A stretch of 61,254 bases of DNA, counting the filler, from Circinaria calcarea (lineage: Eukaryota): the NCBI GenBank assembly GCA_051942165.1. It is 7 parts of 7 records of this genome, joined end to end, with 100 filler letters (N's around TTAATTAATTAA, not from the genome) between each part and the next. Parts side by side here need not be neighbours in the genome. Positions count along the whole stretch, not along the records: positions 8,785 to 17,458 come from JAVECS010001074.1; 6 more parts are not named here. The stretch is one strand, 5' to 3'. Numbering within the stretch: position 1 is the first letter of the stretch; each line of letters starts with the position of its first letter. Of the stretch, positions 1 to 61,254 are shown one piece after another. Under the pieces are notes generated by a model. That model saw only the letters and a program-made list of their open reading frames with translations. It had not been told where the DNA came from and ran no database searches. The position numbers and the translations under genes were made by a program.

Positions 1-1153
1 AATGCCCAGATCATCCAACAGCAAACATTATTAAAACACAAAGACTTGTACGGGTTTCTTACCAAGAAACATCCAAAGCTGGCTGAAGAGATTGGACAGG
101 CGTACATCAACACAATGCGATGGTACTACTTGAATCAATTCTCACGCTACCGGCAAGCTTTGAACAAAATAACCCTTTACCATATTGACAGGCATGACGC
201 TCTTGGTGGTGATCAATCAAATCAAAAAAGTAGGCTCTACCTTACAATAGCTTTTTGGATATATTTGATATTTGATAGGTGCTAGAGCAACTGGATCGAG
301 AGCGACGCAAGTATCTCATGATGCCATTAATATTGGGAGACGAATGGACATTCTTAAATCGTCAAACCAGTCTGCCATCTCAAGTTACCTTGTAGAGGAG
401 GACAAATCCGTACACTATGTCGAAACCCCTTTCCGAAACTTCAACCTCGCCTTGATCGATAACGTTTCATTCGAGTATTCATTCCTAACCGAGTTCTTCT
501 CCGCCATCACCTTCCACCAAATGTCTCGCAAGTTTGCTGAAATCTTCGAGCCTACATTTGCACTAGGTCAATCACTAACCAAGGAGCTTATTGAAAACAA
601 CTACGATTGCCTCGGTATACTCCTCTGTGTACGCTTAAATCAGCACTCAGCCTTTGAGTTACAGCGGCGCAAAGTGCCTGTTGCGGAGAATTATGTCAAT
701 GGTACAAATATCATACTATGGCCCAGGTTTCAGGTCGTCATGGATTTCCACTGCGAATCTGTTCGACAACTTGCTGCCAACATCTCCGGCCGAACCGCTG
801 TATCTAAATTAACATTCACCGGCACCTCCTCTGATGCAACGAAGCAGTCTACGGCCCCCCATCACCTGACCCAGCGATTTGGCCAGTTTCTGTACGGTAT
901 CCTAGCAATTAGCTACGAAGCCGGCGATGACGAACCCGTATCTAGTAGCCTGGGAAGGCTGAGAAGTGAATACGAGGCCTTCCTGCTTAAGGCGTCCAAG
1001 GGGGCAGGCAATGATGCGGTAAAGCGAGCAAGGTTCCTGGGCAACAATTACGCCCTAATCTTGACCATTATCGCGGATGCCGAAGGGAAGCTTGCGCAGG
1101 AACAGAAGAAACATTTTGAAGACCTCAGGCAAGCTCTTGGAGATCAGCAATAG
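1..1153 (+). CDS. VPS52: GARP complex subunit Vps52/Sac2, 5'-truncated; exons 1-229 and 279-1153
   Basis: Motifs AYINTMRWYY, FRNFNLALIDNVSFEYSF, LWPRFQVVMD, PHHLTQRFGQF, FLGNNYALIL; phase-consistent GT..AG intron 230-278 joins the two ORFs. Confidence 0.92.
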
Positions 1154-1879
1154 TATTTGGCAAGGGTGGTCATGGCGATGGGACGGGCGGTTGGTGAGTT
1201 ATACGAGAGGCTGAATCTTGCTTACGAGTGGGTGCAATTGTCGCAGTAATCACAATGTTTCGTGTTGAGCCCGTGATGCAACACGTTATCATTACGATGG
1301 AATCCTTTTGCAACTGTCTTCAAGTATACCGTCACACTCATTATAGCTGAATTTGGCATAAGTTCAGCCACCGGGTTTCGGCTTGGCCACGTTTAGCGTC
1401 CGCCAAGCAGTTGTAGTTACACTAATGCAGCCCTTCGGAGGATTCTCGTCTCGTGGCAAGAGCTTGTCACACGTCGATCACCACGCGAGCCGTCATGGAA
1501 ATATGGATCTAAAAGTCTTGGGATGGATATAATGTACGATCGAAGATGTTCTGGAAGGATGTGGTCACGTGAGCTTACTTTTACCCTGCTCAAAGCCACT
1601 GTGGTATTTGGTATGGCATGTTGTGATGAGGGTGTCTCCGTACTTGGACAATCTAGACCTCGTCCTCACGCTACTACGTCCTCTCCCCTCTTGGCAGGAG
1701 GGACCCTCATCGAAGGATCTTTGGAGATATAATATGCAGGTACAAAAGCGATCAACCACCCCCTTTGGATTTCGGTATATCATTCGTGAACTCCTTTTGA
1801 CAAGGTTTTCTTTATTTCCTTGACTGTTTATATATTTCTTTACGTTAAGCACAATTCTATCCCTTCATAAAAGCAAACC

Positions 1880-2785
1880 ATGATCTCCCAAATCCCTGTC
1901 CTCGTTTCGTCGCTTCTCCCCCTCCTCTCCCTCCTCACCTCCGTCTCCGCCTCTTGCATCCACGGCACCCATCTCTTGCCCCGTCAATCAGAAACCGTCC
2001 CCATCTCCAACTTCGGCTACAGCGGCAACATCGGCCCGCTCAACTGGGTCAGCATCAACGAAACCGCCAACGCCCTCTGCTCCCTCGGGCGATTCCAATC
2101 TCCCATCAACATTGACGCCTCCATCGAGCTGGACAACGGGACGTCGAGCACGCTCCGCATCCCGGATGTGGAGGAGGCCGATTTTGAGAATCTGGGCACA
2201 ACGGTGGAGGTGGTGGTGAATGGGACGCTCGTGGATCGAGGCAAGGAGTATGCGCTGGCGCAGTTTCATTTCCATACGCCGAGCGAGCATCGCGTTTTCG
2301 GGGAGTATCAGGCCATGGAGGCGCATTTTGTTTTTCAGGCGGAGGGTGAGTCGTCCCCTGCACTTTGGACATCTTCCTCCCTCTCACTCCCTGTTCCAAC
2401 ATCCCTCTCTAACACGATGCTCCCTCCCTTGCCAGACTCCACTATCCTCGTCCTCGCCTTCCTCATCCGCGTCTCCGGCCAATCCGAGCTTGACCCCCTT
2501 TTCGGCTCCATCTTCACCGCCCTGCCCGCTATCCGCAACCCCGGATCCGTTACCGCCACGGGCCCGCTCTCCTTCGCCCGCCTGGAGAATCACTTCGCCA
2601 CGCACTCTTTCTACCGCTACGAGGGCTCGCTGACGACGCCGCCGTGCTCGGAGGGCGTCGAGTGGTTGGTCGTGGATGGGCCGTTGCTGGTGGATGTGGG
2701 GACGCTGGAGGATGTGAAGAGCGTGATCGGGTTTAACAGCCGCTATACGCAGACGGCGTTGGGGGAGAGGAATCTGTTGAACTGA
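1880..2785 (+). CDS. Secreted alpha-class carbonic anhydrase; 90-nt intron 2346-2435
   Basis: Signal peptide; QSPINI, QFHFHTPSEH, MEAHF zinc ligands, YEGSLTTPPCSEGVEW; intron GTGAGT..CTAAC..CAG is in frame and stop-free. Confidence 0.95.
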   Translation: MISQIPVLVSSLLPLLSLLTSVSASCIHGTHLLPRQSETVPISNFGYSGNIGPLNWVSINETANALCSLGRFQSPINIDASIELDNGTSSTLRIPDVEEADFENLGTTVEVVVNGTLVDRGKEYALAQFHFHTPSEHRVFGEYQAMEAHFVFQAEGESSPALWTSSSLSLPVPTSLSNTMLPPLPDSTILVLAFLIRVSGQSELDPLFGSIFTALPAIRNPGSVTATGPLSFARLENHFATHSFYRYEGSLTTPPCSEGVEWLVVDGPLLVDVGTLEDVKSVIGFNSRYTQTALGERNLLN

Positions 2786-3388
2786 TTTCGATTTCCTTGC
2801 TGTTTTCTATGAGATACCGTGGAGTTGGAGGGCAGGGAGAGGCTAATTTTTGGGGGGCGGAATTTTGGGCAGCGAGGTGTTAAGGGTGCGGGATGTTTTT
2901 CAATATTGCATATTTAATATTGTGGTGGAGACAGAAGAGGGCTAGACTGAAAAGCATGGGTTTCGGAATGGTTTTGACACAAGCATCGGAAGGACTTGGG
3001 GGATTTTTCATCACATACACACAGAACATACATGGAATAGCCAGTTCAACAGTACAGCAAGCAGTATATATTGTATTCAGCTACTACAATGACCTTTGAT
3101 ATGCGGCAGTGCACTGTAGCAGTCAGTTCCATGCCATGTACCCCTCTGGATTCTTCCACGTTCAGGGACCACCTCAAAGCCCATTCTCGACAAGCTTCCT
3201 TGCCTATCTATACCCGAGCAGCATGGCGGAGCACCCTATTCCCTTCACGATATACGCCATCGATCTGGTTTACTGTCTTATTTTGATAGGATGGAGATGA
3301 GGGGTTGAGATGGTTCTATCGATGCGTGATTGATGATGTGGTGACTTGGAGCGTATGGTATAGACGATTTCGTTTGCGAGTTTTCAGT

Positions 3389-5084
3389 TCAGGATGCCTC
3401 GGACCGAAGCGAGCTCGATTGACTCGAGGCTGTAGGAGTCGTAGGACGATTCACCGGTCGTATAGAGTTGCCCTGCTTGGCGGAGATTTTTGTTCCGTGT
3501 GCTGGGCTGGCTGAGCCCAAGCAAAAGCAAAATTCCTCCCGGTTCTCCCGGTCGCTTCTCTGGGCCAGCTTGCAGGCGTCGTAGTTGATGCCGATGATGA
3601 TGAAGGCGAGGACTCCTTGCAGGACGGCCCCTCCAGCGATCCCTAAGAAATAGAGATTCCAAGTCTCGGCTTTGACAATCTAACCGAGGTCGAGATCGAT
3701 GTAAGCATTCGCGACACCGCCGGGACCGAAGTAGGCTGACTAGGACTTGCAGCTGTTGTACCAACCTAATGAAGGGGGTTTAGTAGACTCGTCTTGGTTC
3801 AGATGTCGTACTGCCACAAGACTCACCGATGAATGGTAATAAGAAGAAGAGGATCACGAGGAAAGAAATCAATGTATCTTTTGCCCATACCCAGTGGAAA
3901 AGCCTTTTTCGATTCTGGATGCGACCGGCCATACACTCCTCAAGCACGAAATTGGTTATCCAGACAACGAGATAGGTGATCTCGGCGATGCACCGGCCAC
4001 CAAGACCAATGGTCGGGGTATTCCACGGCATCAGAAAGGAAATGCTGAATGCTATCAGAACGGACAAAAAGGCCAAAGCCAAAAGGAGTTTGTGGCGGCC
4101 GCTCTTGTATCCGGAGGAGAACTTGTGCTTTTGGTTGATGCGCCGACCAGATCGACGCCATAGAAGCATCTTCTGCGGCCGATAAGAATATATGCCACCG
4201 TTCCAGGGCTCAATCTCTTTCCGCCCCAAGCATTGCCAGCCAAACCGTGGATCATACCGATGCAGCTCAGTGCCCAGTGCGTGAAAGGGACTCTGAGCTG
4301 TCCACTGATGTGGCCAGCCTTCTGCTGCAGCGCTCAAAACGATTTCTAGAAGGAGAAAATAACACAACTCCCTCAGGGTTATCGTATGTGGCTGCGCGAA
4401 TCCTAGCCTGCTAGTGGTGTTTGTTTTGAATAGAGCCGTGAATGCTGCGCCCACGTACACGAGTACGGCAACGGTCGTACGGAGGATACTTCTAACCCGG
4501 GCGAGTGCTAGATCGCGACTCGCAGGTTTGATAGTACGAAAGATGTCGGTTCCATAAGGGCTTTGGACGAGCTCACATATCCTGTTGACCCGTTCCTCGA
4601 ACGTATCATGTCCGAGGTCCTCCAAACAGTAGCAGATGTTCGCTATATCGCGCTTTGCGTTGGCCAGCTCATCTCCCTTTAACCGGAGAACCCCAAGTTC
4701 AAGCGTATCGCAATGCTTCCTCAGTCGCCTTCCGAGATCCAATTTGCTGGCCAAACTGAAAATCGTGTCGATGGGGTTTGCGAACTGGTGAGCGAAGACG
4801 AACAATTTACGTCCAAAGGGCAACCGTAACAAGGTCGTCTCAGTGAAGTTCATGTTCGCAGCGAGTGCCAGGAACGGGATCACCCATGTGATGATTGCAT
4901 CAAGAGCATCGTAAAAACCATATAGCCCATATCCTTCTCCGCAGTATTGCTCGCATTGCTTCAGGGAAAGCTTGTACGAAAGGTCTATACCCGGATTCAT
5001 CTTCTTCAAGTCATCAATCGTGGCTTTACATTGAACGATGTCGAAGGCAGTAGGAGTCGCGTTTAATCGGAAGGACGCATTCAT
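3389..5084 (-). pseudogene. Multi-pass membrane protein of unknown function with two in-frame TAG codons in the last exon; intron 3766-3826
   Basis: Long hydrophobic ORF from ATG 5084; after splicing it reads GWYNSCKS*SAYFGPGG...DLG*IVKAETWNLYFLGIAGGAVLQGVLAFIII (stops at 3740-3742 and 3680-3682). Confidence 0.6.
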
Positions 5085-5885
5085 TATGATCAAATGCCGA
5101 TACAAGGAGTAAGAGTGTTGAGAGTATGGCTACTGAAAAACGGTATAGAGATGAAGGAATCAGAGAGACCAAGAAGAGATAGCAAGAATAGAGAGGCAGT
5201 AATAGATCTTACCCTGAGGGTAAGATTTTTCCCACCCAGCTCTCAATCTTAGGATAATATCTGAATTATCGCCAAATCCAGTCAGAGCCAAGGCAGCAAT
5301 GATAGCAATGATAGGGTTTGGTCGAGCTTGACGATGTTGTAGAAGATTCATCAAAGCAAGAGGAAAGATTATATAGAGATAAAACCGTGACGCAGAATTA
5401 CGACGGGCAAAGGCTCAAGTACACAGATAAGTATGCTTTACGAAAGGCTACTTCGTATCACCACGAAGTGCCTTAAAACCGATAGATAAGAAAACTGCCT
5501 TACTACCGCCACATATTTCAGCCAAGACGGGATGATAGGTTTTTTTGAAGCCTCTAATGACATGAATTGAGTGTCAGGCAAGGGCATTGGTAGATACCCC
5601 TTGCCACCTGGTATACATATAGATTATGCAGGAGTAAGGTAATCGTGATTTCTTAAATGCCTTAATTCAGGTATCGAGAGGAAAAACGATCTGTTTTCCT
5701 TTTTGTACGCGCTTTCGACCCTGAGATAGCGTCCCCCGAAGACCAAGGTCTGTTCGTTTAGGTAACCCTGAGGCTCGCTTGCCTGAGTGCCCAGGTACAA
5801 AGCCGGCTTCGTACTTGTAGTAGTATCTAACAAGAGTATCACAGGATGAAGATCCACGCAGCACTAAGTCTTGCCTTTACTCGAC

Positions 5886-7849
5886 ATGGCGACATATAAG
5901 GCCTCGAGGTGTGGTCTGCAGGGTTGCCGCTCTACCAAATATGAGATCCTAGACGGTTTTAGGTTCTGTAAGCGTTGCGGACTCAGACAAGAGGTATCTC
6001 TGAGATCCTCTTGAATCATACTAAATGCTCATCTGAGGCCAAAACAGGGAACACTTCAAACGGAACAGGGCGAAGATGAGTTCGGCAGCCAAGGTCAGAC
6101 GACTAAAAAGAAACGGGAAGCTGTAGAAAAGGTCTCGAGAAGTAAAGATGGCAGACTCTGTGCGAGGGCGTGCTGTCTAACTCTATATAGTCTACAAAGG
6201 AGGCGAAGTCATCGAGTTGTTCCTGCAATGCTATCAATTAATCCTTTGGAAACAATGCTACAGCTTGATTCATAGTAAAGGCCTTCCTCCGCAAATTGAG
6301 AGCGTAGTACGCGATCTTTGGGCTTTACGCCTCCAGCTCGTTAAGTCCAAGATCGGAGGCGCCACCGATTCTGAAGGGGAAACTACAGTCTATAGCTCAC
6401 AGGTGGAAGATGTCGAGACTGGAAATGAGACTACTCAAGGATATGCAAAAAGGAGAAGTAAGAGTAGGGCTGGAAAGGAGATACCGCCTTTGATTGACAC
6501 CCTAGCTATCTGCTATCTTGGCATGGTCTTACTTCGAGTGCCGATCAGTATAGGAGACTTGTATAAGTTAGCAATTTATGCCTGGCTTTCCTGTCTATTG
6601 ATCGCTCACACAACGATCCAGATGGGTTACGCTAGAAGAGATTCCATACATTCGAGCTATACGTTTGATACCTAGGACGATGCGCTCAAAACTTCCGCCT
6701 TCCTACATTGGTGCATTAGACACCAGGGTTTGTAATCCTCTATAAGGTGTCGGTTCGTGCTGATTGGTGAGCAGTCCGTTCTCCAACCGAATTCTGTACA
6801 TATGGCCTGTGAACGCCTGTCTATACTCTATGCCCAGCAATTTGATGTGGCATTTCCCGCTCTCAATTACCCCCCTTTGATGCTTCAATATATCCAAAGG
6901 TTAGCTCTTCCACGTAAGTCAACGTGATCCAGTTCCTTAGTTACATTATATTGACTATAGCAACTCAGTCGACATTCATACTGTCGTCAATCGTATATCA
7001 AACCTCCTGTCCTGCACCTTCACCTTTCCGAAGCCAGGCTCTAGACAGCGATTATCGTCTCTTCCGGAGATTCAATTGATTTGTATGCTTGTCGTTGCTG
7101 TCAAGCTATATCATCCATTTGATAATCTTCAGAGGGCTTTGAACTCTTCAACAGAGATGGGACTCCTCACAATCGATTGGGACACCTGGAATGGTGCGCG
7201 GAAAGTGTACGATGCGGACGCCAATCCGGACGGTCGATTGACCCGAGATAAGGACATCACCATGACCGAGCGAGATGTATTTAACATGTCTGCCTTACAA
7301 ATGGACGATTATCTTGACTGGTACGAGAAAACATGGATTGACGATGAAGACAAGGATCACCACGCACGAGCACTGCCAGATCAACTTCTTAATATGTTTC
7401 CTACAGGTCGACTCGACGGATCGACTGCTACCACCATTGATGAAGACGAGGAAACCCGAAAGGATCAGGGAAAAGTACTGGACAAGCTCGAAGTAACCCA
7501 AAAAAACCTTATGGTCCGAGATGTCATTCTGGAAGCAACTGAAAGGAAACAGGCAGAACCGGTTCGACGCATCGGTTCCTCGTATAAGCAGTACCGTGGA
7601 ATAGAAGACTTGACTGCACAAGCCAAAGCCTTTTATGAAGCTACTGCAAGTATCGTCGGGGTTTCGCTGCCAACTCTCGTCAAGGCAGTGTACAGAATGG
7701 AAACTGCTTTGCGTCGTTGGAGAGACGAGCAGGAAAAGAAACAAAGGCGGGAGAGGGGAAACTTATACGCATTAGATACTGCACATCATGATGACGACCA
7801 ACCAGATCCAGTTTCCGATTCGCTATACTCCGATAATGATAATATTTAG
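5886..7849 (+). CDS. RRN7: RNA polymerase I core factor subunit Rrn7/TAF1B, multi-exon
   Basis: N-terminal zinc ribbon C-x4-C...C-x2-C; LFLQCYQLILWKQ...VVRDLWALRL; LVVAVKLYHPFD; MDDYLDWYEKTW; GT-AG introns link the ORF pieces. Confidence 0.85.
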
Positions 7850-8146
7850 ACTTCCTGCTAAATACTCTGTTAGAGCTGCGCAGTATGTCAGGATTGAAAT
7901 CACCTATTAATGAAGCTATCCAAGGTGAATAGTTTGTAGGCTGAGAAATGTGATTACAGTTGTATGAATCTAATAGGTCATCCACAGAAGGACTTCATGT
8001 GTCGTTCGGATTAGCCTTATCGAGGATCTAAGTGCACGCTAAGGGCTAGGGTCGTAGAGCCTCAATCTAGCCTCAAGTAAGCGAACAACCACCAAATTCC
8101 ATCATCGTATAGACTTCGACAGAACCATCACCAGACGACCGCCGAC

Positions 8147-8684
<538 letters not shown>

Positions 8685-8784
8685 NNNNNNNNNNNNNNNN
8701 NNNNNNNNNNNNNNNNNNNNNNNNNNNNTTAATTAATTAANNNNNNNNNNNNNNNNNNNNNNNNNNNNNNNNNNNNNNNNNNNN
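8685..8784. other. Artificial contig linker
   Basis: 44 N + TTAATTAATTAA (stops in all six frames) + 44 N. Confidence 0.99.
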
Positions 8785-9553
8785 TGGCAGGGAAAAGACC
8801 AGCCAAGCCCCTTCTAAGTCGGAAGTCGAGGCTCAACGGGATTCGAATCCTGATCTGAAAGAGAGTATAGAGATTGGTCGGGATGACGAAAAGGAGCATC
8901 CGAATCGATGGCCAGATAAATTCGACCCTGAGGGGCAGAAGTTCAAGGAGGTGATGCAGGATTTCTTCTTGCAATGCAAGGAGATGCATCGTCTACTGAT
9001 GTCTGCCTTGGCGCTAGGAATGGGTCTACCTGAGACACATTTTGATGAGTTTGTGGTGCAAGGTGATAACACGCTGCGGTTGCTTCATTACCCGCCTGTA
9101 AAGAAGAGCACGTTCGAAAAGAACAAAGGCCAAGTAAGAGCGGGCGCACATACTGATTATGGAAGCGTAACATTTCTGTTCCAGGACGGGAGAGGTGGAC
9201 TCCAGGTCCCTGGACCTGGCGGCGGATGGTTGGATGTGAAACCGATTGAGGGGACTTGCATCGTCAATGCGGGAGACTTGCTTGCGAGGTGGAGTAATGA
9301 CTTGATCAAAAGCACAATGCATAGGGTTGTAGAACCACCGTCCAAGACGGAGGAGGAAGAGAAGATAGTCGGTGAGGACGACGCGGAAGATGAGTATCCG
9401 GCTAGATACTCAATCGCATACTTTTGCAATCCAGACTTCAATAAGTGGATTGAGGCATTACCAGGTACTTGGGAGAAAGAGAAGGGAGGAAAGCGATATG
9501 AGGGTGTCAACAGTGGAGACTATTTGCAGCAAAAGCTGGGTCTGACTTATTGA
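8785..9553 (+). CDS. 2-oxoglutarate/Fe(II) dioxygenase, thymine 7-hydroxylase-like, 5'-truncated
   Basis: GREK, PDLKESIEIGR, LRLLHYP, RAGAHTDYGS (HxD), STMHRV, RYSIAYF (RxS); strongly resembles fungal thymine dioxygenases as recalled. Confidence 0.85.
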
Positions 9554-9937
9554 GAGCCGACGGCGAAATGCAGGACCGGTGATGTCTTACACTCAGGCTG
9601 AATGAAATGTTTTCTCCATGGGTAGTGTCATGATTCGGAGTAATATATTTTGTCCTAGTCGGAAACCTGTTAGCTATTGTGTAATTTGCAGTCCTTGGTC
9701 ACTTACATACTACAATGTCACTTTAAAAAATTGCAGCCGACTAACCTCCTTGGTGTTTGACTATTGATTGAGTCGTTCTTCCGTAAGGGAGTATTGAAGA
9801 ATTTGCCTGCCTCAATGCTCGTCGACGATAAACTTTTCTGTAATCCTTTTGCAAGCCGCTGTCATCTCTAAGATATTGCTTGACTGAGTGTCTCGAAGTT
9901 GGGATCGTGCATTGATGTAAATGAAATTGACCGTCGA

Positions 9938-10639
9938 TCAGAAGATTGTATACCCTCCCCACCAAAAGTATATAGCAACAGAAATCAAGCTGCCCAGAGC
10001 AAATGGCAGCCTCATCTCTATCACACTCCACACCCATAATGTACCTAAGGGTGGTGCCCTTTTCATGACGGCAAAGTAAGCCAGCTCATTGCTCGAATAG
10101 ATCAAGTAGCAGCCTGCGCCCATGCTTAAGCATAGGAACAGGAATTGGGTCCATAGGGCTGTTGAGCGCGAGTGCAACGTGTAGACCAGCGCAAGGAGGA
10201 TTGGAAACGTGATGAGGGTCCGTTGAACTATGAGATCCCAGCCAATTGCTTGACGGTACTGGTGGTGTACGAGGACGTCCAGCGTGAAGTGGAGCATTGA
10301 AAGAGTCAGCGTAAAGAATAGAGCTTGACCAAAGGGGCCAATAGGGTCATCGGTAAATTGGGAGTCTCCTTCAGGAGAGATTTCAGTTAGGGTGCCATCT
10401 GGGTTTATTTGGGTGGTGCTAATGGATGGTGGTGAAGAGAAACCTGTATCTGCGTTGCCGAAAGGTTCGCCATGCTGGAGTTGGGCCTGTCGCTCCGCAG
10501 CGATCTCAAACAGAGTCTTGGATTTGGGCGTCCGTCGTGAGGGTTGGGAGAGAGGAATCTCGGAGGATTTGGTAATCGAACCTTTCAGACCTGCGGCTCG
10601 ACGTTCTTTACGGTTTCGAGGTTCTCCGGGACTGTTCAT
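9938..10639 (-). CDS. Conserved fungal membrane protein of unknown function, about 4 TM segments
   Basis: Single-exon 233-aa ORF; LHFTLDVLVHHQY and AVMKRAPPLGTLWVWSVIE motifs; hydrophobic C-terminal half. Confidence 0.8.
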   Translation of the reverse strand: MNSPGEPRNRKERRAAGLKGSITKSSEIPLSQPSRRTPKSKTLFEIAAERQAQLQHGEPFGNADTGFSSPPSISTTQINPDGTLTEISPEGDSQFTDDPIGPFGQALFFTLTLSMLHFTLDVLVHHQYRQAIGWDLIVQRTLITFPILLALVYTLHSRSTALWTQFLFLCLSMGAGCYLIYSSNELAYFAVMKRAPPLGTLWVWSVIEMRLPFALGSLISVAIYFWWGGYTIF

Positions 10640-10869
10640 TGTAGACTACCAAACCTGTTTGTATATGTAGAGACAAATAGGGTCCGGTGGTGGCCAAGGG
10701 CATCTTGAGAGACTGAGCTTATACTGCCATGGGCCTAGCTTAGCCCTGGCCATACCTAGACTAGCGCCGATATTAGCTGCAGGAACAGCCAAGATTTCCC
10801 CGGATTTTCAACGTCTTGACCATTAAACTATAATTTGGATATTTGGTGTCAGAGGGCATCAGTTGCAAA

Positions 10870-11849
10870 ATGCAACTGTACCTCGCTCTTGCAATCCCAA
10901 TCGTACTTGCAACATGCTGGCTGTACACGGCGCACATAGCTCGAACCTCCTTCCCGCGCCTGAGCAACAAGCGCATCTGTCTCTTGATCGCACATCCCGA
11001 CGATGAAGCCATGTTCTTTGCCCCAACGATTCTCGCCTTGACTGATCAAGATCTGGGAAATCATGTCAAAATACTCTGTTTGAGCAGTGGTGAGCTCTGT
11101 TCCACCCGAGAGAGTCGTGTTTGCAGATTTCCTCGATTGTGGCAGCTTAGAAACTGACGAGAGTCTGGGCGACAGGGGACGCAGAAGGCATTGGCCATGT
11201 TCGTAAACGGGAGCTCATACGTTCCGCTTCCATGCTCGGGCTGCGCTCCTCTGATGACGTCTTCATTCTTGACGACCCTTCTTTTCCAGACAGTATGACC
11301 GCCACTTGGGATCCTGTAAAGATTGCCAATGTACTCAAATCTGCCTTTACCCCTGTGGTGGCAAAGCCACACTCAAAGAAGCAAGTGAGGGGTCCAAATG
11401 AAGACGGTGCGCCTGTAGCAACCATCGATATACTCATCACCTTCGACCGGCAAGGCATCTCTGGTCATCCCAATCACATTTCACTCTACCACGGTGCTCT
11501 TACGTGGCTAAGGGAAATGATGAATGGGAAATCGGCTTGGGAGCAGCCGGTCACACTCTACACACTCTCTTCAACCAATATACTCCGCAAGTATATCTCC
11601 ACCCTCGATGCACCATTAACATTAATCAAATGCGTATTTGGAGGAAATTGGGCTGTGCGGGACTCTAAGGCAGGAGGTGGTACAGGATCAAGAAGCTTAA
11701 TGTACATTAGTGATATTGGAACCTATAGACAAGCACAATTGGCAATGACAAACGCCCATAAAAGCCAGATGAGGTGGTTCCGATGGGGCTGGATAGGGAT
11801 AGGGAGGTATATGGTCATCAACGACCTGACGAAGCAGGGGATCCGATGA
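10870..11849 (+). CDS. GPI12: N-acetylglucosaminyl-phosphatidylinositol de-N-acetylase (PIG-L); intron 11090-11175
   Basis: N-terminal TM, IAHPDDE, ITFD..GISGHPNH, AHKSQMRWFRW, SR/GRYMVINDL-type end. Confidence 0.93.
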
Positions 11850-12653
11850 GGAATATACCTGACGGAATAACCATCAGGCTTTATTGGGACCGCACGGTAG
11901 CTCACGATTAGATTTCCACAGGATCAGGATCAAACGCCGTCAGCCACCTACAAGAGCTCCCGTATAATGAACGATTATACAATTCCTAAGCCTCCTGCAA
12001 TTACTCTATAACCTCTCAAACTCAAAACAACCTTATTTACGAACGAGGTCATGACATTGGTAGTCCTACAAACGCTTATATGTAAGGCTAATATCCTCTT
12101 TTTCTGGATTCTCGTAACACCTACCAACACCCAAAATCCTTCAGCACCGTGCCCGATCAGTCGGTGATGAACTTACCGCAGCTCAACTGTGAGTGTTTGG
12201 ATTTAACAGGTGAAATGGCACAAGGCACGATTGTCGTGGACGATGCCTCGTGAATTCTATGAGAGCTTCCATCGTCCCTAGAGCACCCAGGTAGTCTGAA
12301 CCATGCGTTCCTTGAGCCTCGGCTCGCAATGGGACGAGTCTCAGAATGAATGGCTTACAACGCCGGAGCGATGATTGGCATAGGTCAAGAGCACTCACGA
12401 AGCTGCTGGTGAGTCAGCGCCAAGCACAGATATTGGAGAAGGCGTCTGCGTGATACTCCCATCTCTGGTATCAGCCACTCTGTGTTACTCACCTCAATTT
12501 GCGTGTACCTGACCTATGTGCAACTCATCTGTTCTTTCCTTCCTATCATCACCAAGATCAACAGAATACGATCATACTCCCGCTTTCACATGATCAACTG
12601 CAACCAATATCAGCAGCCTCAAGTATCAGATTTTAGCCACTCAGCAATGACGA

Positions 12654-12887
12654 ATGCCTCAATTTGACTGGAAATGCCATGAGTGCGCTAAGATAAACTA
12701 TCCCAGCGACGAGTTTTGCTGGGGCTGTTTGCATTTCTTTTGTTTTAGCTGCCACTACATGGGCCCGCAACGAAATCGGAACCAAGATAGGTTCGTCAGC
12801 ACAGAGTACAGTCATAACGAGGGGCAGGTTACTAACATATCCCTCAACTATCATCAGTCAGCACACACACGAGCTCGTGGCTTCTAA
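12654..12887 (+). CDS. Putative micro-protein with extended RanBP2-like zinc finger
   Basis: W-x-C-x2-C-x3-N-x6-C-x2-C-x-H-x2-C-x2-C; same spacing in neighbouring copy at 13004. Confidence 0.6.
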   Translation: MPQFDWKCHECAKINYPSDEFCWGCLHFFCFSCHYMGPQRNRNQDRFVSTEYSHNEGQVTNISLNYHQSAHTRARGF

Positions 12888-13003
12888 GTCCTTTACCTGT
12901 TTTACTGTTCTCCCCCATACTCTACGAATCCCAACCCATCCCTCGACCTCTCTATCAACGTCTAGCGCAGAGACTTCAAGTAACAGCTTCAATACAGCTC
13001 AAG

Positions 13004-13150
13004 ATGAACTCCCCACAATTTAACTGAAAATGTCACGCCTGCTCGGCCCCAAATCACCAGGATGCAGCTCGTTGCACAGAGTGTAGTCATAGGTTCTGCT
13101 ACCGTTGCCAATACCTCGAACTAAGGCAAGCAGCAGCTAGAGAATTATAA
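13004..13150 (+). pseudogene. Paralogous zinc-finger micro-ORF with TGA (13025-13027) at the Trp position
   Basis: MNSPQFN*KCHACSAPNHQDAARCTECSHRFCYRCQYLELRQAAAREL; aligns without gaps to the 12654 ORF. Confidence 0.6.
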
Positions 13151-14942
13151 TTACATTGACTCAATTTTCATTCGATGATGAGTGTCATCTGCTGATAAAC
13201 GTATTTCAGCTCATGTCCTTCTGGTGCGGAATATTCAGATGACAATGGGCCTTACTCGGGAGACAAGGCTATCACTATTACCAGCAATAGCTTTGATTTC
13301 TTGAAGAACAAAAACCAGGATACTTCCATGTTTCCAAGTCTGGTCTCGAAAGATCGATGATTATCCCGTATTGAGCCGAAGTCTGCATGCATTGTTTTGA
13401 TTCTTTCCGTTAAAGTTGTCTTACTCGATACGTATGCTATCCTTCTTGTTTCCTAACATTCAATAACGTGGTCGTCCCCATGTTCTTCGTGAGGTGAATT
13501 GAAGAAGCTATCAACGCTATCAACGAAGCATGCTACGCAAAATAATGGCAAAGCGAATGATCACTTGTTGCTTTTCTGATCTCGAACCGGCGGTGAATAC
13601 TTGCCTTGCGGTGCCAGACCGTTGTATGTATAGACCCGTAGCGAGAGTCTTGGGAAGCTTAAGAAACTTCAGGTGTAGTCGTATCATCTTTACGGATGGT
13701 CTCTGTGATAGTCTCCTCAGATCCCTAACATTACCCTCCCGTAAAGTAAGCATTTATGGTACTATGCTATCGAAAACGGTCCTTGTCGTGGAAGGTCGAT
13801 GTATGAATACCATGGCAGCGACAACGGTACTAGAAAAGCACTTTACTCAAAGGCCACTGCTATGAAAATGGTGTGCGCACATAAGCTATGTTATAGATTA
13901 ATGCCATGATTAGAAATTATGGCTCTCTGAAGCTGGATTCAGGTCCAAAATTTACAAACGAGAATGCGTGATGATGAATTTGATTCGAGAAATCTTTAGG
14001 ATCTAGATTTTCATGTTAGGATATTTAGTTATCGAGGCACAGTACCTGGTCTAGAATGGGTCTAACCACCAGAAGGTGGCGAGATCGGGCGAACGCGGAT
14101 TATGTGGGGGGAGGTGATTATCAAGCTTCGAGATCCTTAACCCGGTGACCAAATGCGAGGATATTGTACAACGGATATCTGCATTTGGAATATCATGTTT
14201 GTGGGTCTATGTGGATGTTTGGGTATACGCACATTAGCAGGGAAAAACTCACATTTTCACGTGAATTGATGTTGCCGAATCCGAGTTTCCGAAGACCGCT
14301 CGATTACTTTGTAGTAAAACTAACGGCCATTCGGCATCGGTCAATACCGTTGCAATGCTGCCTCAGGCTTCGCGGGCGAGCGGGCATTGCTCTAATCTCG
14401 AACTAAGGGTGAATCCGCAGGAGCAGTCCTTGATGGGTTTAGAATCTCCTGCAGAACTGCTCCTTGCGCAGTTAGGTGATACCGTAAGTGATCTTTGAGA
14501 CCAAAACCCTCATGCGGGCCCTCCCATTTCGTTACCGGCAAGGTATGCAGGACCTAAGGCTTTGCAATTTCGTGAGTGTTTTCCAACGGCACGGGTAGCT
14601 CAGCATTATACTAAAACTATGAACCTTACTTAACGTCCAGTTATTTTCTTCTATACTAATTGCCTCTATTATATCTCTGCCTCCACTGTTACAAGTTAAA
14701 TTGCCAATGCCTTTCAGGTGTATGTAGGGCAAGGGGCTGGAGCACCTCCGTTCAATGATTATATATACCTCAAGGCCATGATGATTTTTTTTAGAAAACG
14801 TCCATCTATCATTTACCAGTCTGAATAACTTTTGCCTACCGGGCATCACTCATTTTCTATTTATAACTCAGTTACACAGGTTGCATCATCCTTATAGTCT
14901 TGTCTGGTTAATCCAGTCAGCGAAGTTTTGTTTTTGTTCCCA

Positions 14943-16936
14943 ATGGCGCTTCTATCGTGGCTTCTATTGTGTTACAACACGGTATTGGTGGTAGCTCCAC
15001 CTTCAGCTATAGGATTGAATTCCACCAGTGGTGAGGAATTGATCTACCGTAATTAGCTAGCAAGACTGACTGACCAAAACTACAGTGAACCAAACTGGTT
15101 TAACGTCGTCACTATCTACTGCGCCTTCAGCTATGAATTTAAGTGTTTCAAGTGGTATGTCTGATGATTTGCCGTATTGGTTGCGAAATACATTGATAAA
15201 TCTAGAAGAAAGACAGAGAGGCGCAGCAACAATTGCGAATATAACAGAGGCAGCTAATCTCTATTTCAATTCTTCGTTTCGCACATTTCACGCCAACCTT
15301 TCTAGTTTCTGCATTTCCAATTTGATCATGAATTACAGCAAGTGGGCCAACTGGCCAATTATCCCCTCCCCGCCATGTTGTGCTGATTGTACGATTATTG
15401 TACGCAGCGCTCAAGTGGCCCATTGGCCTACACCAGCGCCTCCGCTTAACTTATCAACCATAATTGGTTCAAGTGGGTTTGTGTTGTATGTATCTTTTGT
15501 CTTGCGTGTTATTTAGTGCTAAGAACTACTTCAGTACATCTCCATCGGCATACATTATCTATTAAAGTATGGAGGCATACAATCTGTGCGGTGCTGTTGG
15601 CTCCAGTCTTAAAGTGGACATTACTCAACCTTACAGGCCAGAGGAACTGTCAACCCTAGGCTACAATCCTTGCTCGGAGGATGATGATGGTAATCTTCGC
15701 TGCCCACATAAGTATACCATGTTTAACTTCGCCGACCTCAAAAGCTGTTCATTTCCCTATCCTGGTGCCGGTGATTCTCGCCGCTGCCTTCCCTTCATAG
15801 CATTCAGCTCAATTGGGTTCAATCCCGAAACCCTCCACCACGAATGGGCCAACTGCAAATATGAACCCTTTGATTGGATACAGGATCCACCCTATGCTCT
15901 GACCTCAGTCGGTGCGCTCGATGCCCTAAGCATCACACTCCCGACTCTGTCTCAAACCAGATCTGCAACTGCTGGAGCTGTTCCTCCAGCGTTCCCTACA
16001 GAAACGGCCCCACCAGAGGATCCTCCGATTTTAACCCGAACTCGAGTCAGCGCCATGGTAGGAAACCTACCTACAGAATCTCTATCCTCAGCGCATGATC
16101 CTTCGTCCCAGGGTGCCGATTCTTTGGTTTCAAAGATCGAAGACCCTAGTATCCATTCCAAGGCAGCGGAAAGCCACGCCGACCTTCCACCCACTTCAGG
16201 CCTACAAACGGCGTACACGGAAGACGCACCAAGACATGACGGCGTAACGAGAGGAGGGCAAATTGTAGCACCAAGCGGCAGTTCGATATCGAGCACACAA
16301 AACCCAGCAGCGACAAGATTCAACTCCTCACTCTCTATCCCCCTGTCCTCAAGTACACTGCCACTGGAGACATTTACGCTGCATCTTCCAAAAATCCCAA
16401 CAGCCTCACCCGCTTCATCCGGCAATCCCGACATCACCTTCACCATCGGCACAGAAGTCCTCACCTATGCCACAGACGCCATTATCATCGGTCAAGCAAC
16501 AGTGACGCGCAACGCTCCAGCACTCACCTCAAAGGGATACGTTGTCTCACTCGGTAGCTCCGACGTAGTAGTCGTGATTGGCGGTTCTGGGATCACACCA
16601 TTTGCCACCTCCAAGGGCGCGTCCGCCAACACCTCATCATCAGCAGGAGGTGAGGCTAGACTTTCCTCCGAGCCCACAACCACCACACCAGCCCGGACAA
16701 ACGATCTAGCTTGGTTCATCATGTCCGGACTCGAAGGCATGGACCATGGTCCGGTATCTCCTTCCCACCTCACCTCTACGACACTTGGGATAACCAGCAA
16801 CATCTCTGCATCCGGAAACAGCAGTTTTCCAATCGTACCGTTTCCCGGCGCGGCTGACGGGCGGAGAGTAGTTCATGCTGGAGTCAGGCTCGTGGCTTTG
16901 GGGAGTTGGATCTGGTGGTCTGGAGGTGGGGTGTAA
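14943..16936 (+). pseudogene. Secreted, possibly GPI-anchored Cys-rich + Ser/Thr-rich cell-surface protein with an in-frame TAA at 15563-15565; introns 15031-15085 and 15486-15534
   Basis: Signal peptide exon; PPCCADCTI..HWPTP..GFVFTSPSAYIIY*SMEAYNLCGAVG; long S/T/P-rich stalk; hydrophobic C-terminus. Confidence 0.65.
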
Positions 16937-17458
16937 GATGGAGATTTCATTATGTTGTGTTATGTTGCGAATATGCGTCGTCATATAACGGCTTTAAGCA
17001 TAGGTTTCGCTTCCGCGTTTAGCAGGGTTAGAGGCCTCTAATAGTCTAAGTTAGTAAACTCTTATATAGCTATACAGCCCATCAATCTATCTCCCCGCCG
17101 CCCCTTTCTCTTTTTTTTTTTTTTTTGGGATTACCCTAGGGACCCAATATCCCAACACCCAAATCATCGAGGGGCGTCCATCCTCCCAAAATCGCCCGTA
17201 CAGTCAGCGTAAACGGGCAGTGCTCTGTAGCTGCAAAAGCTGTCCAAAAACGCAATCGACGGCGCAGTCTGCTCTGATCGGAGCCCTTCTCTGCTCTACA
17301 ATGTTGAAGACCTTTTTGGCTACGGGTCTGGATCTAGCAGCGTTCAGAGTCGTCACCGAGGGGGGGTGGGATAATAAGGTGGGTCAGAAAAAGCAAAAGA
17401 GGGACGTCAAAGTCAATGACGGAAGAGGAAGTAGAGAGAGGAATGGAAGGAAGGGAAA

Positions 17459-17558
17459 NNNNNNNNNNNNNNNNNNNNNNNNNNNNNNNNNNNNNNNNNN
17501 NNTTAATTAATTAANNNNNNNNNNNNNNNNNNNNNNNNNNNNNNNNNNNNNNNNNNNN
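17459..17558. other. Artificial contig linker
   Basis: 44 N + TTAATTAATTAA + 44 N. Confidence 0.99.
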
Positions 17559-18836
17559 GGCTAGGACGAGGAGGGTCGAGAGGAAGGTGGTAATGATCAT
17601 CACGTTGAACCGACCAATGCGATCGCCGAGCCAACCTGGAACGACGCGGCCTACGACACTGAATGGCAGTCTGTCAGTAAACCCCGTCGATGCAAACTGA
17701 GGAAGAGGATCAGAAGCGACGAACGATGTGCAAAGTAAAACAGGAGAATAGGGAAGGACGCCTACCTCGCACCGTTGAGAATAGCAATTTGGTAGTTCGC
17801 CAATTCGGGGTCCATGCCCTTGTACTGAGCAGCCAGGATGATAAAATTGAAGGGCACAAAAAGTCCCCAGTAGGAAAAGAAATTCCCCAAGGTGTTGAGG
17901 AGGAAGAGACGCTCGCGCAAAGGTTGATAGAAGGCCCGCATCTCCCATGACTTGGGCGATGGACGCGTTCGGGCCTTGACCGTCCCCATGGCAAAGACGA
18001 GAACGAAAAGAAAGACGAAAGCGCAGATTCGCATCGTCCACCCAAATCCGACTTTCGGGAGCAGGCGTGTGATCATGATACTTTTCTTTGTATTAGAATA
18101 ACCAATGCATTCCCACTGCAAAAGCGAACCAAAGGAAAGGGGGCGTCATACGGTAGCAGAAACCCGCTTACGCTTGCCCCGGCCGATACAACTCCAAATG
18201 CCAGTGCTCGATTGCGCAAGAACCACGTGCCGATAACATTGTTCCCAGCGTAGAAGATCGCTGCTGCGCCGAGGGCACTGCACACTGACTGGGCGAGGAA
18301 GAATTGATAGTATTCCCGAGCCAGGGAGGCCATCATGAGCCCCAGGACGTGCGCAGCCGTGCCCCCATATAGCAGAGGCGCGGGTCCATGGTTGTCGTAT
18401 ATCTTACCGAAGATCGGGGCCGAGAGGTACATCATACTAGTCTGATTAACCATTCGTGATCAGCTGGGCTAATAAGTTACGTCCATTGATTTCGGCGAGC
18501 GGAGACTTCCAATGCGAGTATGGGGCATGCTCAAATACGTACCTCGACGGATGTAATCCATGCGATCGTACTAGGCGAATAGTTCCTCAGTTGGTCAGTC
18601 TGGTAGAGGCTCTGGAAGACCCCGATACAGTCCACCCAGCCAAAGCTGGCGAAGAGCACGCACCAGCCGCCGAAGACTACCGACCAGGCTTTCAACCCGC
18701 CGTCTGGAATTTCTGCTAAGTCGGGAACTATGGCGGAGGCGGGAGAGTCGGCAGAGAAGATAGCAGCCGACTTCTCCGGAGACCCCTTTTCTGGATCAAC
18801 GCCGCTGGAGAGCCGCTCCGTAGAGGAAGCGGCCAT
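17559..18836 (-). CDS. MFS monocarboxylate-permease-family (Mch-like) transporter, multi-exon, 3'-truncated
   Basis: PDGGLKAWSVVFGGW, GVFQSLYQ, GKIYDNHGP, WFLRNRALAFG, GFGWTMR, GRVVPGWLGDRIGRFN. Confidence 0.92.
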
Positions 18837-19495
18837 GAGTGGGAGAATTTTGACGGGAGGTGAATCAACAGAATGAGAAAAACTCTTTGTGATGCTATTG
18901 GGGATCCGGGTAGTCTTTCAGCGTAGCACCAAAAGCCAGAAAGGGGATCTTTATGTAAGATTTATAGTCCGGATATGAGGGCATATATACACAGAAGTTT
19001 TAGGTGGCAAGTCCCGATTCTAAAATCTTTCGAGTGCTCCGGATAAGAAATCCCATCGGACGCAAATGATGCAAGAATACTCCATGTGCTTTTGATCTGG
19101 TAAGTGTTCTCCAAAACTTTATATAGATCATAGGCTGTGTCCTATCAAATAACCGGTATGCAAGTCAAAGGGACAGCGCCTGACCGGTAGCGAAGAACCG
19201 GAGTATCGAATGTCAGAGGACGGGGTACCACTCAGGCCACCCAAAGGCAAGTTTGAACCCAATCTGAGTGATATTCCCCGCCTGAACACTATTGTGCGCA
19301 CACGCGCTTTCACGGGGTAGGCCATTAAAAGCAGCGCGATTAAGAGTCAACTCTAATCTAAATCACATTCTTTTTTATTTTTAATACCTTTTTTTCAAGC
19401 TGATCTGCCAGACAAGCTTTTTTACAAAAATTCGGTTTATAGATTTAGTTCAGAGTCTTTTCGAATTTCCGCTAATATTGCCACGGCAGCTTTTA

Positions 19496-19768
19496 CCGCT
19501 GGTGTTGAAATGGTAGGCGCTTTTTAAGATTAATTTTTCATTTTACGATCTCCGCAAGGATTAAGCGAAGCGCTACCATACCGCTAGTAGCCGCAAGGCT
19601 CTACTTTGTAATCCATCAATACAGTCTATGAATAATATACTCTCGATAAACCAATTGGATCCCCGCCCAGAGTGTAAATTGTTTATCGCTTCAATATAAT
19701 ATTTACTAGCAGACTATCATGATACAGCTATCTATCCTAGCTGGCGTCTACCATTTCAACACCAACGG
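19496..19768. mobile_element. MITE-like element, 273 bp, 25-bp terminal inverted repeats, TA on both sides (Tc1/mariner type)
   Basis: Left CCGCTGGTGTTGAAATGGTAGGCGC; reverse complement of right end CCGTTGGTGTTGAAATGGTAGACGC (23/25); AT-rich non-coding interior. Confidence 0.8.
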
Positions 19769-19826
19769 TACAGCCTATCACTACCTAATTATCGCCTCTG
19801 TCCCCTCGATTCCACCGCTGTTTTCC

Positions 19827-20704
19827 CTAGTCATCCCTGATGGTGTAGACGACGGTGAAAGGCTTGATATCGGTACCTGTGTGCTTGCCTAAACTCTGGA
19901 GGATAGACGAGACGTTCGCCATCCCGCCCTCGTGCCCTGCGGCAGCGTCTGTGGCAAAGTCATCAGATACTTCGTTCGTCGATACATATATACCACAGGC
20001 TAAAATCCTGTCCAAACATACCGTAAGGCGTTCCCACGTCGCAGCGCCAATTGTTCCAGCTGATGGCAGTTTCATTTGGTAGGACGGTCTGCTGGGCTCT
20101 GACGACTGCCCATTCACCGTGGAACTCGGCCCCGCCGGGGAGTTTGATAACTCTAGGTTCTGCACAGAGTTAAGTCTGTAACCTCGCTTGTTTTGGCGAG
20201 GAGTGTGACTGACCGGGTGCTTGTCCGAAACCGAACACGAAAGAGCCATCGGCGTATTTGCTATACACCGTTTGCTTGTTTTATGAGCCAAGTCGTAAGT
20301 GTACCATGCGTTGACAGAGCTTACCACTTCTGTAAAGATGAAATAGCCATCCGGGAGAGTGAAATTGTAGGACCTTGTGGCACCTACGGCAGTTTCCTTG
20401 CCCGTGGTCTCATATGGGTTGGGGCCGCCTAGCCATTCCGATTCAAAGTCTGCCAGTAGTTAAGACCACACGATGGCACAAAGAACGAGACTTGGCAAAG
20501 CTCACAATGGTTCATGATCTTTTCAACTTCTGCCGCTGGAGCTCCGATGACGGAGTAGCTGGTCAGGTTCTTGAAAGTAACGCCAGGGGGGCATTTGCAT
20601 GGACCGCTGGTGGCGCTGCAAGGGGGAAGTTTCCTGTGGCTCAAGGGCGTTCCCAATGTCAGAGCTGAAAAAGCCAAAAAGACGAAGAGGAAGATGGGAA
20701 GCAT
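19827..20704 (-). CDS. Secreted protein with probable SRPBCC/polyketide-cyclase-like (START) fold, about 5 exons
   Basis: Signal peptide MLPIFLFVFLAFSALTLG; C..GPCKCP; IGAPAAEVEKIMNH..FESEWL..VGATRSY..FTE pattern; GT-AG introns can be threaded to the stop at 19827. Confidence 0.6.
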
Positions 20705-22167
20705 TGCGAGCTGTTTGAACGGCTTGAATGTGAGGTGTTCTCCGGGCTGCATTCGCAAAGGCATTTTAGGGGCAAGAGGATACAACGCCGTCCGGGTTGT
20801 TATAGAGCCGTGCTTCTCCTTTCAGTGAAAGCGGTGAGGCCGACATATCGGAGGCCTGCAAGTACAGAGTATCGGCCTGCTGTGAAACCTCTGCTAGACC
20901 GGCTTCTGGTTTGATGGAAGAATGATAAACCCAGAGTACTTGAATGGATATGAGATTTTGAAAGGCCGTGCGGTGAAAGTCAACATGACGATTACAGCAC
21001 AACTGCATAACTAGTATCTTGGCGTGCGGAATCAATTATGACTGGTGAGGCAAACATCTAAAGCATGAAAAGAAGGTGTCGGTTGCCTGTTTTTAGATAC
21101 ATAAATTCCAGCCGTTGTGCATGGGATGGTGTCATAGCAGAGTGCCATCGCAGGATGCTTTATGCATAGGGGTTTATATACCGTCAAACCTCCACGGCCT
21201 ATCGAGTACGGTGGTTGCAGGCACTACAGCAAGCCACGCCATGCGCCAACATTATCGGGAAGAACCGTGATACGGTCTGAGAAGCTATACTCAACATACC
21301 TTTTTTCTTTCATTAGGCTTTTTTTGTAAATTGCCGGTTTGACAGAGGGAGTCGAAGACGGCGCTGAAACGGGGTTTTCCTACAGCCGCAACAGCTTAAG
21401 ATTACCTCCTACGCCTCAGGTGCCTCTCCACTCCTGGAATCCGGGGATCTTATCTTATCGAGCAAGGGGTACCGCAAGGATCTGCTCAGTAGGAACCGGA
21501 GTATAAGGATTTGACAAATATGGCGGATGGAATCGACGGGGTTTGGAGGAAGCCGTGATCCAGCCATTGTCAGTCTCGTCGGCTTTACCCACTAAACACG
21601 CCCTGCATGACACGAAGATCGTGTCATCTGAAGATGTTAGCGAATGACATGGACAAGCTCTATAGGATCGTGCAGATATCTCTATACAGGGTGTATGTTA
21701 GGATCTCTTAGCTACAGAAGACTTGTGTCTGAATCCTACGGGAAGTTCACAAGGACGGGAAATGTCGGCGGATTGGCCGACTTATGTCCCGTTAATCATT
21801 CCACTCGATCTACACGAGCGGCTGCCTCCCCGGTTGCGTCGAGTTACTGAGGCTGGGGAAAAGAGAGATATAAATCGGGAAGAGCCGAGGGACTTTTTAC
21901 TGAAATAGGACATCTAGGGTTTTGTCATTGCTATGGGCCCGCATGCAGTATCCTGTACAAGTCGGTTACGGACAGAAGTAAGGTCGGTTTTAGGAACTAC
22001 GATCTACACCGCTGCTATCAGGCTGCTATCCAAGATAACGGAGATTCGAGGATAAACCCTAAGGTCCCAGTCGCTCCTCAGCATTCCGGTCTCCCGATGC
22101 TTTGTTGAATAAAAAAGAACACTCTCCTGTAGGTTGACAAGTCCAACAGTAGTCACTGCGAGGATAA

Positions 22168-23641
22168 ATGTCAAAAGAGCAACAGCAACGGAGATGGACA
22201 TCAGACGAGGATGCCATACTGCTCGGGGGATTCCAACAACAAGTAGCAGGTAGGTGAAGGCATGGATGACTTACGCTCCTAACTCCATCACTTCAGTCTA
22301 CTGACCGCATAGCCAGCCCCAAAAGGCAAAGGTGGCACGGTCAATTGGAACGAGATCGCCAAGAAGATTCCGGGTCGAACCAACAAGGACTGCCGCAAGC
22401 GTTACTACAATAACATGACAGCTGGCTTGAAAAAGGTACGAGATTCCCATAGTGGTGTAGCTTTAGCTGATATGTGACAGGGTCCATGGACCGAAGAAGA
22501 GGACTCGAGGTTAAGAAGCTATATTGAAGAGTGTGGTCTGTCCTGGGCTGTGATAGCTCAGAAGATAGGCAATCGCAGTGCGGACCGTATGTGCAACTTA
22601 CTCACATATTAGACTCTTCGGGCTTACCATTACACGGCTGCAGAGTGTTCGAAGCGTTGGCATCACTGCTTGGATCCAGGGCTTGAGCGTCATGCATGGA
22701 CGGCGGAGGAAGTGAGCTCCCTCATGCTTGCAGTCAGGGATTCTTGAGTCGTTTGCTGAGCCAGAGCAGAGCCAACGCCTTCTGGCGGCTGTCGCCACCC
22801 ATGGGACCACTTGGAAAGATATCCAGATAATTCACTTCCCCACGAGGTCTGCGAACAACGTGAAGAACCAGTGAGAGCAATCCCCTCTCGAGAGGATGAC
22901 TGTCCACTGTGTCGAATCCATTCTAAAGCCCCAATTCCCAGGTACAGCATCCTTGGTCGCAAATACGCCTCCACCCCTCTCGATCTACCTCCGTGTTGTC
23001 CGCTACGCCAACCGAACCCTCCCAGAACTCCATCTAACCATCCCGAATCGTGCGAAGACAGCAACTTACCACCGGACAATGAATACAGCCTTATGGTTGT
23101 CGATAGCGATTTGTCCACTCCCGAATCAACTGATATTCTCCTTCTCGACGAATGCCGGTCACCGGACTTGGACTCCTTCTTGGATGACTTGTCCTCATCC
23201 GATTTCCCTGATCCTTTGGGCATGTCGGGGATGAACGACTTGGACGATTTCCTCAACACAGTATTCGAGCATCCTTCTGCTGAGCTGGATATGCAATACT
23301 TCCCTACGAGCTCACCGGTCGCCGAGACAGCTTCTGGCATGGGCGGTGGAGACTTTGGTGGGCAGGCGCTATGTCATGATACAAATCACTCTTCGAGGTT
23401 GCATTCGCAGATGCCCCACTCGATCTTCTCGCAAACGTACTCGACCGATGTCCCGTACTTCCTTGTCGCCGACGGCAAAGAGGCGGCCTTGGCGCAGGCA
23501 GGAGGCGTTTCATGCCAAGGCATGGCGGTGAACGGTTCCCGCCTCATCATCACGATAGACGACGCGGAGGCAGATACGGTGATGGGGGTAATGAAGGTCT
23601 TGGTGGCTTCCAAAGCAAAAGTCAATTTCCAGAGCACCTAG
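22168..23641 (+). CDS. Myb-like transcription factor with three Myb repeats, multi-exon
   Basis: RRWTSDEDAIL, NWNEIAKKIPGRTNKDCRKRY, GPWTEEEDSRL..WAVIAQKIGNRSAD(Q)CSKRW, WTAEE..WKDI..RSANNVKN; acidic C-terminal region. Confidence 0.9.
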
Positions 23642-23940
23642 ATCTTTAGATATGATATATGCTAGAGCACATTCCAGCCATAGAAATAGAGAGAACACAG
23701 GGCATGTCTTATTCCGTGAAGATGCGATTGTGCTTTTTCATCCGCCCACTTGGGCGTTTGCATAAAACCCCCACGTCGTTTCGGGGACCTATAGCCGACG
23801 CGCCTTTGGGGAGGTTTAGTTTCTGTGGTTATGCTCGGAGGATGTTAGGTAGACCGGGAATAACAGTGCTCCCCAGCCAATCGATACCTCCTCTGCAAGG
23901 GTGGCCCGCCCCAGCTTTACATACAGAGTATAGACTCCGC

Positions 23941-24014
23941 CCGGCTAGAATACACATTTCCCACACCAAAACGGTCCATGCAGTAAAATACCACCCCTGG
24001 TGTATTCTAGCCGG
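23941..24014. repeat. 15-bp perfect inverted repeat (small foldback element)
   Basis: CCGGCTAGAATACAC at 23941-23955 and GTGTATTCTAGCCGG at 24000-24014. Confidence 0.75.
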
Positions 24015-24023
24015 CGGTGTTTA

Positions 24024-24178
24024 CTATGGGCGGAAGGGAGAATAGCGTTGGCGTGGCATTGGTAGATCAGCACTTAATGCAGTTAGAGCCTCTTTGTCTA
24101 CCAGTAAGATCTGTCAAATAACCATAAAATTTAGTGATTTTAGCGCCGAGCTAACGCTATTTTCCCTTCCGACCATAG
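24024..24178. mobile_element. MITE-like element A, 155 bp, about 29-bp TIRs, TA-flanked
   Basis: TA|CTATGGGCGGAAGGGAGAATAGCGTTGGC vs right-end reverse complement TA|CTATGGTCGGAAGGGAAAATAGCGTTAGC (3 mismatches). Confidence 0.8.
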
Positions 24179-24376
24179 TATACTCTGTATGTTATACTCG
24201 TGGCCCTTAGTACAGATTCTGCTAGCCTTTCCTCCCCTGTTTTATAGCGGGAAAACAGGGATTAGGGTCAACATTAATTATAATACGGCCCCCACGTATT
24301 CTAGCCCGAGCTGTCGCCCCTCTGTACAGCATTAGGCTTAGCCTCTCGGTGCCGTCCTCCCGACCACAAGTTTCTA

Positions 24377-24605
24377 CTGTGGTCGCGGGGGAAATAAACC
24401 ATAGCTCGGCGCTAGTAGATCAGTGCCTATTATAGTTTAAATTCCGGAAAAGCTTTGTTATTTACTTTTAGTTTTTCGTATGTATAAACATTGAAGCCAA
24501 TCAGATTAGGAAATGGAGTTAAAATACCTGAAAATTTTGATAGTCTAAGCAGGGATTCTAGTGATTTTAGCGCTAAGCTATGGTTTGTTTCCCCTGCGAC
24601 TACAG
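24377..24605. mobile_element. MITE-like element B, 229 bp, about 38-bp TIRs, TA-flanked, related to element A
   Basis: TA|CTGTGGTCGCGGGGGAAATAAACCATAGCTCGGCGCTA vs TA|CTGTAGTCGCAGGGGAAACAAACCATAGCTTAGCGCTA (5 mismatches, all transitions). Confidence 0.82.
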
Positions 24606-24999
24606 TAAGGAGAAAATCTTTACATGGCGGTAAGCTCATGAGCAGCCAGTCCTACGGGCTCTTTGAAATGCTCCGGAGAGGCAAGAACAAAAGTTTCCCG
24701 CCGCTCGGAAGAGGGTTTCTCCGCTCGCTTCCCAACCTGCACGGCCCCCGTTTTCCAATTACTTACTCATTACTTCAGAATATGAACTGCAATGTTTACT
24801 CCGTATTTGACTTACTTCTACCGAGTAATCTCTCTGGCGAGGTTGACCCTTCCCTTCCCAATCTGACAAAGCGATGACCTTGAGAAATCGTATCGCAGAA
24901 GACCTGACACTGAATACTTTCCACTCAACGAGTTGGAGCACTCCTACTCACAGAATCTCGACTCCCCTCCCGTGCCTTTCAGCCCATATTAAAGTCCCT

Positions 25000-26226
25000 C
25001 TAACCCGCTCGCTCGCTGGTCTCCTGCTTTCTCTTTTTCAACCTCACTTGCAAGCCAGACTGCATCACAAACCATCGGTTTTCCACCCTCCATACCGCAC
25101 CTTCTTCTGGCCCGACTAACTCGATCTGCCAACAGCGTAAGCATTTTGCCGCCCTTTGTCGCGTTGTCTGGGATGCGTCCCCGAGAACTCACATCGAAAT
25201 GCCTCAGGAGCGTTGGTACCACTTTGTAAACCTCCAAGTACGCTATATGCTTGCCTAGGCATGATCGATGGCCGGCTCCGAACTACAAGGGATGCAACAA
25301 TAAGCCATTCTTGCAACTTGGACATCGATGGCGAGTAAGAGTTTGAAGAGCCATGGATGGGACTGTGTCGAAATCCTCAAACCTACCGTCAGCAGTGCGC
25401 TCTCCATCTTCCTCCGCTTCTCGCCCTCACAGAGCCAGCGGCCTGGGTTCCACTCGTCGCAGTCTTCACCGTACAGGTCCCGGTCCCTATGAACCACCCA
25501 AGCGCTCATCCCTACGATTGTTCCCCCCGGGATACGTCGGTTGCTGATCGTAGCACCCTCTGGCGGTACAACCCTTTCGTAAGGCAGTCCGAAAGGCGGA
25601 TGGATTCGCCCGGCCTCCTTGACGCAGGCATCGAGATATGGGAGCTCGCGGGCCTGCTTCCACGATGCTATCGGATCAAGTTTACCGGCTGCTGCTGCGC
25701 CTTCGAGCTCGCTACGGAGTTTCTGGAGTGTAGGTGGGTGGGTCAGCAGCTGGTAGAAAAAGGTTCGCAAGAATATTCCGGTCGTGTCGCTCCCAGCGGT
25801 GATATTGGATGATGCCCAGACGCTTACGGCCCTGTTCACCGTGACTATTCAGTCAAGTCGCAATGAAGACATGGTTCAGGCCTTACTCTGGCGGTATATC
25901 TTTGTCCTGTGCTTCGATTTGCATGAAGCGGGAGAGAAAATCTCGGTTGTTGAAGTCCCAGTCGTTCTTTTGCGTTGTTCGTTGAAGTTCTCGTCTTTCC
26001 CGAACCCGCGACATGGCAAATGCCGCTCCTGGGCTCGCTCCCCCGCCTCGCATGTATCTTTGAATGGGATTGTTTGTCCAGAACACACCCAGCCAAGGCA
26101 TTTGCGTGACCTTCCGATTAGCTGTCATATCCTTGATCCATCTCCGGGACTTTATCCACTTACTAGCGAGGTTTGCTTAAATGCGTCCCAGATCGACGCC
26201 ATAACATGGTCCACATCTGTACCACT
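25000..26226 (-). CDS. Cytochrome P450 (pisatin demethylase-like), multi-exon, 5'-truncated
   Basis: AGSDTT I-helix, EAGR (ExxR), WNPGRW, heme motif FGAGHRSCLG; stop TAG at 25000-25002. Confidence 0.93.
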
Positions 26227-26326
26227 NNNNNNNNNNNNNNNNNNNNNNNNNNNNNNNNNNNNNNNNNNNNTTAATTAATTAANNNNNNNNNNNNNNNNNN
26301 NNNNNNNNNNNNNNNNNNNNNNNNNN
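26227..26326. other. Artificial contig linker
   Basis: 44 N + TTAATTAATTAA + 44 N. Confidence 0.99.
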
Positions 26327-26431
26327 GTATGAAGAGAGGGGTATTGGAAGCGGCGGGAGTGGGGCATCGGAGCGTCGCTGTTGAGTTAGATGATCTGATG
26401 GGTGAGAGTTGTAGTAGTCGTTGGCAGCCAT
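26327..26431 (-). CDS. 5' fragment of a gene (MAANDYYN...APLPPLP); family not assignable, possibly a rhomboid-type membrane protein
   Basis: ATG in good context (AGCATGG) running into the contig end; N-terminus style only. Confidence 0.4.
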
Positions 26432-27225
26432 GCTGAACGAGGGTAATACACAGAGGGAGTTCCAAGATGAGGTGCAAGAACGACGGCCGTGCGCGCGCTG
26501 CTTAGCCGTTACTAGTAACTGATACGGGTAGGACTGTTGTAGCAGAAACACAATCACAAATGCGGCATAGCGACTTGGTAGATGTAGGTTTCAAGTGCCA
26601 GTATATGTAGAAGGGTTAACGGCTGCCTGGTTGCGGGGATTTGGAGTTGCCGGTGAACCGGGTGTGACTTGGGAAATATCGTTGGAGAGGTACAAAGTCC
26701 AGTGTCGACGGTAAATGAAAGAGCTGGAGAACCTTTTCGATAGTGACAGAGGTTGAGTCGGTGGAATACAAAGGATGGAGGATCAGAGGCAAATAATTAT
26801 CAACAATCCGGGGACCTTCAGCTTCGGGCAAACAACGGGAATCGCATTAACTAAATATAGAATACCTACGCTAAGGATACACGCTAGCTACGCCAAGCTT
26901 CAGGAAACGAGAAGATCGCTGTGCAGCGTGTTTGATGATACGGACATGTGGCGTAGGTCTCGTCAGCATTGGAACAGAGCCGGCTTCTCTTTTATCCGTG
27001 CTGGACTTTCGGTGCCCTAAGCTCGATCTGAATCACTTACACATACCAGAGTAAATGTATACCCTACTGACTGGCTTGAATAGCATACGAGAGCGAATAA
27101 GGAACTTATTGCAATACATCGGAGAAACAAGGCTTGTTTGTCCAAATAGGAGGCTACCGCTCAGCCTATAAATACCAACAGGATTTCTCAAGAGTTTCTC
27201 GGGCAGACTTTAGCTTTCGGACATC

Positions 27226-28926
27226 CTACAAATTCCTCCTAAACCAGACCAAGTCCCCGCCCATGGCCGGTTCAATCATGATACCAAACTCTGCAGCCTG
27301 TGCAGCTTCGTTCACCTTGAACTCCGCCTTAGTCACTGCCTGCAACGTTTTTGAACCGTCGGTCATAGGCTTGTACCCATATCCTAGGAAATACTCGCCG
27401 CTAACATGCTCAAGTTCCACAACAATCTGCCAAATTCGATCAAGCATCTCCACACGTAGTCTGCCTGATGGCTGATCTGATGACGGGGATTGGTGCTCGA
27501 TCTTGTTGAGGGTTAGATTCACGGTACCGTAACCGGGTGATATATAGCTTCCCGTATATGCCTTTAGCGGAAGGCTTAAGGGAATGGGCTCCTTGGGTGC
27601 GTTGGGGTACAACTCTGCTCTTCCAATTTTCAACTGCCCATTTTCTTTCTCGATCATGCCATCAACAAGAGATCTCCAGTCAATCCTCTGCTCAGATGGA
27701 GTATCCAAAACTTTGTCAATCAAAGCAAAGAGTAATATAACTTGCGCAAGATTACCTGCCGGCGAGGCGTTGCCCATCATCGCAATGCCCCACTTCCGCC
27801 CCGGCATATAAAGCATCAGCGTACCAAACCCGGGTACAGCACCTCCGTGGTAGATTTGGGGCTCTCCACGGTAGCTGCTCATCTCCCAGCCAAGCGCATA
27901 CGTCGTGAGCCCTAGATGAGGGATGCCTATGTCTGGAAATGCCCGTGGTGTTCGAAGGGCAGCGTGGCCAGCAGATGAAATGGGTGGGGCCATGTCAATC
28001 ATGGCGCGCAGATATTTGGAGTAGTCCAAAACGTTACTAATGATAGCCCCAGCTCCCGAATCTTGGGGACCATCGGTATACTCTTCTCGAATATAACATC
28101 GAGTGCTGTTATCCCAAAAGTATGGGGTCGCCAGGGTTTTGTTTTCCTTGGAAACAGCATCTTTGGCATCTCGGACAGAGAAATACGTGCTTGACATCGA
28201 TAAAGGCTCCCATATCCGTATACGGAGGAAATCCCCTAGCCACATGCCTGTCAAAGTCTCGATGACATAGGCCAAAGTCATAAACATCATATTGCAGTAC
28301 TGCCACTTCGTCCTGATCTCGGCCGTCATCGGCAGGTTACGTAGATTCCGAACCAGATCTCGAAGTGTAGCGTTTGGCTGCCCATAACTAAGGTCGTGAC
28401 GGGGCATACCCGTACGGTGTGATGCTGCATCTTCCAAGGTGATATGCGTTGTGGCGTATTCGTCTGGCATGACAAAATCCTCGCGAATCAATGAAGAGAT
28501 TGGGGTCGTCCATTTCAGGGGTTGAGAGGAGTTGGCGGAGTCGTCTATAAGAAGGGAGATGGCAGCAGCCGTGAAAGACTTTGTCGTTGAGGCTGTCTGA
28601 TATAGGGTTTCAGGCGTTGCTTCCACATCGGGGAAGCGTGCAATCCCATAGCCCTATCAGGGAGTGAGTCTTCTGTTGGGCAAACGAATGTGTGCATCGC
28701 CAAGAATAGATGCGAACCAAAATACCTTTGCATAAGTCTGATTGCCATCAACGACCGCGATTGATAACCCTGGAAGATGCAGATGTTTCAAAGAATCTTG
28801 GACGAGCTTGTCGAACTCGGCATCAAACGGGGAGGATGGAGAATCTGTCAATGGCTTCTGGGAATCTTGTTTCCAGGCATGGCCCAGGGTAAGGAGGGCA
28901 ACAAAGCAGATTATAAGTTGCAGCAT
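27226..28926 (-). CDS. Secreted beta-lactamase/transpeptidase-like serine hydrolase (peptidase S12 type); intron 28654-28725
   Basis: Signal peptide; STTK (SxxK), LEDAASHRTG, WQYCN (YxN), HGG; C-terminal YTGSYISPGYG domain. Confidence 0.92.
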
Positions 28927-30145
28927 CTCGACTATCAGCAGATATAGATTACTACCTAGGGCTTTAACGCGAAAGAAGTGACTGGGTGAAAATTAACGGA
29001 GAGGCAAAGGTTATAAGAGCGGTGCCTATCACATTGATAGATTATTAGAAATATTCCATGTTATTTGACAGGAACAACATAAGCATTGAAGGGCTTGAAC
29101 AAGGCAACCATCCTCTCCTTTAAGAAAAGCATTGTACCAGCAAGTACCTACATGCAGGCGGCTGCGGCGCAGGTTAGATGGAATTTGTGATAGGCTCGTT
29201 CGTATCTCAGGACAACGATAACGCGCGGTCATGTCACGTGAACGGGCGGGGAATAAACTTGGGAAATCTCCGGGGATTGACGCGACAGCTTCTAGCGTCC
29301 TACACCCGCCAGAACGTCAAAGGTATCATCGGATTTGCTAAGGTTGACATATCTATTGAGCCGAGGAAGCTCTCTAGACTCTCGATCAAGCAGTTGCTAT
29401 ACAAGATGTGCCCATGCGCTTGCCACACACAAGAGACAGCCACCTGACAGAACACTTCAGTGGACAGTATGACTCAAACTAAGTGTTGGATCGAGTTTTT
29501 AAGTGCCTATATCCTACTAGGCTATGGACTCGCTGCAGCAATTTAAAAGAGAGCACAAAAAATCGCCCGAATTTTCCAGATTGAGAGATAACGACTAAGA
29601 GAAAAGCAAATTGGGATATCGCCAGCTCGACAGAGTTCAGAGTCTTATCCTTCCTAAGAGACGCTGTCAGTGGCTTATTCCTGTGCATTACGCGGGAAGA
29701 ATCTCACAAGGGCTTCTTTTATTAGTGGTTGTGTTTTTTGACTGATTACAGAGCTGCCGGGAAGAGGTTCCATTGACAAGGAAGCGTCGGTGCTCATCAG
29801 ATTCTTGATGAAATTGCTCCATTTGGTAATTCCCCTGAGCACCTGCAGTTGTTTGCTGGTTATTATTGTGGTGAGCAAGTTTCGACTCGGTAAGGTTGAT
29901 TTGAGCGGAGGTGGCTTTGCTGGGCCTACATTCCCTAGTCAGTAATGGCGAGTGAGGAGGGGTGAAAGAGCTACAGACGGCATGTTGACACTATGATTAG
30001 AGAGCGGTTGGCTTGGATATTCGAATATTCTGCAAACTTAGGTCCGAGGCGAACTAGAAAGCAGGAGATACTTGGCGTTTATGACGATAGGACGGCAGGT
30101 ACTTCATAATAGACCTGGCGATAGCAGACTTACTATATCATTGAA

Positions 30146-30230
30146 GAGGCCTACCAAATTTTGTGGAGGCCTCCTACCTTAAAGAGGCCTATCGTTTATG
30201 AGGAGGCCTACCACCTTTGAGAGGCCTACC
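30146..30230. repeat. Five GAGGCCT(ACC) units at 18-20 bp spacing
   Basis: Units start at 30146, 30166, 30184, 30203, 30221 with variable T-rich spacers. Confidence 0.75.
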
Positions 30231-31404
30231 ATTATTCCGAATCAACTCGTCACTCTCTGGCCGAGTACCGAAATGAGCCCGAGATGGCTTCCCATGTTCA
30301 AATCGGAGATAGGACTGTGCCACGATTGTCTGAAGGAGGGCCCACTACATATTAGCGGAGTTTTGCCCCCTTTAAAGAGGACCTAGCATGCGTGTAGTTG
30401 TGTCAACTACAAGCACGGGTTATACAACAGGGTACGTGCATGACCGAAGTGTCACTAGACCACCCCCGTTGCTTCTGGTTATTGGATATCTATGCTACAT
30501 GTTGTCGTTGGAATTAATACCGATGGTGTGCATGAGCGAGCGCAGACCACAATAACTCAGTCGATATACGCCGGCTATCGCAATTGCGCCAACATAAGCC
30601 AGAGCTGCATACAGAGGATCTATCTATGCACAAGGGTTAGGAAGTGCATGTCTTGGGGTCAATCCAGGTATAGACATTTCGGTATCAAACCATAAAAAGG
30701 GACCAAAAAACCTTACTAAACGAAGCATTCCAAGTACAAGACAAGCATCTCTCTTAGTTTTGCGGCCAACCGTGTAGAATCTACCTTGAAAGGGAATTCT
30801 TGCGGAAAGAGTAACGTTGAGTTGTCATTTGTTTCCTTCTTGAGATTTCGATTGGGCTCTGATGCACTATGACGGCATAAAAATTTGTCATGCTTTGCGG
30901 CCTCGCCATTCCAAGGCTTTCAAATCGCGTGATTACCACATCTATAGCCTTTCGCTGTGGTCCTTCATTGGCGACGGCGGCTACATTCAACTCATCAAAG
31001 GGAGGGCCTCCCGATGCCTTGGCATGCGGCTCTGGCGGCTAGTGGGAGGCCCGCCTACCAAGTTCCGCCTCGGTCCCCCATCCGTGTTACTCAGCCTCGG
31101 AGGCCTCCCACACGGCAGAATGTACTTAACCAACCGCCATTGCTCCGTCTTTTTCACCTGCCATTCTCAAAGTCCAACACACTTCACTCTCCTCTGCATT
31201 GAACACAACACAATTTGACTGGTAGATTCTCCCCCGACCTGCCAGACCTTGTGGTACGGCAAGAGAGGGAGTCTTTCGTGGATTAATCACGACAGACTCC
31301 TTTCAGGGCCTCTCCTTATTCCTTTGAACACAAAAGTCGCTGGTGCCGCGGGGACTTCGGGGTCCCCCCCTCAACGTCCCCGCAATCCTTCCCCAGGACT
31401 CTAG

Positions 31405-31501
31405 TTAATCCATGGGAAATAGGTACCGTTCCTCAACCCGAGCTGTCGGTTGTTCCTCGACAGCTCGGGTTGAGGAACGGTACCTATTTCCCATGGATTA
31501 A
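31405..31501. repeat. Perfect 44-bp inverted repeat with 9-nt loop (hairpin / foldback element)
   Basis: Arm 31405-31448 is the exact reverse complement of 31458-31501; TTAA at both outer ends. Confidence 0.95.
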
Positions 31502-31782
31502 TTCTAGTGCGGATGCCCCACCCGCAAGGGGTGCGGAGCATTCGCTCAATTGTTTACCGCTATATGTAAACCTTCACGATCTCCTCATCTCACCATCAGT
31601 CTCAGCTTCTCCTTGCTGTCAACCCACTTCTCCTTACATTGCACCTCTCACTCTCTCTGGTTTCCAGGATGAGAATGCCCTTACACAGGTCAGACCTATG
31701 GTGCAACATTTTATGTCCAGCTAAGTGTCCACTAATATTCTATAGTCTCTTAACGAGGAACCGGAATTATTCAATCGCCTAG

Positions 31783-32492
31783 GATGTACATATCCCACAT
31801 CCACGGAGCCCTTCATTGCTGCCGAGCCGCCACTACTTTCGCCTGCTATAGCGTCGCCTACTAACCTTGAGTTAGACGGAGTCTCCCAAGAATTTACATA
31901 TACATACTCGGCAGATCAGAATCCCCTATTTCCCCTATCACCGCCGGAAGGGACAACCAGGCGCTTCGTTTTCAACTCACTGGCCGAAGTCACTACCAGA
32001 ACAGAAGCCACAGCCTCATATACTTCTTCCTCTGAGTCCGGATCTGTTCCCAATGAACTGGCTAGTGAGAGTCCTGAGTCTGGTAGCCCCAGTCCGGCAT
32101 CTCGACGCCCGAGATACAATTGCCCGAGATGTGGTAGAACGTTTCTGCGTCCAACCGAACTCAAGTATGTCTTGAAGAGCGTTCTGTTTCCCTCCGATTG
32201 ATGGCTGTGCCGTTTCACGCCCAGTATCTGACTTTACTCTTATAGTAAACATGATAAGATTCATAAACGACCCTACAAATGCAGTGTCTCCGACTGCAAG
32301 GCCCTTGGGTTTTCTAGCCGCAAAGATCTTGCACGGCATGTCACGAGTTGCCACAGAGGTTTAGAAGGAAATCAATATTACTGCCCAGTTCATGACTGCG
32401 AGTACTCTGTCAAAGGCTTTCCGAGGAAGGACAATTGCCATCGACATATTCGAAAACAGCATGAGAGTTATGAGCGCGAAAAGCTGGACTGA
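31783..32492 (+). CDS. C2H2 zinc-finger protein, three fingers; intron 32165-32245; 5' end uncertain
   Basis: YNCPRCGRTFLRPTELNKHDKIH, YKCSVSDCKALGFSSRKDLARHVTSCH, YYCPVHDC..GFPRKDNCHRHIRKQH; absent from the ORF track. Confidence 0.8.
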
Positions 32493-34586
32493 TGATGTTT
32501 CCGATTCGAGCCTCATATGACTGTGTAATTCTTGGTTGTCGTTTCCGGCTCTATATTGCGGGCGTCTTTTTTATTCCAGTGAATACATGAACCTCTCTAA
32601 ATGTAGATCTTTCCTAGCAATTTGAGTTTCATTCTTACGCTGTAGTTGAACTTACAATGGCACTGGAATTCTGGTGTTTTTACAAGTCTCAAACGAGACA
32701 CAAAAGATCAAGATATTAAAGCGGATATCTTGCACTAATTGTGATACGCTGACCGAAATCACTCGATACATCGGAATGTGCGGAGAGTCATGATTGACCC
32801 TCATGCTATACCAAGGCTAGATCAAGCTACTAGAGGCTCTCTATCTAAGACACACTATTCGTATTAGCTAACTTGTTACTTGTCCACATACCGGTTGAGA
32901 ACACCACTCCACAAAGGCTCCAATTCCATCTGCGCTGTTAGCTGTTCCCCAGGTTCCAAAGACTGATTATATACTATGACAGACGAGGCTGACTGTCGCC
33001 CACAGCAATACCGTCGGCCTAACCCGATCCATGTCCGTCGGAAGTTATTGCTCTGGCGCGGAATGACGTTTGATATCCGACAAGTCTCTTGACTATGGTA
33101 TCCACAGTGGGAATTCAGCGTCAAGTCATTTGTGTCACACGGAACGTGCCTGGGTGCAGCGCCAATAGACAAGGGTTTGGGGAAGACGAAAATCATGTTG
33201 GGGAAGGGGAGAAGGAGAAAGCATGAGAGTTTGGAGGTATTTTTCGGTTGGTTGGGGTGGGATTCGGGTAGAATTGAGGAAGGGGGCACTATATGAGTGA
33301 CTTAATTGTGGAGAGGGCCTCGCTTTGTGTTCGTACTGTTTTACCCCTTGCCACTGCCACGTTCGGGGTTCAAGGGCGCCATTTCAATGTGCTCCGAGAA
33401 AAGTGCCAGGAGATGATTGACATACAGTTTCCGGGAACAACGACCGGTGGGTTCCCCCTATGTCTCTTGCTGTTACGTCCTAGCATAGCAGAGAGCAAAT
33501 TGAAGAAGTTTACCGGCGACGGCATGAGTCAACAACACGAATTGACTTGGAACAGGTATCTCCTCTGCATTAGGAGCTGTGGCCTCGGGACGTCGGAAGC
33601 GAGAAGGTTAGAATTACCTGGTACTTTGTTCCATTTTGTGTAGGCGGGAGAATTTGAAGGTACGAGTCAGAGCAACATTGTTCCCCAAAAGGAGGGTATG
33701 CGTTAAAAAGTACGTCAGGGTTGAGGCTATGTTTAATTTATGATGATTGCCTTTCCAAGAGGTTAGCTTGGTGGTGCACAGCCTTGCTATCGTGTCTCCC
33801 CAAAGTCAGGAAAGAGGTGAGGTAGAACCAAGTACTGTCAAGGCGGCGAACATGTGCAGAAGATGGCCCGTTGCAGTCGTGACAGCAGACGTGAGATATT
33901 CCAGCCTGCAAACACGTAGAGACATTGCATCCTTGTATTCCGTAGCCAGCAAACTTCACTTGTCTCTGCTATGGAGACTCCGTATATCTTCCACATCCGA
34001 GCCTGTGTCAGCAGGCAGCAAACATGGCGGCAAACCACCTCTCTCTACCCTCGGGTTCGCACCTAAAGAGCGAGTTGTTGTAGAGGATATCTCCCCGGCT
34101 GACAATCAACTTATCGGATAACATCCACCGAAGCCGAGCCCGTGATATTAATAGCGTCCGGTCGCTGAGATAATGGAGCTAGCGTAGCTAGTGCAGCCAC
34201 CAAAAAGCTTCTTACTCGGTTCGACCTGTCTACTCATGCACGATGCACGTGGTCAATATCCGTCGGCACCGCCTAAAATTCCATCACCTCTCCCCTTCAA
34301 AATCCCGAAACGGCTCGTTCGGCAGCTTTTGGCGTGTTTTGGTCGATTGGGAACCCTACGTCAGCCTCACTCGGATTCACTCTCCTGCGTGTGGATTGTA
34401 AAGGTATAAAGAATGGAAGGAGCCCCGTCCTTTCTTTCCTCCTTTCAGCCTTCTCTTTGAGATACATGTGTTGAGCTTTCATTCAATTGAACAGTTAGCC
34501 ACGGTTGCACCAGCTACCTCATACACCATACCTTCGAGCCTTTTTACAAAAAAAGGCTTTACTTTATCCTTCCTCAAATCAACACC

Positions 34587-34991
34587 ATGTTTTCATCCCC
34601 AATGCATCTTGCTACCCTCCAACTCTTCCTCTTCGCCCTGACTCTCGCCAATCCAGTACCGGCACTTGAGCCCGGTTACGGGATCAGTCCCACGTACACG
34701 AATTATACTGCCAAGCCGTTCTTCCCTTGTGGAGCATATGCCGACGAAGTGGCGGCCTGTCCCTATCGTTGCTACACCAAATCCGGCACTCTGCGTTCCC
34801 AGTGCTTCGATAAGCAGTCCGCCACCAACGCCATCAACTCCCTCCAAGATATTTGCGTCCAATGCGTCGTGCCCGACCAGCCAGAGGACTATCCCGGCGG
34901 CTGCCGGCCTCTCAACACCTACTTTAACACCACCGACAAATTCGCCTCCCGCCCATCGTACTGCGGCTTCGAGAACCACCGTCTGAGGGAA
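34587..34991 (+). CDS. Secreted cysteine-rich protein of unknown family, 3'-truncated
   Basis: Signal peptide, 8 Cys in 135 visible residues, strong C-ending codon bias. Confidence 0.75.
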
Positions 34992-35091
34992 NNNNNNNNN
35001 NNNNNNNNNNNNNNNNNNNNNNNNNNNNNNNNNNNTTAATTAATTAANNNNNNNNNNNNNNNNNNNNNNNNNNNNNNNNNNNNNNNNNNNN
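34992..35091. other. Artificial contig linker
   Basis: 44 N + TTAATTAATTAA + 44 N. Confidence 0.99.
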
Positions 35092-36424
35092 TCATTTGCC
35101 GCGTCATTGTAGCTTTTGCCGTAGCCCGTTCGCGCTGTGGAGTTTTTCCCGCCAAGCAGCGGCATGGATATGATACTTCGAACACTTTTGACGACAGATT
35201 GAATTGAGAAACCGTGGACAAGTGGGCGGAGTGTAGGAAGGCAAGCGGCAACAATGCCTACAGCAGATTCGATCATAGGCCACTCAATGATTGGGATGAG
35301 TAAACCTGCGAGAAGCGTAAGAATATGACGGCAAAGGAAATGGGGTGGTAGGTTAGTACTGACGAGAAGGATCAGCGTTTCTACGAAACTCTGAAGAGAT
35401 CATCAGCATCGCAAGTAGTAAGCCTTGTACATGACATACCGCCGCCCACAAGGTTCTGGATCACCGTTCTCGCACAGCTTGCAGCGACCGTCCTGGAGAC
35501 TATCAGCAAAGTACTCGGAAAATTAAGGAAAGGATCCTAGCTGACAAAACCCCAAGAAAGAATGTACAGCTGACCATAATCTTTTGTCGATAGGGTAGAT
35601 GGAGTTTCCAGACTGGTTTGTCAGCGTGAACAAGACACCGGGGTTTTGCCATAGGATTTACCTAGAGGGATTGGTACCACCAGAATCATGGCATCTATAA
35701 TAACGTCCGAGAATGCTTGTGCACGATACATAGGTATTGCATAATAGCAATGAGGATTGCGCCAAGGTGAACCAGGGCGCCCTTCGGCGGTCGTCCAGCT
35801 TTCCTCGACAGGATAGCATCGGAACAAACTCGCAAAGAAGAATGCCACAGTCCAGGCGATGACAATTGCTATCAGGCTCCAGGTAGTGATGTCGAAGATG
35901 CGCCCTCTGAAGATCCGGCGGTAGAAGAGTAGGACCGACAGTTTCGTAGGCCCAACTGCGAGTAGCTGGCTAAGCTGATTGAAGAAAATGACCTGGGTGG
36001 TGTGTTAATCGCGGGAACCACCCATGACTGCGGAGAATACCCACCTTTATGAAAATAACAAATCGTGTATCGGTAAAAGGTGCACCATCAGCTCCGAAGT
36101 TCAATTGCTGCCCTTCATTTCCAATTGCGGTGGCTGAACGGTCAGCAACTGGATCCCGTCCGCATCAAACGTCAAGACTGACCAATGATTATTATAACGC
36201 CCGTTGCAATAGTGAAGACCTTGGGACTATAAGCGTAATTCCAACGCTGCTTTTGGGAAGATATTCACCAGAGCAAAGAGTATCCACCAGTCATCCCATA
36301 ACAGGGGATTTTTCTTCAGTCGCCTAGCATAGAATCGAAGGGCAACGAAAGTACTCGCGACCACGGACAGCCCAATGGCTAGGGCGTATTGCTCTCCAAC
36401 GGTTTGCTTTGGTATCGTCAACAT
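35092..36424 (-). CDS. Pth11-like (non-CFEM) 7-TM integral membrane protein, about 8 exons, 3'-truncated
   Basis: ALRFYAR..WDDWWI, KLSVLLFYRRIF, DAMILVVPIPLVWKL, IESAVGIVAACLPTLRP. Confidence 0.9.
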
Positions 36425-39259
36425 GGCGGGTTGAAAAGCATTAACCCAAGTAAATCATACTGCTTTATAAGTAGGGATAGACCGAGACCTTTCAACAAAT
36501 CCCATGCACGGAATAGAGAGCATATGGAGAGCTAGGTCTGGCCATCGCACCAAGGGCTGCCTAGAATGTCGGTAGCGAAGTCGGCTCCCAAAGGAGTAAG
36601 GAAAGAACAACGAGCCTGCAATGCAACCATACTTCACGAGTAAAGCTTGCCATACGTTGAGCTCTGCCACAGCCCAATTGCCAAGCCAATACAGGTTTGC
36701 CAAATAGCATAGCAAATTTGGTGTCCGGCAAAGTTGAGGGGTGTAGGCGTTTTATGCACGGCAGCAGGCTTCGAATTCCTAAACCTGATAACGTACGGCC
36801 CAGGTGGTAGGCCTAGCATGATGGCACAGGACCTACGCCCGCATATTGGCTAGTAAAGGTCCACTAGCATAGCATCGACTCCGTTGTAGATATACTACTG
36901 ACTGTACCAGGATATGGCATGTAACCTTGTGATAAAATGGCCAAGGTACCCGAGGTAGATTCGATGCGCCTTGCCGATCATCCAAGTGATGTCAGACGCT
37001 TAACATTTAACCTTCTTCATCCTTTGACGGTCTCGGCCCGTCAAAGACCGCCATAGCGGGGCTACAACCAAAGCACGTTGATCTGATTGCAGGCAGGTTG
37101 GCACTACATGAAATGCGTCACCGCATGCGGCAATGGCACTAAACAGGTCGATATCGATGCAGCCGAGAATGTTTCCCTCGTATGTGGTGGTGTATGCGGG
37201 GGCAAAGCACGTTTCGTATGAACCTCGAAGAATCTTACCGAGTATGCGACGATGGAATGTGTGCATCCACCAATTCATAATTGGCTATTCGAAAATATGC
37301 TCTTAGGCCATCTCCGTAACATGATGGGTGTAGCTGCGGCAAGCTGAACGCCTCGACCATTCTATCTGGGGGGCAGCATAACTTCGTCGTGTTGTCTTGT
37401 ACGGCCGTTGGCAAATGACGACATAGCTCTGGCCTTGATGCTTGGGAGAGGATCGCAATGCCGGTCACAGAATTGCCCAGATCGCCCACCGCCTCGGCCA
37501 GAACCGAGCCACGATCTCGCGAGCACTATCAAGCAGAGTGCGGAAGAGTAAAACATTCTCTCGTACTGTTCCCGATCTCCGAGCCGTCTCCCGACAGTAC
37601 ACTTTGACCATAGTTTCGTACTGTCCGCTCTAATCAGCGCATGGGTGGAGCGGGTACGTTTGAATTGGCTGTGTGGTGAAAATGAGTCTGGGAAACGGGA
37701 AGGACCTGGAGTATTGAGGGAAACTGTCAAATCACTCGCAACAGCTAACGAGAAAGCCTGGCGAGATATATGTATGGAAATGGAGGATGTCAATACATCA
37801 ATTTCAATTTCCAGCAAATTCAAGCCCTCCCCGTCTCCTCTCCCAAGTCAGCTACGTCGGCTGGGGCAAAGCAGAGAGATTTCTAGCCAGAGAGATACTT
37901 GACAGTAATCCATCAACTGAAAGAGATGTCAACTAACTAAGAACGAATACAACCCTATCAGCTTCTATCACATCAAGGCCTTGTTGGTATTCCATGCAGA
38001 AGGCTGCAGCTATTGACAGTCCATTGACGAGACAGGATGTGTTCAAACGACAGACGCTTAGGTTCAACCGGAAAGGCAAGGCAAGAGCGAATGACTCAGC
38101 ACCGGAGCTTGCAAAACTAGGTACGCATCTTTCAGGAGATCTAAAAAGCTGTGAGACTTGAAGGAAAGCTGGATGATGGTAATAAGCATGACTCATTATT
38201 GCCAATAAGCACTAACAGTATAAATCCCGCGAACTATGGTCATAGCATATATGAGCATCGAATCTCAAGCTACTCCGGCGACGCTGTATTCCTTCAAAGC
38301 ATGCAATAACTCACCACTATATTCAAGACTAGCTTCCCAAAGCAAGCGGACTGGATCTATGCAACGGTGGAGAAGCCAGGTCCTGGTTGCCGGATCGTAC
38401 TAACTGGCGATTTCCAGATTACGAACAATATTAACTGGGACTTGAGGTCTTTTGAGCTCTTGCCTGGGGTCGAAAAATGTGGTGCCACTGTGGGATGCCT
38501 CTCCTAGTCGAAAAGGCTGTAAGTAAGCGATATACCCGCCATGTAGGTACCGATTGTCATCACAGTCGGTTCTGTGCAATCCGAAACCTCTGTTTGCGAA
38601 AGACTACTCACCGGCGTGAAGGTACTGCTCGGGGACATTCCTATGAAATGTGACGGCGCAAAGGTGCCAAGTGCGAGCAAGTCCTCTTGAACTGTTGGTG
38701 CATCTCTGGCTGTTTTGAAAGTGGAAGATGTCTCTGTGCAGTCTGTGGGTACAATTGGCGTCGTTTATGAGCAGTAGAGTCTGAGTGCCCGAGACTCGGC
38801 GTGAGATCGCTAAACTCCGCTAGCAACAGTGGGTGATGTTCACGATGGGTTTAAACACGTACCTCTCGATCTCTTCTATGCATCTGTTGAGTAACATGTA
38901 TGGTGGCATGTATTGCTATGTAGTATGTGTAACTATCTAAGCTGGCATACGAAGAAAAACGCTTTTAGGGGTGTGTGGAGAGTGTGGAGCATAGACCACG
39001 CATTACCCGTAGATAACACGTGACTCGGTAAGCCCTATGGCTTCCAGCAGACTTGTCCCTATGGCAAGCATGCAAGGCTCTAATAGAACATCATCCATTT
39101 ATATCGTCGCTTGAAGTTTTCGTCGCCATGCCCCAGTTAAGCCTCCAGATCTTTCCTAAAGGCTGGGGGGCTTACTTACACTCAGAAAAAGCGCAGCGAT
39201 CAACCCAATGGCAAACGAGATGTACGCTGGTACAGAACTGCAAGAAAGGTTAACAGTGT

Positions 39260-40310
39260 TTTCCGAAACTAGGAACGTCTCCAACCCACAGTTCTCCTAC
39301 AACGGATACGAGGATTCCGAGCGCTGGCGCCTTAGCGTCCGCTGGCAGCGTATTCAAAAAAGTTTCCGCTAGTTCCCAAAGCGATCGCTTGCAGTTGGGC
39401 GATGGGCAATTCCTGGAGCGATTTTTTGCAGGTTTGAAAATGCGAGATTGACGAAGATGGAACCGGCAACAGATAGGCCGAGTGCGATTCCAATGGAATT
39501 GAGCTTTGCAGGCTAAGCTAGCAGGTTAGATGGAACGGTGTAGCTGATTCTTTCACCGAGGATCATGTAAGCTATTCCGTACGCCATCATCGAGGGCTCC
39601 ACTGCTACCTGGGGAACGGCGTAACCTGCTTGAGCATAACACCCGGCCCCGATACCTACCAGCACCTCGTATCCGTAAATATTAGCGATTGGCGTGGTGA
39701 CTGTAACGGTCGCTACTAAATGTAAGTAGCCGCATAAGTGGATTGGAGAACTAGTGGCTCATAGAGAAGGGCGGAATCGGCAAATGCCAGACAGCTTCCC
39801 TGTTACGGGAAGGAGCAGGCGGGCCTGCGGGGTTATATAGTCCCAGAATAGACAGCCATAGAATGAATTAGTTCTATTCCATCATACTCTGCCGTGACAA
39901 TTATAAAGGCGTCCATGTTCGGAGCAGCACCACATAGAACCGATCCAACCATAAAGAGCATGACCAAGATGATATAGAGGCTTTTGGCGTTGAATAGGCC
40001 ATGGAGCTTACCGAAAGGAAAAATGATGGTGACCCCTCCAACTAAGAACCTGGATAGCGGGTCAGAAACGAGTGGAACCGCAGTCGAGGGCCTAAACGAT
40101 GTACGTACCCAACCAAAAGCCATGCTAACTTGTCCCTCTTCCCGAGGTTCCCAGTGACGACCTATATCCCGTTTGTCAGCCCATCTGGCTCCTTTCCAGA
40201 CAGGTAGGATGTCTACCGGAATCACAGCTGCTGTGATGGTATTGTCGAGGGCGTATAAAAATAACTACCGGAAAACAATACTCAGAACAACCAAGAACCA
40301 CTGAATCAAC
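39260..40310 (-). pseudogene. Degraded DHA2/14-TM MFS efflux pump; boundaries approximate
   Basis: Fragments FLYALDNTI, PFGKLHGLFNAKSLYI..GSVLCGAAPNMDAFII, NIYGYEVLVGIGAG..QAGY, LSVAGSIFVN, separated by stops, frameshifts and a large internal gap. Confidence 0.8.
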
Positions 40311-40934
40311 AAGATTAGGTCAGTTTCACGTAAAATATCGGGAAAGCATAATTTGGAGAATATAGGGAGGAGTGGATATATGCAGAAACGCCATGAACTG
40401 TTCCTGATGGCTGTAAAACCGGTATGGCTCCTTTCCCTTTAACGCCCTCAGCAGGCACGGCTCATCTCGAGGAAACTATCCGCTTTCATAAGTGGAAGCA
40501 TTCGGGAACCTCTTATTGCTATCAGTAGTGGTAAATAGAAAGCATATGCAAATTTGGCAAAGTGAATAGATATATAATAAACGAGATCTCGTATATTCAT
40601 AGCTTAATGGCTTCTCTTTCTATTTTGTACTGTACATATTTATATACTAGTCATGATATATGCCTTGGACCTATATAGTAGCATTGGGAAAAGACTTAAT
40701 ATAAAAATCAACACAGGTGATAGAGAATAGAATCAATTAATTCTCAAATATATATAGTGAAAGAACTATCTACAGATAGTATTTCTCGCTCTTGCAAGAT
40801 CTCATATTTGACCGGCTGTAGAGTTGTCTCTGAGGATATCGATCTGCGTTTTCACTGCGATGCTCTCCGAATCTTTCCTGTCGCTTCTTTCATTAGTTGA
40901 GCCGCTCGACATCGTGTCGGAAAGCCTTTACTCA

Positions 40935-42178
40935 CTAAAGGCGGGCCTGGGGCTCCTGGCGATGAGACAGCTCCTCTTCGGTATGAATACCGGAATCGAG
41001 TGTAGAAGTAGCCCAGCACTTGGCCGAATTGTCCATTTCAATTCCAGAGTTCTGAGTAGACTTGACTGGGTTATTGTAGTGAATGCCATGGTAACCGGTG
41101 CTCTTCTCTTTCCCCATCGTGCCATCGTTGGCATTGCCATAGCGGATAAGCTTGTAGAGCGGACGGTAGGTCGGTAGACAAGCGGAAATAATGGCTACGC
41201 ATATCTCAATGGTGGACAAAGTGGCACCATCAACGTTGTCCCCTGAATTACGTAAGTATATAGATAGTAAGCAGCATTGTGAATAACCTACAAGCTGGGT
41301 CTGCAGTTGATGCTACTCTTTCCAAGAAGAATAACCGTATGATACTGATGATGCATACGCTGTATAACAGTCAGTGTCATTATATCGTAGAAAAACCAAT
41401 GCAGAGTACAAACTTACAATCCTCCTAATAAGAATATACCAGACAGAACCCACTTTTGGTTCCTGGAAATCTGGAGCCGCCATAATACTGGGAGCGGCAA
41501 ACTCAGAATAGCGACGTCGGACAAAATGTTAAGGATGCCAATGAGCAACACGAAATGTCCATAATTGATGCAGTGCCCCGACACAGTAGGGTCCCAATTA
41601 GCTTGGATTGGGTAACATTGAAAGATAACGACGAAAACTGCTGCAACGTTGTAGCATAGCACAACTGCCCCAACAATTATAAGTGCTTTCCGTAAATTCT
41701 TAGGAGGAAAGAGCCGGCGGTAAAGAAAGAGGACCGAGAGCTTGGCACAGGTAATAGGCGGGACGTATAAAACTGACGCAGTGATTACTGACTATGATAG
41801 AGTTAAGTCATGACCTATCAGTCTGAGAAGCATTACATACCACAGCAAGTCCGTAAACATCGGTTACCAAGATTGTATGTCTCCCCAGGTTAAAATGCGT
41901 TGTTAGACAGTAAGAGATGATATATAGAGTAGCGAACAACTGAGTTACATGAGCGAATAGCTTCCAGAGGTCCCTCCTTGCCTTACCACACTGGCTATTA
42001 TCAGCCAATCATCGGTGATGATTGGTGCGCGAACCAAGCGGCGTGAACACAGTCGCAGAGCAACAGCTATCCAAGCAGCCACTATACAAACCAAATTTGC
42101 AGTTATGATACCAGGAATGGCATTGTCGTCGATATGGGCCTGCTGGTATGCGATATCAGCTGCGGTAGGGGTCTTCAT
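40935..42178 (-). CDS. Second Pth11-like 7-TM integral membrane protein, 5 exons
   Basis: VALRLCSRR..DDWLI, AKLSVLFLYRRLF, FQCYPIQANWD, DVAILSLPLPVLWRL, IEICVAIISACLPTYRP. Confidence 0.9.
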
Positions 42179-42605
42179 GTTTGCTCATTAGTAACGCTTT
42201 GGAAGGATAGCTGTCTTGGTGGGAGCAGGAATGCATAAGGATAAAAAGACAGCAAATAATCTGTCCATTTTCACGGACAGCACTTGCCTTGCCACCTGGT
42301 TGGTCTTCTCTCGATTGGTGCTGACACGCGTTGTGGTGGGCTATCAACCATGGACGGGACACAGCTATCGACTTTGCCGCAGCCATGCATGGCCGGCGGC
42401 CTGGACCCTCAAATTTGATACAGGCGGAGTACCTTAGCGTGCAATAGATACAAAGGAATACCGAAGGAATAAAACCTTTTTCTTTTCAGGATCCGAGCTA
42501 GTAACTAGTACGCCCGAGTGGTTGGTGGAATTTTCTATATATTATTGCTCTGCACCAGAGAAAAGCAATCTTCCGTCTTCGTAGCTTCCATTCGATATTC
42601 AAGTC

Positions 42606-43756
42606 ATGACGATTAAAACCATATCGCCATTCAAACTCGGAGGAGCATGGGGGTGCGTAGTTACCTCGGGATGTTTAACCGTCGTTTTAATGGCAGTCAT
42701 TACCGAGAACTTTGCTAGCATATGTGATCAGAGTTATAAATTACAAGGAGGTATTTTCACCATATTTGGATTGCTACAGCTTTTCAACTGTGTAATAATG
42801 AAGTTGCCTACGAAATACGGTGATTTTAACTAATATTCTAAGTAAGGTTTTCCCAATCATCATTTATAGGCTTTACTTTCATCCTCTTTCCAAATATCCT
42901 GGTCCTTTTTGGGCAAGATTGACGGATTGGTATACGGTTTACCATTGCTATATCGGTGACCGGCATCTGGACTTCCATAGGCTTCATTTAAGATATGGTA
43001 CCTATCTCCCAGTGTATTGTCGGATAGCCCACCTAAGACCATTATAGGCAAAGTGGTTCGGTTCGGACCAGATCGAATATCAGTTAATAGTGCCACGGCG
43101 TTACGGGATATTTACAGCACGAGCTCCAACACTCGAAAATCTCAAGTCCACGAGTCTTTCGTACACTTTTTCAAAAGCCCCATGTCAATGACCACGGTTG
43201 ACAGAGAAGAACACGCTTTCAAGCGTAGAGTTAACGTGAAAGCTTTCACATCGACGGCCATCAAGGACATGGAAGAAAAGCTATTGAGAAACATTTCCCT
43301 GTTCTGCGACAAAATGCGGGATGACAAGCTTCATCAAGGTTGGAATGTGGCCAAAGATATAAGCAAATGGTCAGCGTATCTTGTATCCGACATTCAGGGA
43401 GATATCACGTTTAGTCGTAACTGGAATGTACTGGAGAGCTCTGGGAACAGACGAATAGTCGAGATTTTACCTCAGGGGGTTGGCGGCCTAATTCTGGTGA
43501 GCTGTTGACACACAAGAGTACCATTCGTGAGCGAATAGCTAACTTTGCATAGTCAGGTCATATGCCGGCAATCCTCACGCTTAAACTCGATAAGCTATTA
43601 TTCTCGAAGCTCACCAAAGAAACCTACGAGTATCAAAGGCTTAGTAAAGATCAAGCCGAATGGCGAATAGCTCAAGGGAAAAAATCTGAGATGAACGACA
43701 TTTTCTCCGCCCTCGAAACTGCACGAGACCCAGAAACAGATCGCAAATACACACCT
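42606..43756 (+). CDS. Cytochrome P450 (benzoate 4-monooxygenase-like clan), multi-exon, 3'-truncated; start uncertain
   Basis: YRLYFHPLSKYPGP, LHLRYGKVVRFGPDRISVNS..ALRDIY, DIFSALETARDPET; heme motif lies beyond the contig end. Confidence 0.87.
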
Positions 43757-43856
43757 NNNNNNNNNNNNNNNNNNNNNNNNNNNNNNNNNNNNNNNNNNNN
43801 TTAATTAATTAANNNNNNNNNNNNNNNNNNNNNNNNNNNNNNNNNNNNNNNNNNNN
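43757..43856. other. Artificial contig linker
   Basis: 44 N + TTAATTAATTAA + 44 N. Confidence 0.99.
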
Positions 43857-44369
43857 TATTTTGGCCTGCGGTGTAGCAGAGATGACGAGAACCTGGCTTG
43901 GAGAATTCGGGTTGAACTCCACATGGTGGACCGGATGGGTTTCTGAGCTCGCGGACGCCTTTGCTGCAGTAGGATCCACGGATTTGAAAGCACGCAGCGT
44001 GGTCGGGGTCATTGAAGCAAAATCGTGTAGCTTGACGGTACAGTCGGTGGAGCCACTGATCATCCGCGAACCAGACGGATCGACCGTCAAGGTGGTAATT
44101 GTGCGCTCATGTGTATTGAGGACCAGCTCGTGGGAAACGGGGTAGTCATCTTCGGGGTCGGAGTCGCCTTCGGACTCGGAGTCGCCATCGCTACCGTCGT
44201 CGGCGTCCTGATGCCCTCCTTCATCCTTTATCGTGGTTGCGGTTGAGAGGCGCTTCGTTCGCTCAATCTGAGCGGCGATGTTTGCTTCCTTGGTTTGTTT
44301 TCCAAAGCCATTGGGAAGGTACTGTCTCAAAGCTTCCTCTTCATCGATGAGCGCATCACCGTTGTTCAT
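43857..44369 (-). CDS. WDR70: WD40-repeat protein, WDR70/Gad-1 family, 3'-truncated
   Basis: LPNGFGKQ, acidic linker, PVSHELVL..H..DPSGSRMISGSTDCTVKLHDFASM..RAFK. Confidence 0.85.
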
Positions 44370-44716
44370 CGTTTATAAGGGTGTGCCTCCGAAGCTTTGG
44401 GAGCGACACAGGAGTCCCGGTGAGTGTCCATCTGAAAGTGGAGACGAGAGCTGGAAACCAAATGGAAAGTGGAGGCGACTTTGACCTGCGCTAAACAATG
44501 CGATGCGCGAAACTGAATATGTGTATTCTGACAGTGATTAAAGATTGCCCATATCATTATGATTGATCTGGCCTTCTTCTATTGACACCTGCGAGGCTTA
44601 TTCACCTTTTGAAACAAACACGCACGAGGATCAACGTCTGGCAATATAAGGGGTCTCTGCGCTTCCCACACCACTCTACACCCTATCCAACACTCTCTTA
44701 TCTGAGAGTCGTCATC

Positions 44717-45340
44717 ATGGATGAGACATTCACCCTCCTTCCTCTTCATCTCGATCCCCCAAGCAAAGCGATTTCAGCTCCCACCCTCGAACAAACTTCG
44801 TCGCTCGTCACAGAGCTCGCCCTCCTAAACCAAACCCATCGGCAACTCCTAACGCTCGACACGCCATCTCAAGTGCCTCCAGCTCCTCTACCCCTCAATC
44901 CGAAAAGGTCGGCCCAGATAAACAAAATGCGGGAACAAGGGAACTCGATGTACCAGAAATCCAGGAGCCAACCAAGTGCGATCTCGGAAGCCGGCAAGCT
45001 TTACTCCTACGCCCTCGAGATGGCACTTCTACGTCCGGCCTGGGAACCTTCAGCAATTGTGAGGGATGAAGTCGCCGTACTGCTAGCCAACAGAGCCCAA
45101 GTCAATATGAGTCTGCAGGCATGGCCAGAGGGGGCCGCAGATGCCGAGGGAAGCGTGGAGATGAAGAGACAGGGGAATGCAAAGGCATGGTGGAGGAGAG
45201 GGAAGTGTCTGGTGGAGATGGGAAGATGGGAGGAGGCAGCTAAGTGGGTTGCAAAAGGACTGGAATCCGAGGGGAATGACGCGGATTTACGGGGACTGAT
45301 GAAAGAAATTGAGAAAAAGGCCGAGCAAGGTAGTATATAA
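44717..45340 (+). CDS. SEC72: ER translocation complex subunit Sec72 (TPR protein)
   Basis: LNQTHRQLL..PPAPLPLNPKRSAQINKMREQGN, ALLRPAWEP, LLANRAQ, KAWWRRGKCL. Confidence 0.9.
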   Translation: MDETFTLLPLHLDPPSKAISAPTLEQTSSLVTELALLNQTHRQLLTLDTPSQVPPAPLPLNPKRSAQINKMREQGNSMYQKSRSQPSAISEAGKLYSYALEMALLRPAWEPSAIVRDEVAVLLANRAQVNMSLQAWPEGAADAEGSVEMKRQGNAKAWWRRGKCLVEMGRWEEAAKWVAKGLESEGNDADLRGLMKEIEKKAEQGSI

Positions 45341-45622
45341 TTAGGCCATTGCACCAGAATGGCATTGGGATTACAAGTATAGTATCTTAGTTTCTCATCA
45401 TGCTATCGTCTTACTGAGTGAATGCAGCGTCGTCTACTTCACAACAGTGAATATTTGTCAGAGGTGGATAAACTTTGAAATCTGTTCTTGGGCCTATATA
45501 AAACAATATTCCGTCCGTTTGCCTTTTACTTTATTACTGCAGTACGCTATAATATACCAATCTTACTTTTCTCTTGAATCGAACAGCAGCGAAGGATTTG
45601 GCCTAAGCTAAACATTCTCATC

Positions 45623-46635
45623 ATGTTGAAGGAGCGCTGGGTTAAGAGAGGCGTTGATGGCGATCCCAACGACAAGGCTAACTGGAAAGTACTAGTGGAA
45701 GGAGATTACAGGGGCCCGATCGAACGCATTCCCCATTACGTCCACTTAATAATATATATGAAAATTCTAATATACGACTGCAAGCAAATCCCAGATAAAG
45801 ACAAGGCCCGATTCTAGAACGATGATTTCGTTTATAATCTCGAGTTATCTGTAAGAACCAGGGCCTTAAAGAAAGAGAGAAAAACCGCCGGGTCGCCCTG
45901 GGGAAGAGGGGGAATAGTGTGGGTTCCATTAAAAAAAAGAGCGGGTCTAAATAAATATCGAGAATGTTTGGGTGTGGTATGGGCCGGACGTCTCTTTAAA
46001 ACCTATTCTGGCGGCGACCTTTCAAGCTAATCTAGTAAATATCTCTATTTCCGGGACGCTAGATGCAGTATCAACCAGTCATTGTAAAAGGGTCCTGGAT
46101 AACGAAAACAACGAAGACGACGATGATGCAAAACGTGCCAAGATATTTCTTAATTTCAATATTATCACACTGCTAACCCTGAGATATTGGGAGATCACGA
46201 CTGCGCTCAAAGGTTTAGGATGGTGGAGCCCCGGAATGGAAGAAACTCCCTACCGGATAAGAGGAATGGATGGCAGAAACAGCACGTAACAGCCCCAGAA
46301 CCCTGATCATGTCGTCGACAGTCTCGGCTCTAGAAGAGCCGTATCTTAAAGAGATGAAAACCCTAAAAGAGGAAGAAATGCTTCTAGTTAATAAAGGCAG
46401 CGGGTATAATATCCTATTCTTTCTATAAATGACGCAGTCCGCCTCATCTGCCTCTCTACTAATAAACTTCATCACGGTCGCCGCGACATACAAGTTCACC
46501 GGAATAATACTGAGTTGCACCGAAATAGAAGATAATCATCAACAGATTATCCAGGAATCCCGGAATATTAGACATTTTAATGATTTCCCGGGCTTCGTGC
46601 AACGCCGAGTCGAATTTCATATGGGCAGACCATAA
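45623..46635 (+). pseudogene. Decayed orphan coding sequence, unassigned
   Basis: Chain of short same-strand ORFs broken by TAG/TAA and frameshifts; TA-rich; no recognisable motif. Confidence 0.3.
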
Positions 46636-47029
46636 TAATCACACCAAACTCACTGTCTCCTATCAGGTTAGAATGAACGCCCTCTTTTGTGAGTGGTTCT
46701 GCTATACTGCCGTGGTGAAATAAATCAAGGTTGATCGCCATTGGTTTTGCTTCATTCACCGCGCCAAAGGTCACCGCTTTCTCGCTACGACGTTTGAAAA
46801 GGGTAATTGAAGATTCACTATTTCGACAGCTTGGACCCCATTTGCAATACGGTAGTCACACTGGGCATTGACTTATCCCTCTCTTATACTCTCTTCTCGT
46901 CCCCTCTCCTGTACTCTCTTCTCGTCTCATTTTTCCTATCTCGTCAACGAAATTGTCACAGACTGCCTAGTCTCCTACGATATCGTCGATAGCTACGTCA
47001 GCCTTGCTACTGCGCGGAGAGCTACAGGT

Positions 47030-49398
47030 ATGGCCGGAATAGCTGTACCCCCAGGGCAACAAGGAGGTGATAGGGGTTCAGAAGAGAGCCCCGGGCATCC
47101 AATCCCCGACTCAGATTTTGAATTTAACGGACAAGTATCCGAGAAGAGTGCAGATCATACTGCTAGTACCAAGAGGAACCAATTCATCTCGTACTACACT
47201 CTAATTAACTGGTTTAAAGAAATGAGAGGTCAACTCCATACAGGATCGCACCTAGCAAATGAGATAACCGACCAGTCCAGTTATCAAAAGGAGAGTTTGC
47301 AGATCTCTACGTGGAACTGAAAATCCGAGGAACAGCCTAACTAGCAGAAGTTAAAGAACTTTTCGCTTTATTTAATAGGATCAGACTTAAGTACTTCGAG
47401 AATAATAAAGATATCGAGAAAAAAATACGAGATAAGCTCTCTGATGCTGAAAATGAAAATGAGATAAGGAGGGACGTGATCTCGACCAAAACGGTTACAA
47501 TTAAGATGGACCGAGTGTACAAGGATATAAATGATATTGAAACTATTTATGGCCCTACCTCCGAATGGTTACCTTGCTGAGTAAGGTCCAAGAAAAGCGT
47601 CATCAGTCAAAGATGGATTGCAGCCTGAGATATCTTATAAAAACAGCCCCAAAGGAAGCACTCTTTGCGTGTGATATATATATACTATTCTCTCTGGCAA
47701 CTGGAATCGTTCAACGATACACCAGAGAAACATATACAAGATGTCGCCGTCGCGCATGGGCCACGCAGACAGACATGAAAGCCGCTGCAGATGAGTTAAA
47801 GTCACCAAGGATTCCAAAGCAGATTGGCGGGAAGCGAGGACAGGCTGAGACTTCAGGTCCACTTCATCGCAGGAGTTCGCGTATAGCTGGCCCACCCCGA
47901 AATACAGAAGCTGCTCGGAAAGGCAACTACCCACAAAGTACTCCCGATTCAAGGAAGAAAGGAGACTGTCGAAACCCACCATCCGAACCGTAACCCCAGT
48001 AAATGCATCGACACAACTGCATCAATCTGATGACGAGAACAACAGCCCTGACCGAAACTTGGAAGACTGTACTAACAGCGAGGAACGAGACCAGGCTGAG
48101 ATTGAAGAAGTCGTGCAACCAAAGACACAGGGTGGTTCCCCATGGCCAATCGGCGAGAACCCCAGCGAAGTAATCGACGTACCAGGATCCAGGCAATTTA
48201 ACATGCAGCCGGTATCGCCAGATATATCTAAGCCACGAATACCTGAGGATCCAGAAATGGCGGGTGAAATGTTTCAAAAGCTGCAGAAGATCTACGAGGC
48301 ACAGGCCAACTTAAAAACACTAGGGTTGAGTCGGAAAACACTTAGTGAGGTGGAACAGGAGAAAGAAATTACCCCATGGGTGGAGCTACTATTTTCGATG
48401 TAGAGTGATAATTCCCAGAGTACGGTCTATTAGCTACCCAGCCCTATTAGGGATTGGATTGGTTGGGCACGCTTTGATCAGGGCAGCAGAGGATACAGTA
48501 ATAATCTTTTCCACAGCGGTTGGCACATCGACAGGGGCATAACATTTCCAATCAACGCATGTTGTCACCGCCTGGAAGTTGGGGGAACTGAAAAACGAGA
48601 AATTGTACACAGGCAACCTACAGGTACGAGATGAAACCTCACGACATTTTAGGAGAGGAAGAGAGTCAATTACAAAACGCACAATTTCAATTACGACTCC
48701 CCCCAGAGGATGTTGACCTAAAACTCGAGGAAACCCTGAAATCTTATACCTAGGAGAAGTTAAATAGAACGGTCGGTAACGATAGAACAACTGATAAAAG
48801 TAAAACCCGATCGGGAAACACTTAGCAGACGCTGTAAGCATGGGACTCTCAGGCAATATACAATCACGAGATGGAACCTCACGACACTTTAGGGGAGGAA
48901 CAAAGTCAATCACAAGACACACACTCCCAATTACCACTTTCCCTAGAGGCCATTGACCTAGAACTCGAAGAAACCCCGAAATCTTACACCGACGAGGAGT
49001 TAAATAGGAAGGTTGATAACGATACGTATAATGCCCAGCAAAATTTCCGCCAAGATAATGACGTTAGCATTAAAATACAACAGTTCCTTAAATCCGCCAT
49101 TTGGGCGTTAACTCGAGTCGATTAGCTTCCTATGAAGCTGGGCTTCGCAGACTTAGTGCTCACTAGAATACAAAGGCAGGATATTGTCCAAGATGGGGTG
49201 ACGGCATCAAATTCTGTATATACAAAGCGAGATCTTCGTGCCATGGTATCACGAAATATGAGGGACAAGGAAGTGGAAGCGGTAATCGTGGCAATCGTTA
49301 AGGGAGCGGGCGTTGGGGATGGAGGGAGCTGGGAGCAAGTCGTAGTAGCGAGGGAAGCGCTACGAAAACTCAAAATGAGGAAAGTAGAAACAGATTAG
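47030..49398 (+). pseudogene. Decayed orphan coding sequence, charged/coiled-coil-like, with an internal repeat
   Basis: Successive + strand ORF fragments of similar E/K/Q-rich composition separated by isolated stops and frameshifts. Confidence 0.4.
48610..49024 (+). repeat. Diverged direct repeat, 2 x 175 bp, period 240 bp
   Basis: 48610-48784 aligns without indels to 48850-49024; MKPHDILGEEESQ.. vs MEPHDTLGEEQSQ.. Confidence 0.9.
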
Positions 49399-49526
49399 GC
49401 AAAACCAACACGTATATATGATCAGAATAACCTAGGAGATTTGTTCTGCAACATATCTACTGTAAGACACACTCCTCGTCAGTGCACGTTTCCGCTTTTC
49501 TGATTATTTATAGGAACCTGAAAGTC

Positions 49527-49800
49527 TTAGAAATATGGATAAGCCAGATCAACCGCTCTAAGATAAGCCGGCACGCAAACATCTTGCAGTGCCTGGATGA
49601 TGTGGCTTCGTGGCGAGGATTCCATACGAAGGCGAGGACAGTCCCTTTTTGGGAGAATGGTGTATCCATACGATATCAGTGTGACTTGAATAGAGCACCT
49701 CGCAAATTCCTGCTCTCTCAATGGTGTGCAATCATCATCCAGTGTCCGAGTAAGCTGATCATGCAAGAGGTCCAGCCGATGCCTGTAATTCAGCCGAATG
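49527..49800 (-). pseudogene. Frameshifted remnant of a fungal protein-kinase-like gene
   Basis: QLTRTLDDDCTPL, QVTLISYGYT, (frameshift) KGTVLAF..RHEA, LQDVCVPAYL.AVDLAYPY resemble a repeat-associated ascomycete kinase-like family as recalled. Confidence 0.6.
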
Positions 49801-50007
49801 CTTATGTAGCCGGCCATGACAAGGCTGAACTCCGCAGTAGATGGGCGCGTTAAGACATTATCTATCAAGGGGGCAACCTCGGACCAATCCATACAGGCGA
49901 TACTAGGTATAACACGGGCGAGTTTGACTATATTGCCTGGAAGCACTTAAACGGAGGCCTATCAGAATATCTGATTGGCCTAGCTAGGGCACGACCATGT
50001 TGTTATA

Positions 50008-50032
50008 GCTCCAGGCTCCAGGCTCCAGGCTC
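50008..50032. repeat. GCTCCAG tandem repeat, about 3.5 copies
   Basis: Directly visible. Confidence 0.8.
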
Positions 50033-50458
50033 TCGGTTGCCGCCACCAATGGAAGACCCGCCCGTTGGTGTCTCTCAGAGCGCGCGGAAATGGAAAATTC
50101 GGGACCGAGGTTTCGGATTATGTGGGGAGCGGCCGATTTATGATGAAAGAGAAATGGTGTGTGGGAAATCCTGGGAAATCCGGGAGAAGCGGGGTGGAAA
50201 ATTGAAGATGGTGATGTGGAGGAGAAAATGAATGGAAGGGTGAGTGGGGAATGGGGATGTAGCTGACTTAGAAAAGGGGGAGGAGAGGAAGCGAGGGTGT
50301 CCGATCAGGTACACTTTCCCGTCAGTGATAAGAATAAGTTCTCGAAAGAAAATGGCGTGTAGGCTTGAGTTATCAAGGTCAAGATAGTGTTTACAAACAA
50401 CCAGATAAGACTATATTACATTCATGGCAACGTAAAAGCATAACACGGGTAGCAATCA

Positions 50459-52506
50459 TCAGACCGCCCGGCTCTCCTTGTCCGCCGCATTGACCACCGC
50501 GGATTTGAACCGACTGGCAACCTGACTCGGGGTGGTACAGTAACTTGGAGGGACGTCGAGCGCGGGGTTCTTGAGGAAAAAATGCCTTGGGCGGAGCAAC
50601 AGTCCCATTGGTTCCGCAGGCATTACCGGGTAATCCTCCGGCGACGGGAAATGCGTGATACCGAATGTATGCCAGAGCACGATGTCGGTGTTCTCAATGC
50701 TTTCGTCTCCGTACTTCTCGATCCATTCGGGGAGACCTTGGGAAGGATTTCCAGATGTCTGGGGAACGTGGCGGCCGGCAGGGTAGAGCTGATCGTCTTG
50801 ATCTAGAATATACAAGTTAGTATCGGCAGAAGGGGAAGTCTGCCAGCTTACATTTTGTTACATGCACGGCATGCCTCGCGAAGCCGGCTCTTTTCCAGAC
50901 CAAACTTCCTTCCTTGGGTAGCAGATTCGGTACTTCTCGGCTGACGAGTTTATAGCTGACAGGCTTATGACTGTAGGGATTGATCTTGTTGGTGTTGGCA
51001 ATCTCCCATGTCCGGCTGGAGCCGCCGTTGTAATCTGCTATGGCCTCCTTGGGTGTCGTATATTTTGTCCTCTGCGCAGTGAAGGCATTCCCGTATCTAT
51101 TCTCCGCACTGCCAACTTCTGCAGATGAGGCCATCGCGTCAACTTGGAACACGGTATTCTGCGGCCCATCTATATTGGGATCTATCCGCATGCAGAAGAG
51201 ATGTTGATGGTTATGGGCATTGACTCCTGGATACACTTCTGTTCCCCAACCTTTCGTATCTTCTCCAGGGTTCATTGCGTACGTATTCAGGATACCACTC
51301 AGTTTAATCTCTAGTTGGATTGTACCGTCCTGGTGGAAGATCCAATACACACAGTACTCGTAGTTTGCCGCGGTGAACACGTGAGAGATGAGGAGCTTCC
51401 GACCTCTGGTGACGATGACAGAATTGTCTCGGAAATCGGTATGTTTGAACAGGATTCCAGCATCCTCTTCGTGTATGCATATTGCGTTCTTGATCGTTTG
51501 GCTCGAACCAGCGCGGTTGACGAAATTCGCGTCCATGTAATGAATGGCACCTTTACAATCGCAACCCAGAGTCAGACTGTTAGTCATATATCCGCCACCA
51601 TATTCCCCAAGATCGAATGCATGCTTCCTATGATGAGGATGCTCCGGGTTCCCGTAAGGTACCACCATCTCCGCTAACGAGAGACGATAGAACGTTCCTC
51701 GCTCGTTGCCCTTGTCATTGTATGTAATGTTACTCAGCACAATTCCTTCCTTGTGATTAAAGCCAACATGAATCTTCCACTTCTGCCATTCCACGATTCT
51801 TCCGGTGACTTTGAACGAGACCCCTTCGGGCTGTGTAATGTTGATAGGCTTCAAGTCTGCGCGGTAACCTCCCTCGGCCTCGACCGTGGCTGGGTGATAG
51901 TTGCTGGGAGGCGCTTGATTCACCGGTCTTCGGACAGAGGGAATATCAATATGGACAATCTCCTGGGTGTCTGCGTTGAATATAGGAGTAAAGTCGAGCG
52001 GAAAGGTATATTGGTTGTCGTCAACGTGGGGTCTGTAATACATCAAGGCTTGCTGCAGTCGAACTTTGTTCCCGAATCTCTCATCGAACCCAATCGTCCA
52101 GGCTATACAATCATTAGCCGAGTCTTTGCAAAGTTCCCGTGGGAGAGACGAAGATGCGTACGGTCACAGTAGACCTTGTGCATGTCCTCTTTGGGGATTC
52201 CACTGATCACACATTGCTCAATCACTTTCGGATCGACCCTAACGATTTCCTCCACGACCTGAAGATCTTCCATGGTGATCTGGAAGATGTCAGTATAGCC
52301 TACAATCGTCCCAACGCATCGCCCTCTACCAATGGCTGTACTCCATCCACCGAATCCCATTGTAGAATTTTCTTCTCCTCTAGATCCACCAGACCGTCAT
52401 ACACTTTACTGCCCTTTCCAATTGCCACGACATCTGCTACCCGGTGCGGTCGATTGGTGTGGTCGGGATCGGCCAGCCAGGGCAGCATCTCGGCCTTGCG
52501 AGGTTC
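50459..52506 (-). CDS. Copper amine oxidase (TPQ-dependent primary amine oxidase), multi-exon, 5'-truncated
   Basis: TAANYEY topaquinone motif, HNHQH and ITHFP copper ligands, AFDLGEYG, LGCDCKG. Confidence 0.97.
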
Positions 52507-52606
52507 NNNNNNNNNNNNNNNNNNNNNNNNNNNNNNNNNNNNNNNNNNNNTTAATTAATTAANNNNNNNNNNNNNNNNNNNNNNNNNNNNNNNNNNNNNN
52601 NNNNNN
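52507..52606. other. Artificial contig linker
   Basis: 44 N + TTAATTAATTAA + 44 N. Confidence 0.99.
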
Positions 52607-52852
52607 ACCAGCGTTCGTCGAGGTCTGAGACGAGGCTGCGGCTTGTTTCCGCCGTGTAGCGGCCCATTCACCGGCGTGGGCACATTTATGACTCGATTCG
52701 GTGCGGTGATCGAGGCAGTAAGTCCCCTTGCAGGATTCACAGCGAAATGGCAGGAAGTCAAGTTGGTTACAGTATGTGTACTGACAATGAGCGCCGATTG
52801 CTTCTAGGTCTTTATCCATAGTAGTGAATGACTGAGGGTCGGGGGAGGCCAT
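52607..52852 (-). CDS. CUZ1: AN1-type zinc-finger protein (Cuz1/ZFAND-like), 3'-truncated
   Basis: IGAHCQYTYCNQLDFLPFRCESCKGTYCLDHRTESSHKC. Confidence 0.85.
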
Positions 52853-53919
52853 AATGAGTTGTCTTTATAGTGGTATACTTCGGAATCCTGCTTGTTGGTT
52901 TGCCGCCTCGCAGGCAGCGTGTCTTCGTCAGCCCTCGGCCATGTGGAACAGTTGGGTTTAGTAAGGTGGAGGAAGATGCCAGAAGATCGAGATTAGGGCT
53001 GAAGGCGGGAGCTAGTGGCGGCTAACCCCATCTAGCGTAAATAACCTTTACGCTATGACCCTATGGAGGGTAACTTGGTTGAGTGGGGTGTTGCTAAGTC
53101 TAAGTGGTGGGGGGAGGACTAAATACTGCAGGTGCTGACTAAGCTCCACAACGCTATGAATTTCGATCAACTCATAAGTAAGAAGCCTTTTTATTTAGGA
53201 AAGGCAAATTATATCTCATTATGAGTAACAACACTCTGCGCCCCAAAAGAAATAAGTTACCGGTCTACTACCAAACTGGCAAGCCCTTTGAAAAAACCTC
53301 GACGAAGTCGAAGACAGCAACTCTACGAGGTGGTTCGCTCCCATGCAAAGAGCCTACTGAAATTTTAAGCTGTTGAAAAGTGCTGTATTGGTTACAATGG
53401 CATAGGGCGTTCATTGCCACCATTTTACCGCATCAACGATTATAGTGTTCTTTAGGGAGAGAAAGCAAGACTGTCCAGAATGTCAGGAAGGTGTCAATAC
53501 GTCAAGGGTATTTTGCGGTAGTAAGCCGCAATACGCGGCAAGGCAGTCACTCTGTATGAACTTATTGAAGGTCCTTATTACATAGTTTCAAATATCTTGA
53601 ATGAAAAGTGATCTATTTACTGACAGCTAGAGTAATTGCGTAAGAGAAAAGAGCTCGTAGATGAAACATGTCTGGTTCTTGTTGGAGGATACAAGTTCTG
53701 CATCAGATGGAACACCATATAGGTCTGTATCGCGTGACCTGAATCTTCTGGTACTTCGGCGATGTCCCTCATGGTTCCCCAAAGTGAAGATTAGGGTGGT
53801 TTTGTTACAGTAGGTTCAACCGAAGAAGTGGAGATTGACGATTTCCTTGAGCGTTTTCGGTCTTTATCAAAAGACGCATTGGGCAAAGTAAGACCCTCAG
53901 AACTGTTCGAGTGGCTGCC

Positions 53920-56625
53920 TTAGTTGCCTAGCAGCTCCTTGTACTCCACTGAATCAATTAGTTTCTTGTCCCATAGGTATTTGAACATATCAAAGTCCGG
54001 CCGAGCGTATGATAATCTTGCTCCTACTTGATGGTGTAGGGCGGTGTGGTCCATACGGGCCTTCCAACACTCCAATCCAGTCGTAGCCCTAAACTCCATA
54101 TCGCAGAAGCAGCACTTGCTGGACCTTGGGGGGCCAACCTTACCAAAATGAATCTGGCTATGCCTGAACCACTCGTCAAAATCGGTGAAGGTAAGCAAGC
54201 AAAAGCAGAAAGAAAAAGGACACTCGAAAAGAGTCCGCGTACCAATGGCTGGGATAGTGAGAGACCCGTTGCCATTAATTTCCAGAAGCCTTGGTTTACC
54301 CAAAGCTCTCATTCCAGTTGGTGAAGTGACGGACATGGTTGTAGATAGAGAATTCGAATTGGTCAGCCCTGCTAAGCTATCATTCCCCGAAAGCAACATT
54401 GACGTGCCGCTCTTCCGATGCTGCAACATGTTGTAAAAGCCTGTCTGGTAACCTCTCGTATTAGAAAGACAGGATTGCTCGGCAAGAAGTCGTGTGATTC
54501 GGGGATCTGATTCGTCTTCGAGAAACCTTCGGATTGAGTAGCCTAGAGGTTCGGTTTGAAGCTGCCGAAGCTGGATCAATTGAAGCGCCAATGATTTTCG
54601 TTTTCTCATCGCTGTCACAAAATGGAGGTTCGATTGCGGAATCATGGTAGCCTCGAATGTTTCCTCTCCAACAGTCTCAAAAGGTCCTGCAATATCAAAA
54701 TTGAAAGTATTCTGTGTCTCCGTATTTGCATTAACATAACCCGCTGAATATCTATCAATTAGTGCTTGAGTTTCTAGGTCGGACTGTTGAAAGTAGACGT
54801 CATTGAAAGTTAGAGAGAGCCTCTCGCCTATCTGCCTGGAAAGATATTCAATGCGCATTGGGTTTCTAGGTTTGGAGCCGAAAACATAATTTATCGAAGT
54901 TTCCGGTAAGATATGAGTATCTTGCCGATAGTGCTGGTTGTAGCAAGACCCGAGGGCACCACTACCCTGGGCTTGCTTCGACGAGCTCTGACCAGTCTGG
55001 AAAGATCTGTAGTCAACATCGGGCTCGTATTCGGTGCCAAAGGAGTCGTCATAATCACGGCTTGATCCATCTGGGCCGTTATCAGGAGCGTCATCGGGAT
55101 AATCTGAGTCATTATTGGAAGTGTCTGAACCATACTTATCCTCCGATGTATCCGAGCCCGAGCTCTCCAGCTTGTCTTCTTCGTTTGTGTCATCATCAAA
55201 CTCTCTCCATTCAGAGAAAGTCCAGGGCCTGCGCATATGTTCAGTGATGTGGTCAACTCTCTCGCTCCAGGTTTCAAACTCCGTGCTACAATTCCGAAAA
55301 ATGCATATCCTTGGGAATTCACTTTCAATAAGGAAATGACATGTTTCGAAATGTTCGTTGGTAGGAACAATACCGTGACGCTTGGTAAGGTGACTGCGGA
55401 ATTTGTCCTTTCGAAGGTAGGTTTGCTTTTCCATTGGCTCTGTTTCGCAAGGGACGAACTGACAGAGCCAGAATTCTTGCGGGAAATTGAGTTCCTCGTG
55501 TTTTTTCCAATCGCCTTTCCTCTTGAAGTTGCGTCCACAACAAGTACAGAGGTAGGGCATATTTTCATCTTTGATCCATGGCTTTGCACAAGCGCCAGCC
55601 ACAGCTGGGCTACACTTCCTTTGGTTTTCCCGAAGCTTTAGAGACATATAAGACTCCGTACTCCTTTCTATTTGCTCTCGAACACCTTCATCTTGTAGGC
55701 ATTCGGCATGCTTGTGAAACCATTGGCGAAGCAAGTGAAGTGGTGCATTGAAAGCCTGGCTCAAGGCACGAATCCGCCGCTCACTAGGTTTAGGATTTGA
55801 GGTTGAAGACAACAAAAGGTAACACGCAGTAGTTGCTGTTTTCGATAACTTGCGCATATGCTGGGTTTCCGGCCGCATCTTCTCTACCTTCCCGAAGGAG
55901 CTTAAGTGAGGGCCACCGGGAGCTTGCCTTGTGCGTGGAGCTCGACGGCGCTTCTTGATCCCCATTGCCTCATTTCGAGGGGAGGTATCAAATATGATAT
56001 GACTGTAGTGGGTCTGGAGGGAGTTTTCTGCAACTAAGTTTGAAGGTAGAAAGGTGTCTGCGTAGGTATTTATACTATGGCCGTTATATTCTCCACGTGC
56101 TTCACTCCCTGAAACCGTCCCTGTGCAGTATGCTGACCGATTCTCTCGATCCTGACCAGCTGGAGGCCCAACAGACTGATTGGCCCCGAAGGCGTTGGGG
56201 ACTCCTGCAGCCTTGAAAAGGTCTCTCCCATGCATTGCTGTATCTACAACCGTACCGTTCTTCCTGGATAGTGACGTCTCCAAACCACACGGATGGAATC
56301 CGGGTATTTTGAATAGTTCCGCACCGTTCTTGGTTCCTGTTTCACCCTCGACATCGCAGGCAATCTCGTCAAAATCAGAGTTGTGTTGGGCCTTGTCTTG
56401 CGGATTAAAAAAGGGTTGAATTGCGGAGGACTCTGGACCGTCCATGATACCTTGAAGAAATGCTTCTATATCTTCGACGAGATCGGGCTGGGAGTCGTCA
56501 CAATCAAAAAAGTTCTTCTGATCAATAGGCCGTAGAACATGATCCGAAGACATGTCGGCATGCAGATCATGCAGTATATCCTCGTTGGTGGACATTCCGC
56601 CAGTACGAGCGTTGAGACAAGCCAA
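53920..56625 (-). CDS. 901-aa putative transcription factor: degenerate homeodomain-like segment plus two C2H2 zinc-finger clusters
   Basis: Single long ORF; NPKPSERRIRALSQAF..LLRQWF; YLCTCCGRNFKRKGDWKKHE; RKDKFRSHLTKRH; CIFRNC..RVDHITEH; FECPFSFC..WFRHSQIH; CCFC..RMDHTALH. Confidence 0.8.
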   Translation of the reverse strand: MACLNARTGGMSTNEDILHDLHADMSSDHVLRPIDQKNFFDCDDSQPDLVEDIEAFLQGIMDGPESSAIQPFFNPQDKAQHNSDFDEIACDVEGETGTKNGAELFKIPGFHPCGLETSLSRKNGTVVDTAMHGRDLFKAAGVPNAFGANQSVGPPAGQDRENRSAYCTGTVSGSEARGEYNGHSINTYADTFLPSNLVAENSLQTHYSHIIFDTSPRNEAMGIKKRRRAPRTRQAPGGPHLSSFGKVEKMRPETQHMRKLSKTATTACYLLLSSTSNPKPSERRIRALSQAFNAPLHLLRQWFHKHAECLQDEGVREQIERSTESYMSLKLRENQRKCSPAVAGACAKPWIKDENMPYLCTCCGRNFKRKGDWKKHEELNFPQEFWLCQFVPCETEPMEKQTYLRKDKFRSHLTKRHGIVPTNEHFETCHFLIESEFPRICIFRNCSTEFETWSERVDHITEHMRRPWTFSEWREFDDDTNEEDKLESSGSDTSEDKYGSDTSNNDSDYPDDAPDNGPDGSSRDYDDSFGTEYEPDVDYRSFQTGQSSSKQAQGSGALGSCYNQHYRQDTHILPETSINYVFGSKPRNPMRIEYLSRQIGERLSLTFNDVYFQQSDLETQALIDRYSAGYVNANTETQNTFNFDIAGPFETVGEETFEATMIPQSNLHFVTAMRKRKSLALQLIQLRQLQTEPLGYSIRRFLEDESDPRITRLLAEQSCLSNTRGYQTGFYNMLQHRKSGTSMLLSGNDSLAGLTNSNSLSTTMSVTSPTGMRALGKPRLLEINGNGSLTIPAIGTRTLFECPFSFCFCLLTFTDFDEWFRHSQIHFGKVGPPRSSKCCFCDMEFRATTGLECWKARMDHTALHHQVGARLSYARPDFDMFKYLWDKKLIDSVEYKELLGN

Positions 56626-57391
56626 GAAGGTAAACTGAGCACGCGTGGCTGTACCATGGAAGACGTTCGCTCAAGTCTCCCTGTGCCTGGGGTTAGCTTG
56701 GTCCGTATGCTACCCTCGACATCAGCAATCATACCGTAACTCTATCACTATTTACAGGAAGGGCAACAAATCTTCTCACGAGACCATTTCTTGTGAAATA
56801 GACGTGACAATATGCAAAGTACGAAGAAAGTGACAACACGGTTGGGAATGGGTTGGAGAGCCAGTATTAACTTATTGATATAGAAAATGAATGGCATCGG
56901 GGACCATTTATGAAATGTTTCAATTTGCCCAGGAAGGGCAAAACAGGACAGAATTTGGAGAGCATTAGGTCAATGCACTTCAGCCGCGAGCAACAAGCTT
57001 ACGCGTTGAAAGACCATACCCAACCAACGTCCACCTCCATCGATTGCTGCACGAAGGTGGTTCACGAAATCGCATTGTGATTCGTGCAGGCGCTGCGACG
57101 AGCCTGGTAGCGAGGGCGACGAGGGCGAAATTTTGCCCTTACCAGGGTCGCAAGCTGTGGTACATCATCGTAAAGTACAACTCACGTGATACTTATCCGT
57201 CTTTTAGTACCCATAACCTGGATCTCTTTGTGCCAGCAATTACAGCGGTGACATGCAAACCAGCTTGGATTTATTGCAGGATTGACTGGTTGTGTGCTGT
57301 GTGAATCTTTGACCCAAGCCACATCTGCAGCTTGTCAAAACCCTCTCAGCTCTGCCAACAGCAAAGCCCTACCCCGTAGAGGCCGCAAAGT

Positions 57392-58628
57392 ATGCACACG
57401 ATCAAATGCGCCGGTACGCCCCAAGAGGTGTGAGCTGTGCTGCCGATCCTAATCCACCCCCGTACCTGATACGCTTTTCAGATCGGGCTACAGCACGGAC
57501 AGAAAGCAACGGGAGAGATCAAACGGAGCATCAAGTTTTACGAAAAACTATTCCAGGAGACGGCTAAGCTGTCGTGGGAAAATGTCTGCCAGACAGCTTC
57601 CAGGTTTCTCCCGCTGCTCCGACGGGATTGGCCGGGTTATTGCGAGGAGCTTAATGGTATGCTCTATGATGGGCTCCTTTCTAAGCATGTGTTGAATCTG
57701 TACTTTCATAGAGCTCATGGCCCATTCTCTCCAATTCCCTCATTGAATTGATTCCGATTTTCTTTTTCCGTTACATAGGTGTTGAACTCCCTGACAACGA
57801 GTAATAGGTATAGCTCAGGGCTCCGGAGTTCCCTTCCTCTCGGTCCTGGCCATGAACGTGCGGACTGAAATCGCCTATGGCATGTTTAGTGATGGCTGCA
57901 CGGCTTTGTCCTGGAAGACAGATGAGGCAAGTTTCCTGGCTCAGAATTGGGACTGGCAGCAGGAGCAGGCGCCGAATCTTATCCGTCTCAAGATTCAGCA
58001 ACAGTCAAAACCTACCATTGACATGGTTACGGAGGCAGGCATCATTGGCAAGATTGGCTTGAACTCGGCCGGTGTAGGTGTCTGTCTTAACGCCATCAGG
58101 GCGCGGGGAGTCGACTTTACCAAGCTACCTTGTCATCTTGCTCTAAGAGCTTGCCTTGAAAGTTCGTCGAGATCCGAAGCTGTGGAGGCTCTGAACAAAG
58201 CTGGTGTTGCCAGCGCCTGCCATATTCTGGTCGCTGATCCAACCGGTGGAGTCGGATTGGAGTGTTCTCACCTTGACATTATTAACATACTAATGTCAAG
58301 TCAGAACGTGGTCACTCATACCAATCATTTTGTCAACGTTCATGCCAATGTTCAAGAGTCTCACCACTTGCCAGACTCGCCGTTTAGGCTCCAGCGAATC
58401 GATCAACTTATCAGGTCTTGCAAACAAGATCCAGATATTGATGATGTAGCCTTACTGTTACAGGACGAGGAAAATTATCCGACAGCGATCAACCGAGGAC
58501 CAACGGATGATAGCACCTTGACCACTCTATTTACTATCGTCATGAATTTAGAAAAGAAGATTGCTCACATCACATTGGGGCGACCGACGGAAGGTGGAGC
58601 AAAGCTAAACCTGGATCCATCAACTTAG
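57392..58628 (+). CDS. Peptidase C45 / acyl-CoA:6-APA acyltransferase-like Ntn hydrolase, 3 exons
   Basis: GTPQE-IGLQHG, NVRTEI, DGCT autocleavage site, AQNWDW, GKIGLNSAGVGVCLNA, HTNH; intron 57657-57807. Confidence 0.92.
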
Positions 58629-58940
58629 GGATGCAATAGTATTGGGCAACATCGGAGATGCTCTCTTCGAACGAAGATACCGAACATATATCTGTTGTCT
58701 TTAACTTCATCGTGTAATCTCCTACGAGCCATTCTGCAATTCAAAAATCTTCAAAGAGCGAGATTAGTACGTGTAGACAACGCATTCCGTGAATTGTTTA
58801 ATCCTTATGATTCTTCGACAATGTACAAGGGCCAGGAAAGTGTATGGCCTCCTTTGCTGTATCGTATGCCATACTTCTAATAACCCGGCACTCCGGTCCC
58901 GACAGCTGTAGTAACCACCCTCAGTTTCCCAATACTGATC

Positions 58941-59321
58941 TCAATGCTTTGCTTTCTGCTCCTCAATGTTCGCATTCCGTATGAACTCCCTACATAGACG
59001 CCATCAGTATCAGTCACTCTACCTTCGTCAGCTCCATGATCTCCATCAACGCGGACGTACTGTATAAAAGCCTCCTCGTCTTTACTCGTCGCGTTGATCG
59101 GTGGCCCGGCCTCCTTCGCCTTTGTCTTCCCTCCCGTCGAGACAAATCCAATAAGACCCGCTGTACCGAGTGTTGCCATAGCCAGCTATAGTAGATTCCA
59201 AATTAGCTCTCAATCTTCAGGATCGTATGAACCGAAGAAGTGAAGCGGTTTTGGGGGGTTTGGAGGTCCTTACGATGTGCGATCCGACCTGGCGGCCCAT
59301 AACTTGGTACATGACGACCAT
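58941..59321 (-). CDS. ATP19: Mitochondrial ATP synthase subunit k, 3 exons
   Basis: Spliced MVVMYQVMGRQVGSHI-LAMATLG..GPPINATSKDEEAFIQ-EFIRNANIEEQKAKH. Confidence 0.9.
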
Positions 59322-59588
59322 GATGACGATTGTACTGGGAATCGAGAGTGGATGTCGGCGCAATTGAGGAAAGCGATGTCGTTCGGTGAGCTCGGAGTCT
59401 TGGACAAGGGACGATTCATTGGAGCTCTTGACTAGCCCTATATGACATAAGCTAGCAGCAAGGGGGGAAGGTCCCCTCGGTTCACCGGTCCTCCCCCGCA
59501 ACTTGCTTTCGATTCTCAACGGCCATGGCCTTAACGGGTTCCCGATGATGTTGTAAATATCATAAAGGACAACAACAATCGGAAGACA

Positions 59589-60556
59589 ATGTCGAAAGAC
59601 AACAGCACAAATGGGGCTGTACAAAGGCGAGGGCCACCACCAGATCCTAAAACCCCAATAGCACGTACGAAATTGCCGGATGAGCTACAAAAGTTGGTTG
59701 ACAATGAAGAGTCGCTGATAGACCAGCTCTATGATGGAACGTAAGTAGTAGCCACCATGCCATGTTGCTGCCAGGGTTTACTAACCAGGCTTATTCTATG
59801 ACAGGGCCAATCCATCTACGGATTCTAATGTGCGCTACGCAGCCTACGCCAGTCGTTTGCGCACCATTCTACTCAGCGCCCACCGTTACGTAGCGTATAC
59901 ATCTGATATCGGGGAGTCGTTGCGCTCCATTGCACACCCTTGGCTTGTCAGAGGTGCCTACGGGATCTCGTGGGCTTATCTGCTGGGAGACGTTAGTCAT
60001 GAGGGCTACAAAGCTTACCTACGGAACCAAAGGGTTGTGCACCCAGGTGTTCCAGGAGTTGTCGCTGAGAGCGCGACAGATGCGACAGTTCATACAAAAT
60101 CGAGCCCTGGAAAGATAGAAGGGCCGCGTCCAGGGCACGTGCTTGCTATAGAGGATTATCGGAGCGTGATGCTCCAGAGAGCTGTGTTTCAGAGTGTGGC
60201 TAGTATGGGCTTACCGGCCTTCACTATACATAGTATTGTAAAATATTCGGGAAGGGCATTAAAGGATGCAAAGAATATGAGGATTAGGACGTATGGGCCC
60301 ATAGGGGTAAGTCAGGCCATCAAGAGAAAGTATATGAAGGTACTGACGAAGGATAATTTAGCTTGGACTAGCCGCCGTTCCGTTCCTACCATATATATTT
60401 GACAAGCCCGTAGAAGAGGCTGTGGAGTGGAGTTTCTACCATGCATTTAGAGCCTTTGGCGGGCCTAGCGCCGTGGGACACAGGCCAGAGACCGGAAGAG
60501 AGCAGCTGTTACAGGTCGAGAGAAAGACGGGAGTAATCAAAGATAAAGAATTATGA
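59589..60556 (+). CDS. MTFP1: Mitochondrial fission process protein 1 (MTP18 family), 3 exons
   Basis: DSNVRYAAY..RYVAYTSDIGES, AYGISWAY, FQSVASMGLPAFTIH, GLAAVPFLPYIFDKPVE. Confidence 0.9.
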
Positions 60557-60759
60557 TATCTGACGTTGAATGGAGTTCTGTATTATAGGGTTGAAACTCG
60601 CTTAGGTTAGCGTGGGTGGCTATTTCGCTCATCATCTTGCATCTCGATTTATCTTTCACCCTCTGTGAAATATCTTCCCTCGAGCTGTGAATAAATCGTA
60701 GCAATTGTCTTCACGGTTCATCTATCACAATGTGACGATTATCATCTATGTCGTTGACA

Positions 60760-61254
60760 TTAGCCATCTGGGTATTCCGAGTCTAAGCGCCCCACCTCTC
60801 GTTGCCTGCACGCTGTATGAGCGTCATCGCTGGTTTCTCTAGCCCACGACATGTCTTCAGACTGTAGTTCAAATGTTACTCCGGGTGCTATCGTCGTTGA
60901 CACAAAGTCGGAGTCTACAGCAGGTGACACGCGTCCACCACCCGAAGGTTGTTTCATCTCATCCGTACCCTTTCTCATATGTGTGCTGATAGCTTCCACA
61001 TAGATCATTTCCTATTCCTGAGGCTACCTGGAGAGCTGCGGAATAGAGTTTACGATCTCGTCTTCTTTGAAAGTGAAGCAGGGGCAGTCATCTGCCTGTG
61101 GCCTTCACATCTTCCTCCGTCATTCACATCCACCATAATTGGCAAAAGCCCACCTGATTCTCGAGGAATCAAGATCGTCGAGAATGCCATCTTCATGGTA
61201 AATAAGGAAATAGGTGGAGAAGCAATCTCCTTTTTCTACTCCAGACGAGGCTTC
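60760..61254 (-). CDS. Probable 3' end of an unidentified gene
   Basis: Coding-like minus-strand sequence ending at TAA 60760-60762, convergent with MTFP1; no motif recognised, exon structure unresolved. Confidence 0.35.

Follow-up and report, generated by a model that had tools for sequence, protein, structure and literature searches.

In the lichen-type fungus Circinaria calcarea, part of a small gene, from its intron over leader and start codon through the zinc module, underwent a 382-nt head-to-tail tandem duplication, and the second copy carries an in-frame TGA at a conserved Trp position. The first copy, ORF1, is an intact gene with a probable orthologue, P0279. The second copy, ORF2, appears to have been under selection for most of the time since the two species split, judging from the bias of its changes among codon positions, from neutral simulations and from the key residues kept in the window copy, and TGG is present at the interrupted codon in neither species. 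The window is the whole stretch of 61,254 nucleotides, filler included, that was analysed (assembly GCA_051942165.1), and all positions count along it. Separate contigs are joined in it: C1073 ends at 8684, an N gap occupies 8685-8784, and C1074 runs from 8785. The features of the locus are:

~8786-9553, plus strand: neighbouring 2OG-Fe(II) oxygenase gene (Pfam search)
9938-10645, minus strand: DUF7719 gene, divergent from PIG-L (Pfam search)
10870-11849, plus strand: PIG-L (GlcNAc-PI de-N-acetylase) gene, a neighbour used as marker, with two exons and TGA as its stop (Pfam PF02585, homologues, tblastn without frameshift)
12409-12474, plus strand: 66-nt candidate intron (GTGAGT...CAG) within the 5' leader of unit 1, putatively spliced, homologous to the intron of unit 2
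12475-12653, plus strand: pyrimidine-rich leader of unit 1, homologous to 12858-13003 (score reached in 3 of 400 shuffles)
12647-12667, plus strand: out-of-frame uORF of 6 codons that overlaps the ORF1 start, its ATG in register with the ORF2 ATG
12654-12790, plus strand: ORF1 coding exon, an intact zinc module and a short tail (36 of 46 residues identical to P0279, all ligands kept; model pLDDT 84)
12791-12857, plus strand: intron candidate of unit 2 (GTTCGT, branch TACTAAC at 12830, CAG; 67 nt), directly 3' of the ORF1 tail
12858-13023, plus strand: leader of unit 2 and, once spliced, also a weakly conserved Ser/Thr/Pro-rich tail of ORF1 ending at TAA 13021-13023
13004-13150, plus strand: ORF2, the second zinc module, with eight putative ligands and the Asn intact, interrupted by TGA
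13025-13027, plus strand: in-frame TGA at the conserved Trp position (ORF2 codon 8); the codon in the source of P0279 is forced to T-N-A
15566-16936, plus strand: Ser/Thr-rich frame of 456 codons, no Pfam match

ORF1 starts at ATG 12654, with PQF from 12657 and the zinc module, Trp6 to Cys33, at 12669-12752. Without splicing it ends at TAA 12885-12887 (77 aa); splicing to the first AG (12857) extends it to TAA 13021-13023, and splicing to the second AG (12861) joins it to the ORF2 frame as far as the TGA. ORF2 starts at ATG 13004, with PQF from 13013, and has 48 codons up to the final stop, TAA 13148-13150. The first-pass annotation had described the two peptides as a tandem pair sharing Cys, Asn, His and spacing, the second one being stopped at the Trp codon. 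Both were found as described, as was the TGA, and the six Cys, the Asn and the His are indeed shared, together with an additional His after the first Cys that had been left uncounted. Of the 35 codons that align between the ORFs, 15 encode an identical residue, namely the six Cys, both His and the Asn as well as P, Q, F, K, F and Y, and DNA mismatches over these 35 codons number 12, 13 and 23 at codon positions 1, 2 and 3. The alignment of the module DNA reached a z of 7.7, equalled by none of 400 shuffles, and the two ORFs are the only matches to C-x2-C-x-H-x2-C-x2-C in the six frames of the window.

The homology extends from donor to ATG: segments 12409-12646 and 12791-13003 align with a score of 40, the maximum being 14.5 in 1177 control segments, and none of 400 shuffles scored as well. 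Over the 100 bases 5' of the donors the two units show no relation (321 of 400 shuffles do equally well), nor are the ORF1 and ORF2 tails significantly alike (139 of 400 shuffles as good). The duplicated unit thus comprises intron, leader, ATG and module. The two had been taken for independent genes, which does not hold, since intron and leader were duplicated and nothing 5' of the donor was; the donor of unit 2 lies 30 bases 3' of module 1, and the promoter was not copied. Past the donor hexamer, 11 of 15 bases match between the introns (p 1.7e-4); none of 400 shuffles aligned as well as the whole introns, and 7 of 400 did for the core minus the splice ends. At an offset of 357, 19 of 36 bases match just upstream of the ATGs at 12647 and 13004 (shuffle p 0.0005). 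The ATG that matches the ORF2 start register is the one at 12647, which is now out of frame and 7 bases 5' of the ORF1 start. A reading of ORF1 as a frameshifted pseudogene starting at 12647 was rejected: the gene call of the relative begins with the Met that corresponds to 12654, and the module is kept in it. Elsewhere in the C. calcarea genome, neither another DNA copy of the locus nor a closer paralogue was found.

The zinc module shares its core with the RanBP2/NZF finger (PF00641; TAB2, Npl4, RBM5, Nup153, ZRANB2), whose signature is given as W-X-C-X(2,4)-C-X3-N-X6-C-X2-C in passages of PMC12383448 and PMC7154859. ORF1 and P0279 carry this core signature; ORF2 carries it only if its TGA stands for Trp. 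In the model of ORF1, residues ~3-30 overlay the two-hairpin Cys4 ribbons of RanBP2/NZF fingers with an rmsd of 0.5-0.9 Å over 25-28 residues in the closest rows, which are weak matches with E above 0.1, and the best VIA Z, 3.8, was with the TAB2 NZF (all Z below 4 and weak). The curated cut-off of PF00641 (27 bits) was not reached by any of the three: ORF1 and ORF2 gave no match and P0279 gave 12.9 bits. The assignment to the RanBP2/NZF class that had been made at first thus stands as regards core signature and, tentatively and with weak scores, predicted fold, and not at the level of the Pfam family. The architecture is not that of four Cys only: compared with RanBP2/NZF fingers, three more conserved ligand-type residues follow Cys4 in an extra x-H-x2-C-x2-C knuckle, a conserved His or Cys follows Cys1, and the preceding R/K-x-G is missing.

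Ubiquitin-binding NZF fingers have a Thr-Phe pair right after Cys2, and ssRNA binding of the ZRANB2 type involves a base-contacting aromatic and Arg-Arg residues after the Asn. The pair is absent from the modules studied here (AK in ORF1, ST in P0279, SA in ORF2), and by inspection, neither the aromatic nor the Arg-Arg residues are present in ORF1, ORF2 or P0279. The Thr-Phe pair is described as critical for NZF ubiquitin binding in a passage of PMC12383448. The binding of RNA or ubiquitin that had been proposed is therefore not supported, with the pair absent and PF00641 not reached. ORF1 and ORF2 are not filed as RanBP2/NZF members, as they fail the Pfam cut-off, the four-Cys-only architecture and the ubiquitin-binding pair. 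Sequence-profile comparison with the PDB gave the first half of FYVE domains (Hrs, RUFY1) as best matches, with E 0.011-0.02 and spanning all six Cys. The window module does not have the last two Cys and the basic patch of FYVE; FYVE was absent among the fold matches listed, where RanBP2-type ribbons were found instead, which excludes nothing. One more probable ligand, the eighth, is the His that directly follows the first Cys, and the suggested second metal site at the extra H-x2-C-x2-C is a likely one. Each module quite probably binds two zinc ions, the first in a Cys4 ribbon like that of RanBP2 and the second through His(after Cys1)-His-Cys-Cys, and would be a small protein-docking module rather than a classical binder of ubiquitin or ssRNA.

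ORF1 and ORF2 are members of a large, unnamed and unstudied ascomycete family of eight-ligand modules, near PF26652. The family pattern C-[HC]-x-C-x(9-13)-C-x2-C-x-H-x2-C-x2-C is found in ORF1, ORF2 and P0279. A profile of 16 modules retrieved 509 proteins at E up to 0.001; in the best 150 of these, the strict family regex matches 330 of 386 modules, the exact RanBP2 spacing occurs in just 2 of 386, and the best E for the ORF2 module is 3e-8. Two or more motif copies are present in 139 of the best 150 proteins, which is not a frequency because the ranking favours multi-module proteins. In the 381 modules of these 150 proteins that were parsed (5 of 386 were not), the residue after the first Cys is His in 300, Cys in 33, Glu in 22 and Asp in 20, counts that are not independent since the parser preferred C/H and many modules are orthologues; its conservation points to eight ligands and two zinc ions. 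The Trp position is occupied in the same 381 modules by R (176), W (133), Y (33), F (11) and H (11), by Ser once and by Leu never.

In the C. calcarea genome, the 35-place DNA pattern of C-x2-C-x-H-x2-C-x2-C gave 38 matches, against 4 for the reversed control; by eye, the 38 divide into 25 family-like modules, 3 zinc domains of other kinds and 10 spurious matches. The homologue check proposed in the first-pass annotation thus yielded, by pattern search and by the 509 profile matches, homologues with conserved Cys spacing. The family is not special to this locus, as had been supposed: it is large, widespread in ascomycetes and often multi-module. The expectation that annotation misses such genes was supported. 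Neither the 39 stretches of prokaryote genomes nor the 2 of viral contigs that were tested contained a relative of ORF1. In the Atlas, ORF1 residues 1-40 score 0.83-0.86 to Ascomycota hypothetical proteins of 54-58 aa, and the family member P0162 scores 0.79 to the PF26652 (Zn_ribbon_double) cluster, both of which, being below 0.9, are leads only; P0162 also scores 0.94 to a 110-member Ascomycota cluster auto-named 'RanBP2-type domain-containing protein'. By these leads, PF26652 and the auto-named RanBP2-type clusters belong to the same module class. A literature search found no paper on PF26652 or on fungal or Ascomycota double zinc ribbons.

Family genes occur in this genome in one-, two- and three-module forms. 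Conserved two- and three-module genes sit on contigs C534 and C1814, whereas the window pair is a local duplication. Three two-module zinc-ribbon genes lie within ~7.5 kb on the minus strand of C534 (G000; ~3400-4950 and 10290-10810; L039, L040). The N-terminal module of two of them is a bare four-Cys ribbon without the extra knuckle, and one has a Met in good start context just 5' of its second module. In two-module genes on C1027 (2270-2620) and C1097 (2699-3030; L019, L023), modules are apparently split by a phase-0 intron right after the first Cys, and apparent stops are acceptor AGs. Two near-identical pairs of family genes on small contigs, C2936/C3975 (L034, L038) and C3418/C3651 (L036, L037), may be recent duplicates, haplotypes or the result of a mixed assembly. 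A pattern scan of metagenome contigs gave one prokaryote-like match and no fungal match; this match (L045:452-573) is an ORF without in-frame start that has the identical spacing W-x-C-H-x-C-x3-N-x6-C-x2-C-x-H-x-F-C-x2-C.

P0279 (147 aa, an unspliced gene call) was the sole match among 5 candidates in the homologue search; a search with ORF2 only gave zero candidates. Past the module, the P0279 sequence crosses the intron and then follows the -1 frame over 30 ORF2 codons without gaps. The donor, branch and first acceptor of the unit 2 intron fit this peptide, and by eye the intron there would be 66 nt. P0279 comes from an 8920-bp ENA contig and the PIG-L protein P0003 (82% identical) from a contig that is also 8920 bp, so that the two are likely to lie on one contig, hence in synteny with the window locus. 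The best named homologues of the PIG-L neighbour are those of Xylographa and Lambiella (~61%), which suggests that the host is a lichen-type Lecanoromycete. The off-frame P0279 peptide fixes the third and first ORF2 codon positions of this one relative, seen via its protein. At the Trp codon, a Leu-Asn pair in P0279 forces T-N-A in the relative, which is a stop, Leu or Ser and never Trp. The fewest-change reading is TGA, with TTA or TCA possible because the middle base is not observable from P0279. The codon that follows the stop, Lys in the window, encodes Ile or Thr in the relative.

Over the 30 visible codons, the forced ORF2 changes between window and relative fall 11 times on the third, 3 times on the first and once on the second position (binomial p 0.029, Fisher p 0.015), and no ligand change is forced. 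By a fewest-change count, 9 ORF2 changes are purely synonymous, 3 of them upstream of the stop and 4 at Cys/His ligand codons. Leader changes between window and relative show no preference for a codon position (23 vs 18 of 55 codons), and first-position changes amount to 3 of 29 in ORF2 versus 18 of 55 in the leader (p 0.02). When neutral evolution was simulated under the condition that the frame stay free of stops, the ORF2 bias arose with a probability of 0.006-0.014, and the bias together with six kept key residues with a probability of 0.0003-0.002. A stricter count, minus two changes needed to open the frame of the relative, gives 9 vs 3 (p 0.073). For window ORF2 alone, keeping nine key residues and no second stop has a p of 0.024-0.006 at a drift of 0.15-0.2 per site. 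The five forced amino-acid changes in ORF2 occurred on both lineages (2, 2 and 1 unassigned, by eye with ORF1 as outgroup). The first-pass annotation had spoken of past selection on a micro-protein family; selection is upheld, but it would not be past only, since the stop looks older than the split and the signal of selection continues after it.

The explanation proposed here, which falls somewhat short of an even chance, is an old TGG to TGA change in copy 2, before C. calcarea and the relative split, with the copy still made in small or stage-limited amounts and its UGA decoded as Trp. ORF2 would be translated from its own ATG, for which an mRNA starting inside ORF1, skipping of the ORF1 exon, or reinitiation after the uORF at 12647 are candidate routes, and the stop would serve to limit the dosage of the duplicate. 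Near-cognate readthrough would be somewhat likelier than A-to-I editing. A little more tentatively, the whole ORF2 product would hang on UGA-to-Trp recoding at codon 8. This would come about by efficient readthrough independent of context, or by an undescribed type of A-to-I editing that acts on UGA in a class other than Sordariomycetes and Pezizomycetes, and it would switch, by dosage or by stage, a duplicate that has no promoter of its own and lies in the transcription unit of its paralogue. Counted in favour of recoding were the bias tests, the fewest-change TGA in the relative, the intact ligands of the window copy and the leakiness of UGA; counted against it were the unseen base, the single relative, the p of 0.073, the absence of a readthrough motif, the restriction of known editing to UAG, and the lack of a duplicated promoter for ORF2, with weak initiation combined with weak readthrough giving very little protein.

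In premature-stop-correction A-to-I editing of Sordariomycetes (PUK1, AMD1, FgRID), as in ORF2, an in-frame stop takes the place of a Trp codon while the rest of the frame is conserved; the targets there are UAG to UGG with U at -1, whereas the ORF2 stop is UGA with G at -1. Passages of PMC11156358, 10.1101/059725 and PMC13123824 describe known fungal A-to-I editing as preferring U at -1 and as repairing UAG, not UGA, and count UAA-to-UGA editing as stop-retaining. According to parts of PMC11156358 and PMC13123824, editing was not found in Aspergillus or Botrytis, and PMC11156358 treats it as an open question in which further classes of fungi, apart from Sordariomycetes and Pezizomycetes, mRNA is edited. 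For Lecanoromycetes, the literature search found no report of editing, and PMC13199489 does not report any in its available portion. No hairpin was found at the stop, the A that editing would target never fell in a hairpin loop and no fold was better than those of shuffles; among the minimum-energy folds this A is unpaired in 3 of 5, among the centroids in all 5.

Pseudo-pseudogenes are stop-bearing genes kept under selection, and in a study of fungal readthrough UGA-CUA is reportedly the readthrough context. ORF2 would resemble both in having a leaky UGA read as Trp and a stop-bearing gene kept under selection; its downstream context, in contrast, is UGA-A and not UGA-C or UGA-CUA, and with its stop placed at codon 8, readthrough would be needed for the entire protein. 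UGA is presented as the leakiest stop and the one most often read as Trp in a passage of PMC4615788. General recoding is not indicated, since a stop is found at the Trp position in 1 of the 25 family-like modules in this genome and PIG-L ends in TGA. Five C-5 methyltransferase matches in the genome contained no in-frame TAG; one contained a TAA. As to a UGA suppressor tRNA, the tRNA(TCA) genes found lie in mitochondrial-type clusters of 30-32% GC, and there was no nuclear tRNA-Trp or nuclear suppressor among 51 tRNA matches (63 of 1127 candidates scored, a partial set). Splicing around the TGA was rejected, with no AG from the stop to the first Cys and a nearby branch-like word not kept in the relative, as was bypass by frameshift, since the -1 frame of the window meets a stop at 13021. 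Contigs C956 and C2797 (L052, L049, L068) each bear a separate AT-rich tRNA cluster of mitochondrial type that includes a tRNA(TCA), and the assembly may hold two mitochondrial genomes. An ARAGORN match with anticodon TTA (L084:120-213, G000:C3162) is probably an intron-bearing tRNA that was misparsed.

The strongest alternative, itself rather unlikely, is that copy 2 stayed functional in the two lineages through most of the period since their split and was then lost in each by an independent TGG to TGA change, leaving a young pseudogene in both. Such a change is a single transition and needs no unusual mechanism, and recent loss (0.03-0.05 substitutions per site) leaves the key residues of window ORF2, ligands included, intact with a p of 0.49-0.30; the Lys adjacent to the stop has changed in the relative, and no recoding signal was found. 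The same codon must, however, have been hit in the same way, late, in two lineages, and a second stop or indel is absent from window ORF2 and not forced in the 30 visible codons of the relative. A stop confined to the window lineage and of recent date, the gene of the relative being functional with Leu (TTA) or Ser (TCA) at this codon, is clearly improbable. P0279 allows both residues, and the Trp position varies across the wider family; on the other hand, Ser and Leu are nearly absent from that position in the family counts, at least three changes at one codon are needed instead of one, and a search for proteins of 26-84 residues with three words in common with ORF2 found none, though a gene call that overlaps another would have been suppressed.

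An old pseudogene, with a stop that predates the split and an ORF2 that has drifted since, is the simplest account of the shared stop, and the stricter count reaches just p 0.073. The joint neutral probability of bias and kept residues, the nine key residues intact in the window copy and the leader without such a bias make it very unlikely. The two modules could also belong to one fused gene, in which splicing of intron 2 to the second AG, or a frameshift, joins module 1, linker and module 2. Two-module proteins with a spacing of 46-150 residues are common in the family, acceptor 12861 gives an open in-frame join up to the TGA, and neither leader has a stop in the module frame (by shuffling, chance 0.10 and 0.15). 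This is nevertheless highly improbable: by eye, the second AG is not kept in the relative, which has a His codon there, the first AG leads to a different frame in both species, the linker shows no codon bias, and the TGA would still block module 2. An error of assembly or sequencing at 13027 is the least credible explanation, as TGG is impossible in the relative too and PIG-L has no frameshift, although the assembly is fragmented (5512 contigs). Taken together, the readings in which ORF2 is now dead have about an even chance and slightly outweigh the recoding reading; these odds are a matter of judgement and hinge on a low and uncertain prior for recoding.

The new element here is a probably shared stop inside a frame that kept evolving as genes do. 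A stop shared between species inside a selected frame would offer a one-base, directly testable case in lichen fungi, at a codon, UGA, of a type not repaired by the known editing machinery; if ORF2 is a young pseudogene, it would be an ordinary family member only. The locus shows a widespread, unstudied two-zinc module multiplying by duplication at an intron.
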